Shown here: positions 1 through 64,000 of the stretch, one piece after another
Position numbering within the stretch: the stretch's first letter is position 1
Layout of the letters: each line of letters starts with the position of its first letter
IMG/VR virus record: IMGVR_UViG_3300005805_000068
Coordinates: 1 to 64,000 of that record
DNA: 64,000 nt
Reading direction: 5' to 3' (one strand)
DNA from: a virus
Taxonomy: Duplodnaviria; Caudoviricetes
Program-made: the position numbers and the translations under genes
The notes under the pieces: model-generated
The model's input: only the letters and a program-made list of their open reading frames with translations
What the model was told of the DNA's origin: nothing
Database searches by the model: none

Positions 1-36
1 AATAAGTTTAGAACATAAAATTAAAAGTAAAAATAA

Positions 37-279
37 ATGAGTAGAATCTTAGATTTAATTAAAAAGATATGGCAGGTATTTGTTGATTTCTTTATAGAAT
101 TAACAACAGATCTGCGTGTTAAAGAAAACACTGCTGTTAGAATTGGATTCTTTTTGTTTATGTATCTAGGATTTAGTATGATCGCATGGTACAATGTAGC
201 TCATCTTTTTGCATTTGTTTATATCATTTGGTTACTTGAAAAAATTTTACTAAAGAATAGGGATCATTATGGCAAATAA
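37..279 (+). CDS. Small hypothetical membrane protein
   Basis: 80-aa ORF with hydrophobic stretches (IGFFLFMYLGFSMIAW; LFAFVYIIWLL); overlaps the start of the next ORF. Confidence 0.6.
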   Translation: MSRILDLIKKIWQVFVDFFIELTTDLRVKENTAVRIGFFLFMYLGFSMIAWYNVAHLFAFVYIIWLLEKILLKNRDHYGK

Positions 280-1399
280 AAATCAACCAAAAGCTGCTTG
301 GCCTTTTCCTTCAGGTGATGCACCAAAATCTCCTAAAGCTAAAAAACCTACCAAGAAAGAATTAGAAGCACAAAAATTAGCAGAACAAGAAAAATTAATT
401 GCCACATTAAAGTTTACTCCACGCACATATAAAGTCAGCATGTGGGGATATGGTGGTGAAACAGTCATGGGAACAGTTAGCCGTGAGATCTACGATTATT
501 TCAAAGAGAATCGTCTTAGCGTTAGTGACTTTGCTTGGGACTATGACTATGCTGAAGCCAAAAAGATTCCAGAAGACATGTGGCCATTCCAACCAGGTGC
601 GTGGCATGAGTGTGATGATCTATGTCATACTAATGGTGTTAGCAGGAGTGCTGGACATATCCAAGTAGATGATGAAAATGGTGATGAAATCCTAAATCGT
701 GATCTTGACAGTATCGATGGCACTGATATACAGCTATCGATCAATGATGAATACTGGCCAGGTTCAATTGGCGACGGTGTAGTGTTTATCGGACGCAGTA
801 ATGAGAAAGGTACTTTTTTCGAAGCTGAATTACCGTTAACCATGCCATTTGATCAGGAGAAACTAACTCTTGTATATGATGAAGTTGACAACGAAGATAT
901 TGTCTATACTGTTAACTATGATGGTGAAGACCTCGATAATTGGGGTGGCGGTACTGATGGTAAGAGTTCAGACTTCTATTTCTATCTCGTTGAAGATGGT
1001 GAGATCGTGGAAAACTATTCAGAGCCAGTCAGCACTTATATCAACTACTGGCCAGAAGACTACGAGCAGACCAAATCATTTAAGTTTAATAAAAAGAATC
1101 GTCCACCCGTACCGGGTGACTACAAGTGTACATGGAGCCCAGGCTTCGGAACCAGCTATGGTACGTTAGAATGGGATGGTGAACGTTGGTTAGAGTATGA
1201 ATATGATCTACCCAAAGAAGTTACAGGTGTTAAAGATTGGGCAGGATTAAATTGGGATACTAGTGACATGAAGAATAAGCCTAAACGTAAACCACGCACA
1301 CCTAAGACTGAGGTATATCCGTATCCAAGTCAAGAGACGCTAAAGATGCAGGAACTTAAAGATGAGTATGAATCTTTACAAGTTAAGGATGATGAATAA
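269..1399 (+). CDS. Hypothetical protein (acidic core, basic N-terminus)
   Basis: 376-aa ORF; GGGA upstream; TAATG coupling to the next gene; no recognisable catalytic motif. Confidence 0.7.
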   Translation: MANKNQPKAAWPFPSGDAPKSPKAKKPTKKELEAQKLAEQEKLIATLKFTPRTYKVSMWGYGGETVMGTVSREIYDYFKENRLSVSDFAWDYDYAEAKKIPEDMWPFQPGAWHECDDLCHTNGVSRSAGHIQVDDENGDEILNRDLDSIDGTDIQLSINDEYWPGSIGDGVVFIGRSNEKGTFFEAELPLTMPFDQEKLTLVYDEVDNEDIVYTVNYDGEDLDNWGGGTDGKSSDFYFYLVEDGEIVENYSEPVSTYINYWPEDYEQTKSFKFNKKNRPPVPGDYKCTWSPGFGTSYGTLEWDGERWLEYEYDLPKEVTGVKDWAGLNWDTSDMKNKPKRKPRTPKTEVYPYPSQETLKMQELKDEYESLQVKDDE

Positions 1400-2577
1400 T
1401 GGCAACAAAGAAAAAGAGCAAGGTTAAAGAATTAGCGGATTCGATACAAAATCCAAAACGCTCACTGAGCCAACTTAAATGGGAACATTGTGAAGGTTGG
1501 ACTACTGATCACTATCTTGCACACTTCCGCGATGTGATGTATTACTACAGAACAAACTATAGTGGCAAAGATCTTAAACCTGCTATTCTTATGTGGATGG
1601 CTGCTAACGGTTATAGTAAACAAGATATTGCGATCTATAAAAATGGTAAAGATTGGCGTACTAACTTAACTATGGGTGCTATTGCTAGTTGTTTAAACAA
1701 TGGTATGTTAGATGAGCGTGAGGATTTTAACAATGGTAAAAGTACTGTCGCTTGGTTAAAAGGTGCTATTGCTCGAGTCCTTGAAGAAAGTGTTGATGAT
1801 CACGATGAAGAGGCTGTTCAAGAAAAAGCATCAATACCTCAACCTACTATCCAGGATCGTGTCAGAGAGTCTAGTTTAAAAATGACCGATGATATCGAAG
1901 ATGCTTTAGATAATTTTTCTAGAGATCCAGAATCGTTTGATCCTAAAGCAATTAAAGTGATCAATCTTCTCAAAGCAAAAGAAGCCAAAGCGGCACATGC
2001 TAGGATTATACGTGACTTTTATGTTCACGGACTTAATGAACTTGACGACCTTGAGCAAGGGCAAGATGAACAACTTAAAGAAGGTTACAGTCATTTAAGT
2101 AAATCACAAATTAAGAAACTACACACATTCTATAAAGAAATAGTTGATGCTTGTGGTATGTTAATGCAAGAATCTAAAGTAAATCGTGCGCCTCGTGCAA
2201 AAAAAGCACAGCCTAAAGAAAAAATTGTGTCCAAACTCAAATATCTAAAAACACACGAACAATTAAAACTTGTGTCAATTAATCCTACAGATATTATTGG
2301 TTCCCAAGAATTATGGGTTTACAATACCAAAACTCGTAAGGTTGGAAAATATGTTGCTGCTGAGTTTAGCGAACTCAGTGTTAAAGGTACAGGTATCATT
2401 AATTTTGACGAATCTAAGAGCGTACAAAAAACTCTTCGTAAACCAGAAGAACAACTTAAAGAATTTAAAGACGCAGGCAAGGTTCAGTTACGTAAGTTCT
2501 TAGAGGATATCAAAGCTGTAGATATCAAGCTCAACGGACGTATTAACGAAGATACAATCCTACTTAAAGTACAATAA
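1399..2577 (+). CDS. Conserved hypothetical phage protein
   Basis: 392-aa ORF followed by a terminator; the C-terminus (LVSINP..IIG..ELWVYNTKTRK) resembles hypotheticals I recall from T4-like phages. Confidence 0.65.
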   Translation: MATKKKSKVKELADSIQNPKRSLSQLKWEHCEGWTTDHYLAHFRDVMYYYRTNYSGKDLKPAILMWMAANGYSKQDIAIYKNGKDWRTNLTMGAIASCLNNGMLDEREDFNNGKSTVAWLKGAIARVLEESVDDHDEEAVQEKASIPQPTIQDRVRESSLKMTDDIEDALDNFSRDPESFDPKAIKVINLLKAKEAKAAHARIIRDFYVHGLNELDDLEQGQDEQLKEGYSHLSKSQIKKLHTFYKEIVDACGMLMQESKVNRAPRAKKAQPKEKIVSKLKYLKTHEQLKLVSINPTDIIGSQELWVYNTKTRKVGKYVAAEFSELSVKGTGIINFDESKSVQKTLRKPEEQLKEFKDAGKVQLRKFLEDIKAVDIKLNGRINEDTILLKVQ

Positions 2578-2597
2578 ATATACATAGTGATACCTAC

Positions 2598-2623
2598 AAA
2601 GCGGGCATCAAGCCCGCTTTTTT
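2598..2623 (+). terminator. Rho-independent terminator
   Basis: AAAGCGGGC-ATCAA-GCCCGC-TTTTTT hairpin plus U-tract. Confidence 0.85.
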
Positions 2624-2630
2624 GTTACGG

Positions 2631-2637
2631 ATAAATA
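2631..2637 (+). promoter_or_regulatory. T4-type late promoter (ATAAATA)
   Basis: Matches the TATAAATA core; lies 7 nt upstream of the ATG of a structural-looking gene. Confidence 0.65.
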
Positions 2638-2644
2638 CATTACT

Positions 2645-3775
2645 ATGAATAAAAACAACCTCGATCAAGCCCTAGCCGCACTAGGTGATGCTTTAAAAAG
2701 TCAAGATACAGATCTACTTTCTAGCGATCCTTTAGCGATAGTTAAAAAAATTCCTCAAAGATCCTTATCTGGTGATCATATTGACGGTGGTAAAATTATT
2801 AGATTTAATAGTCAAGGAATTAGCGATCAAGCAACTAAGACCAAATTAACTATCACAGACGACGCTGTTAGTATTCCTGAATTAAAAGTTGGAGTTGTAA
2901 AAGATAATCTTAAAGTTGAAGGTACTGCTGAACTATCAGATGTTACCGCTAAAACTATTAAAGTAGACACTATCGAAGCAGCAAATATCATCGGCGAGAT
3001 CAAATATGAGAAAGATATTTCTGTAGTATTCAATGGTAGTGATATTCATGGTAAAGGAATTTTATGGACAGGACATGGCAATGCCAAACAATTTGTTTAC
3101 AATAGCAATCCTGATAGAATTTTCTCTAGTGAATCTATTGACATACAGAAAGGTAAATTCCTTTCAATTAATAACATCAAAGTTTTAGATGAAGTAGAAT
3201 TAGGACCTACTGTTACAAAAAGTAATCTAAGAGAAGTAGGTAAATTACGAGGATTAATTGTTAATGGTTCGTTTAATGTTAACGATTATCTTTTCTATAA
3301 TGCATCATCAGATCGTCTAGGACTTGGTACTGAAGAACCAAATGCTGCTCTTGAAGTCGTTGAAAATCTAGTCTCAGTATTATTAGGCAGCAAAGATGCA
3401 AACAGAGGTATGGTTGGCACACATGCTACCCATCCGTTTGATATTATCACTGATAACACTCCTAGAATTTCTGTAGCAGCTAACGGTGATATATTATTAG
3501 GTAATAAAAATTCTTTACCGGTGTTCGTAAATGTTCACGGAACGTTAGGGGTTAATGTATCTACTCCAGATGCAAGAGCTCAACTACATGTAAGTGGTGC
3601 TATTAAATTTAATGATAAACTACATCTAAGTGGTGACGAACCTCCAAGAAACGGTGTATACAATCTAGGTGACATTGTTTGGAATTCAAATCCTCAACAA
3701 AGACAATATGTTGGTTGGGTTTGTACCAAAGCAGGTAGTCCAGGTCTCTGGAACGCATTCGGCGAAATCAGATAA
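2645..3775 (+). CDS. Virion structural / fibre-like protein
   Basis: Beta-rich, with LGLGTEEPNAALEV and GVNVSTPDARAQLHV fibre-type repeats and a C-terminal GDIVWN..P....GWVC...G.PG.W motif; late promoter. Confidence 0.55.
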   Translation: MNKNNLDQALAALGDALKSQDTDLLSSDPLAIVKKIPQRSLSGDHIDGGKIIRFNSQGISDQATKTKLTITDDAVSIPELKVGVVKDNLKVEGTAELSDVTAKTIKVDTIEAANIIGEIKYEKDISVVFNGSDIHGKGILWTGHGNAKQFVYNSNPDRIFSSESIDIQKGKFLSINNIKVLDEVELGPTVTKSNLREVGKLRGLIVNGSFNVNDYLFYNASSDRLGLGTEEPNAALEVVENLVSVLLGSKDANRGMVGTHATHPFDIITDNTPRISVAANGDILLGNKNSLPVFVNVHGTLGVNVSTPDARAQLHVSGAIKFNDKLHLSGDEPPRNGVYNLGDIVWNSNPQQRQYVGWVCTKAGSPGLWNAFGEIR

Positions 3776-3776
3776 C

Positions 3777-4355
3777 GTGTCATTAGCATTGGTTATAGGC
3801 AATGGCGAAAGCCGTAGGCATATTGACCTAAAAATTTTCAAACAAGATCATACGTTAATTGGCTGTAATGCTATCCACAGAGATATCGAAGTCGATCATT
3901 TGATCTGTTGCGATAAAAGAATGGTTGACGAAGCATTAAAAAACAATGTACAGTCTACTATCTATATTCGTAAAGATCGATTATCTCTATTCCCTCAATT
4001 GAAACTTGTTCCTCAATTACCGTATCAAGGTAAAGAAAAGAAAGATCAACCAGAACATTGGAATAGCGGTCCTTATGCTGTATTGCTTTCAGCGAATTTA
4101 GGATTTAATGAAGTTAAATTATTGGGATTTGATCTCTATTCTTCAAATAATAAAGTAAACAACATCTACAAAGATACTAATAATTATTCTAAATCAGAAT
4201 CTAAATCTATAGATTATTCTTTTTGGGTATATCAAATATCAAAAGTTTTCGAATACTATCCTAATATAACATTTACAATCTTAAATAATCAAGATTGGCA
4301 AATGCCTAATCAATGGACTTTACCAAATGTAAAATTTCAACCATTTAATGGTTGA
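3777..4355 (+). CDS. Glycosyltransferase-like protein (CstII/GT42 sialyltransferase- or MptE/DUF115-like fold)
   Basis: Motifs ALVIGNGESR, LIGCNA, WNSG..A, VKLLGFD; GTG start at 3777 directly after the upstream stop is preferred over 3669. Confidence 0.55.
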   Translation: MSLALVIGNGESRRHIDLKIFKQDHTLIGCNAIHRDIEVDHLICCDKRMVDEALKNNVQSTIYIRKDRLSLFPQLKLVPQLPYQGKEKKDQPEHWNSGPYAVLLSANLGFNEVKLLGFDLYSSNNKVNNIYKDTNNYSKSESKSIDYSFWVYQISKVFEYYPNITFTILNNQDWQMPNQWTLPNVKFQPFNG

Positions 4356-4380
4356 TCTATAAATACTTTTCTTGTATAAT
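4352..4380 (+). promoter_or_regulatory. Sigma70 promoter with nested T4 late promoter
   Basis: TTGATC(4352-57)-17 nt-TATAAT(4375-80); perfect TATAAATA at 4358-4365 in the spacer. Confidence 0.75.
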
Positions 4381-4384
4381 ATAC

Positions 4385-4431
4385 AAAGTGGTCTATGACA
4401 TTCAACCCACTTTAAACATTCTGCGTGTCAT
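4385..4431 (+). ncRNA. Candidate H-type pseudoknot riboswitch (preQ1-I-like) in the queD leader
   Basis: P1 AAAGTGG(4385-91)/CCACTTT(4407-13); P2 ATGACAT(4395-4401)/GTGTCAT(4425-31); loop starts UC and ends AAC. Confidence 0.55.
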
Positions 4432-4459
4432 CAAACTTACATTGAAAGGACGGCAAGAG

Positions 4460-5005
4460 ATGACTTGGATTATCGATAAAACATTTGAATTCTGTTATGG
4501 ACACAGAGTTTGGACACAAAAATTAAATGGTGAATATGCAGCAGACTTAAAGTGTGCGTGTAGGCATCTTCATGGGCATGAAGGTAAACTTCAAGTTTAC
4601 TTAACAGGTGATGGCTTAGATTCTACAGGTATGGTAACAGACTTTAGACATTTAGAATGGCTAAAGAAATGGATTAACGAAAACATCGATCATCAATTTA
4701 TTATTGATCGTAATGATCCATTATATAATCAAATTGTAGGCGATCGTAAGCTAGTAACTGTAACAGTTCCAAACACAGAATATTTTGCAGGATATAAAAT
4801 AGATCTAACAGATTTAGAACCCAATACTCCGGAATACGAATATTATGAAGGATTTTTTGTTGTAGAGTTTGTACCAACAAGTGAGAATCTTTCAAGTTGG
4901 ATTGCTGAATTAGTTCAAACTAAAATGCAACCACTTAATGTTCGTGTACATCATATCGATTGGTGGGAAACTCCTAAGTCACGTTCTGTATTTTACAGAG
5001 ACTAA
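4460..5005 (+). CDS. queD: 6-carboxy-5,6,7,8-tetrahydropterin synthase
   Basis: F.YGHR, CRHLHGH, GMVTDF, DH and PTSENL T-fold motifs; SD AAAGGA before ATG 4460. Confidence 0.9.
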   Translation: MTWIIDKTFEFCYGHRVWTQKLNGEYAADLKCACRHLHGHEGKLQVYLTGDGLDSTGMVTDFRHLEWLKKWINENIDHQFIIDRNDPLYNQIVGDRKLVTVTVPNTEYFAGYKIDLTDLEPNTPEYEYYEGFFVVEFVPTSENLSSWIAELVQTKMQPLNVRVHHIDWWETPKSRSVFYRD

Positions 5006-5167
5006 ATGTTTCAAAGAGCGTGGCATATCTGGGCCAAGGCCCTTGGTCAGAAAGAAGGCAAGACTAACGAAGAAGCTGATCGTATAGCATTGATAAGAAC
5101 ATTGATAGTGTTGTTCTATATCATCACCAACTGCGTCATTATAGCAGGCGTTATCAGACACTGGTAA
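5006..5167 (+). CDS. Small membrane protein (53 aa, not in ORF track)
   Basis: MFQRAWHIWAKALGQKEGKTNEEADRIALIRTLIVLFYIITNCVIIAGVIRHW; starts immediately after the queD stop. Confidence 0.7.
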   Translation: MFQRAWHIWAKALGQKEGKTNEEADRIALIRTLIVLFYIITNCVIIAGVIRHW

Positions 5168-5174
5168 ATATAAT

Positions 5175-6008
5175 ATGCGTACATTTAAAATCAACAATAT
5201 TACCATCGGTAATGAACAGCCTTTTGTTCTCATCGCTGGACCATGTCAGATCGAAAGCCAAACTCATTCCGAACAAACAGCAGGCGCTATCAAAGAAATT
5301 ACAGATAGTTTAGGTATCAAACTTATCTACAAGAGTTCTTTTGATAAAGCCAATCGTTCAAGCGTTAATACAATGCGCGGTATCGGCATAGACGAGGGAT
5401 TGAAAATCTTAAATTCTATCAAACACAAGTTTGGAATTCCGGTTCTAACAGACATCCACGAAACACATCAAGCACAATTAGCAGCCGATGCCGGTATCGA
5501 CGTGCTACAGATACCAGCATTCTTATGCCGTCAAACTGATCTATTGTTAGCAGCAGGTGCTACAGGGTGCGCAGTAAATGTTAAGAAAGGACAATTTTTA
5601 GCACCTTGGGATATGACTAATGTTGCTAAAAAAATTGCATCAACTGGAAATGAACGCATTATGTTATGTGAAAGAGGATATACTCATGGATATAATAATC
5701 TTGTTGTGGATATGCGCAGTCTACCCGTTATGTCATATACTGGGTATCCCGTGGTATTTGATGCAACCCATTCTGTACAACAGCCTGGCGGAAATGGACT
5801 CACGTCTGGCGGAGATCGAGAAATGGTGCCCTACTTGGCGAGGGCCGCTGTAGCCACCGGATGTGTTGCTGCGGTGTTTATGGAAACTCACGAAGATCCA
5901 GACCGTGCTCCTAGCGATGGTCCTAACATGATCAAATTAGACAACCTTAAAAATATATTAGAAGATTTAGTGGCTATAGATGGAATCGTCAAAAGAAAAT
6001 TTAACTAA
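5175..6008 (+). CDS. kdsA: KDO 8-phosphate synthase
   Basis: IAGPCQIES, KSSFDKANRSS, LQIPAFLCRQTDLL, VKKGQFLAP, FDATHSVQQPGG, HEDPDRAPSDG. Confidence 0.95.
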   Translation: MRTFKINNITIGNEQPFVLIAGPCQIESQTHSEQTAGAIKEITDSLGIKLIYKSSFDKANRSSVNTMRGIGIDEGLKILNSIKHKFGIPVLTDIHETHQAQLAADAGIDVLQIPAFLCRQTDLLLAAGATGCAVNVKKGQFLAPWDMTNVAKKIASTGNERIMLCERGYTHGYNNLVVDMRSLPVMSYTGYPVVFDATHSVQQPGGNGLTSGGDREMVPYLARAAVATGCVAAVFMETHEDPDRAPSDGPNMIKLDNLKNILEDLVAIDGIVKRKFN

Positions 6009-6807
6009 AGAAGAACGTAGACGATTAAAGGCAGAACGCAGACTTGAAAAGGCCGGATCACCTATACCAATTGTAGAAAATTTCTCGATTCCTACACAAC
6101 ACATTAATTCTGGAGTTACAGTTCTATGTGTTAAATTTGGTAACAAGTATGGCGACAATTATGTAGAAAGATTAAGAAACATGGTTGCACGACATATGAC
6201 TGTTCCATATGAATTTGTATGCCTTACTGATAGTCAACATCAAATACCCGGGGTAAGGATGATAGTACAACCTAATGCTAACTATCAAAGAGGGTGGTGG
6301 CATAAGGTTCATATGTTTGATCCTTTATTGCCTTTAGGTAATAGAATCTTATATTTTGATCTAGATGTAATAATCCATGCAAATATCGATAAGTTGGTCA
6401 CAACGTTTACCAACGACTTTCTAGGCATTCTAGATTTCAATAGAAAATTTCATCCTCATTGGAATAATCTTAACAGCAGTGTCATGGCATGGAATCACGG
6501 AACCCAAAAACATATATGGGAGAGATTCCAATCTAATCCCAGAGACGCTATGAAATTACATGGAGATCAAGATTGGATTTGGAAGCATGCCAAAGATCGA
6601 ATCAAGTGGTGGCCTAGAGAATGGATACAAAGCTACAAATGGGAAATACGCAGTAGAAGTGATTTGATTTTAGTGAGTGGCAAAAGAAAATTTAAAAGTG
6701 ATGTTCATGATCCAATAATACACCCAGAATGTTGTGTAGCGGTATTTCATGGGGATCCAAAACCAGAAGATATTAATGATAAATTTGTAGTTGACAATTG
6801 GCAATAA
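5980..6807 (+). CDS. GT-A fold glycosyltransferase (GT8-like)
   Basis: CVKFGNKY, GWWHKVHMF, YFDLDV (DxD), NSSVM, GDQDWI, FHGDPKP. Confidence 0.75.
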   Translation: MESSKENLTKEERRRLKAERRLEKAGSPIPIVENFSIPTQHINSGVTVLCVKFGNKYGDNYVERLRNMVARHMTVPYEFVCLTDSQHQIPGVRMIVQPNANYQRGWWHKVHMFDPLLPLGNRILYFDLDVIIHANIDKLVTTFTNDFLGILDFNRKFHPHWNNLNSSVMAWNHGTQKHIWERFQSNPRDAMKLHGDQDWIWKHAKDRIKWWPREWIQSYKWEIRSRSDLILVSGKRKFKSDVHDPIIHPECCVAVFHGDPKPEDINDKFVVDNWQ

Positions 6808-6819
6808 AGATAGTATAAT
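6791..6819 (+). promoter_or_regulatory. Consensus sigma70 promoter
   Basis: TTGACA(6791-96)-17 nt-TATAAT(6814-19). Confidence 0.85.
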
Positions 6820-6825
6820 AGTTAC

Positions 6826-6876
6826 ATGTTGAGATATCTTATATTGTTGCGCCTACTCGAAAGATTAACTAAATGA
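6826..6876 (+). CDS. Putative leaderless leader peptide (MLRYLILLRLLERLTK)
   Basis: ATG 6 nt after the -10 box; its TGA overlaps the uvsE ATG (ATGA). Confidence 0.4.
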   Translation: MLRYLILLRLLERLTK

Positions 6877-7901
6877 TCAAACGTATTGGTTTTGCCTGCA
6901 AGTGGATCGATGACCCTGTACAAGTTAATGGTATTAAACCTACCGATCCTGCCAAAATCTACAACACAGGTAGTACCACCGTTGCTTGGTTAAATAGACA
7001 AGATAAAGAGGTAGCTGTTGAAAAGCTATGGTCTTTAGCTGAACAAAATATAGAATCTACAAGACTACTTGTGGAAAAGGTAGGTAATTTAAATGAAAAT
7101 CTTAGAATGGTACGACTCTCTAGCGATATCCTTCCTGTATACACTGAACCTACTTGGCGGTGGTTCTGGCAACAGCGCGACGTTAGAGACTTTTGCGAAA
7201 GAGAATTTACCAAAGTCGGTGATATGGCTAGGAAGAATAATGTTAGGCTTAGTTTTCATCCTGGGCAGTTTTGCGTGTTGGCGTCTAGCACACCTGATAT
7301 AGTTGTCCGAAGTATAGAAGAATTTGAATATCATGCTGACATGGCTCGTTGGATGGGCTATGGCAAAACATTCCAAGACTTTAAATGTAATGTACATATT
7401 GCAGGTAGACTCGGCCCAGACGGTATAAGAACTGCATATCCCCAACTCTCACCCGAAGCACGTAATATAATCACTATCGAAAATGAGGAGATGAAACATG
7501 GACTTGATACTTGCCTTGAGCTTTATGATCTTGTGCCTATCGTTCTTGATATACACCATCATTTCATCCGAGAAGGAGAATATATCGCAAGTGATGACAG
7601 AAGAGTTCAACAGGTTCTTGAAAGTTGGCGTGGCGTTCGTCCTACTTGCCATTACAGCGTATCTCGTGAAGACTTATTATTGGGGCACGATACTAACACT
7701 CTTCCTGACATGACAGTATTACTAGAATCAGGGTACAAAAAATCTAAACTCCGAGCACACAGCGACTTCTACTGGAATACTGCCGTTAACGATTGGGCAT
7801 TAGGATTCTTAGAAAATTTTGATATCATGTGCGAGAGTAAAGGTAAAAATCTCGCAAGTTTTGCACTTCATCAACGAGCAGTAGAGCGAGGACTAGTATG
7901 A
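6873..7901 (+). CDS. uvsE: UV damage endonuclease
   Basis: RIGFACK, RLSSDILP, RLSFHPGQF, ITIENEE, VLDIHHH, RAHSD. Confidence 0.9.
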   Translation: MIKRIGFACKWIDDPVQVNGIKPTDPAKIYNTGSTTVAWLNRQDKEVAVEKLWSLAEQNIESTRLLVEKVGNLNENLRMVRLSSDILPVYTEPTWRWFWQQRDVRDFCEREFTKVGDMARKNNVRLSFHPGQFCVLASSTPDIVVRSIEEFEYHADMARWMGYGKTFQDFKCNVHIAGRLGPDGIRTAYPQLSPEARNIITIENEEMKHGLDTCLELYDLVPIVLDIHHHFIREGEYIASDDRRVQQVLESWRGVRPTCHYSVSREDLLLGHDTNTLPDMTVLLESGYKKSKLRAHSDFYWNTAVNDWALGFLENFDIMCESKGKNLASFALHQRAVERGLV

Positions 7902-8317
7902 TTGATTGTATGATCGTCGGAGATAGTATTGCTGTAGGTACACATAATGTTAGACAGGAATGTGCTGAATATGCCACAGGCGGACTCAACAGTTGGCAGT
8001 GGAACAAGAAGTATAAAGATGCCGATTTAACTGCCAAGAGTGTTATTATCAGTTTAGGTACTAACGATCATCAATATATCAGGACTCGTAAAGAATTAGA
8101 AGCCATGCGATCGCGTGTCAAGGCCGAACGTGTCTATTGGATTTTACCTATGGGTAATAGTCCCAAGAGTGGTGTTAATCTCGATGACCTTCAACATACA
8201 GTAGCAGAAGTAGCAGAAAAGCATAACGATATTGTTATAGCAACCAAACGATTACAAAAGGATGGTATACATCCTAGTTGGGCAGGTTACAAAGAATTAG
8301 CAGAGGCCGTCAAGTAA
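7898..8317 (+). CDS. SGNH/GDSL hydrolase
   Basis: GDSIAVG (block I), SLGTND (block III), DGIHP (block V). Confidence 0.8.
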   Translation: MIDCMIVGDSIAVGTHNVRQECAEYATGGLNSWQWNKKYKDADLTAKSVIISLGTNDHQYIRTRKELEAMRSRVKAERVYWILPMGNSPKSGVNLDDLQHTVAEVAEKHNDIVIATKRLQKDGIHPSWAGYKELAEAVK

Positions 8318-8590
8318 TTGATTCTAGTGCAATTTGCACCCTGGAGTGATCCACACCTAATAGACTACTTTGTTGATCGTGTGATGACACCTGTGCGTGA
8401 AAACGGATCGTGGGATTACAGTGATTTTCAAGATGGTGATCCTATAGAACTACGCAAGAAGTTTTATGTCATTGCTAAAGAATTAGGGTATCCTATAGAG
8501 ATAGGCAAGGATGCCCGTGCTACACTTTACCTTTGGATGGACGAAACTATATTAGAACAAGAAGTTAGAAGTCATAAAAAAAGCCCCTAA
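8318..8590 (+). CDS. Hypothetical protein
   Basis: 90-aa ORF with TTG start abutting the previous stop; ends at a terminator. Confidence 0.5.
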   Translation: MILVQFAPWSDPHLIDYFVDRVMTPVRENGSWDYSDFQDGDPIELRKKFYVIAKELGYPIEIGKDARATLYLWMDETILEQEVRSHKKSP

Positions 8591-8598
8591 GGGCTTTT
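8579..8598. terminator. Bidirectional terminator between convergent genes
   Basis: AAAAGCCC-CTAA-GGGCTTTT. Confidence 0.8.
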
Positions 8599-8601
8599 CT
8601 T

Positions 8602-8790
8602 TTATTTAGACTTTTTAGTAATTTTTTTAGCAGGGGCCTTTTTAACTGCTACTTTTTTAACTGTGGACTTTTTAGCTGCTGTTTTTTTCTTAGCTGCTGT
8701 TTTAGCCTTAGGTTTAGAAACTTTAATTGTTTCTACAGTTTCAATTGCTGGTGTGCTAATACCAAAAAGTTTTTTTAAAAATAAAATCAT
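8602..8790 (-). CDS. Lys/Ala-rich histone H1-like small protein
   Basis: KPKAKTAAKKKTAAKKSTVKKVAVKKAPAKK; AGGAG SD and GTAAATA late promoter upstream on the minus strand. Confidence 0.7.
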   Translation of the reverse strand: MILFLKKLFGISTPAIETVETIKVSKPKAKTAAKKKTAAKKSTVKKVAVKKAPAKKITKKSK

Positions 8791-8844
8791 TTTGTTTCTC
8801 CTTGTGATATTATTTACACCATACTAAAATAGTTAAATACAATT

Positions 8845-9417
8845 ATGACTCTAGACTTTATTAAATGGACCACTAATCAATCTATGCTAACTGAAGCAGT
8901 AGCAGAAGGTAAATTAGTGCAAGAAAAACTCAAATACGCTAAAGGCGATTTAGATCCCTGTATCTCTGAAGATACTATCAACTATCATTACGGAAAATTA
9001 GCCCGTGCTTATGTAGATAGATATAACGCAGGAGAGGGTGATCCAGATTTTAATGAAGCCGGTGCACAGTTACATAATATATTATTTGCACAATACCAAA
9101 TTCCAAAATCATCAAATCAACCAAGTGGAATTTCTAGTGAATTTATCAACGAATATTTTGGTGATTTTGACAAGTTTAAAGAAGAATTCCTAAAAGTAGT
9201 AATGGGAATACAAGGTAGTGGATGGGCCTATCTTGCTCGAAATGGTAGTATTAAAACTATCAAAAACCATCAAACAAGGAGCGATATAATACTTTTAATT
9301 GATTGGTGGGAACATGCCTGGGCATTAGATTATCAAAGTGCCAAAGACAAATACCTAGAAAATCAATGGAAGATTATAGATTGGTCAGTAATCAATGACC
9401 GTTTACATGGAGGATAA
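8845..9417 (+). CDS. sod: Fe/Mn superoxide dismutase
   Basis: Metal ligands present (YHYGK, QLHN, DWWEHA); QGSGWAYL; TTAAATA late promoter 5 nt upstream. Confidence 0.85.
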   Translation: MTLDFIKWTTNQSMLTEAVAEGKLVQEKLKYAKGDLDPCISEDTINYHYGKLARAYVDRYNAGEGDPDFNEAGAQLHNILFAQYQIPKSSNQPSGISSEFINEYFGDFDKFKEEFLKVVMGIQGSGWAYLARNGSIKTIKNHQTRSDIILLIDWWEHAWALDYQSAKDKYLENQWKIIDWSVINDRLHGG

Positions 9418-9420
9418 TTT

Positions 9421-9537
9421 ATGTTATCAACAATTTTATTAGTTTTAGTAGGCTTATTAATCGGCTGGAACACAACACAACCAGCGGTAGTAGCAAATCT
9501 TGTTGCTAAAGCAAAAGGTTTACTAGGAAAGAAATAA
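9421..9537 (+). CDS. Small membrane protein (38 aa, not in ORF track)
   Basis: MLSTILLVLVGLLIGWNTTQPAVVANLVAKAKGLLGKK; GGAGG upstream. Confidence 0.6.
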   Translation: MLSTILLVLVGLLIGWNTTQPAVVANLVAKAKGLLGKK

Positions 9538-9538
9538 T

Positions 9539-9928
9539 ATGGCATATTCAGAAAAAGTACTAGATCATTATGAGAATCCTCGCAATGTAGGTAGTTTTTC
9601 TAAAGAAGAACCAAACGTCGGTACAGGCATGGTGGGAGCACCTGCCTGTGGTGATGTTATGAAATTGCAGATTAAAGTGAATGATGAGGGCGTAATCGAA
9701 GATGCGAAGTTTAAAACTTATGGTTGCGGTAGTGCTATTGCCAGTTCTAGTCTTGTCACAGAATGGCTCAAGGGCAAGACACTTGACCAAGCAACTGCAA
9801 TCAAGAACTCAGATATCGCTGAAGAACTCGCGTTACCGCCCGTCAAAATACATTGCTCAGTGCTTGCAGAAGATGCAATCAAAAGTGCGATAGCAGATTA
9901 CCGTTCAAAAAATGATAACGCTAACTGA
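9539..9928 (+). CDS. iscU: Fe-S cluster scaffold IscU
   Basis: [47 protein letters not shown]. Confidence 0.97.
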
Positions 9929-10232
9929 AGTTGCTTCTAAGAAAGTTAAAGAACATTTAGCCAAACGTACTACAGGAATTGGCTTGAGAGTTGGTGTAAA
10001 AACAACAGGATGTAGTGGACTAGCTTATGTACTTGAATATGTAGACATTCCTACAGAACACGATATAAGTTTTGTTAGTCACGGTGTTCATATTTTTGTA
10101 GATCCAAAAAGTCTAGTGTATATAGATGGCTTGGAAATGGACTGGGCCCGTAATGGACTTAATGAAGGATTTGAGTTCCACAATCCAAATACCAAAGCAG
10201 AATGCGGTTGCGGGGAAAGTTTTACAGTCTAA
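9912..10232 (+). CDS. iscA: A-type Fe-S carrier IscA
   Basis: [26 protein letters not shown]. Confidence 0.95.
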
Positions 10233-10516
10233 TATCTACCTACTGGTAAATCTGTACTAGCAGGCATATCCCATATTTTCTTCTGTTCAACCCCTTTACG
10301 TTGAGCAAATCTCTTAGGATCACACTCGCTACACACATGAAAATAATTATTGCTTAAACGTTTAGCATCCATGTGTTTTAAATCTCTATTAAATTCTTTA
10401 TCGCAGTTATCACAACGCATTACAGCTATAGTCTTGTAACGATAATATTCGTGCGATATCCCTAGCTTGCTGACCCTTGTATAAGCGTTTTTTGTACGAT
10501 ATTTTCTTAAAAACAT
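10229..10516 (-). CDS. Hypothetical zinc-ribbon protein
   Basis: CDNC...CSEC; ATG at 10516 preferred (GTAAATA late promoter 5 nt upstream). Confidence 0.65.
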
Positions 10517-10587
10517 ATACGTATTTACATTCGGCTTACAAAATAATCGGATAAATATTCTAGCAACCATTTATCGTAGGGTATACC

Positions 10588-13500
10588 ATGGCACGTAAAA
10601 TTATAGATATCGGTACAGTAGGTAATGACGGTACCGGTGACAGTATTCGCGACTCGTTCCGTAAGGTCAACGACAATTTCAGAGAGTTATATAGTTCATT
10701 AGGGTTAGGAGAAAGATTAACTTTTGTTGGTCTATCAGACATATCACCAAATACCTATGTGGGACAAAATGATCCAGGAACTGGATCTACTCCTTTAGTT
10801 ACAGTCAACAATACAGAATCAGGATTAACATTCAAAAGACTAGTTCCTGGTGTAGGTATTGGCATTGATTTCACAGCCAACGGTGGCAGTGAAATAGTAA
10901 TTAATTCTGAATTCTCAGAAATTTCAGCAGATACAAGTCCACAACTAGGTGGCAATCTATCAGCCAAATCAGGTACCAATCAGTATCGTATTAGAGATTT
11001 AGTCACTCCGATCACCGACGATGAAGCTGCTAATAAAGATTACGTTGATACCAAATTATCAAGAGCTGGCGTTGAAGCTATTGATCCTGCCACAGGATTT
11101 GTCACATCAGCATTAGGACGCATGAGCGGTCCTTTATTACTTTCTCGAGATCCAGAACCAGAAGACGATGAATTATATGATGGCTTAGTTGCTGCTACTA
11201 AAAGATATGTTGATAATTCTGCTTTCGGATCAGTGGCTAACTTATATGTTGCTACTTCAGGTCAAGACGAAAGAACAGGGGTTAGCAAAGATTTCCAAGG
11301 TCGTGCATTAGCTTATGCTTATCGTACAATTGAAGCAGCACTTAAACGTGCTGAAGAATTACTTTTAGAATCACGTGTTGAATTAGGACCTTACAAAAAA
11401 CGTTTAACATATAACAGCGGAGTTTCTCCTTGTACATTAGATAAGATCGATACATCACCTACATCGGGAATAAATTTTGATGGTGATGTTGAAATGAGTG
11501 TTGATACTGCTACATTGAATAGTATCGGTACTAACTATTTTCCAGGAGATGTATTAACTGTCTCCGGCGGCACTATTGCATCAGGTGGTGAAGCATGTCG
11601 TATTGAAGTTTTAACAACTCTCACAACTCCGGGTGCTATTTCTACGTTTAGAATAGTTTCTTCTGGTGTTTACACAGGTCCAAGTTTACCAGGGCCTGTT
11701 GGAGTATTAACAAGTATTACAACTTCTGCAGCACCTCCGATCATCGGTGCTATTGGTACTGGTGCAACATTTAATCTTACTTTTAAAGTAAACAGCGTTA
11801 ATATTATCGATCAAGGTTCTGGTTATAGTTTAGTATCTGTGCGTATTGAAGGTGGCGGCGGCAGTGGTGCATTCGGTACGGCTGAAGTTATTGGTGGAAA
11901 AGTAGTCGGTATTACAATCACCGACCAAGGCAATGGGTTTACAAGTATTCCTACTCTAACAGTTGATCTTCCACGATTCTTTATATTCACAAATAATCAA
12001 AGAACAGATTTTACAGGCGATGTACTAAGTGGTACTCCAGAATCATTCCGTGGTAGAGATATACGTGAAGGATTATATTTACGTGGTGAAACATCAGGTG
12101 CGTTGGCACAAATTTTAGCACACAGTGGTGAACTTTCAACAGGATCTAGTCCTTATCCAATAGGCACAGCCGGTTGTGAAATATTTGATGTTGATATACA
12201 GTTTGGTGCGTTTATCGACGGTGAAGAAATTTCTTATGGTGATGTTACAAAACTTACACAAATTTCTGTATTAATTGAGAGTGGCACTTACGAAGAAAAC
12301 TTTCCTTTAAAAGTTCCACAAAACGTTGCTATCATTGGTGATGAGTTTAGACGTGTAATTATTAGACCGCGTACAGGAACTAGTTCAAGTCCGTGGGCAT
12401 TTAAAAAATTCCGTAGAGATTTAACTGTCGACGGAATAACTGTCGCTGAAAATCTATATGCCTATCACTATTTAGAGAATACAGAGAGTCCAGTTTATCC
12501 TCCTATTAAAAACAAAGGAAACTACGATGCCGCGGCAGCATTAATAGAATTAAATCGTTCATTCATGCAAGAAGAAGTTATTGCCTGGATGGACTACCAG
12601 ATTCTTAACAATATAGCTCCATTCACTACTTCTTTTCCTTATGATAAAACATTATGTAAACGTGATGTAGGATTATTGGTTGATTCTTTCATATTCGATT
12701 TGAAATATGGAGGATATGATAGAACTATCTCAGCAGCTTTAAAATATTATCAAAGTCCTAGTGCTCTAGTAGCTATCACTACACAATTATCAGAATATGA
12801 AGCTGTATTAGGTTATTTAGAATCTCTGATGCAAAAGATCATCGATAACACAGAAATCGTTCCAGTGTATCAAGATCTTTATGCTCAAATTATAGACAGA
12901 TCATTTACATCAGAAACTGAACCTATAACATGTACTATCAGCTTTGGCAATCCTGCTGATATTATTACTATCGATTCTGTAACCTTGGCTCCTACAGCAC
13001 ACGGATTACTAGCGGATGATCCTGTAGAATTTGCCTCAACTGGATCTTTACCGGATGGTATTACCGCTGGTACTAGATATTATGTAATCAGTTCAGGACT
13101 GACATCTACATCATTTAGAGTTAGCCCATCTGAATCTGGCAGTGCTGTGTTTACGACTTCAGGTGGTTCCGGAACACATACCGTAACCACTGGTGCTAGT
13201 AGCGTTATCACAGCGTTATTAAGAGCATTCTTTGAGGTAATCGATGGATCGGGATCTGCTAACTTACCTAAAGACAATGATAAAATGGATGTGTTCTTGT
13301 GTAATGACGCAAACATCATCCGTGCAGTAACCTGTCAAGGTCATGGTGGATTTATGATGGTTCTAGACCCAACTGGTCAGATACTTGCTAAATCACCATA
13401 TGCTCAAGAGTGTGCTAGCTTTTCTAAATCAATTGATGCTCAAACATTCGCAGGTGGTATGTTTGTAGATGGTTTCTCAGGAAATTTACAATTTACTCAC

Positions 13501-16500
13501 ACAGCCAGCGCATCAACCACAAGGATTAGTGTTGCTAGTCTAGAGAGACTACCTAATCTACCAGCTTCATTTATTGTTGATGACACTGTTCATAGAATTA
13601 ACTATGTTCGAGATTTTACATATAACAAAGCAGGATCTACAGCTACTTTAGTCTTAGATGAAACAACTCCATTTGTTAGAACTCCTGGATCGCAGATATG
13701 TACAATTAGCGTAGCATCTCCGGCTATTATTACCAAAGCGGATCATAGATTACAAGACGGTGCTATCGTTAAATTTTCTACCACTGGAACATTGCCTACG
13801 GGATTACTGCCTAATAAAGAATATTATGTTCTAGGTGCAGGATTAACCAATAATACATTTAGAGTTTCTGGTACATTTGGCTCATCAATTCCTGTAACAA
13901 CCACAGGTGCTGGTTCAGGAACTCACTCATATCAACGTATCTATGAAATATTAATGCCTGGTAATCGTTCTATGTTGGCCAACGACTTTACGCAGGTCAA
14001 CGATATGGGATATGGTGCTATTGCACAAAACGGTGGGTTGATTGAACTTGTTTCAATGTTTACCTACTACTGTTATGTTTCTTACTATTCTACCAATGGT
14101 GGACAGATTCGTTCTGTTGCTGGTTCATCAGCACACGGTGTTTACGCTTTAGTTGCGGAAGGATCAGATCCATTAGAAATTCCAACTCCTACAGAATCAT
14201 TTGATGATCTAGGACAGAAGGTAGTTTGTTATGCACCAAGTCCATCGTACTTTAATACATCCGGTGGATTATTTGTTTATGTTTGGAAATATAATTATCA
14301 ACCATTATCCAGTTCAGAACTTGAAGTTGACCATGGTAATCTAATCTATAGATATCCAATTACATCTGTAACAACTACAGATTTACCACCAGGTGTAACC
14401 AGATTAAATTTAACCAGTGATCCGACCGGTAATTTCACTGGATTATTTGATCAGATCCTCGATGGCACAAAAATGACCTTGAGATCAAATGCTAAGATAG
14501 TTTTAACAGGTGATCTAGTAGATGTTGCTGTTAGACCATCAACTGGTTTGAGATTAAATGAATCAAGTACAGATGTTTATCGTGTACTACAATTTGAAGC
14601 ATTGGAAGATTCGAATACTGGGGATTTACCTACAGGTTATGGTCCTTATGAGATTTCTGTAGACACAGGTACTAATACTTTAAAGGTATTAGCAACTATC
14701 GTTACAGTTGGTTATGAATACGATGATGTTACTCCGGCAGCTAACTTATGTAGAACATCTGTAAATCATAAATTAAAATTAGGTGATACATTTGTACCTA
14801 CATCAACGGCAAATGGATTAACCAGTGGAACCACATACTATGTAATTGACATTCCAAACTATGATGAATTTTATCTTTCAACAGTGATAAATGGAACTGT
14901 TGCGAGTCTGGTCAGCGGTACTGGATTGGCTATTAAAGGTGTAAAACCTCATAATCTTTTAGAAAACTTTACTATTGGATTTGAAAGTTCAGGAACATTA
15001 CCTAGTCCATTAGTCGAAGGAACGATCTACTATGTTGTTCCGGATAATCTAACATCAACAGAATTTCAAGTTTCTACTATTAAAAACGGTACCGCTGTAG
15101 ATTTCACTACCTCAGGTACTGGAACACATACCTATGTGATGCTAGGGTTAACCAGAACTACCATTAGAGAAAACTACGATTTCTTAGATCTTACTCTTTA
15201 TCAACCAGGTGAAGCAATCTATCTAAGTTCATCAATAGCCACAGTATCTATCGCTAGTCCTGGAGTTGTAACTACGTTAGCTGCACATGAATTAACCGCA
15301 GATGATTCTGTAATATTCTCTACTACAGGAGCATTGCCAACAGGGCTCACAGCCGGTACTAGATATTATGTGTTATCTACCGGATTAACATCAACATCAT
15401 TTAGACTTAGCACTGCTCCAGGTGGAGCTGTGATTAATACTTCTGGTACACAATCTGGTACACATTCATTCTCAAGAGGCGGTAAATCCAGCACCATTAG
15501 CGTTGCTAGTCCAGCCGTAGTATCTACAGTAAGCAATCATGGGTTAGTGGCCAACGATAAAATACAATTTACAGCAGTAGGTGGTATATTACCAACAGGA
15601 GTTTCTGAGTCACTTACTTATTATGTTTTATCTACAGGATTAACAGGAACTAGTTTTCAATTTAGTACTTCAATAAGTGGTTCTGCTGTTAACACCACAG
15701 TAGCTGGAACTGGCACACCTCATATTGTTAAAGCAGTTAGTACCTGTTCAATTAGTGTAGGTAGTCCTGCAACCATAACAAAAACATCACATGGATTATC
15801 AATTGGTGATGTAATTAAATTTGAAACAACGGGTTCATTGCCTATTGGTATCAGTGCTCAGGCTCAATATTTTGTTCGAACAACAAACTTTACTATCAAC
15901 AGTTTTGAAATATCCTTAGAACCAGAAGCATTACCAACTTCGGTTGCTGTTGATACTTCAGGCTCACCATCAGGACAACATTATTTCAGCAGAGTCACTG
16001 GTCGAGAAGGTGATAATAGTATCGCTGTGGTCGCTCTAGGTTCAGGAGATGTTCCAAGAGCAGACGGAACTAAATTTGTATGGAAAGGTGAAGAATACAC
16101 TATAGTTGATTATCAACCTGAAACCGTAACTAATAAACCTTATGGTAAACTGATACTTGATAGACCATTTAAAGATAGTATTATTGATTATGGTTCATCT
16201 TATACTATTCGATCAGCTGTACCTAAGAGATCACCCGGGGCAGCAGGTTCATTAACTATACGTATTTCTTTAACACGTGTAACAGGACATGATTTACTAG
16301 AAATAGGTACTGGTTCATATGCTGACACTAACTATCCTAATGAAATTTATGGTCCAAGTGTTAATGCACTAAACGACGACAACGAAGTTGACGAACGTGA
16401 CGTAGGTCGTGTATTCTACGTGACCACTGACCAATTTGGTAACTTTAATGTTGGGCCATACTTTAGAGTTGACCAAGGTACTGGTCGAGTAACTTTTGCA

Positions 16501-18231
16501 TCAGCGATCGCTCTAAGTAACCTAGATGGTATTGGTTTCAAACGTGGTGTTCCAGTTAGTGAATTTTCAACAGACTCTGGTTTCTCAGATAATGCTACAG
16601 ATACTGTACCAACAGAAAATGCAACACGTATCTATATCGAACGTAGATTAGGTATTACACATGACGGTTCACCGGTTGCTGACGGATTATTAATTCCTAG
16701 CGTAACAGGTGGATATATGGCCTTAGATGGTCAATTGGCTATGAAGGCCAATATGGATCTTGATAACAATAAGATTGTCAACGTTGGTAATCCGGTAAGT
16801 CCATTAGATGCTGTTAACCTACAGAGTTTGACTTTTGATAACTTCCAAAACTTCAGTGGTGGTGATTTATTCGCCAATGATATTTTAGTTTTCACAGGTG
16901 ACGGTGCCGAAGCTGTTAATGCTACAGTAGTGGGTGATATTGCTCTTGATATTGATTCAACAGCAAATACAGTTGACGCACAAATTAATCCTAATGTTAT
17001 CTTAGATGCTGATGTTAATACCAATGCTGACGTTCTACAAAGCAAGTTATTATTAAATCTATCTACTACTAGAGCAGCAGCACCAACCGGTACTGCTAGA
17101 GATAAACAAGCAGCCAGTGGTGTAGCAAGTTTTGATAATATTGAATTTACAATCACAGACGGTTGGGTAACATTAAGAACAGCTTCTACAACAACTAACG
17201 GAGTTTCTCCTAGTAAGTTACAATGGCTTCCAGGAACTAGTGTTCTTGGTAATCCAGATATTGGTATTAATGGAAATGTTGAATCTGTTCAATTTAGCCA
17301 GGTGGTTAATCTAGGTGAAGGTATTAGAAAAGATCAATATGGTCAATATCCTTTAATTCCAGGAGGTACTACCGGAGTCCTACGTAGAAATACTACTGGT
17401 AGTTTAGATACAGCATTTACTACCATTGACGTAGGTGTTGGTACAGCGGCGGCTCCAGAAGCTAACAAACTTATTTTAAGAAGTGCTGCTGGTAATTTTG
17501 GTGCTAACATCGGTGATCTAAGTCAATTACATATCGATAGTAGACTTGCTATTGATAGTGCTGCTGTCGCTGGAGTAGGAACCAATGGATATTTCCGTTT
17601 ATACGGTTACACAGGAAACGGCGGTATATTAATACAAGATGGTGATGATCCAGCTAACAGAAAAAATTCTTATTGGAATACCATCCATCAATTTAAAACC
17701 AGAGACGGTGCATCTGATGCTCCAATAACAGCATCAAGTGTACAATGTCAATCACTGACCACAGGTGGTAATAGAACTAACGGTGAAATAACAGGACGTT
17801 GGACCTTAACTGGTACAAGCCCAAATGAATCAAGATTACAAGCAACATACTCAGCTGACTTGGCAGAAAACTATGAAGGTGACAAAGTGTATGAAGTTGG
17901 TACTGTTCTAGTGTTTGGCGGTGATAAAGAAGTTACAACAACTACTGCCAAAGGCGATACAAGAGTAGCAGGTGTTGTTTCTAATACTGCTGCTTACACT
18001 ATGTATGAAGCATGTCCAGGACATAAGAACTTAGTAGCACTACAAGGTCGTGTACCTTGTCGAGTAGTTGGCAAGATTACCAAAGGTGATATATTGATCA
18101 CAGCAGGTATTCCTGGTGTTGCAATGTCAGCCACAGGCGACGTTAAAGTTGGAACTGTTGTCGGTAAATCACTAGTAGACTATGATTCAGATCATATCGG
18201 AACAATTGAAATAGCGGTAGGGAGAACATAA
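10588..18231 (+). CDS. Giant (2547 aa) baseplate/tail-fibre protein with C-terminal autocleaving-chaperone-like domain
   Basis: N-terminal gp9/gp10-like IDIG..GNDGTGDSIRDSFRKVNDNF; internal repeats; C-terminal ADLAENY...VALQGRVPC (peptidase G2/IMC-like); ATAAATA at 10551. Confidence 0.75.
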   Translation: MARKIIDIGTVGNDGTGDSIRDSFRKVNDNFRELYSSLGLGERLTFVGLSDISPNTYVGQNDPGTGSTPLVTVNNTESGLTFKRLVPGVGIGIDFTANGGSEIVINSEFSEISADTSPQLGGNLSAKSGTNQYRIRDLVTPITDDEAANKDYVDTKLSRAGVEAIDPATGFVTSALGRMSGPLLLSRDPEPEDDELYDGLVAATKRYVDNSAFGSVANLYVATSGQDERTGVSKDFQGRALAYAYRTIEAALKRAEELLLESRVELGPYKKRLTYNSGVSPCTLDKIDTSPTSGINFDGDVEMSVDTATLNSIGTNYFPGDVLTVSGGTIASGGEACRIEVLTTLTTPGAISTFRIVSSGVYTGPSLPGPVGVLTSITTSAAPPIIGAIGTGATFNLTFKVNSVNIIDQGSGYSLVSVRIEGGGGSGAFGTAEVIGGKVVGITITDQGNGFTSIPTLTVDLPRFFIFTNNQRTDFTGDVLSGTPESFRGRDIREGLYLRGETSGALAQILAHSGELSTGSSPYPIGTAGCEIFDVDIQFGAFIDGEEISYGDVTKLTQISVLIESGTYEENFPLKVPQNVAIIGDEFRRVIIRPRTGTSSSPWAFKKFRRDLTVDGITVAENLYAYHYLENTESPVYPPIKNKGNYDAAAALIELNRSFMQEEVIAWMDYQILNNIAPFTTSFPYDKTLCKRDVGLLVDSFIFDLKYGGYDRTISAALKYYQSPSALVAITTQLSEYEAVLGYLESLMQKIIDNTEIVPVYQDLYAQIIDRSFTSETEPITCTISFGNPADIITIDSVTLAPTAHGLLADDPVEFASTGSLPDGITAGTRYYVISSGLTSTSFRVSPSESGSAVFTTSGGSGTHTVTTGASSVITALLRAFFEVIDGSGSANLPKDNDKMDVFLCNDANIIRAVTCQGHGGFMMVLDPTGQILAKSPYAQECASFSKSIDAQTFAGGMFVDGFSGNLQFTHTASASTTRISVASLERLPNLPASFIVDDTVHRINYVRDFTYNKAGSTATLVLDETTPFVRTPGSQICTISVASPAIITKADHRLQDGAIVKFSTTGTLPTGLLPNKEYYVLGAGLTNNTFRVSGTFGSSIPVTTTGAGSGTHSYQRIYEILMPGNRSMLANDFTQVNDMGYGAIAQNGGLIELVSMFTYYCYVSYYSTNGGQIRSVAGSSAHGVYALVAEGSDPLEIPTPTESFDDLGQKVVCYAPSPSYFNTSGGLFVYVWKYNYQPLSSSELEVDHGNLIYRYPITSVTTTDLPPGVTRLNLTSDPTGNFTGLFDQILDGTKMTLRSNAKIVLTGDLVDVAVRPSTGLRLNESSTDVYRVLQFEALEDSNTGDLPTGYGPYEISVDTGTNTLKVLATIVTVGYEYDDVTPAANLCRTSVNHKLKLGDTFVPTSTANGLTSGTTYYVIDIPNYDEFYLSTVINGTVASLVSGTGLAIKGVKPHNLLENFTIGFESSGTLPSPLVEGTIYYVVPDNLTSTEFQVSTIKNGTAVDFTTSGTGTHTYVMLGLTRTTIRENYDFLDLTLYQPGEAIYLSSSIATVSIASPGVVTTLAAHELTADDSVIFSTTGALPTGLTAGTRYYVLSTGLTSTSFRLSTAPGGAVINTSGTQSGTHSFSRGGKSSTISVASPAVVSTVSNHGLVANDKIQFTAVGGILPTGVSESLTYYVLSTGLTGTSFQFSTSISGSAVNTTVAGTGTPHIVKAVSTCSISVGSPATITKTSHGLSIGDVIKFETTGSLPIGISAQAQYFVRTTNFTINSFEISLEPEALPTSVAVDTSGSPSGQHYFSRVTGREGDNSIAVVALGSGDVPRADGTKFVWKGEEYTIVDYQPETVTNKPYGKLILDRPFKDSIIDYGSSYTIRSAVPKRSPGAAGSLTIRISLTRVTGHDLLEIGTGSYADTNYPNEIYGPSVNALNDDNEVDERDVGRVFYVTTDQFGNFNVGPYFRVDQGTGRVTFASAIALSNLDGIGFKRGVPVSEFSTDSGFSDNATDTVPTENATRIYIERRLGITHDGSPVADGLLIPSVTGGYMALDGQLAMKANMDLDNNKIVNVGNPVSPLDAVNLQSLTFDNFQNFSGGDLFANDILVFTGDGAEAVNATVVGDIALDIDSTANTVDAQINPNVILDADVNTNADVLQSKLLLNLSTTRAAAPTGTARDKQAASGVASFDNIEFTITDGWVTLRTASTTTNGVSPSKLQWLPGTSVLGNPDIGINGNVESVQFSQVVNLGEGIRKDQYGQYPLIPGGTTGVLRRNTTGSLDTAFTTIDVGVGTAAAPEANKLILRSAAGNFGANIGDLSQLHIDSRLAIDSAAVAGVGTNGYFRLYGYTGNGGILIQDGDDPANRKNSYWNTIHQFKTRDGASDAPITASSVQCQSLTTGGNRTNGEITGRWTLTGTSPNESRLQATYSADLAENYEGDKVYEVGTVLVFGGDKEVTTTTAKGDTRVAGVVSNTAAYTMYEACPGHKNLVALQGRVPCRVVGKITKGDILITAGIPGVAMSATGDVKVGTVVGKSLVDYDSDHIGTIEIAVGRT
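13000..15987 (+). repeat. About seven copies of a 60-80 aa beta module in the giant protein
   Basis: Consensus H.L...D.V.F.TTG.LP.G......YYV....LT...F..S......V......SG.H; diverged at the DNA level. Confidence 0.75.
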
Positions 18232-19931
18232 TGGCATTGCCAAATCCAAATATACAATTAGGAGCTCCTCCATTATTATGGAGTGATGTACAGACAGCAT
18301 TTACGAGAGTGAATGAAAACTTTGACTCAGTGGCTGCTGCATTAGGCGTTGCTGGATTAACTCCAATAGATTTTGAAACATTAGATACTAATGTTAGTCC
18401 TACTACTGATAGTGAATACTCATTAGGTAGCAGCACAAATAAATGGGCTAATGTTTATACGTCCGAATACTCTACTGTTCCTGGTGAAGAATTAAATGGT
18501 GTATGGTTAGGTACTGCTCATATCAAAGGAATCGGTAGTACAGTTGATCTACCCCTATCATCAACAATAGGTGGCAGTTTAATTATTGATCCAACTAAGA
18601 CAACATTTAAAATTGTTAATGTAGAAGGTGAAGGTGAAATAATAGCCAGCTCATTTACAGATACATTAAATTTTGTCAATGGTACTGCTATACGATTAAC
18701 TGTTAATTCAAGTTCAGATAGTATTATATTCGATAACACAGGTGTTATCAAAGTATCAGGTACTGCTGGACAGATTGGTGTAACTTATACAGGTGCTGAA
18801 ATAGGCACTGGTGAAATCACCTTAACTAATCTCGGTGTAGTTTCTTTACTGAGCACGACTGCATTACCATCAGGAAGAACTGAAGGTGTGGGTATTAATA
18901 TCAATGCTGCCAATGGTAGCAATATTAAAATTACCAATACTGGCGTATTATCTATTTCATCTGTTACTGCAAGTTTAACAGTTACACCAAATGCTGCCAC
19001 AGGTAATGTTGAATTAGAAAATTTACTTCCAGCATATCCTGCATTCGGTAATATAGTCGCAAACGCTGGATTAATTTCAGCAGTTGGTAGCAGCAGCGGA
19101 ACAACCTTAAACATTGAACAAGGATATGGTATTGCTTTATCCACAAACAATACAACAAAAACATTAACCATTAGTCTGGACAATAGCAGTGGTGCTATTG
19201 ATCTAAATGCTAGTATTTTCGCAGACAACTCAACATTATTAGTTGACGGTGTTAGCGGTCTTATTCCAGCAGAAGTAGTACAAGGTACATTTACTGGTAG
19301 TCATGTTGGTGATTCTAAAGGTAGTGTATTTGCAGATGACAGCACATTATTAGTAGATGCTGTTTTAGGAGTTATTCCGGCAGCAGTTGTAGTAGGAACA
19401 TTTACCGGTAGTGTGATAGGAAATGTCACTGGTAATACCACAGGCACCCACGATGGAGATGTTAGAGGTTCTGTATTTGCTGATGATTCTACATTGCTGG
19501 TAGATGGTACTGGTGGGAAGATAGTAGGACCTATCAACTCGTTTGATGGTGGAAACAGCATCACTATGGATCCAGTAAACGGTGTGATCATCGGAGGCAC
19601 TGCTGGAGCACAGATCATAGGGGCAGCAGGTGCCCCTGTTTATATAGGTGGAGGTACTAGTGGTGGTACCAGTGGTGATATTTTCTTAGGCAACGGTACA
19701 AACAGAGTTTTATTTGTCAGCAATATTATCGACACTGACGATTCGTCTGCGTTGATCTTTGAACCTCCTGTAACATTCAATACTGATGTTACATTTGAAA
19801 ACGATATCACTGTGGCGGAACAATTAACAGTCAAAGGCAGTAGAGTAATTAATATAACAGAATTACAAGCTATAACAGCGGCAAGCACAAGTTTCAGTGA
19901 CTTCCAATCAAGAATAGCAGCATTGGTATAA
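18231..19931 (+). CDS. Tail/baseplate fibre protein
   Basis: TAFTRVNENF anchor-like motif; three S(V/I)FAD(D/N)STLLVD repeats; Gly/Thr-rich. Confidence 0.65.
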   Translation: MALPNPNIQLGAPPLLWSDVQTAFTRVNENFDSVAAALGVAGLTPIDFETLDTNVSPTTDSEYSLGSSTNKWANVYTSEYSTVPGEELNGVWLGTAHIKGIGSTVDLPLSSTIGGSLIIDPTKTTFKIVNVEGEGEIIASSFTDTLNFVNGTAIRLTVNSSSDSIIFDNTGVIKVSGTAGQIGVTYTGAEIGTGEITLTNLGVVSLLSTTALPSGRTEGVGININAANGSNIKITNTGVLSISSVTASLTVTPNAATGNVELENLLPAYPAFGNIVANAGLISAVGSSSGTTLNIEQGYGIALSTNNTTKTLTISLDNSSGAIDLNASIFADNSTLLVDGVSGLIPAEVVQGTFTGSHVGDSKGSVFADDSTLLVDAVLGVIPAAVVVGTFTGSVIGNVTGNTTGTHDGDVRGSVFADDSTLLVDGTGGKIVGPINSFDGGNSITMDPVNGVIIGGTAGAQIIGAAGAPVYIGGGTSGGTSGDIFLGNGTNRVLFVSNIIDTDDSSALIFEPPVTFNTDVTFENDITVAEQLTVKGSRVINITELQAITAASTSFSDFQSRIAALV

Positions 19932-19942
19932 CGGAGCGATAA

Positions 19943-22267
19943 ATGGCAAAACAAAATATTAACGTAGGCACAACAGCCAATGACAAACAAGGCGATAGCC
20001 TACGTGCTGCGTTCCAAAAAGTAAATGCTAACTTTACAGAACTTTATACAGCACTGGGATTAACTGATGTCACACTAAATTTAGGTGCGTTTACATTTAC
20101 CGGTAGCACGATGAGTACTGATGACAGTACTAACATTGTTATCGATAAACCAATTACAGTAAACGGTGAGATTACAGTAGACGGGGATATTACTCCAAGT
20201 GTAGCCAATGGTGGTAACTTAGGTAGTCTAGCAAAACCTTTCCGCAGTCTTTTTGTCAGCAACAACACAGTATTCTTAGGTGGTGTTCCTCTAAGCCTAG
20301 ACCCAGGAACTAACGAACTAAGAGTTAACAATGTTCCTATTAGTCAAAACATAACCTACGCAGACATTCCTAATGCTCCTACTGATGTGTCAGACTTAAC
20401 CGACACTGACGGGCTGCTAGGAGGAGGTGGTGGAGGTGCAGGTCCAGTACAACCATATTTAGAATTAACCAACTCACCATTTATCATCCAGCCTGTGGTA
20501 TTAGGCTCTCCGGTGTCTGTATCAACAGCAGGTGATGGATCAGGAGCCGAAGTTGAAGTAGTCATTGGCGCAGGTCCTGTAATAACATCCGTCACTGTGA
20601 CAACTCCGGGTACTGGATATACAGTAGGACAGCGTTACAGAGTACAGTATTGGGAAATAGGCGGCAACAACGATGACAGTCATATTGAGTTCGAAGTTGC
20701 CACAGTTAGTAGCGGCGGGTTATTAACTGTCACTGATGCTGCCTTTACAGGTGCTGCGGCGGCAAATACTCCGGGTACATATAGCAATTTAGGTATGCAA
20801 CTTCGAGCATCACCAGGCGATAGTATAGGTCCTGGACTGACCTTGGTTAGAAGTTATCATCGTGCCTTATTTAATATAGAAGCAGAAACACAATACGACA
20901 CCAACAACGACACCAGTCCTCTAGGCACAGAGTGGAACAGTGAAGGATGGGGCGACTTAACAGGATTTAACACAAGAACATATACAACATTCTATGAAGC
21001 ATTGAACCGTGCTGTTGGTAATAACATCATCGGTGCTGAACTGATTATGCACGACACCATCAATGATCAGTACTATAAATTCAGTTTCTCAAATTGGGGC
21101 GGCAACAACGGCGGATCATATGCCTACACAAGAACTCTAATAGAACGAGATCCTAACTATTTCAAGAAAGAAAACTACGCCACTGCCAACAATGTTGATG
21201 TTATTGAAGACGACTCTACCCTACAGATTGGTATTACCAGGGGCAACAACAACGGTATCTACAATCCTTTCACTGAAGAAGGCTGGGATGAAGATATCAG
21301 TCCAGACGGCACAGAGTGGAATATAGATGGGTGGGATGATTTAACTGATGTTGAAACTAGAATCTATACTAATTTCTATGATGCCTACGGTAATGGTGGC
21401 TTAGGTAATCGTGTTCCTGGATCAAAGGCTGTGATGTATGTGCCCAGCATAGACAAGTACTATGCTATACAATGGCTAAGTTGGACACAGAATAATGCGG
21501 GTGGCGGATTCAGTTATCTACGCTATGAAATAGATTTAACCAAACTCAACGAGGGTGTCACATTCTCAGACGGCACAGTATTAAAAAGTGCAGAAGGTAT
21601 AGGTCGTGTTAAACTAACAGCACCTGGCAATCGTAGAATTGAAGAAGCTTCAGGTTACAAATCTGTTTCGGTAACATCTAGAAACAGAACTGAAATTACT
21701 GGGGCTACATATACCGGTGTTTATGCCTATGAACTAAGAGTCAAGAAAACCACAGAAATAAATGCTTTTATCAGTCCTTACTATAATACAGGTACGGTTG
21801 CTGTATGGTATATATCTTTCGATAATGTGACATTTAGAGCAGCTACCATTAACAGTGAAGGCGGAGATAACTGGATGTTCTACTATGTCAATGCCAATGA
21901 TCCAACACTTCAAGTTGAAGATGCTCCTTTTTATATAAGGAGAGATGTTGGCGGTGAACCAGTTGTATGGTGGGACGAAGACGACTTACCAGGTGGCAGT
22001 GCAAACTTCCGCGGTGCTGTTATAGACTATCACGCCTACACAGGTGATGCCACTATCATAGGAACTATACACATTGTGGATGACAACGACGAAGAACACA
22101 TCACCCATACTGAAGTCGCAAGTGGCAGTGACGACAGTGAAAACGACGACTTATGGTTGGTACAGAACGAAGGCACTATCAGCTATCGTCGATTAGACGG
22201 TGACAGTGCTACACTAAGAATACAGTGGACCGCGAAAGTGTTTTACGGTTCGGAATATTACGATTAA
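19943..22267 (+). CDS. Tail fibre / receptor-binding protein
   Basis: gp9-like N-terminus INVGTTANDKQGDSLRAAFQKVNANF; internally duplicated SP.GTEWN..GW.DLT domain. Confidence 0.65.
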   Translation: MAKQNINVGTTANDKQGDSLRAAFQKVNANFTELYTALGLTDVTLNLGAFTFTGSTMSTDDSTNIVIDKPITVNGEITVDGDITPSVANGGNLGSLAKPFRSLFVSNNTVFLGGVPLSLDPGTNELRVNNVPISQNITYADIPNAPTDVSDLTDTDGLLGGGGGGAGPVQPYLELTNSPFIIQPVVLGSPVSVSTAGDGSGAEVEVVIGAGPVITSVTVTTPGTGYTVGQRYRVQYWEIGGNNDDSHIEFEVATVSSGGLLTVTDAAFTGAAAANTPGTYSNLGMQLRASPGDSIGPGLTLVRSYHRALFNIEAETQYDTNNDTSPLGTEWNSEGWGDLTGFNTRTYTTFYEALNRAVGNNIIGAELIMHDTINDQYYKFSFSNWGGNNGGSYAYTRTLIERDPNYFKKENYATANNVDVIEDDSTLQIGITRGNNNGIYNPFTEEGWDEDISPDGTEWNIDGWDDLTDVETRIYTNFYDAYGNGGLGNRVPGSKAVMYVPSIDKYYAIQWLSWTQNNAGGGFSYLRYEIDLTKLNEGVTFSDGTVLKSAEGIGRVKLTAPGNRRIEEASGYKSVSVTSRNRTEITGATYTGVYAYELRVKKTTEINAFISPYYNTGTVAVWYISFDNVTFRAATINSEGGDNWMFYYVNANDPTLQVEDAPFYIRRDVGGEPVVWWDEDDLPGGSANFRGAVIDYHAYTGDATIIGTIHIVDDNDEEHITHTEVASGSDDSENDDLWLVQNEGTISYRRLDGDSATLRIQWTAKVFYGSEYYD

Positions 22268-22282
22268 TCAGGGGCAAGATAA

Positions 22283-25200
22283 ATGACAACAGTACGCAGA
22301 ATAAATCAAAGCCAAGTTAGAGGCAACAATGATGGTGTGTTGCCCGCAGGCACCATTATGGTCTATGAAGTCAATGGTGAGTATCGTCTTCGAGTACACA
22401 ATGGCGTAACCCTTGGCGGTGTTCCGTTTCCTAATGCTCCAAGTATCGTACACAACGACGATGTTAACATCATAATTAACGGCGGAGATAGCAGCACCTA
22501 TACTTGGAACTTTGGACAAACTGGTACATTAACTGCTCCTGGAATGGCAGTATTTGGCGGCACTGACGGCATTGTTGTAGACAATCTCAATAACGGCATT
22601 GCGGCATTATTCAACAACGGTGATGTTTATATCACAGGCGGTGAAAGTTTAAGATTTACTGGGCTTGATAATATTGAGGGAGAAAGTTCGGCAGTATTAA
22701 GATTCTGGAACGGCGAAGGTCGTCATTCTTCAGGCAACGATGCTACAGAACTAGTAACATTGAATGTGGGTAATGACGCTGACTCAGGCGACCCTACACT
22801 AGGCTTCTTTAAGATTATTACAGAAAAACAAGTGGGAGGAGAAAAAGAGTGGAAGTTTGATGCCGACGGTGTACTAACATTACCAACAGGCGGCGATATC
22901 GTAGACGAAAACGGTGACTCAGTATTGGGTGGTGGCGCAAGTGATAGTAATGTTTGGGTACAGACATTTGAAACTCAAAACGGTGCTCCAACAGACATTG
23001 TGTCACTAGCAATGAGTGTGGAATACGATGACGCGGGCAATGTGATTGCCTTGTTCAATCATTTCAACGACGATGGTGGTGGTAGTTATTATTCCGTGGG
23101 CAAGTACACCACAACTGGCGCCAAGATATGGACAGCAAGATTTGACGATGAATTTTACACAGACGGATGGGGGCTGGCAGTGGACAACGACAGCAACTCG
23201 ATATATGTAGCAGGCGAGACAGATGTTGAAGGACAGGACAATGCCACTTTGACCAAACTTGACAGCACTGATGGCAGTGTACTATGGAGCAAGATCTATG
23301 ACTTTGGATTCAGTAGTCAAAGTTCAGTAGTGGATGTAGCCTCAGACGGCGATCCTGTCATGGTTGGATATGCCTACAATGGCACAGACAATTATGTTGC
23401 CACTACCAAGGTAGATGCCGCAGACGGTAGTATTATTTGGTCAAGAGCACTGGACGGTCAGGCCGACGAAGAAGCCTACGGCATGGCCGTGGGTCCTAGT
23501 GGTGAAGTGGTGGCTATTGGTTACATGAGTCAATTGGGCGTTAGCGACGGTGTAGCAACCTTGTACGCTGACAGTAACCCCAACTGGACTGGCGGTGGAA
23601 CTACAGGAACTTCAAATGGTGTGACCTTTAGTGTTACGGTTACCGACGGAGTCGCTACATTCAGCAACATCAGTGATACAATTGGCAATCGATCTGTAGA
23701 TGAAGTGATTGCCACTATCAATGGAAGCATCTTTGGTGGAGAAACAGTTAGTTTACTTACTCAAACCACTTATCCAGAGACATTTAATGAGCAACAAGTA
23801 GTCGGTATAAGATTAGTAGGAGACCATACTGATAAAGTTGGATGTACAATAAGTGGATCGGGCCTTACTGGTAATATGTTAATTGTTGATACTGACCCGT
23901 TAGATCCAGGTGATCCAAACGCAGGCCCCCCAATTCCTGAAAACACTATAGTTTATGTAGTAGCAGATTGGAGTAGTATAACACTTCAATCAGGAACTGA
24001 TTACAATATAACTCCTCCTGACATGGTTGTCAAAGTTGGCACACTGGCCACTAACGAGCCAGACGATCGTATGTTGGTGGTCAAGTATGACAGCGCAGGA
24101 TCTATACAGTGGCAAAAGGCCATACTGTTTGATGCGGGCTTTGACTGCTACGGGGCAGATGCTGATATTGACAGCGACGGAAACATCTATGTTACTGGCA
24201 GTTATCGATATGATTCTGGAGAGCAGTTTAGTACAACCAGTGCTCTAAGTATACTGAAACTTGACGGCAACGGTGCTAAACAGTGGAGCAGACGAGTAAC
24301 AGGCACCTGTGACACATTTGGCATCAGCGTAGTGGTTGGTGCCGATGACAAACTTTATCTGTCAGGCGTAACTGGCTTTGCTGGCGGCAACACGGACACA
24401 AATAACGGTTACACATGGGTCGCAGCCAAGTATGGCATCGATGGCACAGTAGAATGGCAAAGACTCATTGACAATACCACAGGCTGGACATTTACCGGAG
24501 GCCTCTTTTTTGGCTCCGGTGGCGGCAGCAACATAGCAGTTAAAGAAAATTATGTGCTACTTGGCGGCGGCTTTGGCGATTTTGAGAATAGTGGCGATCC
24601 ACTGGCCACAGTGGTACAGGTCTCGGCCACTGGAGATGTATTCTCTGTAGGCGACTGGGATTTCAAAGCAGCCTCATTCAGCGGAGTACTCAACAGTTCA
24701 GCCAGCGACATTACTGTGGTCAACGCTGGTAAGACTGACACAGACAATGCTGAAAACATCACCACCGGCACAGTGACACTGACTACAGAAGTCAGCGGAT
24801 TCTTGATAGGCACATTATACTCAACCACTGCCAACAACAGATTATTCAACGGCAGTAACGAACTGGTATTAGGTACAACAGGAACTGTGACATTGCCACA
24901 AGGTGGTACAATCACTGAAGGGTATGTTACCAGCAATCCAACTATTCAACTAACTCCAGCAACGCCATCAGTGGCCAGCCAGAAGTTGGTGATCAAGGGT
25001 GGTGGAAACTATTCAAATACAGAAAACGGTATTACGGTAACCCTCAATAACATTACTCAGATAGTAGGCGATGTAGTCAATGTGTATGTAGAAGCACCGA
25101 CTAGGGTCGGGCAAACACTCTATTGGTGGATCTATCCAGAGAGTGCCGGCCTCGCAGATCCTGGCACAGGCACAGTGATACTAGATGAGATAGGTGACGG

Positions 25201-26356
25201 TCTTTTTACTTTTACACTAGACAGTGACGACTATGAATTTAATGTGCGTATATCACCTGAAGACAACAACTATGACCCTGCTAATATAGGTGTTGAATCA
25301 GTACTGGTTAACGGTGACGCACCTACTTTCGAAGGCGATCATCACCTGCACTTGACCACAGGCGATTTGTCAGAGACCAGCATCTTCTTGGGCACAGACG
25401 ATCACAATGTGCGTACTACAGTAGATGGTGGCATTTCTATGACCACAACTCGTGGTACAGTATTGTTTGGCAACACTCCCGACAATCCTGTAACCGCATC
25501 AAGTCACTTTCACATAATGAAGGATAGTCCAGACATTGTTGATCTATTCTTCGGCGATGACGACAACTATGTTAAACTACCAAGTACACAGGGTGTAGAA
25601 GTCAGCGCCAACGGCAGCAGTTGGACCTTTGGTACAGATGGTGCGTTAACTATCCCTGGTGATATTAAGAGCGAAAATGCCATTAACATTGATATCAACC
25701 TAAGTGATAGTACTCTGCGTAGATGGAGTTTTGGAGAAGATGGTGATCTAACATTCCCAGATAATACTGTACAGACAACGGCTTATACTGGTAGTACCCT
25801 AACTACAGTGGCCAAGACTGGCATTGCCTATAACACTGGAACAGCAACTGCTCTGGAAGATAGCACATATATAGGTTCTATTGTAGATGGAAACTACGGT
25901 CCATTTACTCTAAGTGGAGTTACATTTACAGTAGTAGTCACTAGCGGAGTAGCCGCATATACTGTCACTGCCACAACTGGTAATACCGCAGTAGGTGCTG
26001 TTATTGGAACATTAGATACCGGTGATCTGGGTGGAACATCTGGAAGCACCTCAAATATATCAGTTGCGGATGTTGTTCAAGGGGTTACGGCTATTGACCT
26101 AACTAAAACCATTAACAAACTCACTGATGGTTATTATTATTTGGCCGACGGTGTAGAAGGTCAGATCATGTATGTAGTGAGACAGAACGGTTCAACTGCG
26201 GCAAATATATTTGTACTAGTTGCCAACGCACGTTGGGACGGAACTGTATATTCAGAGCAACCTGTTATTCCATTTCAAATTCCTTTTACTGATATGGTCA
26301 CAATAATCTTTACAGACGGTGCTTGGCAATCAAGCACATTTGGCAGTTTAACTTAA
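22283..26356 (+). CDS. Large tail fibre / adhesin with beta-propeller repeats
   Basis: Repeated W.F...G.LT.P fibre motifs; propeller blades (KYDSAGSIQWQK, KLDGNGAKQWSR, KYGIDGTVEWQR). Confidence 0.65.
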   Translation: MTTVRRINQSQVRGNNDGVLPAGTIMVYEVNGEYRLRVHNGVTLGGVPFPNAPSIVHNDDVNIIINGGDSSTYTWNFGQTGTLTAPGMAVFGGTDGIVVDNLNNGIAALFNNGDVYITGGESLRFTGLDNIEGESSAVLRFWNGEGRHSSGNDATELVTLNVGNDADSGDPTLGFFKIITEKQVGGEKEWKFDADGVLTLPTGGDIVDENGDSVLGGGASDSNVWVQTFETQNGAPTDIVSLAMSVEYDDAGNVIALFNHFNDDGGGSYYSVGKYTTTGAKIWTARFDDEFYTDGWGLAVDNDSNSIYVAGETDVEGQDNATLTKLDSTDGSVLWSKIYDFGFSSQSSVVDVASDGDPVMVGYAYNGTDNYVATTKVDAADGSIIWSRALDGQADEEAYGMAVGPSGEVVAIGYMSQLGVSDGVATLYADSNPNWTGGGTTGTSNGVTFSVTVTDGVATFSNISDTIGNRSVDEVIATINGSIFGGETVSLLTQTTYPETFNEQQVVGIRLVGDHTDKVGCTISGSGLTGNMLIVDTDPLDPGDPNAGPPIPENTIVYVVADWSSITLQSGTDYNITPPDMVVKVGTLATNEPDDRMLVVKYDSAGSIQWQKAILFDAGFDCYGADADIDSDGNIYVTGSYRYDSGEQFSTTSALSILKLDGNGAKQWSRRVTGTCDTFGISVVVGADDKLYLSGVTGFAGGNTDTNNGYTWVAAKYGIDGTVEWQRLIDNTTGWTFTGGLFFGSGGGSNIAVKENYVLLGGGFGDFENSGDPLATVVQVSATGDVFSVGDWDFKAASFSGVLNSSASDITVVNAGKTDTDNAENITTGTVTLTTEVSGFLIGTLYSTTANNRLFNGSNELVLGTTGTVTLPQGGTITEGYVTSNPTIQLTPATPSVASQKLVIKGGGNYSNTENGITVTLNNITQIVGDVVNVYVEAPTRVGQTLYWWIYPESAGLADPGTGTVILDEIGDGLFTFTLDSDDYEFNVRISPEDNNYDPANIGVESVLVNGDAPTFEGDHHLHLTTGDLSETSIFLGTDDHNVRTTVDGGISMTTTRGTVLFGNTPDNPVTASSHFHIMKDSPDIVDLFFGDDDNYVKLPSTQGVEVSANGSSWTFGTDGALTIPGDIKSENAINIDINLSDSTLRRWSFGEDGDLTFPDNTVQTTAYTGSTLTTVAKTGIAYNTGTATALEDSTYIGSIVDGNYGPFTLSGVTFTVVVTSGVAAYTVTATTGNTAVGAVIGTLDTGDLGGTSGSTSNISVADVVQGVTAIDLTKTINKLTDGYYYLADGVEGQIMYVVRQNGSTAANIFVLVANARWDGTVYSEQPVIPFQIPFTDMVTIIFTDGAWQSSTFGSLT

Positions 26357-26375
26357 TGGCAGCTGGCTTAACGTA

Positions 26376-27086
26376 ATGATGGAACTTATCTTAATCACAC
26401 TACTAATGATACACTTGACTATGGTGTCAGTTACACTGTACCTACATCGCAGTCAAAGTCACAAGGGGGTTGAGTTTCATCCTGTACTAGCACATCTTAT
26501 GCGTTTTTGGTTATGGCTCACTACAGGTATGAATACCAAGCAATGGGTAGCTGTACATCGCAAACACCATCAAAATCCAGATGTAGAAGGTGATCCGCAT
26601 AGCCCACATGTATTTGGACTACTAACAGTAATAACCACTGGCATGAAGTTGTACAACACACCATGTCGATCAGCAGACTTTGTTATGAAGTATGGAGCTG
26701 GTACTCCTCGAGATTGGATTGAACGTCAACTATACACTCCGTATCCTGTACTAGGTATTTTCATAATGTTGGCTATCGATCTATTGTTATTTGGACCATG
26801 GGGATTACTAGTATGGGTAATCCAAATCGTTTGGATTCCTGTGGCGGCAGGTAGTTTAATTAACGGACTAGGACATTGGTGGGGTTATCGCAACGGTGAA
26901 ACTAAAGATTTTAGCCGCAATATTAGTCCAATTGGTATTATAGTTGCAGGAGAAGAACTACATAATAATCATCATTTAGATCCAGCGAGCCCAAAATTTA
27001 GCCGTAAGCCTTGGGAGTTTGACATAGCTTGGATGTATATACAGATATTAAGTACAGTAGGTTTGGCTAAACTTAGAACCGGATAA
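26376..27086 (+). CDS. Acyl-CoA/acyl-lipid delta-9-type fatty acid desaturase
   Basis: Three His boxes HRSQSH, HRKHH, HNNHH; GDPHSP; INGLGH; transmembrane segments. Confidence 0.9.
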   Translation: MMELILITLLMIHLTMVSVTLYLHRSQSHKGVEFHPVLAHLMRFWLWLTTGMNTKQWVAVHRKHHQNPDVEGDPHSPHVFGLLTVITTGMKLYNTPCRSADFVMKYGAGTPRDWIERQLYTPYPVLGIFIMLAIDLLLFGPWGLLVWVIQIVWIPVAAGSLINGLGHWWGYRNGETKDFSRNISPIGIIVAGEELHNNHHLDPASPKFSRKPWEFDIAWMYIQILSTVGLAKLRTG

Positions 27087-27089
27087 ATA
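27083..27089 (+). promoter_or_regulatory. T4-type late promoter (ATAAATA)
   Basis: Motif upstream of the resumed structural genes. Confidence 0.6.
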
Positions 27090-27107
27090 TACAAAAGAGA
27101 GCGTATT

Positions 27108-27683
27108 ATGACCATACAAACAATCAATATAGGTAATTTAGTCAACGACGGGCTAGGTGATGATCTACGCACCGCGTTCCAAAAGGTAAATGCTAATTTT
27201 AGCAGTCTTGCTGCGGAATTAACCGTAACAGTAGGTACTCCAACAGCTAGTGGTGTTAATATCTTTAAGGAAAAAATTGGGTCTGAATTAATTTTTAAAT
27301 CACTAGTATCTGGTACTAAGATGCAGATTGCAGACGCTGGTGACAGCGTTGTATTCAACAATCTATCTCCAGATGCCTTTACTAGATTTGATACTGATGC
27401 TGGAGTATTATTAGCCAGTATCAATCAAGAAATATCTTTACAAGGTATTGCAGCACCCGGATCTACTTCAAGTAGACCAGATATAGAAGTTACAGCGATA
27501 GGACAATTTTTAAATTTTAAAACGATATTACCTGTTAGTGATATTTTAGAAACAGCAGACTTTGGTCCTATCAACGGAGCATTTACAAACGCAGTACAAT
27601 TTAATACAGCGACATCCAATGTAGATTTTGGCACTGTTCTTTTACCTGGACGAATTGATCTAGACCTAGGTCCAATTGTCTAA
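27108..27683 (+). CDS. Baseplate wedge / tail-fibre connector-like protein (gp9-like N-terminus)
   Basis: INIGNLVNDGLGDDLRTAFQKVNANF. Confidence 0.65.
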   Translation: MTIQTINIGNLVNDGLGDDLRTAFQKVNANFSSLAAELTVTVGTPTASGVNIFKEKIGSELIFKSLVSGTKMQIADAGDSVVFNNLSPDAFTRFDTDAGVLLASINQEISLQGIAAPGSTSSRPDIEVTAIGQFLNFKTILPVSDILETADFGPINGAFTNAVQFNTATSNVDFGTVLLPGRIDLDLGPIV

Positions 27684-27704
27684 CGCATCTAAGGATCTAT
27701 ATAG

Positions 27705-30452
27705 ATGATCACATGGCAAACACCTGCAGGAAACTTAGGGGTTATCACTGAACGTGTGATACAAGAAATTCCTTTATCAGCTACTTCGACTGTAGGCGTC
27801 GTTACATATTCTGTTATTGCTGGAAATCTTCCTCGAGGGTTACGTCTTTCAGGTAATCATATTTTAGGTAGTCCGTCAGAAGTTAAGAGATATACAGAAA
27901 GTAGATTTGTTGTCAGAGCCAGTGATGGTGTCGATCTTGAAGATAGAACTTTTAGCCTATCGGTTGATGGATCAGATATTCCTTATTGGTTAACTAACGA
28001 AGGCTTTTTAAAAGTTGGTGAAGGTGAAGCGTATTTTATATTAGACAATAGTTTTGTCAGTTTTCAACTCGATGCTTCTGATACAGATCTTACTGCCGGC
28101 GACAGTCTAACATTTTATCTAACTCCTAATGCTGGAGAACTACCTCCTGGTCTGTCATTAAGTAAAACTGGTCTCATTTCTGGATTTACCGATCCTGTAT
28201 TTGCTTTGGAATACACTGGATTTCCTAGCGGAGGATACGACACTGGTCCGTTAGATGTAACTCCTTTAGATTATGTTGAGGCAAGATCTAATGGGTTTGA
28301 TACATTCTTCTATGACAATGTTACCTACGATTACAATGAGCCTAGTCAAGTGCCAAGAAGATTAAGTAGAATCTATAACTTCGTGGTATCGGTAACTGAT
28401 GGGGTTAATGTAGTCAACAGATTATTTAAGATATTTGTAGTCACAGAAGAATTCTTACAATCTGACAATAGTATCATACAAGTTGATACAAATTTATTCC
28501 AAGCCGACAGCGGAAGTGGTCGTAAACCACTGTGGATTACAGAAAGCAATCTTGGACGTTTTCGTGCTAATAATTATGTGACTATCTTTTTAGATGTATA
28601 TGATCCACCTACATTAAGTGGAACTATCACATATTTCTTATTACCTACCAATCCTGATGGAGGTGTGAGTGCATTACCACCAGGTATGACCTTGGATAGT
28701 ATCACTGGCGAAATTTCCGGTAAAGTTCCTTATCAAGCAGCCATAACGAAAACATACTCATTTACAATGATGGCTGTAAACTTTCCAGCTACACTTTCAT
28801 ATTCTACATATACACTCAAAGGTAACTGGAACTCTTTTACAGTCTACGCAGTAAATGACGCTGTAAGATATCAAGGATTTGTATATACCTGTACACAGAC
28901 TCATAAGAATAAAACTCCAGAAGATGGAAGTGATTATTGGTTCAAAGGAGTATCAACTGCTGATAAAACATTTACAGTTGATATCATTGGCGAGATTGAA
29001 AGTTCTATAGAATGGATTACTCCTAGCAATAGAGGAACCATCAAACCTAATCAACCTAGCCAGATATATGTCGAAGCCAAGAGTCTGCTTTACGGAGGAT
29101 CAGTATCTTATGAATGGGTCAGCGGAAGAATACCACCAGGATTAAAATTTTTATCCACTGGGGACATTGAAGGTAAAGTAAAACAGTTCGCCGATGATAT
29201 TATTACCTCAGCATCCAAAGGTACTTGGAATGATGAAACTTCTTATCTAACTAACGATACTATTTTTTACAACGGATTTTATTATCGTTGTATTAAATCA
29301 AACACAAACAAACTTCCATTCGATACAGAATATTGGGACGGTCCGGGATTAACACGTTTCTTCGATAGAGATTCTAGTTTAATAGATTCAACAGGATCAA
29401 GAACATTTAATACCACGTTTGATGGAAGTACTACTAGTTTCGATAAAACATTTACGTTTGTAATTAAAGCTAGAGATTCTGCCAATGTTGCAGAATCGCT
29501 AAGAACCTTTAGTATCACGGTAATAGCAGATGGAACTAAAACATTTGCTAATATGTTTGTTAGAGCATTACAAAGCAAAGATAAGAGATTAAATTGGTAC
29601 AATTTCATTACAGATTCTACTATATTCAATGCTGATGATATCTATAGATATGGTGATGAAAATTTTGGTATACAGACTGATTTAAAAATGCTAATGTTTG
29701 CCGGTATTGAAAGTGTAGAAGCTGTTACTTATGTACAGGCCATGAGTCGTAATCATTATCGCAAGAGATTGTTATTCGGTGATTTAAAAGTAGCCAAGGC
29801 TAAAGATCCAGAAACACAAGAAACTATATACGAAGTTATCTACGTCGACGTTATTGATGATCTTGAAAAGAACGGCAAAAGCATCAGTGCTACCGTACAG
29901 CTAGCTGATTATATTAATAGCAAGGTCATCGTTAGTTATGATGCTATTAAAGTAGACAGTGATATTCCTTTTGTCAGTGACGCTGATCATCAAAGAATAT
30001 TTCCAAACAGCATAAAAAATATGCGTAAACGTATTAAAAATATAGGTGAAAGAGATCGTGAATTCCTTCCATTATGGATGCGTAGTATTCAAGATACTTC
30101 TAATTATGAATTGGGGTTTACCAGAGCATTGGTATTGTGTTATGCTAAACCAGGACGCTCTGCAGATATCGTAGCAAAAATAAAAGGAAAGACCACATTT
30201 GCTTCTAGAGGTTATTGGTCAAATGTCATTAATTATACCGTTAACGACTCTGTAGAATATAATGGACAATATTTTACCTGTATACAAAACAATAGAAACA
30301 TAATACCTGATAAAAATACTGATTATTGGGTTAAAAACTTTAACTTTAAAGATATCGATTTCACAGCAGACCGTTATCTAATTGACATCATAGACGGGCA
30401 AATAGAGGATAAATACCTTGCATTCCCGCAACGTGGAGAAAAATTACCGTGA
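27705..30452 (+). CDS. Baseplate protein with Ig-like (He_PIG) and CBM5/12-like modules
   Basis: GNLPRGLRL, GELPPGLSL, ALPPGMTLD..TGEISG Ig repeats; three W.....Y..ND...Y.G..Y.C modules. Confidence 0.65.
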   Translation: MITWQTPAGNLGVITERVIQEIPLSATSTVGVVTYSVIAGNLPRGLRLSGNHILGSPSEVKRYTESRFVVRASDGVDLEDRTFSLSVDGSDIPYWLTNEGFLKVGEGEAYFILDNSFVSFQLDASDTDLTAGDSLTFYLTPNAGELPPGLSLSKTGLISGFTDPVFALEYTGFPSGGYDTGPLDVTPLDYVEARSNGFDTFFYDNVTYDYNEPSQVPRRLSRIYNFVVSVTDGVNVVNRLFKIFVVTEEFLQSDNSIIQVDTNLFQADSGSGRKPLWITESNLGRFRANNYVTIFLDVYDPPTLSGTITYFLLPTNPDGGVSALPPGMTLDSITGEISGKVPYQAAITKTYSFTMMAVNFPATLSYSTYTLKGNWNSFTVYAVNDAVRYQGFVYTCTQTHKNKTPEDGSDYWFKGVSTADKTFTVDIIGEIESSIEWITPSNRGTIKPNQPSQIYVEAKSLLYGGSVSYEWVSGRIPPGLKFLSTGDIEGKVKQFADDIITSASKGTWNDETSYLTNDTIFYNGFYYRCIKSNTNKLPFDTEYWDGPGLTRFFDRDSSLIDSTGSRTFNTTFDGSTTSFDKTFTFVIKARDSANVAESLRTFSITVIADGTKTFANMFVRALQSKDKRLNWYNFITDSTIFNADDIYRYGDENFGIQTDLKMLMFAGIESVEAVTYVQAMSRNHYRKRLLFGDLKVAKAKDPETQETIYEVIYVDVIDDLEKNGKSISATVQLADYINSKVIVSYDAIKVDSDIPFVSDADHQRIFPNSIKNMRKRIKNIGERDREFLPLWMRSIQDTSNYELGFTRALVLCYAKPGRSADIVAKIKGKTTFASRGYWSNVINYTVNDSVEYNGQYFTCIQNNRNIIPDKNTDYWVKNFNFKDIDFTADRYLIDIIDGQIEDKYLAFPQRGEKLP

Positions 30453-31039
30453 GCAATATAAATTACCTAAGTATTAATGAAAACTTCCCTGTAGCAGGGC
30501 AAGATAACGATACACAGACATTTAGAGATAACTTTGATACTATTAAAACTTCATTAAGAGTAGCCCAAAGTGAAGTAACTGCTTTAGAAAATAATGCAGC
30601 CAAATTAAATGAAACCAATGATTTTGGACTAAACATTGTCGAAAATGCTGTTTTACAAAGAGTCAGAGAACAAAAATTTCCTTTAGAAGGAAGTGGTGAT
30701 GAATATACCGGTGGTTCAGGAATTGATTGGTTAAATGGATCATATCAGATTTGGAGATTCAGCGGCAACTCTACAGTATCTTTTGAAAATCTACCAGGTG
30801 ATCCTGCATACGCATCTGAAGTTGTTCCTGTAGGAGTAGGTAAACTTACATTAGAATTATATAGTACTGGTGGTTCATTTACCATTACATTTACAACATC
30901 AGCGGGTACAGTTATCAAAAAAGATCCAAGTTTCCCAACAACATTTACAGTATCATCATCAACTAATCCTATATTCATTGAAGTTTGGCGTCATAATACA
31001 GACACTATCTTCATGCGCTATTTGGGGCAATTTGCATAA
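30449..31039 (+). CDS. Virion structural protein
   Basis: INENFPVAGQDNDTQTFRDNF N-terminus; GTG start overlapping the upstream stop; late motif at 30409. Confidence 0.55.
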   Translation: MSNINYLSINENFPVAGQDNDTQTFRDNFDTIKTSLRVAQSEVTALENNAAKLNETNDFGLNIVENAVLQRVREQKFPLEGSGDEYTGGSGIDWLNGSYQIWRFSGNSTVSFENLPGDPAYASEVVPVGVGKLTLELYSTGGSFTITFTTSAGTVIKKDPSFPTTFTVSSSTNPIFIEVWRHNTDTIFMRYLGQFA

Positions 31040-31272
31040 TGTTTCACCCTTTCGAAGGTGATATTACTCAACTCAAAGATTCCGAAGTGGAAGAAAAGCT
31101 GTTTGAATTGAATAAAAAATACTTCGCAGCCTACCGTTTAGGTAAACCAGAACTGTTGACACAGCTCGCAACTTTTGTTACAATATATAAAGACGAATTA
31201 AATCGTAGAAATTCGTTACGTATGAAAGGACAATTAGATGGCGATTTGGATCAACTAATCAATGTGGAATAA
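31039..31272 (+). CDS. Hypothetical protein
   Basis: 77 aa; TAATG coupling. Confidence 0.6.
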   Translation: MFHPFEGDITQLKDSEVEEKLFELNKKYFAAYRLGKPELLTQLATFVTIYKDELNRRNSLRMKGQLDGDLDQLINVE

Positions 31273-31726
31273 CACAGAACAAGAATTAATTGAAGGAATT
31301 TTAAAATATGGTCCAGACATTTTGGATCATTGTCAAACTTCTGACGATCTTAAACTTTATCTTGATAGAATAGATCAAGAAAGATTGGATTATCCTCGTC
31401 CAACTGATCATATCGATACAACAGAATGGTTCTTACCAAAAGAATATCAAGACTTAGATATTGAGAAATATTGTTTAGATCTTTGCCAAAATGATGATGA
31501 ATATGCCAGAGTAGCATTAGAATTAGAGCTATTTCGTAAACACAACATGACAGTAATACTTAAATGTATGAAATATGTTGTTGATACTCTTAGAAAAAAT
31601 AATGTAGTTTGGGGTGTGGGTCGTGGATCCAGTGTGGCCAGTTATGTGCTTCACTTAATTGGGGTCCATAAGATCAACAGTATTAAATACAATTTACCAA
31701 TAGAAGAATTCTTCAAGGAGGCATAA
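31262..31726 (+). CDS. Stand-alone fragment of DNA polymerase III alpha (DnaE), lacking the catalytic PDID
   Basis: RV..EL...........Y....V....VGRGSSVASYVLHLIGV.KI....Y.L..E.F matches DnaE, but the ORF stops before the PDID motif. Confidence 0.75.
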   Translation: MWNNTEQELIEGILKYGPDILDHCQTSDDLKLYLDRIDQERLDYPRPTDHIDTTEWFLPKEYQDLDIEKYCLDLCQNDDEYARVALELELFRKHNMTVILKCMKYVVDTLRKNNVVWGVGRGSSVASYVLHLIGVHKINSIKYNLPIEEFFKEA

Positions 31727-31827
31727 TGTCTAAACGTAGAAGTCCATCAAGTATTGCCAGCAGAAATGCTAAAAGAATTTTGGAAGGTCGAAAACCTTCA
31801 AAAACAAGAATTAAAAGGAGAAAATAA
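31726..31827 (+). CDS. 33-aa highly basic peptide (not in ORF track)
   Basis: MSKRRSPSSIASRNAKRILEGRKPSKTRIKRRK; TAATG overlaps at both ends; GGAGG SD. Confidence 0.65.
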   Translation: MSKRRSPSSIASRNAKRILEGRKPSKTRIKRRK

Positions 31828-32054
31828 TGGGTAAAGTATATACCAGTGTGCGTGGTAAGGAAATTGATTTAGAAAAATTAGCTCTAAAACACGAAACAGA
31901 GCCAGCTGTAGGTAATGCTAAATTGAATGCTCGAGGTGACGAAATTGGGCCAGGTGGTAAAATTATTCGCACACGTGAACAGATTTTGCAAGACTATTAT
32001 GCGGCTAATCCACGTGCAATTCGAGAAGAAGTTCCAACACGTAAGAAAGGTTAA
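31827..32054 (+). CDS. Conserved hypothetical protein
   Basis: 75 aa with AAGGAG SD; GNAKLNARGDEIGPGG. Confidence 0.7.
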   Translation: MGKVYTSVRGKEIDLEKLALKHETEPAVGNAKLNARGDEIGPGGKIIRTREQILQDYYAANPRAIREEVPTRKKG

Positions 32055-32057
32055 TCA

Positions 32058-32453
32058 ATGTCTTTAGATCCAATTAAGTGTCAACTTCGTGCTATCAAAG
32101 AAGATGTCCTTGCCCATAATATGGACATGGGAGATCAAGTTACCAGTGCCGGCATCGTGATTCAAAGTGATAATGGTAAAGCACACGGTGTTAAACCTCG
32201 CTGGTGTCAGGTATACAAAGTCGGACCAGAACAGAAAAAATTTAAACCAGGTCAATGGATACTCGTTGAACACGGTCGTTGGACTCGAAAAATCGATATC
32301 GACGACGGGGAAAGCATCAAAGAAGTTCAAAAAGTAGAAACTAAATCCATTATTATTGTTTCAGACGAAAAACCTAATGACTTCTATATCGGACAAGAAT
32401 ATAGTCACGGTGCTGGTCTAGATATCAAACCAGAAGATTTCATGAAAAAATAA
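32058..32453 (+). CDS. groES: GroES-like co-chaperonin (possible capsid-folding role as for T4 gp31)
   Basis: TSAGIVI mobile loop, VYKVGP, V..GQWILVEHG. Confidence 0.7.
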   Translation: MSLDPIKCQLRAIKEDVLAHNMDMGDQVTSAGIVIQSDNGKAHGVKPRWCQVYKVGPEQKKFKPGQWILVEHGRWTRKIDIDDGESIKEVQKVETKSIIIVSDEKPNDFYIGQEYSHGAGLDIKPEDFMKK

Positions 32454-32680
32454 TGTCAAGTAAATTTGACAATATAATAAAGGAGATCCATAATATTTCT
32501 AGGGAATGCAATAATCCCTATAATGATGGAATTTCCTCTTTCGAATTCAAGAAAGATCTATATCAAATTAAATTTGTTGTAGATCACGCTCTTGAAAGCT
32601 GTCCAATTTTTCAAAATGAAAAAGAATGGTTGGACAATCAATCCAAGAAACGTGTAATAGACATACTCAGGTCATCTTAA
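32453..32680 (+). CDS. Hypothetical protein
   Basis: 75 aa; TAATG coupling. Confidence 0.55.
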   Translation: MSSKFDNIIKEIHNISRECNNPYNDGISSFEFKKDLYQIKFVVDHALESCPIFQNEKEWLDNQSKKRVIDILRSS

Positions 32681-32715
32681 ATTACACTACTCACACAGAA
32701 ATAAAGGAGTAAGAA

Positions 32716-33072
32716 ATGACAAATCCATTCCGTGATCAAGAGAATTTTATGCGTGCCTGCGATCAAAGTGTAGGCGAGCCTAATCAAAATCAATTTCTCT
32801 TATATAGGAATCTGATCGAGGAAGAATATAAGGAACTTCAATTTGCTCGCGATAGGGTTGAAGAACTTGATGCTTTGATAGATATCTTAGTCGTAACGAT
32901 CGGCGCGATCCATAGTATGGGGGCTGATGCGGAAGGTGCTTGGAAAGAAGTTATGGCTACTAATTTTGCCAAGGTTGATAAAGACACAGGAAAAGTTCGC
33001 AAGCGTGAAGATGGAAAAGTTTTAAAACCTATAGGGTGGACGCCACCTAATTTAAAACCTTTTATTAAATGA
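32716..33072 (+). CDS. MazG/PRA-PH-like nucleoside triphosphate pyrophosphohydrolase
   Basis: LIEEEYKEL, EELDALIDILVV, V...NFAK, REDGKVLKP.GW.PP. Confidence 0.85.
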   Translation: MTNPFRDQENFMRACDQSVGEPNQNQFLLYRNLIEEEYKELQFARDRVEELDALIDILVVTIGAIHSMGADAEGAWKEVMATNFAKVDKDTGKVRKREDGKVLKPIGWTPPNLKPFIK

Positions 33073-33872
33073 TAAGATTATTATTCTTAGTGCTGTTATT
33101 AACAGCGTCAACTTTATGTTATGCTCACTCTAGCATAGTCTACAATTATACAGATAATGTTCTAGAGTACGAAGAAGATATGGACAAACCAAGACCAATC
33201 GCATCGTTAACAAAGTTAATGACAGCACTATTAATAGTTGAATCGAATCTTGACCTTGCTAAAGAAGTAAAATATAAAGGCGGTATTTGGCAAACACGCA
33301 TGGTATCAAGACAAGAGTTATTAGATTCTTTATTGATACGCAGCGACAATGCAGCGGCTGATGCATTAGCTGATAGTTGGCCAGGTGGGCGTACTTACTT
33401 TATTAAAGAAATGAATTTTCGTGCAGAACAATTAGGCATGACTAAAACTAAATTTTTTGATCCGCACGGATTAGACAAAAGAAATATCAGTTGTGCCAAA
33501 GACCTTGCCAGATTAATTGTTGAAGATAGTAAACACAAATTAATTGCAAATACCTCAACAAACAAATACCTAATGATCGAACGTAAGAATAAGAAAAAAA
33601 TCTCTTATGTGTCTATTGGAAACACCAATAAGAATCTATTATTTGAATTTGACGAAATTATTTTATCCAAAACAGGTTGGACTAACCCAGCGGGTAGATG
33701 TCTTGCTTTGATGGTTCAAAAAGGCGATAAAAAATATGTTATCGTTATTTTGGGCGAATCAACTCCTAAAGATCGTGAAGAAAAAGCTAGACAACTTATA
33801 TTCAACTATGCTATAATGAATGAAACAGAAAAGGATAGACATGAAAATAGGTTTCACTTGTTCCACTTTTGA
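33069..33872 (+). CDS. Serine D-Ala-D-Ala peptidase (peptidase S11, DacA/PbpG-like) with signal peptide
   Basis: PIASLTKLMT (SxxK), SDN (SxN), SKTG (KTG), F.DPHGL; hydrophobic N-terminus. Confidence 0.85.
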   Translation: MIRLLFLVLLLTASTLCYAHSSIVYNYTDNVLEYEEDMDKPRPIASLTKLMTALLIVESNLDLAKEVKYKGGIWQTRMVSRQELLDSLLIRSDNAAADALADSWPGGRTYFIKEMNFRAEQLGMTKTKFFDPHGLDKRNISCAKDLARLIVEDSKHKLIANTSTNKYLMIERKNKKKISYVSIGNTNKNLLFEFDEIILSKTGWTNPAGRCLALMVQKGDKKYVIVILGESTPKDREEKARQLIFNYAIMNETEKDRHENRFHLFHF

Positions 33873-34281
33873 TTTGTTTCACGCTGGGCACATTATGATG
33901 CTCAAAGAAGCCAAGAAACAATGTGATTATTTAATTGTAGGATTACAAACAGATCCTACTATCGATCGACCAAAAAAAAATAAACCTGTGCAAGGTGTTT
34001 TTGAACGATACGTACAACTACAGGCTTGTAAGTATGTTGATGAGGTTGTTCCTTATGCCACAGAAAAAGAACTGTTAGACATATTGCTTTCTTATCCTAT
34101 TAATGTTAGAATAGTAGGACAAGAGTATGAGCACACAGACTTCACAGGACGCGATGAATGCCGATCACACGATATTGAAATCTATTACAATCGTCGTGAA
34201 CACAGTTTTTCAACCTCAGAATTACGACAACGAGTAGTTGCCGCTGAAATTAACAAAGGAATTAGAAATGAGTCAAAATAA
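33841..34281 (+). CDS. Glycerol-3-phosphate cytidylyltransferase-like (TagD family)
   Basis: FDLFHAGH (HxGH), LIVGLQTD, YVDEV, FSTS; ATG at 33841. Confidence 0.85.
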   Translation: MKIGFTCSTFDLFHAGHIMMLKEAKKQCDYLIVGLQTDPTIDRPKKNKPVQGVFERYVQLQACKYVDEVVPYATEKELLDILLSYPINVRIVGQEYEHTDFTGRDECRSHDIEIYYNRREHSFSTSELRQRVVAAEINKGIRNESK

Positions 34282-34525
34282 TGAAAACATCGAAGTAATG
34301 AAAGATATTCGAAATAGGCTAGATGCTGTTCTTAACAAAGAAGAATTTAACGGAACAAAATCTAAAGAAAAGCATCCTGATGCACTTTGGCATTTACGTA
34401 TTAGCATGGCAAAAAGTCTAGTTAGAATAGTTGCAGGTGGAGTATTATGCACAGGTGAATTATTTCTAGCAGGTAGTTTACTGATTCTAGCAGAAGTATT
34501 AGGCATAGTAGAAGAATTGGTATGA
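34268..34525 (+). CDS. Hypothetical membrane protein
   Basis: C-terminal hydrophobic hairpin; ATG at 34268. Confidence 0.6.
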   Translation: MSQNNENIEVMKDIRNRLDAVLNKEEFNGTKSKEKHPDALWHLRISMAKSLVRIVAGGVLCTGELFLAGSLLILAEVLGIVEELV

Positions 34526-34674
34526 CAACCCCGTTGCCACAAGATGAACCGTGGGATTACAAATGTAACCTTTGTAATTGGAAGGGTACTATAGATGAAT
34601 GTGATATACAAGACGAAGGTGATGTCTGCTGTCCTGTATGTGGTGATAACGAACTTGAAATGAGGTCTGAATGA
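34522..34674 (+). CDS. Small zinc-ribbon protein (50 aa, not in ORF track)
   Basis: YKCNLC...CPVCG; ATGA overlaps at both ends. Confidence 0.65.
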   Translation: MTTPLPQDEPWDYKCNLCNWKGTIDECDIQDEGDVCCPVCGDNELEMRSE

Positions 34675-34832
34675 ATATTATAGAACTTGCGGGAGCAGTA
34701 ACCACGTTACATAATATAGCACGAATAGTTGAATCTCAGCTAGGTGTGGGTGATATTAGTAAGTCTATTAGAAAATCTGCAGATGATCTGAGCGACATCG
34801 TTAAACAAGAAAAAAGAAAGGCTGAAGAATGA
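34671..34832 (+). CDS. Small hypothetical protein (53 aa, not in ORF track)
   Basis: MNIIELAGAVTTLHNIARIVESQLG...; fills the gap exactly with ATGA overlaps. Confidence 0.6.
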   Translation: MNIIELAGAVTTLHNIARIVESQLGVGDISKSIRKSADDLSDIVKQEKRKAEE

Positions 34833-35743
34833 AAGAATTGTGGGTAGAAAAATATCGTCCTAAAACACTAGATGGGTATGTATTCCGCGACGACCATCAA
34901 AAGAAACAAATCCAAACTTGGGTCAAGGACAAATCTATTCCGCATCTTTTGTTTAGTGGTAGTGCTGGTATTGGCAAAACTACTATGGCTAAAATTCTTG
35001 TAAACGAGTTAGGCATTGAAGAATATGATGTATTAGAAATTAACGCATCACGTACAAACTCCGTCGAAGACGTTCGTGATAAGATCACTAACTTTGTACA
35101 GATGATGCCGTTCGGTCCGTTTAAAGTAGTATTACTCGACGAGGCCGATTACTTGTCACCAAACGCACAGGCAGCATTGCGTGGTGTTATGGAAGAATAT
35201 CATCAGACAGCACGTTTTATTTTAACTTGTAACTATCCCAATCGTATTATTCCAGCGTTACATAGTAGATGTCAAGGATTCCATATTGAACGTGTAGACC
35301 AAACAGAGTTTATTGCTCGTGTGGCAACTATCTTAGTCGAAGAAAATGTTGAATTTGATCTTGACACACTAGACAACTATGTTAAGGTTACATATCCAGA
35401 CTTGCGTAAATGTATCAATCTTGTACAACAAAATGTAGCAGATAGTAAGTTAGTTGGTGCTAACGATGCCGATGCCGGCGAGCAAGAATGGAAGTTTGAT
35501 ATGGTTGAACTGTTCAAAGCAGGTAAGATCAACGAAGCACGCAAAATGCTTTGTGGTAAATTACGTGCTGAAGAAATGGAAGAAGTGTATCGTTGGTTAT
35601 ATGACAACCTTGCTATCTTTGGCGATGAAGCAAAACAAAATTCAGCAATCTTAATTATTAAACAAGGTCTTGTTGATCATACCTTAATCGTAGACCCAGA
35701 AGTTAACTTAGCAGCCACATTAGTTAAACTAGCAAGGCTCTAA
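34829..35743 (+). CDS. Clamp loader AAA+ subunit (RFC small subunit / T4 gp44-like)
   Basis: WVEKYRP, GSAGIGKTT, EINAS, VLLDEAD, SRC motif. Confidence 0.92.
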   Translation: MKELWVEKYRPKTLDGYVFRDDHQKKQIQTWVKDKSIPHLLFSGSAGIGKTTMAKILVNELGIEEYDVLEINASRTNSVEDVRDKITNFVQMMPFGPFKVVLLDEADYLSPNAQAALRGVMEEYHQTARFILTCNYPNRIIPALHSRCQGFHIERVDQTEFIARVATILVEENVEFDLDTLDNYVKVTYPDLRKCINLVQQNVADSKLVGANDADAGEQEWKFDMVELFKAGKINEARKMLCGKLRAEEMEEVYRWLYDNLAIFGDEAKQNSAILIIKQGLVDHTLIVDPEVNLAATLVKLARL

Positions 35744-36178
35744 GTGAAATTCAAACCAGAAGATCCTGCCAGAAGAAATAGTTTAACCTATCCAATGGAT
35801 GTAGGTTCACCTAAATTTGAACTGGTTCCGGTCAAAAAACAAAAAGATGTAATGCTCAATGTAGCAAGACTACATGCCAAACAAGAATACAACAGGATAA
35901 TGGAACTTGTCGGTGTATTGCAAAAACAAGCAGAAGACATACAACAAAGATTAGATTTAACTGATCAAGTACACGGTGCTGTATACGATTTTCAAATAGC
36001 TCACGGCAACATCTATTGGTTATTGTATGATACTGAAAAAAAATGTACTAGATTATGTCTACAAGGTCCTGAGGACTGGACCACAGGTAAACCTCAACAC
36101 TATGAATATATTACTCGTGTAAAATGGTTAGGTGATTACACCTGGATCGAAGTTAGTGATACTGGAGAATCTTCATGA
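35744..36178 (+). CDS. Hypothetical protein (DUF2452-like)
   Basis: YPMDVGSPKF, G.IYWL, L..PEDW; family assignment from recall only. Confidence 0.5.
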   Translation: MKFKPEDPARRNSLTYPMDVGSPKFELVPVKKQKDVMLNVARLHAKQEYNRIMELVGVLQKQAEDIQQRLDLTDQVHGAVYDFQIAHGNIYWLLYDTEKKCTRLCLQGPEDWTTGKPQHYEYITRVKWLGDYTWIEVSDTGESS

Positions 36179-36411
36179 AAGAAAGATACATGATTGTTAC
36201 ATATATCTTAAAACATTATCAAAAATGGGACGAACTAACGGAATTTAAAAATAGAGTGTCAAAGAAACACCTAACTACCGCTAAGGTAATTTTAGATTTT
36301 AAAGAAAAAAAGATAGTCAAGAATTCTCTTAGACCCGACCTGGGATATGAAGAGCTACTAGAATTCTACAAAAGGTTATTGGGGGATCGATTAACCCCCC
36401 ATTTACCTTAA
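36175..36411 (+). CDS. Hypothetical protein
   Basis: 78 aa; ATGA coupling. Confidence 0.55.
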   Translation: MKERYMIVTYILKHYQKWDELTEFKNRVSKKHLTTAKVILDFKEKKIVKNSLRPDLGYEELLEFYKRLLGDRLTPHLP

Positions 36412-37127
36412 AAATCTTTATAGATTGCTAAAATTTCTTTTACCGCTTCGTGTCTTTCAACATCCTTAACTGTAAAGTGACAAGTTTCAACATAACGATG
36501 ATCTTGGAAATCGTTAAACAATCCTAAGAATTCTAGTAAACCATTATTACTCGGTCGATCTGCTTGCTGTAAATCACCAGTAACAACCATCTTAGATCCC
36601 GTTCCTAATCTCGTTAATAACATTTTCATCTGGCTAGGCGTAGCATTCTGCATTTCGTCAGCGATAATTGCTGCTCGTTTAAATGTTCTACCACGCATAT
36701 AGGCAAGCGGACTGATCTCGATTACTCCTTCTCTAATCATGCTTTCAATCTCTCTTGCGGTATAGTTTTCGGAAAACACGTCCATTATAGGCTTAGTCCA
36801 AGGTTCCATCTTTTCTTGGAGTGATCCTGGTAAGAATCCGTGTTGCTCATCTACTGAAACAGCAGGTCTTGTAATGATAACTTTATCGATCAGATTATCT
36901 TTGAGTTGATTAATAGCCCATTGCACTGCTAACATAGTTTTACCCGTACCTGCAGGCCCGATAGCAAAAACTATCATTTTTTGTGGGTCATTTAGTTTGA
37001 GTAGATATGTTTCTTGACTGAGATTTTTGGGATATATTTGGACTCGCTTGCGCTTCTCTTGGAGTCGTTGATCAATATTTATTACATTATGTTGTAAAGC
37101 TGCTGCTACCGCTCTTTTTCGCTTCAT
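36408..37127 (-). CDS. phoH: PhoH family ATPase
   Basis: GPAGTGKT, ITRPAV, GFLPG, LAYMRGRTF, ADEMQN, TRLG, TGDLQQAD; GGAGG SD. Confidence 0.95.
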   Translation of the reverse strand: MKRKRAVAAALQHNVINIDQRLQEKRKRVQIYPKNLSQETYLLKLNDPQKMIVFAIGPAGTGKTMLAVQWAINQLKDNLIDKVIITRPAVSVDEQHGFLPGSLQEKMEPWTKPIMDVFSENYTAREIESMIREGVIEISPLAYMRGRTFKRAAIIADEMQNATPSQMKMLLTRLGTGSKMVVTGDLQQADRPSNNGLLEFLGLFNDFQDHRYVETCHFTVKDVERHEAVKEILAIYKDF

Positions 37128-37154
37128 ATTAAGGTATTGCCTCCTTTTTGTGAA

Positions 37155-37200
37155 GTGTTAGGTACGGACCTAAAAACAGCTTATGTCCGCGACCGAACAC
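37155..37200 (-). other. Structured 5' leader hairpin of phoH
   Basis: Imperfect inverted repeat GTGTT/GGT/CGGAC ... GTCCG/ACC/AACAC between the late promoter and the SD. Confidence 0.5.
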
Positions 37201-37205
37201 AATCG

Positions 37206-37261
37206 TATTTAAGTCGAAGTCAATAATATAATAGTTTATGTTAAAGTTTCATAGATAAATA
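37206..37261. promoter_or_regulatory. Divergent pair of late promoters
   Basis: TTAAATA on the minus strand (37206-12) and ATAAATA on the plus strand (37255-61). Confidence 0.6.
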
Positions 37262-37276
37262 CAATTAGGAGACATC

Positions 37277-37813
37277 ATGGCAGACATTAAAGACATCATT
37301 ACTAATATAGAACAGATTTACGGGTCTAACAATAGCCTTAATTTGCTCAAGGACTTTGAGCGTGTTATTGACGAGTTAGATACCTATGTTTACGATAATT
37401 GGATCGACGGTGAATTAGTTAGTGGCCCTAAAGAATCACGCTACTTTGTAGAGTGTACATTTATGTGGCCTAAAGATAAGATGCCCGAACCTAAAGGTGG
37501 ACAACGTTTATTAGATTATGGCTGTAAAGTAGAATTTGCAGAAAGCGTAATAAGCCAAGTTCGAAAAATTAAAAATCCAGATGATATTCGCCCCGGGACA
37601 CGAAAAGGTAAGATTGATCAAAAACCTATCTGGATGGTTAAGATCACTATGCCTAAAAAACTCATGCACGATATTACTCGTGGATATACAGAATTAGACA
37701 GAAACAAAATTGAAGATATGGTCACTATGAACGGCGGAGTAAATGCGCATATTGATCCAGCAGAAATACAAGCACAGGAGATGGCAAGTGCCGAACAACA
37801 ATCAGCAGCTTAA
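37277..37813 (+). CDS. Conserved hypothetical late protein
   Basis: AGGAG SD; late promoter. Confidence 0.65.
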   Translation: MADIKDIITNIEQIYGSNNSLNLLKDFERVIDELDTYVYDNWIDGELVSGPKESRYFVECTFMWPKDKMPEPKGGQRLLDYGCKVEFAESVISQVRKIKNPDDIRPGTRKGKIDQKPIWMVKITMPKKLMHDITRGYTELDRNKIEDMVTMNGGVNAHIDPAEIQAQEMASAEQQSAA

Positions 37814-38534
37814 TGAAGGACTTCGTCCTATGGACCTAGCAGAAATGGTCTATCCAACTTTTGAAGTTGATACATACAGTTCTAAAATGGGAGAAGACCG
37901 CGATGTCTGTGTAGTTAGCTTTTGTGTTAAAGATCGTGCTCCAGCAAAAGACCTTATGGAGTTTATCGAAAAAGGTTACTATTTTGTATTAGACAGCGAT
38001 GTTAGTTCTGGAGAAAATTCCGAAGGAGAGTATTCAGTATTTGTCGAACTTCCAAGAAGTCCACGATTAGCAGAACAGATCAAAGAATTAACGTATGGTG
38101 TACGTAAGCTAACAGGGATCGATGATTTTAAATTTAAATATCATAAACAAAATCAAGAACACGCAGTCACAGAAGAAACCTTAAGATCGATTATTCCTGC
38201 AACTGCTAGAGATTATGATGGACTGTTAACTCGCATTAAAGTTGAAGGCATCAAACATTTCTTTAATAAGACACTAATGGATGATCTTACACTTGATAAT
38301 GATATAATCACTATACACAAACCTTTTGATAAAAAAGTACAATTACGTATGATCAAAGAAGGTTCAACAGATACCATCCTCGAAGGATCAACAGATCCGA
38401 TCGCAGCCGACGAAGCTGCTACAAGCGAAATATTTTGGCTCACTAAAGTTTTAGGTGACTACAATATTAATAAAGTAGGTGACAAGTTTGTATTTGACAA
38501 TAACGGTCAATCAATGATTTTACAAAGGATATAA
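37788..38534 (+). CDS. Conserved hypothetical late protein
   Basis: GTG start at 37788 after AGGAG; N-terminal QLNE site. Confidence 0.6.
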   Translation: MPNNNQQLNEGLRPMDLAEMVYPTFEVDTYSSKMGEDRDVCVVSFCVKDRAPAKDLMEFIEKGYYFVLDSDVSSGENSEGEYSVFVELPRSPRLAEQIKELTYGVRKLTGIDDFKFKYHKQNQEHAVTEETLRSIIPATARDYDGLLTRIKVEGIKHFFNKTLMDDLTLDNDIITIHKPFDKKVQLRMIKEGSTDTILEGSTDPIAADEAATSEIFWLTKVLGDYNINKVGDKFVFDNNGQSMILQRI

Positions 38535-38535
38535 G

Positions 38536-39165
38536 ATGAGTTTTACATTTGATTTTAAAAAAGAACATCTAGCACAAGTTATTCCTGGAAATCCATATTT
38601 GGATCACTGGCATCATGCACTCAGCGAGATACTTCCAGAATATGAAATTAATACTCCGAAACGTGTTGCTGCTTTTCTAGCACAGTGTGCTCATGAGAGT
38701 GGCGGATTTAAATTTTTGAAAGAGAATCTAAATTATAGAGCAGAAACTCTTGTTAAACTCTTTAAAAAATATTTTCCAACATTAGAAGAAGCGAAAAAAT
38801 ACGAGAAACAACCAGAAAAGATCGCTAACAAGATCTACGGTGGACGTATGGGAAATGGTCCAGAGGCAAGCGGCGATGGGTTCCGCTATTGTGGACGTGG
38901 ACTTATACAATTAACAGGCAAAGACAATTATACATTGTTTGCTGCGTCTATTGATACTCCAATAGAAGAAATTCCAGAATACCTGCAAACTTTCGAAGGT
39001 GCTGTTCAATCAGCCTGCTATTTCTGGGAAAGCACAGGATTAAACAAAGAAGCCGATGCTGGTGATATCAAAACTATGACTCGCAAAATTAACGGCGGAT
39101 ATATCGGACTTGAAGATCGTATCAAACATTATGAACACGCTCTTCATATCTTTGGAGCACATTAA
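38536..39165 (+). CDS. GH19 chitinase-like endolysin
   Basis: AAFLAQCAHES, ENLNY, GDGFRYCGRGLIQLTGKDNY, INGG..GL.DR. Confidence 0.9.
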   Translation: MSFTFDFKKEHLAQVIPGNPYLDHWHHALSEILPEYEINTPKRVAAFLAQCAHESGGFKFLKENLNYRAETLVKLFKKYFPTLEEAKKYEKQPEKIANKIYGGRMGNGPEASGDGFRYCGRGLIQLTGKDNYTLFAASIDTPIEEIPEYLQTFEGAVQSACYFWESTGLNKEADAGDIKTMTRKINGGYIGLEDRIKHYEHALHIFGAH

Positions 39166-39167
39166 TT

Positions 39168-39659
39168 ATGTGGTTGCTCAATTTTGTTTGGAGCATGTTG
39201 CCAGATAGTTTTTTACAATGGATTATTAATGTAGTCCTTTACGTAGGTTTATTTTCTACTATTTCTGGTTTTTTCTTAGCATGGATTCCATTTTTCAATA
39301 GATATAAATTACCATTACAGTTAGTAGGTATTATATTACTAGCCGCTGGTTTATTTTTCAAAGGCGGATATGCTACAGAAATGATGTGGCGCGAACGTGT
39401 AAAAGAACTAGAATCTAAAATTGCGATTGCTGAAGATAAATCCAAAAAGGCTACAGAACAGCTTAATAATAAAGTTAAATCACAAACAAAAGTAATACAC
39501 GATACAAAAGTGATCACTAAGGAAAAAATTAAGGTGGTTGAAAAACTTATCGACAGAGAATGCAAAGTACCTAAAGAAGCAGTTGACGTACACAACGAAG
39601 CCGCAAAGGCTCCGGTTGTTGAAGTTGGCCCTGTTGTAATCGAAGGGGGCAAAAAATGA
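39168..39659 (+). CDS. i-spanin (Rz-like)
   Basis: N-terminal TM helices then a coiled-coil; overlaps a downstream lipoprotein. Confidence 0.7.
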   Translation: MWLLNFVWSMLPDSFLQWIINVVLYVGLFSTISGFFLAWIPFFNRYKLPLQLVGIILLAAGLFFKGGYATEMMWRERVKELESKIAIAEDKSKKATEQLNNKVKSQTKVIHDTKVITKEKIKVVEKLIDRECKVPKEAVDVHNEAAKAPVVEVGPVVIEGGKK

Positions 39660-39925
39660 AAAAATTAGCATTATTATTTTCAGTGTTTTTACTTACCGGA
39701 TGTTTAGAAACTGTGCCCGTTAAACGTAGTTTTCCAGACATCCCAGCAGAACTAAAAGCTGCTTGTCCGGAACTACAAAAAGTAGAACCAGGAACAACAC
39801 AATTAAGCAAGGTCATGGAAGTAGTAGTTGATAACTATTCAACATATTATGAATGCCGTGTTAAAGTAGATGCTTTCTTACAGTGGCATCAAGAACAAAA
39901 GAAAATTTTTGAAGAAGTTAAGTAA
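39656..39925 (+). CDS. o-spanin (Rz1-like lipoprotein)
   Basis: Lipobox LLTGC; P..L...CP motif. Confidence 0.75.
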   Translation: MKKLALLFSVFLLTGCLETVPVKRSFPDIPAELKAACPELQKVEPGTTQLSKVMEVVVDNYSTYYECRVKVDAFLQWHQEQKKIFEEVK

Positions 39926-39953
39926 ATAATAGTATCAGTTTAAGGAGCGAAAC

Positions 39954-40496
39954 ATGGCAACAGCAGCAGAGAAAAAAACAGAAGATTGGATGACTACTAA
40001 ATGGCGTCCGTTAATGGCCGTAACATATATGGCTACTATTTGGTTTGACTTTATACTAGGTCCAATCATTTTTAACATATTACAATTTCACAATCCAGGT
40101 CAGGCAGTTACAACCTGGACACCATTGACCTTACAAGGTGGTGGTTTATATCACTTAGCAATGGGTGGTATTTTAGGTATTGCTGCTTGGACACGTGGTA
40201 AAGAAAAAGTAGCGGCTATCGAATCAGGTGAAAACAAACAGGGTTTTAATTTGGGGACCGGTGCTTTCCCCGAAGTAAAAGCATCAGAGCCACAATGGGT
40301 AAGTAACCCAAATCAAGGTATGTCACCGCAGCAAACGTGGGCACCTAATCCTGCTCCAGTAGCGCCTGCACCGAGCTACGCAGCTCCTGCAGCTTATAGC
40401 AGTAGACCAGTGTCTGTACCTAGCTATGGTGGTTCAACATTTACATCGGCAAGTGGTAAATTAGGGCCAACACCAGAGCCGCAACCGGAACTATAA
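39954..40496 (+). CDS. Holin-like membrane protein with Pro-rich C-terminal tail
   Basis: KWRPLMAVTY, two TM segments, RGKEK; lies in the lysis cassette. Confidence 0.6.
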   Translation: MATAAEKKTEDWMTTKWRPLMAVTYMATIWFDFILGPIIFNILQFHNPGQAVTTWTPLTLQGGGLYHLAMGGILGIAAWTRGKEKVAAIESGENKQGFNLGTGAFPEVKASEPQWVSNPNQGMSPQQTWAPNPAPVAPAPSYAAPAAYSSRPVSVPSYGGSTFTSASGKLGPTPEPQPEL

Positions 40497-40506
40497 GGAA
40501 AATAAA

Positions 40507-40731
40507 ATGAAAAAATTAGTAACATTAGTTTTTGCAAGTATATTATCGTTTGCATCATTAACGGCGTGTGCAAAAGAAGAAGCAGCAGCACCCGCTGTTG
40601 AAGCACCAAAAACCAAACAAGTTTGCATCGATACTAAAGGTAAAGATGGTAAAGTAGTTAAACAATGCAAAACGGTCAAAGTTCATAAGAAATTTGAAGG
40701 TACTAAAGTTCCAGAAAAATCAAAAAAATAA
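40507..40731 (+). CDS. Small exported/lipoprotein
   Basis: Signal peptide with LTAC lipobox-like site; Cys pair. Confidence 0.55.
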   Translation: MKKLVTLVFASILSFASLTACAKEEAAAPAVEAPKTKQVCIDTKGKDGKVVKQCKTVKVHKKFEGTKVPEKSKK

Positions 40732-40757
40732 TTTACCTCAGTAAATCTCGATTAAAT

Positions 40758-40787
40758 AAAAGGACTGCTTGACACAGTCCTTTTTTT
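40758..40787 (+). terminator. Terminator with the -35 box in its loop
   Basis: AAAAGGACTG-CTTGACA-CAGTCC-TTTTTTT. Confidence 0.85.
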
Positions 40788-40797
40788 ATTATATAAT
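40769..40797 (+). promoter_or_regulatory. Sigma70 promoter for dnaJ (leaderless)
   Basis: TTGACA(40769-74)-17 nt-TATAAT(40792-97); ATG 6 nt later. Confidence 0.85.
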
Positions 40798-40803
40798 ATT
40801 ATT

Positions 40804-41640
40804 ATGGACTATTACTCAACTCTTGGATTAAAACGCGGTGCTAGTGCTGATGATATTAAAAAAGCCTATCGAAGCCTAGCAATGAAACACCATCCAGACC
40901 GCGGTGGTGATGAAAAGAAATTTAAAGAAATTTCACAAGCCTACGAATTTTTAACCGACCCTCAAAAGAAATCTATTATCGATATGGGTGGTGATCCAAA
41001 TTCCCAAGGAGGATTCCATCATGGTCGAGGGGATCCTTTTGAATTCCATTTTGGAACTGAAGATTTAAATGATCTATTTGGTAACTTTGGATTTGGATTC
41101 GGTGGTAGACCCCAACGAAGAAATAGAAGTCTAAGTATTAATGTTGAAATTAATCTAGAAGAAGTACTAACCGGAAAAGAAATTAACGCAGAAGTTGGTG
41201 TTCCGGGTGGTAGTAAAAAAATGATTAATATTGAAATACCACCAGGTATACAACATGGACAACAGATCAAATATCAAGGAATGGGAGATCACACCATGAC
41301 TGATATTCGTCCTGGTGATTTAATAGTCAACATTTTTGTAAGACCGCATAGTACATTCCGCAGAGAAGGAAATAATCTAATATTTGAAAAATCTATCACT
41401 ATCTGGGATGCAATATTAGGATCAAAAATTGCTATCGATACATTAGATAAAAAAACTTTACATATTACAGTACCTCCAGGCACACAACCAGATACTGTAA
41501 TGAGTTGTAACGGTGAAGGATTACCTGATATGAGAACTAAACATCGAGGTAATTTGTTGATTAGAATTAAAGTCAACGTACCAAGAAATCTAACTTACGA
41601 TCAATATCAAAAAATACAGGAACTAAAGAATGTCATTTAA
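40804..41640 (+). CDS. dnaJ: DnaJ/CbpA-type co-chaperone without zinc finger
   Basis: J domain with HPD, G/F region, C-terminal domain (GDLIV, G.GLP, GNLLI). Confidence 0.9.
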   Translation: MDYYSTLGLKRGASADDIKKAYRSLAMKHHPDRGGDEKKFKEISQAYEFLTDPQKKSIIDMGGDPNSQGGFHHGRGDPFEFHFGTEDLNDLFGNFGFGFGGRPQRRNRSLSINVEINLEEVLTGKEINAEVGVPGGSKKMINIEIPPGIQHGQQIKYQGMGDHTMTDIRPGDLIVNIFVRPHSTFRREGNNLIFEKSITIWDAILGSKIAIDTLDKKTLHITVPPGTQPDTVMSCNGEGLPDMRTKHRGNLLIRIKVNVPRNLTYDQYQKIQELKNVI

Positions 41641-42127
41641 TTTAGGTCCTCACGAAAGTCTTATACAAGTCAGTACTAACTGGGAGTTTGGTATTGATGG
41701 AGACGCTAAACAATTAGAAAAAGATCTAATTGAATTTATGTTGGCCAATAAAGGAATTGGTTTGGCTGCTAATCAGATCGGATTAACTAAACGTGTTTTT
41801 GTAATGGGAAGTAACAATATCGAAGGATTTCCTGTACCTTTCGCTGTGTTTAATCCTGTAATAACAGAAGCCAGCACAGATTTAGTATTAGATGAGGAAG
41901 GATGTTTAAGTTATCCCGATTTATTTTTAAAAGTAAAAAGGCCAAACTGGATTATCGCACAGTATCAAGACAGCGAAGGTAATCTAAAAGAAATTAAAGC
42001 CGAAGGATATTTGGCCAAATGCTTTCAACACGAATATGATCATCTAAATGGTGTATGTTTTGTTGACAGAGTATCACAGATGAAGTTACAATTAGCTATG
42101 AAGAAAATAAGGAAAAAGAATAAATGA
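41630..42127 (+). CDS. def: Peptide deformylase
   Basis: GIGLAANQ, EGCLS, QHEYDHLNG. Confidence 0.95.
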   Translation: MSFNLGPHESLIQVSTNWEFGIDGDAKQLEKDLIEFMLANKGIGLAANQIGLTKRVFVMGSNNIEGFPVPFAVFNPVITEASTDLVLDEEGCLSYPDLFLKVKRPNWIIAQYQDSEGNLKEIKAEGYLAKCFQHEYDHLNGVCFVDRVSQMKLQLAMKKIRKKNK

Positions 42128-44472
42128 TCGAACCGAGCCAAAATCTACAAGCTATCTTTGAAAACAGTATTAAGATCGCTCAAGAAAATCAGCATGAATA
42201 TATCACTATTGAACATTTAGTTTATGCGATCTTATGTGATCAGGAATCTCATGCTTTCATGGAAGGGTTTGGTGCTGATGTTAATTTTATCAAAACCAAT
42301 CTTGAACACTACATTAAAAATAATATGGCTGATATTAAAACCGATAATAAAAATATCAAACCTAAAAAAACAAATAGTGTAGAACGTGTACTTAATCGAT
42401 GCTTTACTCAAGTTCTGTTTAGCGGACGTCAACGTATGGAAGTTGCTGATGTGATTGTTAGCGTTCTTTCGGAAAAGAATAGTTTTGGATTTTACTTCTT
42501 ACAGAAGGGCGGAGTTACCAAAGAGAAGTTTGTTAAGTTCTTCCAAGAAAATCTTATCATAGAAGAAGTTGAAGAGATGGAAGAAGAAACCAGAGTTACT
42601 GCTCATCACGGAAATGGTGAAAAAATACTTAATCAATTTTGTACTAATCTTTCATTAAAGGCGAAACAAAGAACCATCGACCCAGTTATTGGTCGTGATG
42701 AAGAAATTGAAAAAATTAATCTTGTGTTAGCAAGACGTAATAAATCAAATGTGTTAATGGTAGGTGAACCAGGTGTAGGTAAGACTGCTATTGCTGAAGG
42801 TATCGCTCGTAAAATCTTTGAAAAGAAAGTACCTAAATTTATTCAAGACCACACAGTATACACATTAGATATCGGAGCATTACTTGCTGGTAGTAAGTAT
42901 CGAGGAGACTTTGAAGAACGTATCAAATCAGTATTAAACACACTCGAGAAAAAAGGAAAAATTATTTTATTCATTGACGAAGCACACATGATGAGTGGTG
43001 CTGGAACCGCTAGCAACAGTCCAAATGATCTGGCCAATCTGTTAAAACCAGTGCTTACTAAGGGTGTAATAAAGCTCATCGCAAGTACCACTTGGGAAGA
43101 GTATCGCAAGCACTTTGAAAAAGACCGTGCTTTAATGCGCAGATTCCAACGTGTTAATATTGATGAACCTACTCCAGACATGGCAGTTAAAATCCTCAAA
43201 GGTCTTAAAAAGTATTACGAAAAACATCACAACGTTAAGATTAGCGATGCTGCTATCGAACAAGCAGTTAAATTGTCAGTTAAGTATATGAGTGATAAAA
43301 AATTACCTGATAAAGCCATCGATATCATTGACTGTGCTTCAGCTCGTTACAAACTTAAAGACGATGAAACTACAGAAGGTGTAGAACAGATTGTTGATAT
43401 TGAACAGGTCACTTATGAGCTTAGTAAGATGATTAATATGCCATTAGAAACAGTGGCTCAAAAAGAAAGTAAAAATCTTGCTGATTTAGAATCAGGTATG
43501 AAAGGTGCTGTATACGGGCAGGATGATGCTGTAGATACATTGCTCGATAAGATCTTTGTATCACAGGCAGGAATGAAGTCACCAAATAAACCTATTGGAT
43601 CATTCCTTTTCCTTGGGCCAACTGGTTGCGGTAAGACCGAAACTGCTAAACAACTGTCAGATAAGATGGGGATGCCTCTTGTGCGATTTGATATGGGCGA
43701 ATATCAAGAGAAACATTCAGTAGCACGTTTGATTGGTGCGCCTCCGGGATATGTAGGTTATGAAGATAATGCCGGTCAACTTATTACTAAATTACAAGAA
43801 ACTCCTAACAGTATTCTGTTATTGGATGAAATTGAAAAAGCACATCCAGATGTTACTAATATCCTGTTAGCATTCATGGATAATGGATTTGTTACAGGTT
43901 CTAACGGCAAACAGGCAGATGGACGTAACTGTATTCTTATCATGACATCAAACTTAGGTGCTGCTGATAATGAAAACAATACTATTGGTTTTGGTGCGTT
44001 GGACAAAGAAGGCGAAGATGATAAAGCAGTTAAGAAATTCTTTGCTCCAGAGTTTAGAAATCGGTTAGATGGTATTATTAAATTTACTAAACTATCACAA
44101 GATACTGTTGCACAGATTGTTAAAAAATTCATCGGTGATCTCAATGATCAACTTAAAGACAAAGGTATTGAAATTGTCGCAGGTGCTAATGCTGTTAAAT
44201 GGTTGTCAGATAAAGGGTATGACAGCAAGATGGGTGCTAGACCGTTGGCAAGATTGATTGATAATAAAATTAAGAGTCCATTAAGTCGACGTGTATTATT
44301 TGGAGATTTAGTAGATGGTGGTCGTGTAAATATCACCGTTGAAAACGATGAGTTATCTTTTACAATAACAGAATTACCTAAGCCCTTAACAAAAGCAGAA
44401 CGCAAGGCTCTCAAAGCTGCAAAATTTACAGAAAATATAGTTGAGACCGCAGATGAAAACACTGACAACTAA
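42124..44472 (+). CDS. clpA: ClpA-type AAA+ unfoldase
   Basis: N domain; two NBDs (GEPGVGKT, GPTGCGKT); DMGEYQEKH.VARLIGAPPGY; GARPL. Confidence 0.92.
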   Translation: MIEPSQNLQAIFENSIKIAQENQHEYITIEHLVYAILCDQESHAFMEGFGADVNFIKTNLEHYIKNNMADIKTDNKNIKPKKTNSVERVLNRCFTQVLFSGRQRMEVADVIVSVLSEKNSFGFYFLQKGGVTKEKFVKFFQENLIIEEVEEMEEETRVTAHHGNGEKILNQFCTNLSLKAKQRTIDPVIGRDEEIEKINLVLARRNKSNVLMVGEPGVGKTAIAEGIARKIFEKKVPKFIQDHTVYTLDIGALLAGSKYRGDFEERIKSVLNTLEKKGKIILFIDEAHMMSGAGTASNSPNDLANLLKPVLTKGVIKLIASTTWEEYRKHFEKDRALMRRFQRVNIDEPTPDMAVKILKGLKKYYEKHHNVKISDAAIEQAVKLSVKYMSDKKLPDKAIDIIDCASARYKLKDDETTEGVEQIVDIEQVTYELSKMINMPLETVAQKESKNLADLESGMKGAVYGQDDAVDTLLDKIFVSQAGMKSPNKPIGSFLFLGPTGCGKTETAKQLSDKMGMPLVRFDMGEYQEKHSVARLIGAPPGYVGYEDNAGQLITKLQETPNSILLLDEIEKAHPDVTNILLAFMDNGFVTGSNGKQADGRNCILIMTSNLGAADNENNTIGFGALDKEGEDDKAVKKFFAPEFRNRLDGIIKFTKLSQDTVAQIVKKFIGDLNDQLKDKGIEIVAGANAVKWLSDKGYDSKMGARPLARLIDNKIKSPLSRRVLFGDLVDGGRVNITVENDELSFTITELPKPLTKAERKALKAAKFTENIVETADENTDN

Positions 44473-45106
44473 TAAGAAATTTTACAACAAATGGTTGTAT
44501 AAGGTTTCTCTCAATGCTCCCTATTCCAATGCTTTTAGAATATATGATTTTGACGAGATTAAGAATCACTGTTATTCTAATAATGAAGACCATCTTAGAT
44601 GGATAGGGGCTAATGTTAGGGAGCATAAGGATCAAATAATTCCGTTGGTAGAATATTTAGAAACATTAGATCCTAGTGCATGGACTAAACGTATAGAGAC
44701 TCGACAGATAGATTTTTATACTAATGACTCTATTATATACGAAGACCTTTTTGAAAAATTCCAAGATCAAGTCATACATAGATCTGCTCCTTCCGGACAG
44801 ACATTAGATTCAAAATCTATATTAACTACTAAATTACCTCACGGAAAATATCGATATAGGGTATATCTACAACCTCATAAACTTAAAAATGATCGAGATG
44901 GTAAGAAAAAGTATTTAGATTGGCTTATCGGGCAATCTCCTAGAATTACCTGTACAGATGCTGTACAACGTTGGTTCTTAAAAACTGATTGGAATTGGGA
45001 CCGCAGATACGTATTAGTAGAAGATGAAGGCACTTTATTGATGCTTAAACTAAGAAATCCAGAGGTTATGGGCAGTGTCTATAACTATGTCTTAAGCGAT
45101 AAATAA
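44453..45106 (+). CDS. Hypothetical protein
   Basis: ORF overlapping the clpA end; ATG at 44453 preferred. Confidence 0.6.
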   Translation: MKTLTTNKKFYNKWLYKVSLNAPYSNAFRIYDFDEIKNHCYSNNEDHLRWIGANVREHKDQIIPLVEYLETLDPSAWTKRIETRQIDFYTNDSIIYEDLFEKFQDQVIHRSAPSGQTLDSKSILTTKLPHGKYRYRVYLQPHKLKNDRDGKKKYLDWLIGQSPRITCTDAVQRWFLKTDWNWDRRYVLVEDEGTLLMLKLRNPEVMGSVYNYVLSDK

Positions 45107-45109
45107 GAG

Positions 45110-45463
45110 ATGTCCACTGAAAGTACAATTCTAATATCTAATATCACAACAGAAGTTTTATCACCTTCTGTTTTTTCCTATTCTGATAAACAAAAGGGAG
45201 CAGGCTATCACAAATACAATGATGGCGTTCATACCGCTGTTTATCAACTCAGCGAATTTGTTGGAACTATTAAAATACAGGCTACATTAGAATTATATCC
45301 AGGCGATAATGACTGGTTTGATGTAGATGGTACTGAACATAGTTTTGATAGTTCTATATCAAATGGTGCGTATCCTTATACATTTACTGGTAAATTTACC
45401 TGGATTCGTGCTGCATACAACCTACAAAACGGTACTATTACCCAAATCCGATATAATTACTAA
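45110..45463 (+). CDS. Small virion-type beta protein
   Basis: ATAAATA 4 nt upstream; G.IKIQATL...P....WF motif. Confidence 0.55.
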   Translation: MSTESTILISNITTEVLSPSVFSYSDKQKGAGYHKYNDGVHTAVYQLSEFVGTIKIQATLELYPGDNDWFDVDGTEHSFDSSISNGAYPYTFTGKFTWIRAAYNLQNGTITQIRYNY

Positions 45464-45487
45464 GTTTCAAAAGGCGATAAATATAGT

Positions 45488-46570
45488 ATGACCTTACGGA
45501 ACCATACTATGAGAGACCTTATATCAAAATTAGACGCATTAATCAATGAAACTACACTTAGTACATTCGATCCTAAAGATGACTATGATGCTAAATCTAA
45601 AAATTTACAAGATCTAGAAAGAAACAAAGACATAGATCCCGAAGCTGTTAAGCAACGTAAACTAGATCTAGATAAAGAAGCACGTGCTAAAGGTGTTAAA
45701 GAAGAGTTTGAAGTTGGGGACTCCTTCGGAATTAGCTTTTCAGAAGATCACGAAATTTCTACAGAAATTGTAGGATTTTTAGAAGATGGCATCGTTATTG
45801 ATCTTGATGATGCTGCTTTAGAGATGTTAGATCAAGAAGGAATATTCTTTATCGAAGGCGAAGTTCTAGATGAAAGTAAAGGACCATGTTGGGTAGGCTA
45901 CAAACAGGTAGGAATGAAAAATAAAGGCGGTAAGCAGGTTCCTAATTGTGTAAAAGAAAGTGGACTACAATACTACACCGGCAAAAAGAAATACGGTAAA
46001 GATGGAATGACTGCATTAGCACAAGCCGGTCGTGATGGTGCTTCAGAACAAGAATTAGGCAAAATCAAAGACAAATACAAGAAAGAAGATCACGGTCCGG
46101 AAGATCCAGACGCAAGTTACAATGTTGGTGAATATGATCGTGAAGGTGATATGGCCAAAGATCAATTACGTACTGTAAATGATGCTGCCAAAGAACTATA
46201 CAGTATTATCCAAGCAGATGAAAATCTTCCAGAATGGGTGCAGGCTAAGATTACTAAGGCCATGGACTATTTAGATACAGCACGTGATTACATGAAGGCC
46301 AACAAATATGCCGAAGATATTGATATGGACGAAGCCAAATATCACGGTAAAGAAGTTCCGCTAGGTAAAAAATTACCAGGCGATGTAAAGAAATCAAAAG
46401 TATATGTGCGTAAGCCTAATGGTAAGATCGTTAAAGTAAACTTTGGCGATAAGAAAATGCGTATCAAGAAATCTAATCCAGCACGTAGACGTTCATTCCG
46501 TGCTAGACATAATTGCAAAAATCCAGGACCGCGTTGGAAAGCACGCTATTGGTCATGTAGGAGTTGGTAA
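45488..46570 (+). CDS. Modular internal-head/prohead-core-like protein
   Basis: Short modules separated by hydrophobic-x-Glu sites (LINE, VKEE, LDE, VKE, MDE); alternative start 45509. Confidence 0.6.
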   Translation: MTLRNHTMRDLISKLDALINETTLSTFDPKDDYDAKSKNLQDLERNKDIDPEAVKQRKLDLDKEARAKGVKEEFEVGDSFGISFSEDHEISTEIVGFLEDGIVIDLDDAALEMLDQEGIFFIEGEVLDESKGPCWVGYKQVGMKNKGGKQVPNCVKESGLQYYTGKKKYGKDGMTALAQAGRDGASEQELGKIKDKYKKEDHGPEDPDASYNVGEYDREGDMAKDQLRTVNDAAKELYSIIQADENLPEWVQAKITKAMDYLDTARDYMKANKYAEDIDMDEAKYHGKEVPLGKKLPGDVKKSKVYVRKPNGKIVKVNFGDKKMRIKKSNPARRRSFRARHNCKNPGPRWKARYWSCRSW

Positions 46571-46908
46571 TGAAGTTATTCGAACTGTTTAGTCCTATCG
46601 GAGCTCCTAAGGAAGCCGATCAAGATATTGATTGGATAGGTGACTTAAAATTTTATATCGACAATGATGAAAAAATGCTCAGCAATTATTTCTTTCCTGC
46701 TGTTAAGCGTCATCAAGAATACAAAGGCAATCCAAATGCCTATAAAATTTATATCAGACCTATTGAAAAATGTTTAGATAGTTATTGTCAACAATATGAA
46801 ATCCAAGATCGAGAAGTAAAATTTCCTAAGGAACAGCTTATTGAATTGGCTAAGCAAATGGCTGAAGAACAAGAAAAGCACATAGACCACGGCGACTATG
46901 AGAATTAA
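46570..46908 (+). CDS. Putative capsid-targeted protein
   Basis: N-terminus MKLFELF; TAATG coupling. Confidence 0.6.
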   Translation: MKLFELFSPIGAPKEADQDIDWIGDLKFYIDNDEKMLSNYFFPAVKRHQEYKGNPNAYKIYIRPIEKCLDSYCQQYEIQDREVKFPKEQLIELAKQMAEEQEKHIDHGDYEN

Positions 46909-47992
46909 CGAACTATTTGAAGCAGATTCGAAGCATGCCGCATTTTGTTTCGGCAGAATGAATCCTCCTACGGTTGGACATAAACAATTACTAAACACTG
47001 TTAAAAGTGTAGGTGGGGATCATTTCATTTTTGTTAGCCAATCACAAGATCCTAAAAAAAATCCTTTAGATTATTCTACCAAAATTAAGTTTATGAAACT
47101 TATGTTTCCCGAACATGCTAAAAATATTGTAGAAGATTCAAGTCTAAATACGGTTGTAAAAGTTGCTAGTTACGTGTATAATTTAGGTTATAGAAATGCA
47201 ACCTTTGTAGCAGGGAGTGATAGATTAGATACTATGAAACAGCTACTTACGCAATACAATGGAGTAGAAGGCAAAGCACACGGTTTCTATCAGTTCGATG
47301 TACTTGATTTTAAGTCAAGCGGTGATCGTGAAGACGGAGCGGAAGGAGTTGCTGGAGTTAGTGCGAGCAACGCTCGAGTTGCCGCAGCTAATAATGATTT
47401 AGAAGCATTTAAAGAATCAACAGGTGCTGGACAGTATGCAGAACCACTGTTCAAAGCAGTTCGTCAAGGTATGGGAATACAAGAAGGACTAGAAGAAGGA
47501 AAATTTAGAAGTAGAGATGTTGAAGAACGATTGATACCTAATAAAAAATTAAATGATCTAAAAAGTAAATATCTTCCCGATTGGGAAATGTTGGATCACA
47601 GAATTCTACAGGCAAAGTATGTTGCTAAGGATCATAGACATGCCGAGGAATTGGTTTCTTACATAAACAAAATCAGTGAAGAAATGGATCATTTTGCTGA
47701 AGTTACCCAAGATGTTGCAGAAGTAACTGTTAAGACTTCAACCTTTGATGTTAAAGGTTTAACTGTGTTAGATTTTAAACTAGCATTAAAAGTTGACAAA
47801 TATGCAGAGTCTAACGATATCGAACAGGTAAGAATGCAAGGTAATTTTGGTATGCACGAAGGCAAGAAAGATGCCTGCTATAACAAAGTTAAAAGTCGTG
47901 TCAAAGTATGGCCTTCAGCTTATGCCAGCGGACAGTTAGTGCAATGTCGCAAACGCGGTGCTGCCAATTGGGGAACAGGTAAGAAAAAATGA
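46898..47992 (+). CDS. HxGH nucleotidyltransferase fused to a pterin-4a-carbinolamine dehydratase-like domain
   Basis: FGRMNPPTVGH, AGSDR, SAS..R; C-terminal WEMLD...DHFAEV...TFDVKGLT.LDF; N-terminus MRINELFE. Confidence 0.75.
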   Translation: MRINELFEADSKHAAFCFGRMNPPTVGHKQLLNTVKSVGGDHFIFVSQSQDPKKNPLDYSTKIKFMKLMFPEHAKNIVEDSSLNTVVKVASYVYNLGYRNATFVAGSDRLDTMKQLLTQYNGVEGKAHGFYQFDVLDFKSSGDREDGAEGVAGVSASNARVAAANNDLEAFKESTGAGQYAEPLFKAVRQGMGIQEGLEEGKFRSRDVEERLIPNKKLNDLKSKYLPDWEMLDHRILQAKYVAKDHRHAEELVSYINKISEEMDHFAEVTQDVAEVTVKTSTFDVKGLTVLDFKLALKVDKYAESNDIEQVRMQGNFGMHEGKKDACYNKVKSRVKVWPSAYASGQLVQCRKRGAANWGTGKKK

Positions 47993-48345
47993 GAGCGCAC
48001 GAGTTTATCAATGAGGACCTGCGTAAATGGTTTAAACAAAAGTGGGTACGATTTGGTCCCGACGGTAAGATCCGCGGAGACTGTGCTAGAGGATCAGAAA
48101 AAGAAGGCAAGCCTAAGTGTTTACCACAAAGCAAAGCACATGCACTAGGCAAGAAGGGTAGGGCCTCGGCAGCGGCTCGCAAGCGTAGAGAAGATCCTAA
48201 TCCAGAACGCAAAGGCAAGGCGATTAATGTCAGTACTAAGAAAAAATCAAATGAAGATGTAGCAGAAGGATATGGACGTTACTGGTGTTCAACAGATAAG
48301 AAATGGAAAACTCGCAAAGGGCCTAAACAAAAGAGATCATCATGA
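47989..48345 (+). CDS. Basic putative internal head protein
   Basis: MRAHEFINE then LRKWFKQKWV...KPKCLP. Confidence 0.65.
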   Translation: MRAHEFINEDLRKWFKQKWVRFGPDGKIRGDCARGSEKEGKPKCLPQSKAHALGKKGRASAAARKRREDPNPERKGKAINVSTKKKSNEDVAEGYGRYWCSTDKKWKTRKGPKQKRSS

Positions 48346-48803
48346 AGATAGCCGATATTATTGAAAGTCGTGGGCATAAGATTATTGCTACTAAACTGGC
48401 AAATATGGACCGTATGAAAAATATTCAAATTCCTACTCCCGCCGAACGTAGAGCACAACTAGATAAACAAAAAGAACAAGAAAAGAAAATTAAAGAAGGA
48501 ATGCCTGGTTGGGATCGAGAATTTTCTGTAGGCACATATACATACTATACCTACGACGAAAGAGAAGAGGATAATCGTAAAACATTCCATGCTGTACAAA
48601 GTGATGACGGAAAACAATTTGATGTAGATTGGACACCATACGGAAAAATGACTCCACAAGACTTAAAAATTTGGATCAAATTAGGTATGCCTGATCGCAA
48701 ATCTATTAAGAGTATCGGTCCATTGCGTCATGAAGATCTAGTCAAATATGCACAAGCACAAGGTATTGCTAATCTAGATCCAGAATTAGCAGGCGCAAAA
48801 TAA
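48342..48803 (+). CDS. Putative internal head protein
   Basis: MKIADIIE N-terminus; internal KIKE site. Confidence 0.6.
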   Translation: MKIADIIESRGHKIIATKLANMDRMKNIQIPTPAERRAQLDKQKEQEKKIKEGMPGWDREFSVGTYTYYTYDEREEDNRKTFHAVQSDDGKQFDVDWTPYGKMTPQDLKIWIKLGMPDRKSIKSIGPLRHEDLVKYAQAQGIANLDPELAGAK

Positions 48804-49012
48804 TGGAATTAGACGAACTAAAAAAATTAGCAGGTATTACAGAGTTCAAAGGATTTCAACTTTACGGTGGTAGCAATATCAGTATTACCGGTAATGAGAA
48901 ACAAAAGTTAGAAAAGGAGCATAATATTAAACCAGGTACTCCAGAATGGTTTCAATTATGGTTCAGTTTACCATACCTAACTGGTGAACCACCGATAGGA
49001 GATAAGAAATGA
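48803..49012 (+). CDS. Small hypothetical protein
   Basis: [14 protein letters not shown]; [13 protein letters not shown]. Confidence 0.65.
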
Positions 49013-49359
49013 TCACAGTAATAGAGCAACCACAATTAGTCACCATAGCACCAGGTGCTATTGCTAAGATCAAAGAACTGATCGCAGAAGAAAATAATCC
49101 TAATTTAAAATTGCGTATGTTCGTTAGTGGTGGCGGATGTAGTGGTATGCAGTATGGATTTACTTTTGAAGAAGAAGCCAACGAAGATGATTTTGATCTA
49201 GAGTTTGAAGGCATACATCTGTTGATTGACAGTATGAGCAGTCAATATCTACAAGGTGCAGAAGTAGACTATACAGAGTCATTACAAGGTAGTCAATTTA
49301 GTATTAAAAATCCACAAGCACAAACTACATGTGGGTGTGGGAGTTCTTTTAGCGCATGA
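49009..49359 (+). CDS. erpA: ErpA-type Fe-S insertion protein
   Basis: [42 protein letters not shown]. Confidence 0.92.
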
Positions 49360-50006
49360 GAGCCAGTGATTTAGCATTACCGGAGGGAATGGAAATCTAT
49401 CTAGATATGGATGGGGTTCTTGCAGACTTCTTTCACGAATATGCTAAGTTGGCAGGTGTTCCAGCAAACAAATATGGTAAACACGATTATCGCAGTATTC
49501 CTCCAGCCAAGGCAGATCCTACATTAGATAAAATGGTAGGTACAGATTTCTTTGATAGACTTCCTAAGTTCCCTACAACTGATAAACTAATACAAATTGC
49601 TGTAGATGCAGCAGGTGGATATAATATCTGCTCAAGTCCATTACGTGGTGATCACGAAGGATCAGCAAAATATAAACGTAGTTGGATTGCTAGAGAATTA
49701 GAAACACAACCTAAACTAATACACATCACTCCAAACAAAGCCAAATATGCTAAAAATGCTGATGGTATGCCTAATGTATTAATTGACGATCGAGGCAGTA
49801 ATATTTCAGCATGGGAAGCAGCAGGCGGCATTGGTATCAAATATCAAGCAGACGAGAACAGCCTCAAAGTAGTATTAGACGGACTTAAACGTGCCCGTCG
49901 TATTGCTAAGGGTGAAGAAGAACATGAACCGCAAGAATTAGTCAGCAAGGATAGAGGCGGCAGTTCTGCTATTGCTACTCCTGGAGATAAGAATGAGAGC
50001 ATTTGA
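49356..50006 (+). CDS. 5'(3')-deoxyribonucleotidase (HAD, NT5C family)
   Basis: [26 protein letters not shown]. Confidence 0.85.
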
Positions 50007-50316
50007 ATTTATCACAGAAGCCAAGCGTAAAAAGCGCAAACCACGCTGGGCTGCTTATGGTCCAGGTCCATTTGGCGGATATGGATATGCTGTAGGCTAT
50101 AGTGGAGACGGCGGTGTTGCCAGTGGAGACGGTGGCGGAGTTGGAGAAAACTTCGCAGATAGTAAAAAGCCAGGACGTAAAGGACTAGCCAAACGTAGTG
50201 GTGTAAACTGTAAAGCCAGTATTAGCAGCCTACGTAAAACTGCTAAGAACAGCACAGGTGAAAAACGTAGAATGGCACATTGGTGTGCTAATATGAAGTC
50301 AGGTAGAAATAAATAG
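49993..50316 (+). CDS. Putative internal head protein
   Basis: MRAFEFITE start at 49993; Gly-rich linker; basic C-terminal module. Confidence 0.6.
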   Translation: MRAFEFITEAKRKKRKPRWAAYGPGPFGGYGYAVGYSGDGGVASGDGGGVGENFADSKKPGRKGLAKRSGVNCKASISSLRKTAKNSTGEKRRMAHWCANMKSGRNK

Positions 50317-50322
50317 TATATC

Positions 50323-50583
50323 ATGAAAATTAAAGACATTTTAGAATCAGCAACAGCGGGAGCTACAAGCTCTGGCAATATTGCTACTGTTGTAAGCCCA
50401 CATCTTGCTATAGGTAAAGATCTCGGCAATAAATCATATACAGGCAGTCCTGGAAAATCAGGTACAAAAGCACCTAAAGTTCCTAAAGTAAAACAACCAA
50501 AGAATCTAGATGGAACAGCTAAAAACGCTTTGGACATGAAAGGCACCAATATATTTGGTGGTGGCTCTGCCATTAAAAGATAA
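50323..50583 (+). CDS. Putative internal head protein
   Basis: MKIKDILE; ATAAATA at 50309. Confidence 0.6.
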   Translation: MKIKDILESATAGATSSGNIATVVSPHLAIGKDLGNKSYTGSPGKSGTKAPKVPKVKQPKNLDGTAKNALDMKGTNIFGGGSAIKR

Positions 50584-50620
50584 ATACAATATGACCCTTT
50601 AAAACCCAAGGAATAAGGAA

Positions 50621-51466
50621 ATGGACTTTAAATCACTAGTACAAAAAATTACAAGCATGGACGATCCTATCAAGACCGTTGCTGCTCCAGAACTTCCAAA
50701 AGCTGTTCAACTCAATGAAGACGCAGAATTGCGTGTCTTAGCTGGAACTTCAACTATTCTTGCAGAAGCAAAGAAAAAAGAAGAATCTGAAAAGAAAGAA
50801 GAAAGTGTTAAAGAAGAAATGGAAGTTGGTGATTCAAAGAAAACTGCAGGTGGTGGCACAGTTACTAAAACAGCAACTGGTATTATCCACAAAGGTAAAA
50901 AATACGGCGGTGAAGAAGAAAAGTCAGATGACGAAGAAGACGCACCTAAATCTAAGAAAGAATCTATCGATGCAGAAGCATTTAAAGGCAAGTTTGCTAA
51001 AATGGTAGAAGCAAAGAAAGAAAAGAAAGAAGATAAAAAGAAACCAATGAAAGAAGCTGCTAAACCAGATTTCTTAGACATTGACAAAGATGGCGACAAG
51101 AAAGAGCCTATGAAAAAAGCTGCTAAAGAAAAGGGCGGCGATAAGAAAGATGGCAAGAAGGGCATGAGTGCTAAACAAGCCAAATATTTTGGAAAGAAAG
51201 ACGAGTCTGTAAAGTCCGATAAGAAAGTAGTAGCAGAATCAGTAGAACCAAAATTAACTTTCAAAGATATGGTTAAACTTGTACAAGAAAGTGGTGGCCA
51301 ACAACGTATCGATGCTAAAGACGAAGCATTATTTTCCTGGGCTCAACGTGTAGCTGCTGCTAAATTTACAGAATCAGCAAAACAAGAAGTATATGCCGGA
51401 TTAGTTTATGAACGTATGGGCGGCGTATTTGAAATGTACGACGTTCTTTCAGAAAATCAAAAGTAA
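50621..51466 (+). CDS. Lys/Glu-rich prohead scaffold/core-like protein
   Basis: Many L/V/M-x-E sites; KPDFLDIDKDGDKKE motif; late promoter at 50580. Confidence 0.55.
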   Translation: MDFKSLVQKITSMDDPIKTVAAPELPKAVQLNEDAELRVLAGTSTILAEAKKKEESEKKEESVKEEMEVGDSKKTAGGGTVTKTATGIIHKGKKYGGEEEKSDDEEDAPKSKKESIDAEAFKGKFAKMVEAKKEKKEDKKKPMKEAAKPDFLDIDKDGDKKEPMKKAAKEKGGDKKDGKKGMSAKQAKYFGKKDESVKSDKKVVAESVEPKLTFKDMVKLVQESGGQQRIDAKDEALFSWAQRVAAAKFTESAKQEVYAGLVYERMGGVFEMYDVLSENQK

Positions 51467-51481
51467 TATTACCAAAATAAC

Positions 51482-51515
51482 AAAAAGCCAGCAATTTTAA
51501 TTGACTGGCTTTTTT
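51482..51515 (+). terminator. Terminator overlapping the -35 box
   Basis: AAAAAGCCAG...CTGGCTTTTTT; TTGACT forms part of the 3' arm. Confidence 0.85.
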
Positions 51516-51529
51516 GTTGGCTATATAAT
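51501..51529 (+). promoter_or_regulatory. Sigma70 promoter for the replication block
   Basis: TTGACT(51501-06)-17 nt-TATAAT(51524-29). Confidence 0.85.
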
Positions 51530-51549
51530 AGTGATTATAGGAGAATATT

Positions 51550-51810
51550 ATGGCAAAAATTTACGGTCCAGAAGAAGCAGCAAAATTACAAAAACTCATC
51601 CAAGAAGGCTCAACAGTATTGAGAGAAGTTGAAGATCTTTCAGAAGGTCTACGTGAAACTGTTAAATCAGTGGCAGAAGAATTACAAATCAAACCTAGCA
51701 TCATTAATAAGGCGATTAAGATTGCGCATAAAGGCGATTGGAAAGCACACGAAGAAGAATGGGAAGAATTAGAAGGCATTCTTGGCATCACTAAAAATAT
51801 AGGCGAGTAA
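51550..51810 (+). CDS. T4 DsbA-like dsDNA-binding protein
   Basis: Pattern L...I.E......E...L.E.....V...AEEL.I....INK.I...HK resembles the T4 dsDNA-binding protein A / GapR family. Confidence 0.6.
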   Translation: MAKIYGPEEAAKLQKLIQEGSTVLREVEDLSEGLRETVKSVAEELQIKPSIINKAIKIAHKGDWKAHEEEWEELEGILGITKNIGE

Positions 51811-52109
51811 TGGATCAGATAACCAATGTCTTCGTCGACGTATATAAATGGGCTAAAAAAGACTATAGGACTTATCCTTTTAGGTTTTTCATTGAGTTTA
51901 TTGCTTGGCTCATTAGTATTGGTTGCTCTATCACTATGGCACTCACCGTTCCTAACCCTCCTCTTGTTATTCTTTATCCTATATGGATTGCTGGGTGTGT
52001 TATGTACGGCTGGGCTTCTTATAGTCGTGGGTCTTTTGGTATGTTGGCCAATTATCTATTACTTGTCACGATAGACACTGTAGGCCTAATTAGGATGCTA
52101 AGTAATTAA
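51810..52109 (+). CDS. Hypothetical membrane protein
   Basis: Three hydrophobic segments. Confidence 0.65.
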   Translation: MDQITNVFVDVYKWAKKDYRTYPFRFFIEFIAWLISIGCSITMALTVPNPPLVILYPIWIAGCVMYGWASYSRGSFGMLANYLLLVTIDTVGLIRMLSN

Positions 52110-52121
52110 TGAATAAGGTTA

Positions 52122-52168
52122 GATCAGCCATAAATGATCATTTTGGTATTTGCAAGCCGGAAGTTGCA
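52122..52168 (+). promoter_or_regulatory. Twin hairpins, candidate translational operator of polB
   Basis: GATCA-GCCATAAA-TGATC and TGCAA-GCCGGAAG-TTGCA directly before TAAGGAG. Confidence 0.5.
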
Positions 52169-52180
52169 TAAGGAGAATAA

Positions 52181-54850
52181 ATGAGTTACGTAGATGCTTT
52201 CTATGATAGAGAGCAAGATATCATTCGCATCGTTGAACGTGATGAAAATGGTCAACGACATTTCAAAGAATATGCACCAAGGCATATCTTCTACTTTGCA
52301 GATCCAAAAGGTAAACATCAGAGTATTAAAGGAGAACCTCTTACTCGTGTAACCTGTAAAAACATCAAAGAATTACGCAAAGAACTTGCTATTCATAATA
52401 ACAAAAAACTTTATGAAAGCGATATCAATCCAATCTATCGTTGTTTAGAAGATAACTATCTTAATGTTGATGCTCCAAAATTAAATATAGCGTTCTTCGA
52501 CATTGAGGTTGACTTTGACCCAGACCGTGGGTATGCAAGTCCAGATGATGCGTTCATGCCAATTACTGCTATTGCAGTACATCTACAATGGTTGGATACT
52601 TTAGTTTGTCTAGCACTTCCACCTAAAACATTAAGTATGGAAGAAGCGCAACGTCAAGTTGAAGAATTTCCTAATACCTTACTCTTCGAAAGCGAAGCAG
52701 ACATGCTTGATACCTTTCTTAATTTAATCGAAGATGCTGATGTGTTAAGTGGTTGGAACTCAGAAGGCTTTGATATTCCATATACCGTTAATCGTGTGAC
52801 CAAGGTGCTGTCAAAAGAAGACACACGCAGATTTTGCTTATGGAATCAATATCCTAAAAAACGTGAATATGAAAAATACGGTAAGATGTCAGTAACATAT
52901 GACTTTATCGGACGTGTTCATATGGATAGTTTAGAATTATATCGAAAATATACCTATGAAGAAAGACATACCTATCGATTAGATGCTATTGCTGAATACG
53001 AATTAGGTAAAACTAAAACACAATATGAAGGCACCCTAGATCAATTATACAACAATGACTTTAAAAAGTTTATCGAATATAATAGAAATGACACAATGCT
53101 TCTTGACAATTTAGATAAGAAACTTAAATTCTTAGATCTTGCTAATACAATCGCGCATGAAAATACAGTTTTACTTCAAACTACAATGGGTGCAGTAGCA
53201 GTTACTGAACAAGCTATTATCAATGAAGCACATCGCAGAGGTATGATTGTTCCTAATCGTTTAAGAATGGATGATCGAGGTGATACACAGGCTGCTGGTG
53301 CGTATGTTGCCTACCCTAAAAAAGGCATTCACGAATGGATCGGCTCACTGGATATTAATTCACTGTATCCATCTGCAATTCGTGCATTAAATATGGGTCC
53401 AGAAACTATCGTTGGACAGTTACGTCAAGATGGTACTAAAGATTATATCGCTGCGGAAATAGGCAAGGGGAAATCATTCGCTAGTGCCTGGGAAGGTATG
53501 TTTGGCAGTGTTGAATACTTATCTGTAATGAATAAAGAAGTAGGCAGAGAAATTACCATCGATTGGGAAGGCGGAGGCGAAGATACTCTTAGTGCGTCAC
53601 AAGTTTATGATCTAATATTCGAAAGCGGTCAACCTTGGATGCTTTCAGCTAACGGTACTATCTTTACTTATGAAACAGAGGGTATTATTCCAGGATTACT
53701 CAAACGTTGGTATGCTGAACGTAAAGACATGCAGGCCAAACTAAAAGAATGTATCAAGAATGGTAATAAGATTGAAGAAGAATACTGGGACAAGCGACAG
53801 CTAGTTAAGAAGATTAACCTAAATAGTTTGTATGGTGCTATTCTTAATGCAGGATGTCGTTTCTTTGATAATCGTATCGGTCAGTCTACTACGCTTACTG
53901 GGCGACAAGTAGTTAAACACATGGCTGCAAAAATCAATGAGATCATCACAGGCGAGTATGATTATGTAGGTAAAGCAGTTATTTACGGTGACACTGACTC
54001 ATGTTATTTTTCAGCATATTCTACTCTACGCAAAGAAATCGAATCGGGAAATATTCCATGGAATAGGGAAAGTGTTGTTGAATTGTACGATACTATCGCC
54101 GAAGAAGTTAACGGAACGTTTGTTAAATTCATGGGTGATGCGTTTCACTGTCCTAAAACACGCGGAGAAGTTATTAAAGGTGGACGTGAGATCGTAGCAA
54201 GTAAAGGATTATTCATTACTAAAAAACGTTATGCCGTATTATATTATGACAAAGAAGGCAAACGTTCAGATACAGATGGTAAGCCTGGAAAGATAAAGGC
54301 TATGGGGCTTGACCTAAAACGTTCAGATACACCTGTGGTTATTCAAGATTTCTTAAGCGAAGTGTTGACCAAAGTGCTAAATGGAGCACCAAAAGAAGAA
54401 GTTTTAGACTATATCACTGATTTTAGAACAGAGTTTAAAACAAGACCTGGTTGGGAAAAAGGCAGTCCTAAACGTGCCAATAATATTTCAGAATATCGTG
54501 AAAAAGAAAAGAAAGCAGGTAAAACTAACATGCCCGGACACGTTCGTGCTAGTTTAAATTGGAATACTCTAAAACGTATGTATGAAGACAAATATTCGAT
54601 GAATATTGTTGACGGTGCGAAAGTAATTGTATGTAAACTTAAAGATAATCCGATGGCATATACCTCGGTGGCATATCCTGTAGATGAATTACGTTTACCA
54701 CAATGGTTCAAAGACTTACCATTCGACGATGCTGAAATGGAAAGTACCGTTATTGATGAAAAGTTAGGGAACTTAATTGGTGTTCTAGAATGGGATATCA
54801 GTTCAACACGCAGTGATAACAATTTTAACAAATTATTTGATTTTGAATAA
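52181..54850 (+). CDS. Family B DNA polymerase (T4 gp43-like)
   Basis: Exo FFDIE, GWNS.GFD; pol SLDINSLYPS, K..LNSLYG, YGDTDS, KKRY. Confidence 0.97.
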   Translation: MSYVDAFYDREQDIIRIVERDENGQRHFKEYAPRHIFYFADPKGKHQSIKGEPLTRVTCKNIKELRKELAIHNNKKLYESDINPIYRCLEDNYLNVDAPKLNIAFFDIEVDFDPDRGYASPDDAFMPITAIAVHLQWLDTLVCLALPPKTLSMEEAQRQVEEFPNTLLFESEADMLDTFLNLIEDADVLSGWNSEGFDIPYTVNRVTKVLSKEDTRRFCLWNQYPKKREYEKYGKMSVTYDFIGRVHMDSLELYRKYTYEERHTYRLDAIAEYELGKTKTQYEGTLDQLYNNDFKKFIEYNRNDTMLLDNLDKKLKFLDLANTIAHENTVLLQTTMGAVAVTEQAIINEAHRRGMIVPNRLRMDDRGDTQAAGAYVAYPKKGIHEWIGSLDINSLYPSAIRALNMGPETIVGQLRQDGTKDYIAAEIGKGKSFASAWEGMFGSVEYLSVMNKEVGREITIDWEGGGEDTLSASQVYDLIFESGQPWMLSANGTIFTYETEGIIPGLLKRWYAERKDMQAKLKECIKNGNKIEEEYWDKRQLVKKINLNSLYGAILNAGCRFFDNRIGQSTTLTGRQVVKHMAAKINEIITGEYDYVGKAVIYGDTDSCYFSAYSTLRKEIESGNIPWNRESVVELYDTIAEEVNGTFVKFMGDAFHCPKTRGEVIKGGREIVASKGLFITKKRYAVLYYDKEGKRSDTDGKPGKIKAMGLDLKRSDTPVVIQDFLSEVLTKVLNGAPKEEVLDYITDFRTEFKTRPGWEKGSPKRANNISEYREKEKKAGKTNMPGHVRASLNWNTLKRMYEDKYSMNIVDGAKVIVCKLKDNPMAYTSVAYPVDELRLPQWFKDLPFDDAEMESTVIDEKLGNLIGVLEWDISSTRSDNNFNKLFDFE

Positions 54851-54857
54851 AATAAAT

Positions 54858-54886
54858 TTGCTTTTTATTCAAAACCTAAATATAAT
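54858..54886 (+). promoter_or_regulatory. Sigma70 promoter
   Basis: TTGCTT-17 nt-TATAAT; GGAGG SD downstream. Confidence 0.7.
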
Positions 54887-54913
54887 AGTAGTATACACAT
54901 GGAGGTAATTTAA

Positions 54914-55651
54914 ATGAAAGACATTCTATCAGATATCGTTAGTCACACACAAAACTTAGGTTTTTTAACCACAGTTAAAGTTACAGGCACAGCAGAAGGC
55001 ACTACAATCAACTCAATGGCTGATGACCGTTCGGTTATCATGGAGGCAGAAACAGCAAATCCATACCCGGACATGTTAGGCACATTTGGTATGCCACAAT
55101 TACAAAAATTAAAATATTTACTTGATGGTAGTGAATATAAAGAAAATGCAAAGATTACTATTACTAACGCAGAACGCAACGGCGAAACTGTGCCAGTAGG
55201 TATACATTTTGAAAACAAAGATGGCGACTTTAAGAACGATTATCGGTTTATGTCACAAGAAATTATCAACGAAAAGATGAAAACTGTTAAGTTCCGCGGT
55301 GTTAAGTGGGACGTTGAAGTTGAACCAAGCGTAGCAGCAGTGCAGCGTTTCAATTTCCAAGCAGGTGCCAATAACGAACATCCAACATTCTTAGCAAAAA
55401 CAGATGGTGGTAACTTAAAGTTTATTTTTGGTGATGCGTCAACACATGGCGGTGAGTTTATTTTTGCACAAAATGTTGAAGGTAAATTAGATCGTGGCTG
55501 GACTTGGCCAGTGCTTCCGATCTTAAGCATCTTAAAAATTGCTGATGTAAACAACACTAAAATGAGTTTGAGTAACGAAGGTGCTATTCAGATCACTCTT
55601 GATAGCGGTTTAGCAACTTACAAATACATTATTCCAGCACAGGCTGCTTAA
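54914..55651 (+). CDS. Probable sliding clamp (gp45/PCNA-like)
   Basis: 245 aa, beta-rich two-domain pattern, directly after polB; RFC present in the window. Confidence 0.55.
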   Translation: MKDILSDIVSHTQNLGFLTTVKVTGTAEGTTINSMADDRSVIMEAETANPYPDMLGTFGMPQLQKLKYLLDGSEYKENAKITITNAERNGETVPVGIHFENKDGDFKNDYRFMSQEIINEKMKTVKFRGVKWDVEVEPSVAAVQRFNFQAGANNEHPTFLAKTDGGNLKFIFGDASTHGGEFIFAQNVEGKLDRGWTWPVLPILSILKIADVNNTKMSLSNEGAIQITLDSGLATYKYIIPAQAA

Positions 55652-55652
55652 T

Positions 55653-57272
55653 ATGAAATCACCCGTCAATTTAACTCCACTACAAAAGGACTACGCAGTT
55701 TACCTCCCTGCGATTAGTTCTTTTTATAGTACCTATGTTGCCAAACAAAGGTTAGAAGAGTTTGTACCAAACGATCGTATTCCTAAAGGGTTCGATCGTG
55801 GCATCGAAGGTATGAACTTTCTAAATGCAGATCAAGGATATTTTACATACAAGTATGCACTATATTCAGCAGGGCATGCACAACTAGACTTACAAAAAAG
55901 TCTTACTCAAGAATCAATGATTCAAGATCGCGATCGCGGTAATACGATGATCTTAGGTGACTCCGGCGGGTATCAGATTGGTAAAGGTGTTCTTAAGTTT
56001 GACTGGTTAAACTTTGAAGGTGCAGAAGCTACTAAGACTCGTCAGAAAATTCTTGAATGGTTAGAACTTACTGCTGATTGGTCCATGATGCTGGACGTTC
56101 CAACGTGGGCATGTGATCATATTCACAGTCCAAAAACTGGATTGAAGACATTTGAAGATTGTTTAGAAAAGACTCGTTACAATAACGATTATTTCTTAAT
56201 GAATCGGTTAGGAGCCACTAAATGGCTTAATGTACTACAAGGTTCAGATTGGGATACTGCTGAGAAATGGTATAACGGTGTTAAAGAGTTTAGCGATCCA
56301 AATGGCAAGTATGCTGGACGTGAAGCAGAAGGGTGGGCCATGGGTGGTGCTAATATGTGTAAAATGGACATTACTCTCAAACGTCTAATGACCATGCGTG
56401 ATGAAGAAATGCTTACAGGTAAGAACTGGATTCACTTCTTGGGAACAGCACAATTAGATTGGTCGTGTTATCTAACACAGATCCAACGTCAAATACGCAA
56501 ACATATCAATCCAGAACTTACTATTAGTTTTGACTGTGCAAGTCCGTTTATTGCTACAGCGCATGGACTTGTTTACACAAACGCACAACATACTAACAAG
56601 CGTTGGTCAGTTATTATGGACAAGGCACCAGACAATAAAGGACTTTCCGGAAGTGATATTCCATTTCCGTTTGAAAGCGAATTTGCAAGTCGTTTAACAA
56701 TGGGTGATATTGCATATTATGATTACGGTGTTCGCAAGACTGATGAAGAACTTGGCGGTGTTAAATTTAATCATTTAGATCCAACACATTACAATGTTGT
56801 ACCTAAACTTAACAAATTAGGTAAGATACCAAACAAGACTAGTTGGGATAGTTTTAGTTATGCACTAATGATGGGGCATAACGTTGAATGTCATATTAAA
56901 GCAGTACAACGTGCTCAACAGTTAATGGACATTGAATGCGCTAGATTTAAACCAGACTGGCGAATGAAGAGCATCGAAGGTAAGAAAGAAATCGAATTTA
57001 GCGATTGGGTTCCTAATAAGATTTTATACTTTGGTACATTCGTTGAAGAACTGTTTAACACCAAGACTAAAGCAGAAGCATTTGATATGATCGAAACTGC
57101 TGGACAATTCTTGAAATCATTAGAAGGTGCTCGATTACAAGGTGGTCCTGCTGCTAATACATTTGGTAGTTTGTTTGATTTTGACGATGGTAAGAAATCA
57201 GGTGAAATTGATTTTTCAAATCCAGACGATGACGAATTAAACAATCTCGAACACGAACTAAATGGTGACTAA
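55653..57272 (+). CDS. TGT-superfamily guanine transglycosylase (DpdA-like)
   Basis: LGDSGGYQ, MMLDVP, NVLQG, GWAMGG, HFLG, SFDCASP, GHN equivalents of TGT motifs; no CxCxxC zinc site seen. Confidence 0.75.
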   Translation: MKSPVNLTPLQKDYAVYLPAISSFYSTYVAKQRLEEFVPNDRIPKGFDRGIEGMNFLNADQGYFTYKYALYSAGHAQLDLQKSLTQESMIQDRDRGNTMILGDSGGYQIGKGVLKFDWLNFEGAEATKTRQKILEWLELTADWSMMLDVPTWACDHIHSPKTGLKTFEDCLEKTRYNNDYFLMNRLGATKWLNVLQGSDWDTAEKWYNGVKEFSDPNGKYAGREAEGWAMGGANMCKMDITLKRLMTMRDEEMLTGKNWIHFLGTAQLDWSCYLTQIQRQIRKHINPELTISFDCASPFIATAHGLVYTNAQHTNKRWSVIMDKAPDNKGLSGSDIPFPFESEFASRLTMGDIAYYDYGVRKTDEELGGVKFNHLDPTHYNVVPKLNKLGKIPNKTSWDSFSYALMMGHNVECHIKAVQRAQQLMDIECARFKPDWRMKSIEGKKEIEFSDWVPNKILYFGTFVEELFNTKTKAEAFDMIETAGQFLKSLEGARLQGGPAANTFGSLFDFDDGKKSGEIDFSNPDDDELNNLEHELNGD

Positions 57273-57273
57273 T

Positions 57274-57447
57274 ATGTATGAACTTCGAATCGCAGAATTA
57301 GAAAAGGCTCATAAAAATTTAGATAGGCATATAAAAGAAATAGAAAAGTCGGGAGACTTTGATGATATTAAGCTAAAAGAACTTAAGAAAAAGAAATTAT
57401 TCTTAAAAGATGTAATTGCTGAACTCAAAATAAAGGATCAAACATGA
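57274..57447 (+). CDS. DUF465/YdcH-like small coiled-coil protein
   Basis: L...H..LD..I...........L.ELKKKKL.LKD.I. Confidence 0.65.
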   Translation: MYELRIAELEKAHKNLDRHIKEIEKSGDFDDIKLKELKKKKLFLKDVIAELKIKDQT

Positions 57448-57614
57448 CAGAAGAAAGATTACAATATCTCGAAAGAGTACTCAGCGATATTGATAAAAAA
57501 ATCGCTAGCAAGTATAGTCACTTTTTAGATGATTCTGGACTTTCAAAGATTAAACAAGAACGAAATAATGTAATAGACGAAATAAATCAATTAAAGGCAA
57601 TCAATGAAACGTGA
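57444..57614 (+). CDS. Second DUF465-like small protein (56 aa, not in ORF track)
   Basis: MTEERLQYLERVLSDIDKKI...IKQERNNVIDEINQL; ATGA coupling. Confidence 0.55.
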   Translation: MTEERLQYLERVLSDIDKKIASKYSHFLDDSGLSKIKQERNNVIDEINQLKAINET

Positions 57615-58122
57615 TTATGACACAGGCGAAGCAACGGGTATAGAATTCTTTACAGGAGTAGAAATTGAAAAAACTCCTGCATACGGAATGATGACTTTGT
57701 TTATTGTTGGAGTTCAGGCTCCGGAGAAGATATTGGAACTTGCCACACTATATGAATGCAAGCACATATACTTCGGAGCCAATCAATCTTACAATCCAAA
57801 AGATACAAACGAAATGTTTGTTTGGGATCGCATGATTATGGATTGTTTAGAGGCTGGCTTATGGTGTACTTTGGATTTTGACGTTCGTTGGGTTGAAGAT
57901 GTTATCGAAGGCGGAATAGTTGAACAACGTAGATTTATTCCGCAGATTTCGGTAAAAATTCCTTACTTGACACAACTAGGATATAATGCTACAATAAAGA
58001 TTGATGATAAAGATTTTTCGGCAACGAATCCGGGTGTTTGGTGTCACAGACTTCGTGATTTAACAACGACACAAACATTTACAGATTGGGATCAATACGG
58101 TAAGGATAAAATCATAAAATGA
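57604..58122 (+). CDS. Hypothetical protein, possibly a degenerate QueE-like barrel
   Basis: IEFFTGVEIE...G..TLFIVG and HIYFGAN echo QueE strand motifs; no Fe-S Cys triad. Confidence 0.5.
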   Translation: MKRDYDTGEATGIEFFTGVEIEKTPAYGMMTLFIVGVQAPEKILELATLYECKHIYFGANQSYNPKDTNEMFVWDRMIMDCLEAGLWCTLDFDVRWVEDVIEGGIVEQRRFIPQISVKIPYLTQLGYNATIKIDDKDFSATNPGVWCHRLRDLTTTQTFTDWDQYGKDKIIK

Positions 58123-58409
58123 AATTCTTAAGACGCTGGATCAATAATTGGTTAAACACAGACGATTATGATGATTTAGTCTGTAGATCTGAAACTCCTT
58201 CTATAGGGTATAACACTTTCGAAACTCAAGGATTTAATCTGCGTATCTGGCGTGCTGATGGTGGAACTATCGTAGAAAGCAATTATTACAGTAGAAAAAA
58301 AGATCAAGGCAATAATAAATTGTATATTATCACTGATGAAAAAGATCTCGGACAAGAGCTTGCTAAGATTGTTACCATCGAAGGATTGAAACACAATGAG
58401 CATTATTAG
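58119..58409 (+). CDS. Hypothetical protein
   Basis: 96 aa; ATGA coupling. Confidence 0.6.
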   Translation: MKFLRRWINNWLNTDDYDDLVCRSETPSIGYNTFETQGFNLRIWRADGGTIVESNYYSRKKDQGNNKLYIITDEKDLGQELAKIVTIEGLKHNEHY

Positions 58410-58773
58410 ACAAGATATAAGACCTGCTAAATTTATTTGGGTTACTTTTCAAAAGGAAGGTATTCATAAATATCCGGCAGCATTAGAAGATCCTAATCTA
58501 GCAGATGTTAGTTTCTTAGGATATCCACATAGACATATATTCCATTTTAAAGTATGGATCGGTGTTGAGCATAATGATCGAGATATTGAATTTATACAAT
58601 TTAAACGTTGGTTAGAATCATTATACAACGATGCTACATTAAGTTTAGACTATAAAAGTTGTGAAATGATGTCAGATGATTTGTATGAAAAGATTCACGA
58701 AAGATATTCAGATCGTGAGGTTTGGATTGAAGTAAGTGAAGACGGAGAGAACGGTTCGTTCATAAAATATTAA
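58396..58773 (+). CDS. Second T-fold QueD-like protein (DpdL-like, putative CDG decarboxylase)
   Basis: FLGYPHRHIFHF (LxxxHRHxF), DRDIEF, SCEMM, V.EDGENG; lacks the QueD CxxxHGH motif. Confidence 0.65.
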   Translation: MSIIRQDIRPAKFIWVTFQKEGIHKYPAALEDPNLADVSFLGYPHRHIFHFKVWIGVEHNDRDIEFIQFKRWLESLYNDATLSLDYKSCEMMSDDLYEKIHERYSDREVWIEVSEDGENGSFIKY

Positions 58774-59870
58774 TGTCTAAAATATTCTTAGTTGATCTAG
58801 AAGCAGTTGAATCGAGGTATACAGGACAATGGAAATTTCATGTACCTAATCTATTAAAGGAGAAAGGACACGACATTCATATCATCAGTGGACCCGCTGA
58901 TATTCCAAGTGCTACTACCCCTGGTGCTTTTCTTAATTTTGGTGGCACTAATATATACAAAGCCCGTCAAGTCGAGCAGATCGGAAGGTTGTTTTGCTCT
59001 GGTGCTGTCAAGCCTGGTGATCACTTTCTTTTTACTGATGCATGGCATCCTGGAATTATTAATCTAAAATATATGAGCGAGTTGCTTGGAATAAAAGTAA
59101 CCATTCATGCACTTTGGCATGCTGGTAGTTATGACCCACAAGATTTTTTAGGCAGATTGATTGGTAATGCTCCTTGGGTTAGAAATGCTGAAAAGAGTTT
59201 CTTTCATGCTATTGATCATAACTACTTTGCTACAGACTTCCATATTAAAATGTTCTTTGAAAATCTACTACAAAGTGGATTGATGTTAGAACATGCTTGG
59301 GCAGAAGAAGAATTTAAAGAACTACAAGAAGAAGGAAAGATTGTACGCACAGGATGGCCTATGGAATATATGTCAGACACGTTGCTTATGTATAAAAACA
59401 TGCCTAAGCGTGATTTAATTTTGTTCCCACATCGTATTGCACCAGAAAAACAGGTTGAGATTTTCCGTGATTTGAAAGAACATTTAACTCAATACGAATT
59501 TGTTATTTGTCAAGATCAACAACTTACAAAGAACGCATATCATAATTTGTTAGGTGAAGCAAAATTAGTATTCAGTGCTAACTTGCAAGAAACTTTAGGT
59601 ATTAGTATGTATGAAGGTAGTCTAGTAGATTCTATTCCTATGGTACCAGATCGTTTATCATATAAAGAAATGTTTGCAGACGTTTGGAAATATCCAAGTG
59701 AATGGACAGAATCTTGGGGAATGTATGTTAAACATCGAAAAGAACTATGTGATAAAATTATAGATTTTATGGAAAATTATAGAGAATATTCTAAATCTAT
59801 TCCACAACAATCACATAGTTTAAATGAGCACTTTTTTAGTTGCAAACCGCTTCTAGAGAAGTTAAAATAA
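58773..59870 (+). CDS. GT-B fold glycosyltransferase (GT4-like)
   Basis: WHAG, FPHRIAPEK, ETLGISMYEG (ExxGxxxxE), P.VPDRLSY.E. Confidence 0.75.
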   Translation: MSKIFLVDLEAVESRYTGQWKFHVPNLLKEKGHDIHIISGPADIPSATTPGAFLNFGGTNIYKARQVEQIGRLFCSGAVKPGDHFLFTDAWHPGIINLKYMSELLGIKVTIHALWHAGSYDPQDFLGRLIGNAPWVRNAEKSFFHAIDHNYFATDFHIKMFFENLLQSGLMLEHAWAEEEFKELQEEGKIVRTGWPMEYMSDTLLMYKNMPKRDLILFPHRIAPEKQVEIFRDLKEHLTQYEFVICQDQQLTKNAYHNLLGEAKLVFSANLQETLGISMYEGSLVDSIPMVPDRLSYKEMFADVWKYPSEWTESWGMYVKHRKELCDKIIDFMENYREYSKSIPQQSHSLNEHFFSCKPLLEKLK

Positions 59871-59877
59871 GTAATAC

Positions 59878-59903
59878 GCCAATCCACTGGCTTAACATCG
59901 GAG
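59878..59903 (+). ncRNA. Candidate mini-pseudoknot sequestering the folE SD
   Basis: P1 GCCA/TGGC, loop ATCCAC whose TCC can pair with GGA of the SD; linker TTAACATC. Confidence 0.35.
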
Positions 59904-59908
59904 ACAAA

Positions 59909-60607
59909 ATGTCAGAAAAGCATCTAAGCGAAGCCATTCGCGAACAAATGAAGCAACATGGTAAAAGATTCTGGGCAGGTGATAATATCTCAGAATATAT
60001 TACTAGTCCTCAAGATAAAGAAATCTTAATCAACGAAGCAACTATTGCATTTGAAAAGGTACTAGATACCTTGCTGATTGATCGAGAAAATGATCCAAAT
60101 TCAAAAGGTACAGCTCGTCGTCTTGCTAAAATGTATTTTAATGAAATCATGGCTGGTCGATACGAACCATCTCCTGATGCTACAAGTTTTCCTAATGATA
60201 CTGATGATCGATATGAAGGTATGCTCGTAGTACGTAGTGAACTTCGTAGCATGTGCAGTCATCATCATCAACCAGTCGCTGGAGTTGCTTATATTGGTAT
60301 TATTGCAGCTCAACATCTAATTGGATTATCTAAATATACACGTATCGCTCAATGGTGTGCTCGTCGTGGTACACTACAAGAAGAACTTGCCAACGATATT
60401 GCCCGTGAAATAATGAAAGCCACAGGTAGTGAGAATGTAGCAGTCTATATTCAAGCAACTCATGGTTGCTGTGAGAATCGTGGTATTATGGCACATAGTT
60501 CACTTACACAAACAACAGTGTTAAGAGGAGCATTTAAAGACGATCCAAATACTAAAAAAGAATTCTTTGATAACATTAAACTGCAACAAGAATTTGCTCC
60601 GAGATAA
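59909..60607 (+). CDS. folE: GTP cyclohydrolase I
   Basis: TARRLAKMY, SMCSHH, GLSKY.R, QEEL, HGCC..RG; GGAG SD before ATG 59909. Confidence 0.95.
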   Translation: MSEKHLSEAIREQMKQHGKRFWAGDNISEYITSPQDKEILINEATIAFEKVLDTLLIDRENDPNSKGTARRLAKMYFNEIMAGRYEPSPDATSFPNDTDDRYEGMLVVRSELRSMCSHHHQPVAGVAYIGIIAAQHLIGLSKYTRIAQWCARRGTLQEELANDIAREIMKATGSENVAVYIQATHGCCENRGIMAHSSLTQTTVLRGAFKDDPNTKKEFFDNIKLQQEFAPR

Positions 60608-60702
60608 TGAAACTTAAAGGTATAAACAAATATACTATTTTAATTTTGGCAATATTCTTATTGATATGTCTAATTACCATTCCTATATTAAAAATTTTAT
60701 GA
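60607..60702 (+). CDS. 31-aa single-TM peptide (not in ORF track)
   Basis: MKLKGINKYTILILAIFLLICLITIPILKIL; coupled at both ends (TAATG, ATGA). Confidence 0.5.
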   Translation: MKLKGINKYTILILAIFLLICLITIPILKIL

Positions 60703-61133
60703 TAATTCCCTTACGCGATGATCTAATGGTACAGGAACAACTACCAGCCACAAACCCATACATACGAGGATGGCAACATATGGTAGCAGTGATCATGCTC
60801 AACCAAACTGGTCGTATTCCTGTCAAACAGATCCTTCCTTTATTCCTGAGCAAGTGGCCTACTCCGCAACAATTTGCCGCTTTTGGCGAGGAACAAGCTG
60901 TCAAGGATATCATTTGGAGTCTAGGTATGATGAATGTAAGATATACTAGACTAAAGAGAATGACTCAGGACTACTTAATATGGGACATGAACGATGCTAC
61001 AAAATTATACGGTATTGGAAAATACGGTAGTGATAGTTATGAAATATTTTTCAAACATAATTACACCGTACATCCTACAGACAAAGAATTAATTAGATAT
61101 TTAGAGGAAATTTATGAACAAGCGTGTAGTTAG
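60699..61133 (+). CDS. HhH-GPD DNA glycosylase, MBD4-like
   Basis: W..MVAVIMLNQT, LYGIGKYGSDSYEIF, HPTD..L..Y parallel the MBD4 glycosylase domain, including the catalytic Asp. Confidence 0.8.
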   Translation: MIIPLRDDLMVQEQLPATNPYIRGWQHMVAVIMLNQTGRIPVKQILPLFLSKWPTPQQFAAFGEEQAVKDIIWSLGMMNVRYTRLKRMTQDYLIWDMNDATKLYGIGKYGSDSYEIFFKHNYTVHPTDKELIRYLEEIYEQACS

Positions 61134-61704
61134 TTGGAATGAGTATCAAGGACTAGTAGGAAAAATTGCCCGAGATATTGTTATTAGCGGATGGCGACCG
61201 GATTATATTGTAGGAATCACTAGAGGTGGTTGTTTACCTGCGGTAATGTTAAGTCATTATTTTGATGTGCCTTGCGAAACACTTAAAGTTAGTCTTCGCG
61301 ATCATTCATCAACTGAAAGTAATACTTGGATGGCTGAAGATGCGTTAGGATCTCAATCGAGAGAAAGATTTGTCGCAGATGAAAACGATATTGGTAGTAT
61401 ATTAGAAACCGCTAGCGGATTATTAGAAGAAGGCGGTAATTTTAAAAATATTCTAATTGTTGACGATATGAACGATAGTGGTGCTACTATTAATTGGATA
61501 ATCCAAGATTGGCAGGCTAGTTGTTTCCCTGGTGATCCTAGTTGGGAAGAGGTTTGGAATGGTAATGTAAAATTTGCTGTGTTGTTCGACAATTTAGGGT
61601 CTAACTGTAATGTTAAAATGGATTTTGTCGGGGAAGAAGTTAACAAAGAAGCAGAAAATAACATTTGGATTGATTTTCCGTATGAAGATTGGTGGGCAAA
61701 ATGA
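61114..61704 (+). CDS. Type I phosphoribosyltransferase (xanthine/guanine PRT-like)
   Basis: IVGITRGG..PA..LSH, LIVDDMNDSGAT (PRPP loop), WIDFPYE. Confidence 0.85.
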   Translation: MNKRVVSWNEYQGLVGKIARDIVISGWRPDYIVGITRGGCLPAVMLSHYFDVPCETLKVSLRDHSSTESNTWMAEDALGSQSRERFVADENDIGSILETASGLLEEGGNFKNILIVDDMNDSGATINWIIQDWQASCFPGDPSWEEVWNGNVKFAVLFDNLGSNCNVKMDFVGEEVNKEAENNIWIDFPYEDWWAK

Positions 61705-61916
61705 GTAAGATAAAAGTATATTGTACAGACAAAGATAAATTTGTTGATGCCGATGTTCTTAATATTCGTGAAGGTCAGTTTGTAGAAATAGCATTGAATA
61801 CTGTTAAGGTTCGATTAAATTACAATAAAAACGATTATGTTGGCAGTATGGCTGGTTTAGAATTTGTTCTTAAAGAAGATCAATTACCTCGCAATTATAG
61901 AGAATATACAAGATAA
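61701..61916 (+). CDS. Small hypothetical protein
   Basis: 71 aa from ATG 61701; coupled at both ends. Confidence 0.6.
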   Translation: MSKIKVYCTDKDKFVDADVLNIREGQFVEIALNTVKVRLNYNKNDYVGSMAGLEFVLKEDQLPRNYREYTR

Positions 61917-62734
61917 TGTCTAGAAGCATTTTTATAGGTGATAGTCACACATGTGGGTACTGGAGCCATCCTACTAAAAGAGGCCCAGGATCTTATACCT
62001 ATTGGAACGACAATAATTATGCTGAATCGTACGCTAAACAAAATAATAAACCAACAGCTATCTATTCAATGGCGGGCGTGACTAATCGAGTTTATACAGA
62101 TTGGTTGAAATCAATGTTTGAAAAATACGACGACATTGATGAAGTTTTTATTTGCCTTACAGCATTCAATAGATTTGTATTGGGATTTGATGATAAGTTA
62201 AGTGATGATGTAGCATCAGTAGATCATTTTAGTAAAAAGATGGAAAATTCAGACGGATTCATCGATCGATATTCAGATCTAACTGTTTCTGACAAACACA
62301 TACAGTTGTTCAATAAACCTACCTACGAAGATTACGATCAATTTCCCGGAATTGATCTCAACATGGATCAAGGATTAACCATCCCCGATCTTAGAAAAAA
62401 TACGTTTATGCAGGTTAAATTATTTTTTGAACTTAATACCTTTGTAGAAAAAAGAGATTTTTTGTTAAATGTCTATACTTGGGATAATATCTGTGCAGAT
62501 CATGGTGCTAAACTTTATCTATTTAATTTTACAGAACGATTGAGATTTCCAAAATCTTTTGAATATTATGGAAAGTTAAAGACTACGATTTTATCTCCGC
62601 TAACTGTTGAAAAATTTTTTAAAGATAAAAATATAGATCATAATAATTATCTTATAGAGGATAAAGAACATTACAATAAATTCTTTCATGATCTAATTGC
62701 TGAAAAATATATACCATGGCTGAAAAATCTTTAA
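61916..62734 (+). CDS. SGNH-like fold protein
   Basis: FIGDSHTCG block I, G..N, and C-terminal DKEHYN (DxxH). Confidence 0.55.
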   Translation: MSRSIFIGDSHTCGYWSHPTKRGPGSYTYWNDNNYAESYAKQNNKPTAIYSMAGVTNRVYTDWLKSMFEKYDDIDEVFICLTAFNRFVLGFDDKLSDDVASVDHFSKKMENSDGFIDRYSDLTVSDKHIQLFNKPTYEDYDQFPGIDLNMDQGLTIPDLRKNTFMQVKLFFELNTFVEKRDFLLNVYTWDNICADHGAKLYLFNFTERLRFPKSFEYYGKLKTTILSPLTVEKFFKDKNIDHNNYLIEDKEHYNKFFHDLIAEKYIPWLKNL

Positions 62735-63312
62735 AATTACTAATTGCCGGCGATAGTTTTGCAGCCAAATGGCCAACTAAAGAATCTAGTTGGGTAGATC
62801 TATTGTCTAGAAATTATATTGTTACAAACGTTGCGCAGGCCGGCGTTGGCGAATATAAAATTCTTAAACAAATACAAAGTGTAGATTTAAAAGAATTTGA
62901 CTGTATAATTGTAAATCATACCAGCCCTAGCAGATTACATACTCCAAATCATCCTGTGCATAAAGAGGGATTTCATAAAGATTGTGATTTAATAATCTCA
63001 GACCTATTAGAACACAATTCGTGGTTTAATAAAAGTTTAAAGACAGCTAAAGATTGGTTCGAATATCATTATGACGATGCCTATCAGATCGATATGTATA
63101 ATCTGATAAGAAAAGAAATTAATGACCTAATCGATATTCCCTATATCGCCACCGGACATCTAAAGATTGTTACTCGATTGTCTATAGAAAAAAATTATGT
63201 AGATTTTAGTAATTTCTGGGATTTAGAAAAAGGAAATGTTAATCATTACAATGAATTTGGTAATAGATATGTATACAAAAAAATAAACAAAAAATTGTGG
63301 GAAATAATTTGA
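62716..63312 (+). CDS. SGNH-like fold protein
   Basis: IAGDSFAA, NVAQAGVG, C-terminal NHYN..GN. Confidence 0.55.
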   Translation: MAEKSLKLLIAGDSFAAKWPTKESSWVDLLSRNYIVTNVAQAGVGEYKILKQIQSVDLKEFDCIIVNHTSPSRLHTPNHPVHKEGFHKDCDLIISDLLEHNSWFNKSLKTAKDWFEYHYDDAYQIDMYNLIRKEINDLIDIPYIATGHLKIVTRLSIEKNYVDFSNFWDLEKGNVNHYNEFGNRYVYKKINKKLWEII

Positions 63313-63530
63313 ACATTAGAAAATCTATTAAAATTTTCATATTGTCGCTATTATTTCTAGCGATTATTATCTATTATGAAACTCATACTGTTGTATATGA
63401 TTGCAGCATAGTTTTACTTCAGCCGGATACTCCAAAAGAAATATTGAAAGAATGTGAAAAATTAAAACAAGAAGAAATAAATGAAATGATAGATTGGTAC
63501 CACAACAACCGTGCTCTTATTAGAGTTTAG
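63297..63530 (+). CDS. Small membrane-anchored protein
   Basis: TM helix; YDC...P....KEC. Confidence 0.5.
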   Translation: MGNNLNIRKSIKIFILSLLFLAIIIYYETHTVVYDCSIVLLQPDTPKEILKECEKLKQEEINEMIDWYHNNRALIRV

Positions 63531-63531
63531 G

Positions 63532-63560
63532 TTGACTTTAATTAAAAACGAGTGTATAAT
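63532..63560 (+). promoter_or_regulatory. Sigma70 promoter for queE (leaderless)
   Basis: TTGACT-17 nt-TATAAT; ATG 5 nt later. Confidence 0.85.
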
Positions 63561-63565
63561 AAATT

Positions 63566-64000
63566 ATGAGCAAAATTAAAATAGCAGAATTATTTTATAG
63601 CATACAAGGCGAAGGACGTTACATGGGTGTACCGTCTGTTTTCTTACGTACATTTGGCTGTAACTTTAAGTGTGCTGGCTTTGGTATGCCAAAAGGAGTA
63701 TTAAGTGAAGAATACCTCACAGTGGATCCAGAAAATTATACTGAATATGGAGGACTTCCTCTCGTTAGTACAGGGTGTGATAGTTATGCTAGTTGGGATC
63801 CTCGCTTTAAGCATCTTAGTCCCCTTATGGATACTAGTGCTATTGCTGAAAAAATCGTTGAAACTCTTCCGTATAAAGAATGGAGAGACGAGCATCTAGT
63901 TATCACAGGCGGTGAGCCATTATTAGGATGGCAACGTGCTTACCCGGAATTATTGATGCATGATAAAATGCGATCATTAAAAGAACTTACGTTCGAAACA
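63566..64000 (+). CDS. queE: 7-carboxy-7-deazaguanine synthase (radical SAM), partial at the window edge; not in ORF track
   Basis: ELFYSIQGEG..MGVPSVFLRTFGCNFKC...GCDS, VITGGEP, TFET. Confidence 0.9.
   Translation, partial: MSKIKIAELFYSIQGEGRYMGVPSVFLRTFGCNFKCAGFGMPKGVLSEEYLTVDPENYTEYGGLPLVSTGCDSYASWDPRFKHLSPLMDTSAIAEKIVETLPYKEWRDEHLVITGGEPLLGWQRAYPELLMHDKMRSLKELTFET

Follow-up and report, generated by a model that had tools for sequence, protein, structure and literature searches.

The locus described here raises the question whether the leader of a phage queD gene forms an RNA structure that controls the gene and, if so, in which direction and in response to what. The stretch of DNA that was analysed (the window) makes up the first 64 kb of a viral fragment of 80.6 kb with an estimated completeness of 23%; its GC content is 37%, and nearly all genes lie on the same strand. 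The window sequence was found in lake and freshwater DNA metagenomes only, and in no RNA run. A gap of 104 nt, which separates the stop of an upstream ORF (4355) from the ATG of queD (4460), harbours all leader elements. A sequence-only reading of this gap had proposed an H-type pseudoknot resembling the preQ1-I riboswitch, by which the phage would repress its own queD through feedback. The elements are as follows.

4351 to 4380, + strand: sigma-70-like promoter, with TTGATC (4351-4356), an 18-nt spacer and the extended -10 element TGTATAAT (4373-4380).
4387 to 4391, + strand: P1 5' strand, AGUGG, extendable to 4385 in the window; pairs with 4407-4411.
4392 to 4396, + strand: L1, UCUAU; the family form is N-C-U followed by 1-6 variable nt.
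4397 to 4401, + strand: P2 5' strand, GACAU (GACGC in most relatives); pairs with 4425-4429.
4402 to 4406, + strand: L2, UCAAC, the last base being C4406.
4407 to 4411, + strand: P1 3' strand, CCACU; pairing with 4387-4391 is comparative.
4412 to 4424, + strand: L3, UUAAACAUUCUGC, with conserved A at 4414, 4416 and 4418 and conserved UCUGC at 4420-4424.
4425 to 4429, + strand: P2 3' strand, GUGUC, reaching 4431 in the window.
4427 to 4432, + strand: anti-start-codon strand, GUCAUC, with G4427, U4428 and C4429 common with P2.
4445 to 4450, + strand: Shine-Dalgarno (SD) sequence, AAAGGA, identified by sequence.
4459 to 4464, + strand: GAUGAC, the start codon (4460-4462) with flanking bases; target of the sequestering helix.
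4460 to 5005, + strand: queD, PTPS/QueD family, 181 aa; the putative regulated gene.

The queD product matches Pfam PTPS (1.4e-29) and the QueD-like PHROG (2.8e-35); its match to NCBIfam QueD (2.4e-16) is under the cutoff of that model. The promoter, P1, P2, L1, L2, the SD sequence and the ATG all lie where the sequence-only reading had placed them. Its helix lengths need qualification: both helices are present, and the conserved part of each is 5 bp long. In the window P1 extends over AAAGUGG (4385-4391) paired with CCACUUU (4407-4413), and P2 over AUGACAU (4395-4401) paired with GUGUCAU (4425-4431), i.e. 7 bp with a terminal U-G. Family comparison reduces the conserved P1 core to 4387-4391 with 4407-4411 and the conserved P2 core to 4397-4401 with 4425-4429; the outer pairs of both helices are peculiar to the window copy. 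L1 had been given as UCU (4392-4394); A4395 and U4396 can lengthen P2 in the window.

The nested fold of the leader was no better than that of shuffled sequences (z = -0.10), a comparison that is uninformative for the pseudoknot because the folding program cannot represent pseudoknots. That the structure is more than chance rests on family evidence: a covariance model of the element scores 66.9 bits (E 6e-18) at 4386-4432, and the runner-up in the 64 kb scores only 11.6 bits, thus there is one copy in the window and none before folE.

The family was collected in two ways. Eighty related viral loci were fetched with the QueD protein, which gave a set unselected on RNA sequence, and a near-identical leader was present in 19 of them (14 unique sequences including the window). 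The other 61 close QueD relatives were without the element, with no intermediate scores, which indicates that the element is dispensable. In addition, uncultured viral contigs were scanned with three DNA patterns, each of which returned at least 120 matches. With the 3' half fixed (first pattern), about 108 of the matches listed were true copies and 12 were chance matches in GC-rich DNA. The second pattern prescribed the 5' strand of P2 but neither its 3' strand nor the expression platform, and likewise gave some fortuitous matches in GC-rich DNA. In the third, neither strand of P2 was prescribed, except that the middle base of the 5' strand had to be other than C. At least about 290 copies were gathered from viral contigs, at least 144 of them unique across the P2-to-P2 core, and the unique aptamers in two pattern sets numbered at least 94 and at least 86; these sequences stem from related lake metagenomes and are only partly independent of each other. 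A MAFFT alignment of 94 aptamers put the length differences of L1 in the wrong place at the 5' end, and the covariance model was built from a gap-free subset of 49 sequences, with model-guided alignment.

In the related queD leaders both helices covary and the element is conserved, as the pseudoknot proposed from the single sequence would have it. Among the 94 unique sequences listed, the middle P1 pair (column 4/34) is UA in 33, AU in 31 and CG in 30, with no mismatch, the fifth pair (column 2/36) is AU in 64, UA in 15, GU in one and something else in 14, and the three G-C pairs are invariant. The paired cells of P1 amount to 98.5% as against 90.7% in shuffles, none of 500 shuffles being as high, and the covariation score is 0.227 vs. 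0.084 in shuffles; with the partner strand shifted, pairing falls to 27-73%. In the first two pattern sets P2 varies on one side only, with a wobble pair always kept (100% paired). In the third set, the matches listed contain 52 distinct P2 strand combinations with many two-sided changes, such as GGCA/UGCC, GGCG/CGCC, GGUG/CACC, AUGC/GCAU, GACG/CGUC, UAGU/ACUA and GACUG/CAGUC, and P2 pairing is 0.907, compared with 0.563 +/- 0.024 in 1000 shuffles (maximum 0.643). An alternative P2 register, ACGC/GCGU, was rejected, being broken by the G-to-A variants GACAC, GACAU and GAUAC, all of which keep or improve the register adopted here. On the opposite strand the numerous G-U pairs would turn into A-C mismatches, thus the structure is one of the + strand RNA.

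The loops are conserved as well. It should be noted that many loop positions were preset in the search patterns, which accounts for part of their invariance; the 14 protein-retrieved leaders are the only set free of this bias at all positions, and each conserved loop position fixed in a pattern was also constant in at least one set that left it free. The C and U of L1 are constant in all true matches of the pattern leaving L1 free, whereas its first base varies (A in 51, U in 28 and C in 15 of the 94 unique sequences listed; U4392 in the window) and its length ranges from 4 to 9 nt. L2 reads UCA-N-C in all 14 unique protein-retrieved leaders; the final C was fixed in the later DNA patterns, so that those sets add nothing for that base. 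The variable base before it is U in 69, C in 17 and A in 8 of the unique sequences listed, and A in the window. Four copies (L096, L104, L154 and L167), left out of the counts, have a 6-nt L2 (UCAUCC or UCAUUC before CCAC), thus the length of L2 is not strictly constant. The L3 consensus is A-N-A-N-A-Y-UCUGC; the alternate adenines are conserved in the sets leaving them free, and UCUGC, which was free only in the protein-retrieved set, is constant there. This conservation suggests that L3 makes tertiary or ligand contacts.

The position of the promoter bears on where the RNA begins. The -10 hexamer of the window is TATAAT (4375-4380), with an upstream TG that makes it an extended -10. Among relatives having a -10-like hexamer, it ends 6-8 nt upstream of the first P1 base in 37 of 50, and other relatives have a late-promoter-like NTAAATA 5-8 nt upstream of P1; with either motif located just upstream of P1, the RNA element is predicted to start at the 5' end of the mRNA or close to it. 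The predicted transcription start in the window, about 4386-4388, would leave the conserved 5-bp P1 intact, and the two outer A-U pairs of the window P1 may lie upstream of it. The promoter spacer contains a T4-late-like TATAAATA (4359-4366). The occurrence of this T4-late-type motif and the sigma-70-type extended -10 within 22 nt ahead of the leader (4359-4380) suggests early as well as late transcription of queD, each from a start of its own and with the aptamer included in the transcript.

More than 97% of the copies among the matches listed are directly upstream of a PTPS/QueD gene. All identified downstream genes were PTPS-family in the first sets, as were 111 of 115 in the third (again among the matches listed), where the exceptions were one truncated QueD and three other or unassigned ORFs. 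Individual loci of this kind are L310, in which the first ORF after the motif encodes a 240-aa protein that by eye may be a methyltransferase, and L376 and L320, in which the motif is followed by a 94-aa protein and by a 306-aa protein with a PTPS-like segment, respectively. The motif-led QueD proteins form at least four subfamilies with a mutual identity of just 22-43%; the mean column identity of the 49 gap-free aptamers is 86%.

The aptamer gave no match at E ≤ 1 in 50,697 deposited phage genomes, and its strict 20-base form had a single match in the genomes of 185,579 prokaryote species. That match (L203) is in an 8-kb contig of a Chitinophagales MAG and precedes a queD of the phage subfamily; probably the contig is that of a phage and was binned with the MAG, or else it hints at the host. 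In 150 other Chitinophagales genomes the covariance model found chance-level matches only (about 21 bits), and a general pattern had no match in 400 other Bacteroidota genomes; bacteria beyond these Bacteroidota sets were searched with the strict form only. The carriers of the motif are uncultured, mostly freshwater, often jumbo T4-like phages. The sequence-only reading had supposed that the feature was not well described in phages, and indeed we found no description of it in the open-access literature; Weinberg 2010 contains no PTPS, queD or preQ1 motif. On this comparative evidence the segment 4387-4464 appears to belong to an extensive family of cis-regulatory RNAs that had not been catalogued before, and we have moderate confidence in the full explanation, that of an ON switch operated by a ligand.

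The direction of the switch follows from the second partner of the P2 3' strand. In the window this partner is GAUGAC (4459-4464), which spans the start codon and can pair with GUCAUC (4427-4432) in a duplex of -8.8 kcal/mol with dangling ends (-6.1 for the bare hexamers), and the minimum-energy fold pairs 4417-4429 with 4449-4462, covering the SD sequence and the AUG. The sequestering strand consists of the last three bases of the P2 strand and the next three. Among the unique leaders of the first sets, 114 in number, GUCAU[C/U] faces [G/A]AUG[G/A]C with the six pairs formed in 95-100%, and the pair immediately outside the coding sequence covaries (CG in 76, UA in 29). The mean energy of the sequestering duplex is -8.55 kcal/mol, as compared with -5.70 for related queD leaders without the motif and -6.6 for shuffled or reversed sequestering strands. 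The P2 3' region is paired with the ribosome-binding site in the minimum-energy fold of 100 of these 114 leaders, and in 88 of 103 unique leaders of the third set at least three of the five P2 3' bases are so paired. The commonest platform of the third set is a CCUAUG/CAUAGG hairpin over the SD sequence, whose CC is common with P2. Altogether at least four platform designs were found, namely GUCAUC/GAUGRC, CAUUG.../...CAAUG, CCUAUG/CAUAGG over the SD sequence and CGUGUCU/GGAGACG, and all overlap the P2 3' strand. A conserved aptamer combined with variable platforms that share one logic, in the 5' leaders of related genes, is what is generally expected of a riboswitch.

Since the P2 3' strand is shared with the sequestering helix in every design, knot and sequestration are mutually exclusive, and this implies an ON switch rather than a feedback OFF switch. 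The feedback repression of queD in the sequence-only reading is therefore not supported: the P2 3' strand doubles as the anti-start-codon or anti-SD strand, which reverses the logic. The helix energies in the window are -8.8 kcal/mol for P1 + anti-AUG, -3.4 for P1 alone and -4.0 for P2 alone; by these values the sequestered state is the more stable, thus the knot needs a stabiliser to open the site. That the switch would act as ON in vivo is a conclusion from thermodynamic reasoning with an energy model that does not include pseudoknots. In the mechanism which we propose, the leader at the 5' end of the mRNA would fold into the H-type pseudoknot; as long as the knot is formed, the ribosome-binding site would be free and queD translated, whereas without the knot the P2 3' strand would pair with the start codon or SD sequence and sequester the site. 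A bound ligand would stabilise the knot and thereby turn translation on. We consider it fairly probable that the queD leader is such a ligand-stabilised translational ON switch. The comparative data establish the structure with its conservation and covariation, the link to queD and the mutual exclusion of the two states, whereas the dependence on a ligand, the nature of that ligand and the direction of switching in vivo are inferred. Biosynthetic genes are not usually controlled by ON switches, and such control calls for a feed-forward or positive-feedback rationale.

Other explanations have to be weighed against the ligand-stabilised switch. The most serious, although we regard it as rather unlikely, is that the conserved knot and the sequestering helix act without a small-molecule ligand, either as a protein operator, bound by QueD itself, by a single-stranded RNA-binding protein (as in the T4 gene 32 leader) or by a RegA-like repressor, or as a kinetic or thermal device, in which the knot forms first on the nascent RNA and allows a brief window of initiation before the stabler sequestered fold takes over. 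The extreme 5' position and the A/U-rich linker reproduce the layout of the T4 gene 32 operator, the hosts of the element are T4-like phages with late-promoter-like motifs, and the greater stability of the sequestered state by helix energies fits a kinetic trap too. However, the element is strictly tied to one metabolic enzyme family across at least four QueD subfamilies and many phage lineages, and such a strict association is characteristic of metabolite sensing, not of a regulator with general duties in the phage. If QueD regulated itself, the same RNA-binding surface would have had to persist in four subfamilies that are only 22-43% identical. Moreover, about 20 unpaired positions are near-invariant, as is typical of a ligand pocket, and the layout parallels that of a known purine-binding aptamer.

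Much less probable is that the element belongs to preQ1-I as a genuine though divergent member, with preQ1 or preQ0 as its ligand and feedback repression of queD as the outcome. The H-type fold, the G-C closing pair, the cytosine and the L3 adenines do match the published description (PMC11625349), and the regulated gene is within the pathway; on the other side, RF00522 fails to detect the element, the first base of L1 is mostly A and not U, and P2 lies upstream of the SD sequence and competes with the sequestering helix, so that folding would activate. In addition, neither QueC nor TGT is clearly encoded in the record or in three relatives that are at least 93% complete, and the phage is probably without preQ1 synthesis. 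That the pairing is fortuitous and the leader an ordinary promoter-proximal one that lacks any function as RNA, a reading to which the unremarkable nested fold of the window (no better than shuffles) could point, has a negligible probability and is already refuted by hundreds of homologues with compensatory changes in both helices and by the E-value of 6e-18.

The likeliest ligand would be a small molecule presenting a guanine-like face to C4406 for pairing, as suggested by the location of C4406 at the specificity position of preQ1-I. Candidates are guanine or GTP, a 7-deazaguanine such as CDG, and the pterin substrate of QueD. A substrate-side ligand (GTP, guanine or dihydroneopterin triphosphate) would amount to feed-forward control, and a 7-deazaguanine intermediate to positive feedback; preQ1 of the host would be less likely. 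More specifically, the element could represent a new, phage-only class of riboswitch, an ON pseudoknot that binds a guanine-like metabolite and gates the translation of QueD, a proposal that could equally well prove wrong. The same proposal makes it a viral invention on the architectural theme of preQ1-I, with inverted logic and controlling the committed step of the 7-deazaguanine pathway for DNA modification in the phage, and here too our confidence is evenly balanced.

Two further genes of the pathway are found near the other end of the window.

59840 to 60607, + strand: folE, GTP cyclohydrolase I, which supplies the substrate of QueD; it has no copy of the motif.
63566 to 64000, + strand: 5' part of a queE-like radical SAM gene, which runs on to 64411 of the record.

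The queE-like product matches the QueE-like PHROG 2076 (5.3e-52) and, under cutoffs, NCBIfam QueE (about 1e-13). By Pfam, neither QueC nor TGT/DpdA was detectable in the record. TGT was also missing from five large relatives, three of them 93-100% complete, in which the QueC-like matches were only partial, one of them (28.4 bits) passing the family cutoff; FolE is present in four of the five. With FolE, QueD and QueE and with no clear QueC or TGT, the phage pathway appears from the gene content to stop at CDG, thus preQ1 is unlikely to be a phage product. Campylobacter phages and the Cellulophaga phage phiST also stop at CDG, and their DpdA3 is so divergent that HHpred was needed to detect it (PMC10516641), therefore a role in DNA modification stays plausible here.

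Other neighbours of the motif-led genes are shared between loci. The same leader elsewhere heads queD-PRTase-...-queE arrangements, with QueE within 3 kb in 20 loci. The window has a purine-type phosphoribosyltransferase (PRTase) gene at 61114-61704, between folE and queE, and a PRTase of this type occurs within 2.5 kb after the motif-led queD in 12 other loci, mostly as the next ORF; it may convert the 7-deazaguanine base to the nucleotide, in a route free of DpdA. In the window queD is followed by a KdsA-like gene (DAHP synthetase I family, 5175-6008), as in 10 other motif loci, and this synteny spans at least three QueD N-terminal types. The folE-queE neighbourhood also contains an ORF (61916-62734) for a 272-aa protein that has 163 relatives, all hypothetical, and no Pfam domain. 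It was considered as a hidden DpdA3 and rejected, since two motifs are invariant in the family, GDSH towards the N-terminus and DxEH towards the C-terminus, by which we read the product as an SGNH/GDSL-type hydrolase. Directly after folE, at 60666-61133, is the gene of a small HhH-GPD-like protein (24.6 bits, just under the Pfam cutoff), a putative base-excision-type enzyme adjoining deazaguanine genes in a phage without detectable DpdA. The complete jumbo-phage relatives have 14-24 radical SAM genes each, mostly tightly clustered (at about 240-277 kb in G001 and 241-272 kb in G002, in several clusters in G003), with weak QueC-like matches inside; this looks like a large uncharacterised biosynthetic island.

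To our knowledge, riboswitches have been regarded as bacterial devices, and the few phage examples are copies of bacterial classes. If the proposal made here is true, phages evolve metabolite sensors of their own, and DNA hypermodification would be under post-transcriptional control during infection. The candidate class is abundant in phages, all but missing from the cellular genomes that were searched, and specifically associated with the enzyme at the entry to 7-deazaguanine synthesis; identification of its ligand would reveal the control point of the phage in its anti-restriction chemistry. With a length of about 45 nt the element is small and practical for binding assays, reporters and crystallography.

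It is instructive to compare the element with three known systems. Guanidine-III (ykkC subtype 3) is a bacterial H-type pseudoknot of about 40 nt that is stabilised by its ligand, acts as a translational ON switch and controls guanidine exporters. The phage element shares no sequence similarity with it, gives no Rfam match, and differs in the genes and in the class of ligand; the likeness lies in an H-type pseudoknot that would act on translation and be ON upon stabilisation of the knot. The leader of T4 gene 32 has a 5' pseudoknot and an A/U-rich linker and is bound by the single-stranded DNA-binding protein that the gene itself encodes, which represses translation. Our element is similar in its pseudoknot at the 5' end, its A/U-rich linker to the ribosome-binding site, its occurrence in the mRNA of T4-like phages and its probable control of translation, and different in that it precedes metabolic enzyme genes of several divergent subfamilies and has a built-in alternative helix.

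The comparison with preQ1-I is the closest one. The known class, of types I-III and represented by, e.g., B. subtilis queC, T. tengcongensis, C. antarcticum and E. coli, has an H-type fold, a closing G-C pair, a specificity cytosine and L3 adenines, and its P2 buries SD bases (PMC11625349). Repression is coupled to ligand binding there through P2 or a terminator. Like preQ1-I (RF00522), the phage element is a small H-type pseudoknot whose P1 is closed by a conserved G-C pair, with a cytosine directly 5' of the P1 3' strand; the base before that cytosine is U in most members, as in type I, and A in the window, as in types II and III. The conserved C of L1 could form a triple with the first P2 pair, cf. 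C7 of T. tengcongensis, and there are adenines in L3 and putative control of a gene of the 7-deazaguanine pathway. P2 is of greater length than in preQ1-I (5-7 bp). So is L1, whose length moreover differs between members and whose first base is mostly A, where preQ1-I has a conserved U or UU on top of the P1 5' strand that contacts the ligand. L3 is 13 nt long and ends in UCUGC rather than in an A-tract; in preQ1-I the A-rich L3 lies in the P1 minor groove, and the L3 sequence of the phage element shows three alternate conserved adenines, followed by conserved UCUGC in the 3' half. The SD sequence is 14 nt downstream of P2, whose 3' strand serves as anti-AUG or anti-SD, and among the 185,579 prokaryote species genomes the strict form occurs in one contig.

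The likeness proposed in the sequence-only reading thus holds for the H-type layout and for the pathway gene, and fails for the family model, the uridine of L1 and repression through an SD sequence in P2. No match to preQ1-I, -II or -III was obtained at E ≤ 10 over 4200-4700 or in the loci of 10 relatives, and this permissive search returned only noise, such as miRNA and snoRNA models; at gathering thresholds no Rfam family was found in the whole window. In the five large relatives RF00522 reached at most 13.8 bits against a gathering threshold of 39, and in G001, the only one in which the weak matches were mapped, none was at the motif. The element is consequently best described as a candidate small, riboswitch-like pseudoknot of the purine type and, as judged from its sequence features, not as a member of preQ1-I. 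If this is correct, it provides a natural case in which one fold theme has been wired for activation instead of repression.

Follow-up and report, generated by a model that had tools for sequence, protein, structure and literature searches.

Our analysis covered a window of 64,000 nucleotides (positions 1 to 64,000 of IMG/VR virus record IMGVR_UViG_3300005805_000068, a contig of 80,626 bases), in which a block of genes at 45.5-51.5 kb adjoins polB (Table 1). Nine of these genes (ORF1-6 and ORF8-10) begin with leaders of 8-15 residues, and the bodies behind the leaders belong to differing families or to no family. The starts of the plus-strand cluster genes at 45509-50583 take the form M-[RK]-x-x-[DE]-hydrophobic-hydrophobic-(x)-E, and each of the nine N-termini that an earlier note on this DNA had likened to T4 capsid targeting sequences was found where that note had placed it. 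Eight of the nine leaders end in L/I-x-E (I-N-E, L-F-E, I-N-E, I-I-E, I-T-E, L-P-E, I-T-E and I-L-E, in gene order). The exception, ORF2, ends in P-K-E and thus lacks a hydrophobic P3 residue.

Table 1. Positions of genes, modules and signals in and around the tagged block.
Feature	Position	Strand	Description
Late-promoter-like GATAAATA	45476..45483	+	5' of ORF1, first tagged gene
ORF1	45509..46570	+	353 aa
ORF1 leader	45509-45550		14 residues, end I-N-E; acidic region after
ORF1 basic two-Cys module	45875-45958		28 aa; helical acidic module further on
ORF1 C-terminal two-Cys module	46334-46567		78 aa, very basic, net +23
ORF2	46570..46908	+	112 aa, acidic; 15-residue leader 46570-46614, end P-K-E
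ORF3	46898..47992	+	364 aa; 8-residue leader 46898-46921
ORF3 HxGH nucleotidyltransferase	46922-47497		Pfam
ORF3 pterin-4a-carbinolamine-dehydratase-like domain	47498-47860		Past junction L-E-E|G; Pfam, PDB
ORF3 basic two-Cys DUF5872-like module	47861-47989		Past M-H-E|G
ORF4	47989..48345	+	118 aa, pI 10.4; 9-residue leader 47989-48015, end I-N-E
ORF4 basic mini-module	48268-48342		25 aa, past V-A-E; missing from 84-aa relatives
ORF5	48342..48803	+	153 aa; 8-residue leader 48342-48365, end I-I-E
ORF6	48803..49012	+	69 aa; 14-residue leader 48803-48844, end I-T-E
ORF7	49009..49359	+	A-type Fe-S carrier (IscA/ErpA-like), untagged, inside operon; Pfam Fe-S_biosyn, E 1e-19
ORF8	49356..50006	+	216 aa; 10-residue leader 49356-49385, end L-P-E
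ORF9	49993..50316	+	107 aa, pI 10.5; 9-residue leader 49993-50019, end I-T-E
Late-promoter-like AATAAATA	50308..50315	+	5' of ORF10
ORF10	50323..50583	+	86 aa, pI 10.1; 8-residue leader 50323-50346, end I-L-E; tail Lys/Pro/Gly-rich
Late-promoter-like GATAAATA	50579..50586	+	5' of ORF11
ORF11	50621..51466	+	281 aa, Lys/Glu-rich; longer N-terminal region with L-N-E and L-A-E sites
Terminator-like hairpin and T-run	51486..51529	+	Overlaps sigma-70-like promoter TTGACT-17-TATAAT, 11/12 matches

The start of ORF1 at 45509 is the conserved one in the relative G001, in which the leader and the residues after it are conserved; a second in-frame ATG at 45488 lies only 4 nt past the promoter-like motif. 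The dehydratase-like domain of ORF3, the sole match in PDB sequence searches, forms a gene of its own in other phages, with its own tag immediately 5' of G-K-F-R-S. The ORF8 body resembles a HAD-type 5'(3')-deoxyribonucleotidase (PHROG 2643, E 3.5e-22; weak Pfam NT5C match), and the ORF4 body is an 84-aa basic two-cysteine module. ORF4 has 1879 database homologues and ORF10 more than 1300, all unnamed; the ESM Atlas placed ORF4 in unnamed viral clusters only, with a low-confidence model (pLDDT 0.52), and a tblastn search with ORF10 of 50,697 records from cultured phages gave no match. For the small modules, the Pfam matches at E up to 1 were all weak and fell in families without an assigned function. 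Neither ORF2 (Pfam including a permissive search; PHROG) nor ORF11 (Pfam including a permissive search) matched a family. ORF7 and an ORF11 orthologue occupy the same places in G001, but whether ORF11 belongs to the tagged set is doubtful.

The earlier note had proposed a genome-wide motif scan, and the scan indicated that the tags do not arise by chance and are limited to the cluster. The pattern M[RK]..[DE][LIFVM][LIFVMA] matched 10 times in a six-frame translation of the entire contig, seven of the matches being start codons of cluster genes from 46570 to 50323, and a start scan of the roughly 90 other ORFs on the contig found none that begins with the tag pattern. In about 80 related viral contigs or loci, the same tags precede differing, unrelated proteins. 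Among 138 unique tagged ORFs of relatives, positions that the search pattern left free were also biased: 87% had A, I or L as residue 3, and about 70% had E as residue 8 or 9. In the tag codons, second positions were fixed and third positions variable, indicating a constraint at the level of the peptide rather than of the DNA.

A module that follows an N-terminal tag in one phage can follow an internal hydrophobic-x-Glu linker in another. Among 113 internal junctions aligned to a tag end, P1 was Glu in 56% (background 7.6%) and hydrophobic-x-Glu occurred in 37% (background 2.2%), counts that derive from related sequences and hence are not independent events, and that BLAST extension through a matching Glu biases toward P1 = E. 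P3 was mostly V, L, I, F or M. An independent set, 120 database homologues of ORF4, showed the ORF4 module behind 33 differing N-terminal tags or 30 differing internal linkers, and all 33 tags and all 30 linkers end in hydrophobic-x-Glu. The ORF5 module is internal in other phages, past F-K-E. The ORF9 body consists of a basic, Gly-rich part, a junction V-G-E|N at 50148/50149 and a 55-aa basic two-cysteine module, and this second module lies directly behind the N-terminal tag in other phages. These comparisons bore out the earlier proposal that internal modules are bounded by hydrophobic-x-Glu sites.

The T4 record gives the leaders M-K-T-Y-Q-E-F-I-A-E|A for IPII and IPIII, M-A-K-I-N-E-L-L-R-E|S for gp24 and M-E-L-I-T-E-L-F-D-E|D for Alt, the last of which the ORF6 leader resembles. 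Removal of these leaders by gp21 has been published (PMC9026906, PMC9958956). As with the T4 capsid targeting sequence (CTS; IPI-III, Alt and gp24; Mullaney and Black 1996; PMC9026906, PMC3012670), a short leader here precedes unrelated proteins and runs M, basic, acidic, two hydrophobic residues and then x-E, with a putative hydrophobic-x-Glu cut site; relatives in the lineage encode a T4-type protease, and late-promoter-like motifs precede the block. T4 leaders have 10 residues, whereas those in the block mostly have 8-9, and the cargo is without sequence homology to T4 internal proteins. Unlike that of T4, it includes multi-module proteins with internal putative cut sites and recognizable metabolic enzymes, and the tagged genes form one putative operon adjoining polB. 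The hypervariable ip loci of T-even phages (Repoila et al. 1994, as summarized in PMC9026906) are similar in that differing ORFs share only the leader and gene content varies among related phages; in contrast to those loci, modules here also move between N-terminal and internal polyprotein positions, and the freshwater jumbo phage lineage is only distant kin. A loose leader pattern applied to whole genomes matched 7 of 271 T4 ORFs, including IPII, IPIII and gp24, but missed Alt and S-SM1 GC190, and therefore served as an illustration only.

The contig itself, an 80.6-kb fragment estimated to be 23% complete, contains no protease, scaffold or capsid gene, and a PF03420 search of it was empty, an outcome that carries no weight for a fragment. 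Peptidase_S77 was found in 4 of 10 larger related contigs (G001, G002, G003 and G009), the sole complete one included; relatives, among them a complete 364-kb genome, encode a T4-type head protease. G001, which is complete and syntenic with the window, has portal, protease, scaffold and Gp23 capsid genes, and relatives also have a scaffold protein and a core protein like gp67. When the capsid proteins of G001, G003 and G009 were aligned to T4 gp23, the E65|A66 cut fell on L-[SA]-E|S-A-T-A-G. The 15 residues of ORF10 encoded at 50347-50391 repeat the N-terminus that the major capsid protein has in related phages after maturation: the capsid site of syntenic relatives reads L-S-E|SATAGATS, the ORF10 junction reads tag-E|SATAGATSS, and 14 of 20 residues are identical between ORF10 and the capsid-protein site. 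The polB product is about 43-50% identical to those of cultured jumbo T4-like phages.

The enzyme domain of ORF3 is orthologous to the cytidylyltransferase T4-GC190 of cyanomyoviruses (35-47% identity by tblastn), a protein that published mass spectrometry found in purified S-SM1 virions (PMC3037559). A T4-like leader of 10 residues stands at the start of the S-SM1 protein and of five orthologues. The modules of ORF1 reappear in T4-GC119 (S-RIM8 gp114 and S-P4 gp060), where the same small basic modules are strung together with hydrophobic-x-Glu before each; the annotation of the S-P4 record is the sole source for T4-GC119 as a virion protein. In cyanophages the small modules form one long protein that adjoins the small terminase subunit and has no obvious N-terminal tag, whereas here they are distributed over several tagged genes. 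In the part of the literature that we covered, we came upon no earlier account of such leaders, whether in cyanophages or in jumbo T4-like phages, or of GC119-type junctions. In phiKZ-like giant phages (phiKZ, 201phi2-1 and SPN3US), inner-body and ejection proteins are processed by a protease related to T4 gp21 (PMC5694885). Many of their head proteins are likewise cut past the Glu of a three-residue motif, often at multiple sites, and are delivered with the DNA; however, the motif is A/S/G-x-E, most propeptides exceed 100 residues, and a common short leader is absent. The P3 residues and leader lengths found here do not fit processing of the phiKZ-like inner-body type.

The earlier note had placed late promoters at 45477, 50309 and 50580. 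Promoter-like motifs lie there, but they are G/A-ATAAATA and not the canonical TATAAATA, for which an exact search found no site in the cluster and three on the contig. ATAAATA is rarer in the window than expected (13 occurrences against 31.7), lies on the coding strand in 12 of the 13 cases, and mostly precedes gene starts by 11-41 nt, tail-fibre genes included; this depletion, strand bias and placement suggest that it acts like a late promoter. The terminator-like hairpin and sigma-70-like promoter at 51486..51529 would end the late block and start the polB unit.

The likeness of the tags to the head-loading tag of T4 suggests that this uncultured giant T4-like lake phage probably loads its capsid with enzymes and with small basic peptides. 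We favor reading the block at 45.5-51.5 kb as a late, translationally coupled operon of prohead-loaded proteins with CTS-like leaders and S77 cleavage, to which we assign a probability of about 0.6. The earlier proposal of a T4-type leader, cut at hydrophobic-x-Glu and borne by unrelated proteins and basic-module polyproteins, gains from five comparative lines (the likeness to T4 leaders, the equivalence of tags and linkers, the ORF10 junction, the S77 protease and T4-like head module of relatives, and the cyanophage virion orthologue), but not from the contig itself, which lacks protease and head genes.

The scheme that we infer, from core binding through cleavage and head retention to injection and a host role, is as follows. 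Every gene except the Fe-S carrier would start with an 8-15-residue leader that represents the T4 capsid targeting sequence of this lineage, and the leader would bind the scaffolding core during prohead assembly. A T4-type prohead protease (Peptidase_S77, gp21-like) would then cut past the Glu of hydrophobic-x-Glu, freeing the leader and, at internal linkers of the same form, separating the multi-module proteins. The predicted products, namely a nucleotidyltransferase, a dehydratase-like domain, a 5'-nucleotidase-like enzyme and several strongly basic two-cysteine peptides of 25-85 residues, would remain with the DNA inside the head and probably pass into the host alongside it. Points weighed against loading were the lack of protease, scaffold and capsid genes on the fragmentary contig, the ORF2 leader with its non-hydrophobic P3, the poor fit of ORF7 and ORF11 to the tag, the non-canonical promoter motif, and the limitation of published virion detection to one orthologous domain, in a distant cyanophage.

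It is possible, though we consider it unlikely, that the tagged proteins are assembly components of the prohead core, which are targeted and cut so that their fragments scaffold, neutralize DNA charge or are expelled, and which are not delivered effectors. Points in favor are that T4 gp22, gp67 and gp68, whose N-termini are similar, end up as small peptides after degradation (PMC9958956), that disorder is predicted for many products of the block, which are also small and carry high charge, that the N-arm of the capsid protein is copied in ORF10, and that the Lys/Glu-rich ORF11 is scaffold-protein-like. However, the block sits in the replication region, apart from the head module, and contains recognizable enzymes; its modules are shuffled and variable among phages, as in T-even internal-protein loci and unlike core scaffold genes, and the orthologous enzyme persists in mature cyanophage virions (PMC3037559). 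Considerably less probable is a leader that addresses a non-capsid target, such as the phage's own ClpA-like unfoldase and J-domain chaperone, or that serves as a degradation or localization tag. A ClpA-like AAA+ protein (42124-44472) and a J-domain protein (40804-41640) are encoded directly upstream in conserved synteny with the cluster, but this reading leaves unexplained the hydrophobic-x-Glu form of the internal linkers, the ORF10 copy of the capsid maturation site, the match to proven T4 leaders and the virion detection of the cyanophage orthologue. We give least credence to a shared start without address function, arising as a side effect of ATGA overlaps between stop and start codons, of translational coupling and of recombination among gene starts that resemble each other: ATGA occurs at 121 of 133 tagged starts, so that codon 2 must begin with A and Arg or Lys is favored, and no Shine-Dalgarno-like conservation was found 5' of the tagged starts of relatives, but residues 3 and 5-9 are conserved as amino acids despite variable third codon positions, and the same boundary recurs internally where there is no start codon.

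If the tags act as in T4, sequence would suffice to name the capsid-borne proteins of abundant uncultured freshwater giant phages, and the same reading would extend to marine cyanophages. Besides a nucleotidyltransferase and a nucleotidase, the list would contain a family of small basic peptides with two cysteines, and these proteins are candidates for taking over the host within the first minutes, for anti-defence or for condensing DNA. Loading into the prohead would also explain the old puzzle of a cytidylyltransferase in cyanophage virions, and the leader is a possible packaging handle in cultured cyanophages. More tentatively, at somewhat less than even odds, lake and ocean T4-like phages (the jumbo lineage, cyanomyoviruses and pelagimyoviruses) may share a combinatorial packaging system of a capsid address and hydrophobic-x-Glu linkers, in which recombination adds, splits or fuses enzymes or small basic peptides, virions deliver variable sets with dozens of protease-released products, and the ORF10 family is a dedicated component. 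The injected effector set could then be read straight from metagenomic sequence. Prohead loading would further provide a rule to split "polyprotein-like" hypothetical proteins (DUF5872, DUF6321 and others) into functional units. A blastn comparison of the whole block with cultured phages returned a single match, of 147 bases, to cyanophages, and it lies in the DUF5872-like module.

Our analysis revealed that the block is filled by 11 successive + strand genes with ATGA or short overlaps, and that nine of them carry an N-terminal leader reading M-[RK]-x-x-[DE]-hydrophobic-hydrophobic-(x)-E, in some cases as a variant of 14-15 residues, likened to the T4 capsid targeting sequence (CTS). A motif scan of the whole contig, of the kind that the earlier note had proposed, upheld its claim of successive CTS-like starts: the pattern fixed for leader residues 1-7 has ten matches in the six-frame translation of the contig, seven of them at block start codons, and a contig-wide check found no leader-type start in any other ORF. 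In family searches, the protein bodies behind the leaders were mutually unrelated. They include a nucleotidyltransferase with a fused pterin-dehydratase-like domain (ORF3), a HAD-type nucleotidase-like enzyme and several bodies without any family match.

Positions of the tagged block, its surroundings and related genes (window positions, or positions in the named locus, L)
Feature	Position	Strand	Remark
Upstream gene group	40804-45463		directly upstream of block
J-domain protein	40804		
Peptide-deformylase-like protein	41630		
ClpA/ClpB-like AAA+ protein	42124		782 aa
Two small genes			
Shared word, first copy	45476-45494		
Tagged block (ORF1-ORF11)	45509-51466	+	
Fe-S carrier (ORF7)	49009-49359	+	mid-block, untagged
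First intergenic space	50316		
Shared word, second copy	50579-50597		
ATG of second copy	50591		
Terminator-like hairpin	51486-51529		
T4 gp61.1	L136:267-431		54 aa, hypothetical
G001 DUF6267 protein	L101:12576-13694		372 aa
PA5oct nucleotidyltransferase	L107:2459-3031		
HTVC008M nucleotidyltransferase	L106:2450-4240		596 aa

The window covers the contig's first 64 kb, with replication genes of T4 type as well as long tail-fibre genes. For polB, identity is 50% with Sinorhizobium phage Phosso, 46% with Agrobacterium phage Atu_ph07 and close to 43% with 350-380-kb coliphages. At least half of the window's sampled 31-letter words were found in each of seven metagenome runs of lake water, which come from four or more studies. 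These results indicate that the contig belongs to an uncultured T4-like jumbo phage of freshwater, whose genome it covers in part. A search of IMG/VR with ORF3 found 80 related loci; in nearly all of them several genes have a leader of this kind, and together they give 138 distinct tagged ORFs. Outside the positions fixed by the search pattern, conservation among the 138 extended to residue 3 (A, I or L) and to a Glu at residue 8 or 9, and since the third codon positions of the leaders are variable, selection appears to act on the peptide. Among public metagenome proteins, homologues number more than 1300 for ORF4 and again for ORF10, none of them named or with a Pfam domain. The gene order of the window (J-domain protein, deformylase-like, ClpA-like, two small genes, tagged block, polB, clamp) is kept in the related contig G001 (364 kb), and a phage-encoded chaperone/unfoldase set adjoins the putative head cargo. 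Tagged proteins are dispersed across the complete G001 genome and include an NTP_transf_2 protein and a ligase/nucleotidyltransferase-like DUF6267 protein with a K-W-D-G motif. Untagged SSM1_189 (T4-GC71) of cyanophage S-SM1, encoded next to T4-GC190, shares the motifs spotted by eye in the DUF6267 protein.

A module that follows an N-terminal tag immediately in one phage can be internal to a longer protein in another, with an identical boundary residue. The ORF3 dehydratase-like domain follows L-E-E/G-K-F-R-S here (slash, proposed cut) and at other loci is a separate gene whose tag ends I-L-E/G-K-F-R-S; the second module of ORF9 follows V-G-E/N-F-A-D here and L-L-E/N-F-A-D after a tag elsewhere. 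The earlier description of internal modules as bounded by hydrophobic-x-Glu was also borne out: at 113 distinct internal junctions that align with the end of a tag, the residue before the proposed cut was Glu in 56% and hydrophobic-x-Glu occurred in 37%, against 7.6% and 2.2% at randomly chosen positions in these proteins, counts that come from related sequences and so are not independent events, the pattern being nonetheless uniform. In an independent set, the best 120 database homologues of ORF4, the module stood behind 33 different N-terminal tags or 30 different internal contexts, and every one of these ends in hydrophobic-x-Glu. By these comparisons, an internal linker is the equivalent of an N-terminal tag.

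The T4 record gives the leaders M-K-T-Y-Q-E-F-I-A-E/A (IPII and IPIII), M-A-K-I-N-E-L-L-R-E/S (gp24) and M-E-L-I-T-E-L-F-D-E/D (Alt); gp23 residues 63-65 are L-T-E. In T4, exchange of the Glu at the cut for Asp prevents cutting. The protease gp21 cuts off these T4 leaders and, from gp23, residues 1-65 (PMC9026906, PMC9958956). A Peptidase_S77 gene was not found on the contig itself, an 80,626-base fragment with an estimated completeness of 23% (CheckV), and is present in four of ten larger related contigs, among them the only complete one, G001, which has a T4-like portal-protease-scaffold-capsid module. When the G001 capsid protein was aligned with gp23, the T4 cut site fell on L-S-E/S-A-T-A-G-A-T-S, and the capsid proteins of two further contigs, G003 and G009, read the same. 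ORF10 carries these capsid-site residues behind its tag. Since 14 of 20 residues across the junction are identical, for this tag at least the boundary is a copy of the capsid maturation site of the lineage. T4 gp61.1, encoded in the early primase region, starts M-K-T-F-K-E-F-I-K-E, near-identical to the IPII/IPIII CTS.

In ORF3, the nucleotidyltransferase domain shares 35-47% identity with the cyanomyovirus "cytidylyltransferase" T4-GC190, which was detected in purified S-SM1 virions (Sullivan et al. 2010, PMC3037559). S-SM1 T4-GC190 and five orthologues have a 10-residue leader of T4 form, M-[KR]-x-F-x-x-F-[LIF]-x-E/A. A second cyanophage protein, T4-GC119 (S-RIM8 gp114, S-P4 gp060), labelled structural in one record by annotation alone, joins small basic modules of ORF1, ORF3 and ORF4 type in one chain with hydrophobic-x-Glu before each. 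The homologue of the ORF3 nucleotidyltransferase in Pseudomonas phage PA5oct lies within a block of structural proteins marked by mass spectrometry and itself has neither a structural mark nor a Glu-terminated leader. The nucleotidyltransferase orthologue in Pelagibacter phage HTVC008M, a further multi-module form of the enzyme, is fused to a C-terminal DUF5824 module and has a long charged linker region.

We consider a T4-type system of loading into the prohead and subsequent clipping, extended to polyproteins, to be the best explanation (probability roughly 0.6). The leaders would bring the proteins to the scaffolding core, cutting by the S77 protease would take off the leaders and split the modules apart, and the enzymes and basic peptides would remain with the DNA; head retention and injection are the weakest steps. 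The predicted cuts would yield several strongly basic fragments with two Cys (computed pI 9.7-11.5, net charge up to +23). The main rival, rather unlikely in our view, casts the products as assembly or DNA-condensing components, not delivered effectors. That the tag is read by a different receptor, such as the adjacent ClpA-like protein, is considerably less probable, and a tag without any function is the least probable of all; both readings fit poorly with the copied capsid site and with the junctions inside proteins. The prohead-loading mechanism itself is the known one of T4. What appears to be new is its use in this abundant jumbo lineage of freshwater, the exchange of modules between tagged genes and polyprotein interiors, the enzymes among the putative cargo and the small protein copying the capsid cut site and N-arm (ORF10); a search of an incomplete literature collection found no published description of them.

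The three late promoters proposed earlier need correction in sequence, the sites being G/A-ATAAATA instead of TATAAATA; even so, ATAAATA is distributed in a promoter-like way. The window has 13 occurrences against 31.7 expected from shuffles, 12 of them on the coding strand and mostly 11-41 nt upstream of gene starts, including three tail-fibre/baseplate-like genes and block genes 1, 10 and 11. Such depletion, strand bias and placement would be expected of a late promoter. A longer word, GATAAATA followed by four bases and ATGACC, is common to two of the promoter-like sites. Because the ATG of the second copy opens a three-codon ORF only, the ATG of this word may be part of the promoter or initiation region rather than a start codon. 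At the block end, a terminator-like hairpin and its T-run overlap a near-consensus sigma-70-like promoter (11/12 matches) before the polB unit. Composite promoter-terminator (PeSL) elements have reportedly been described for T4-type phages, and the overlap resembles them.
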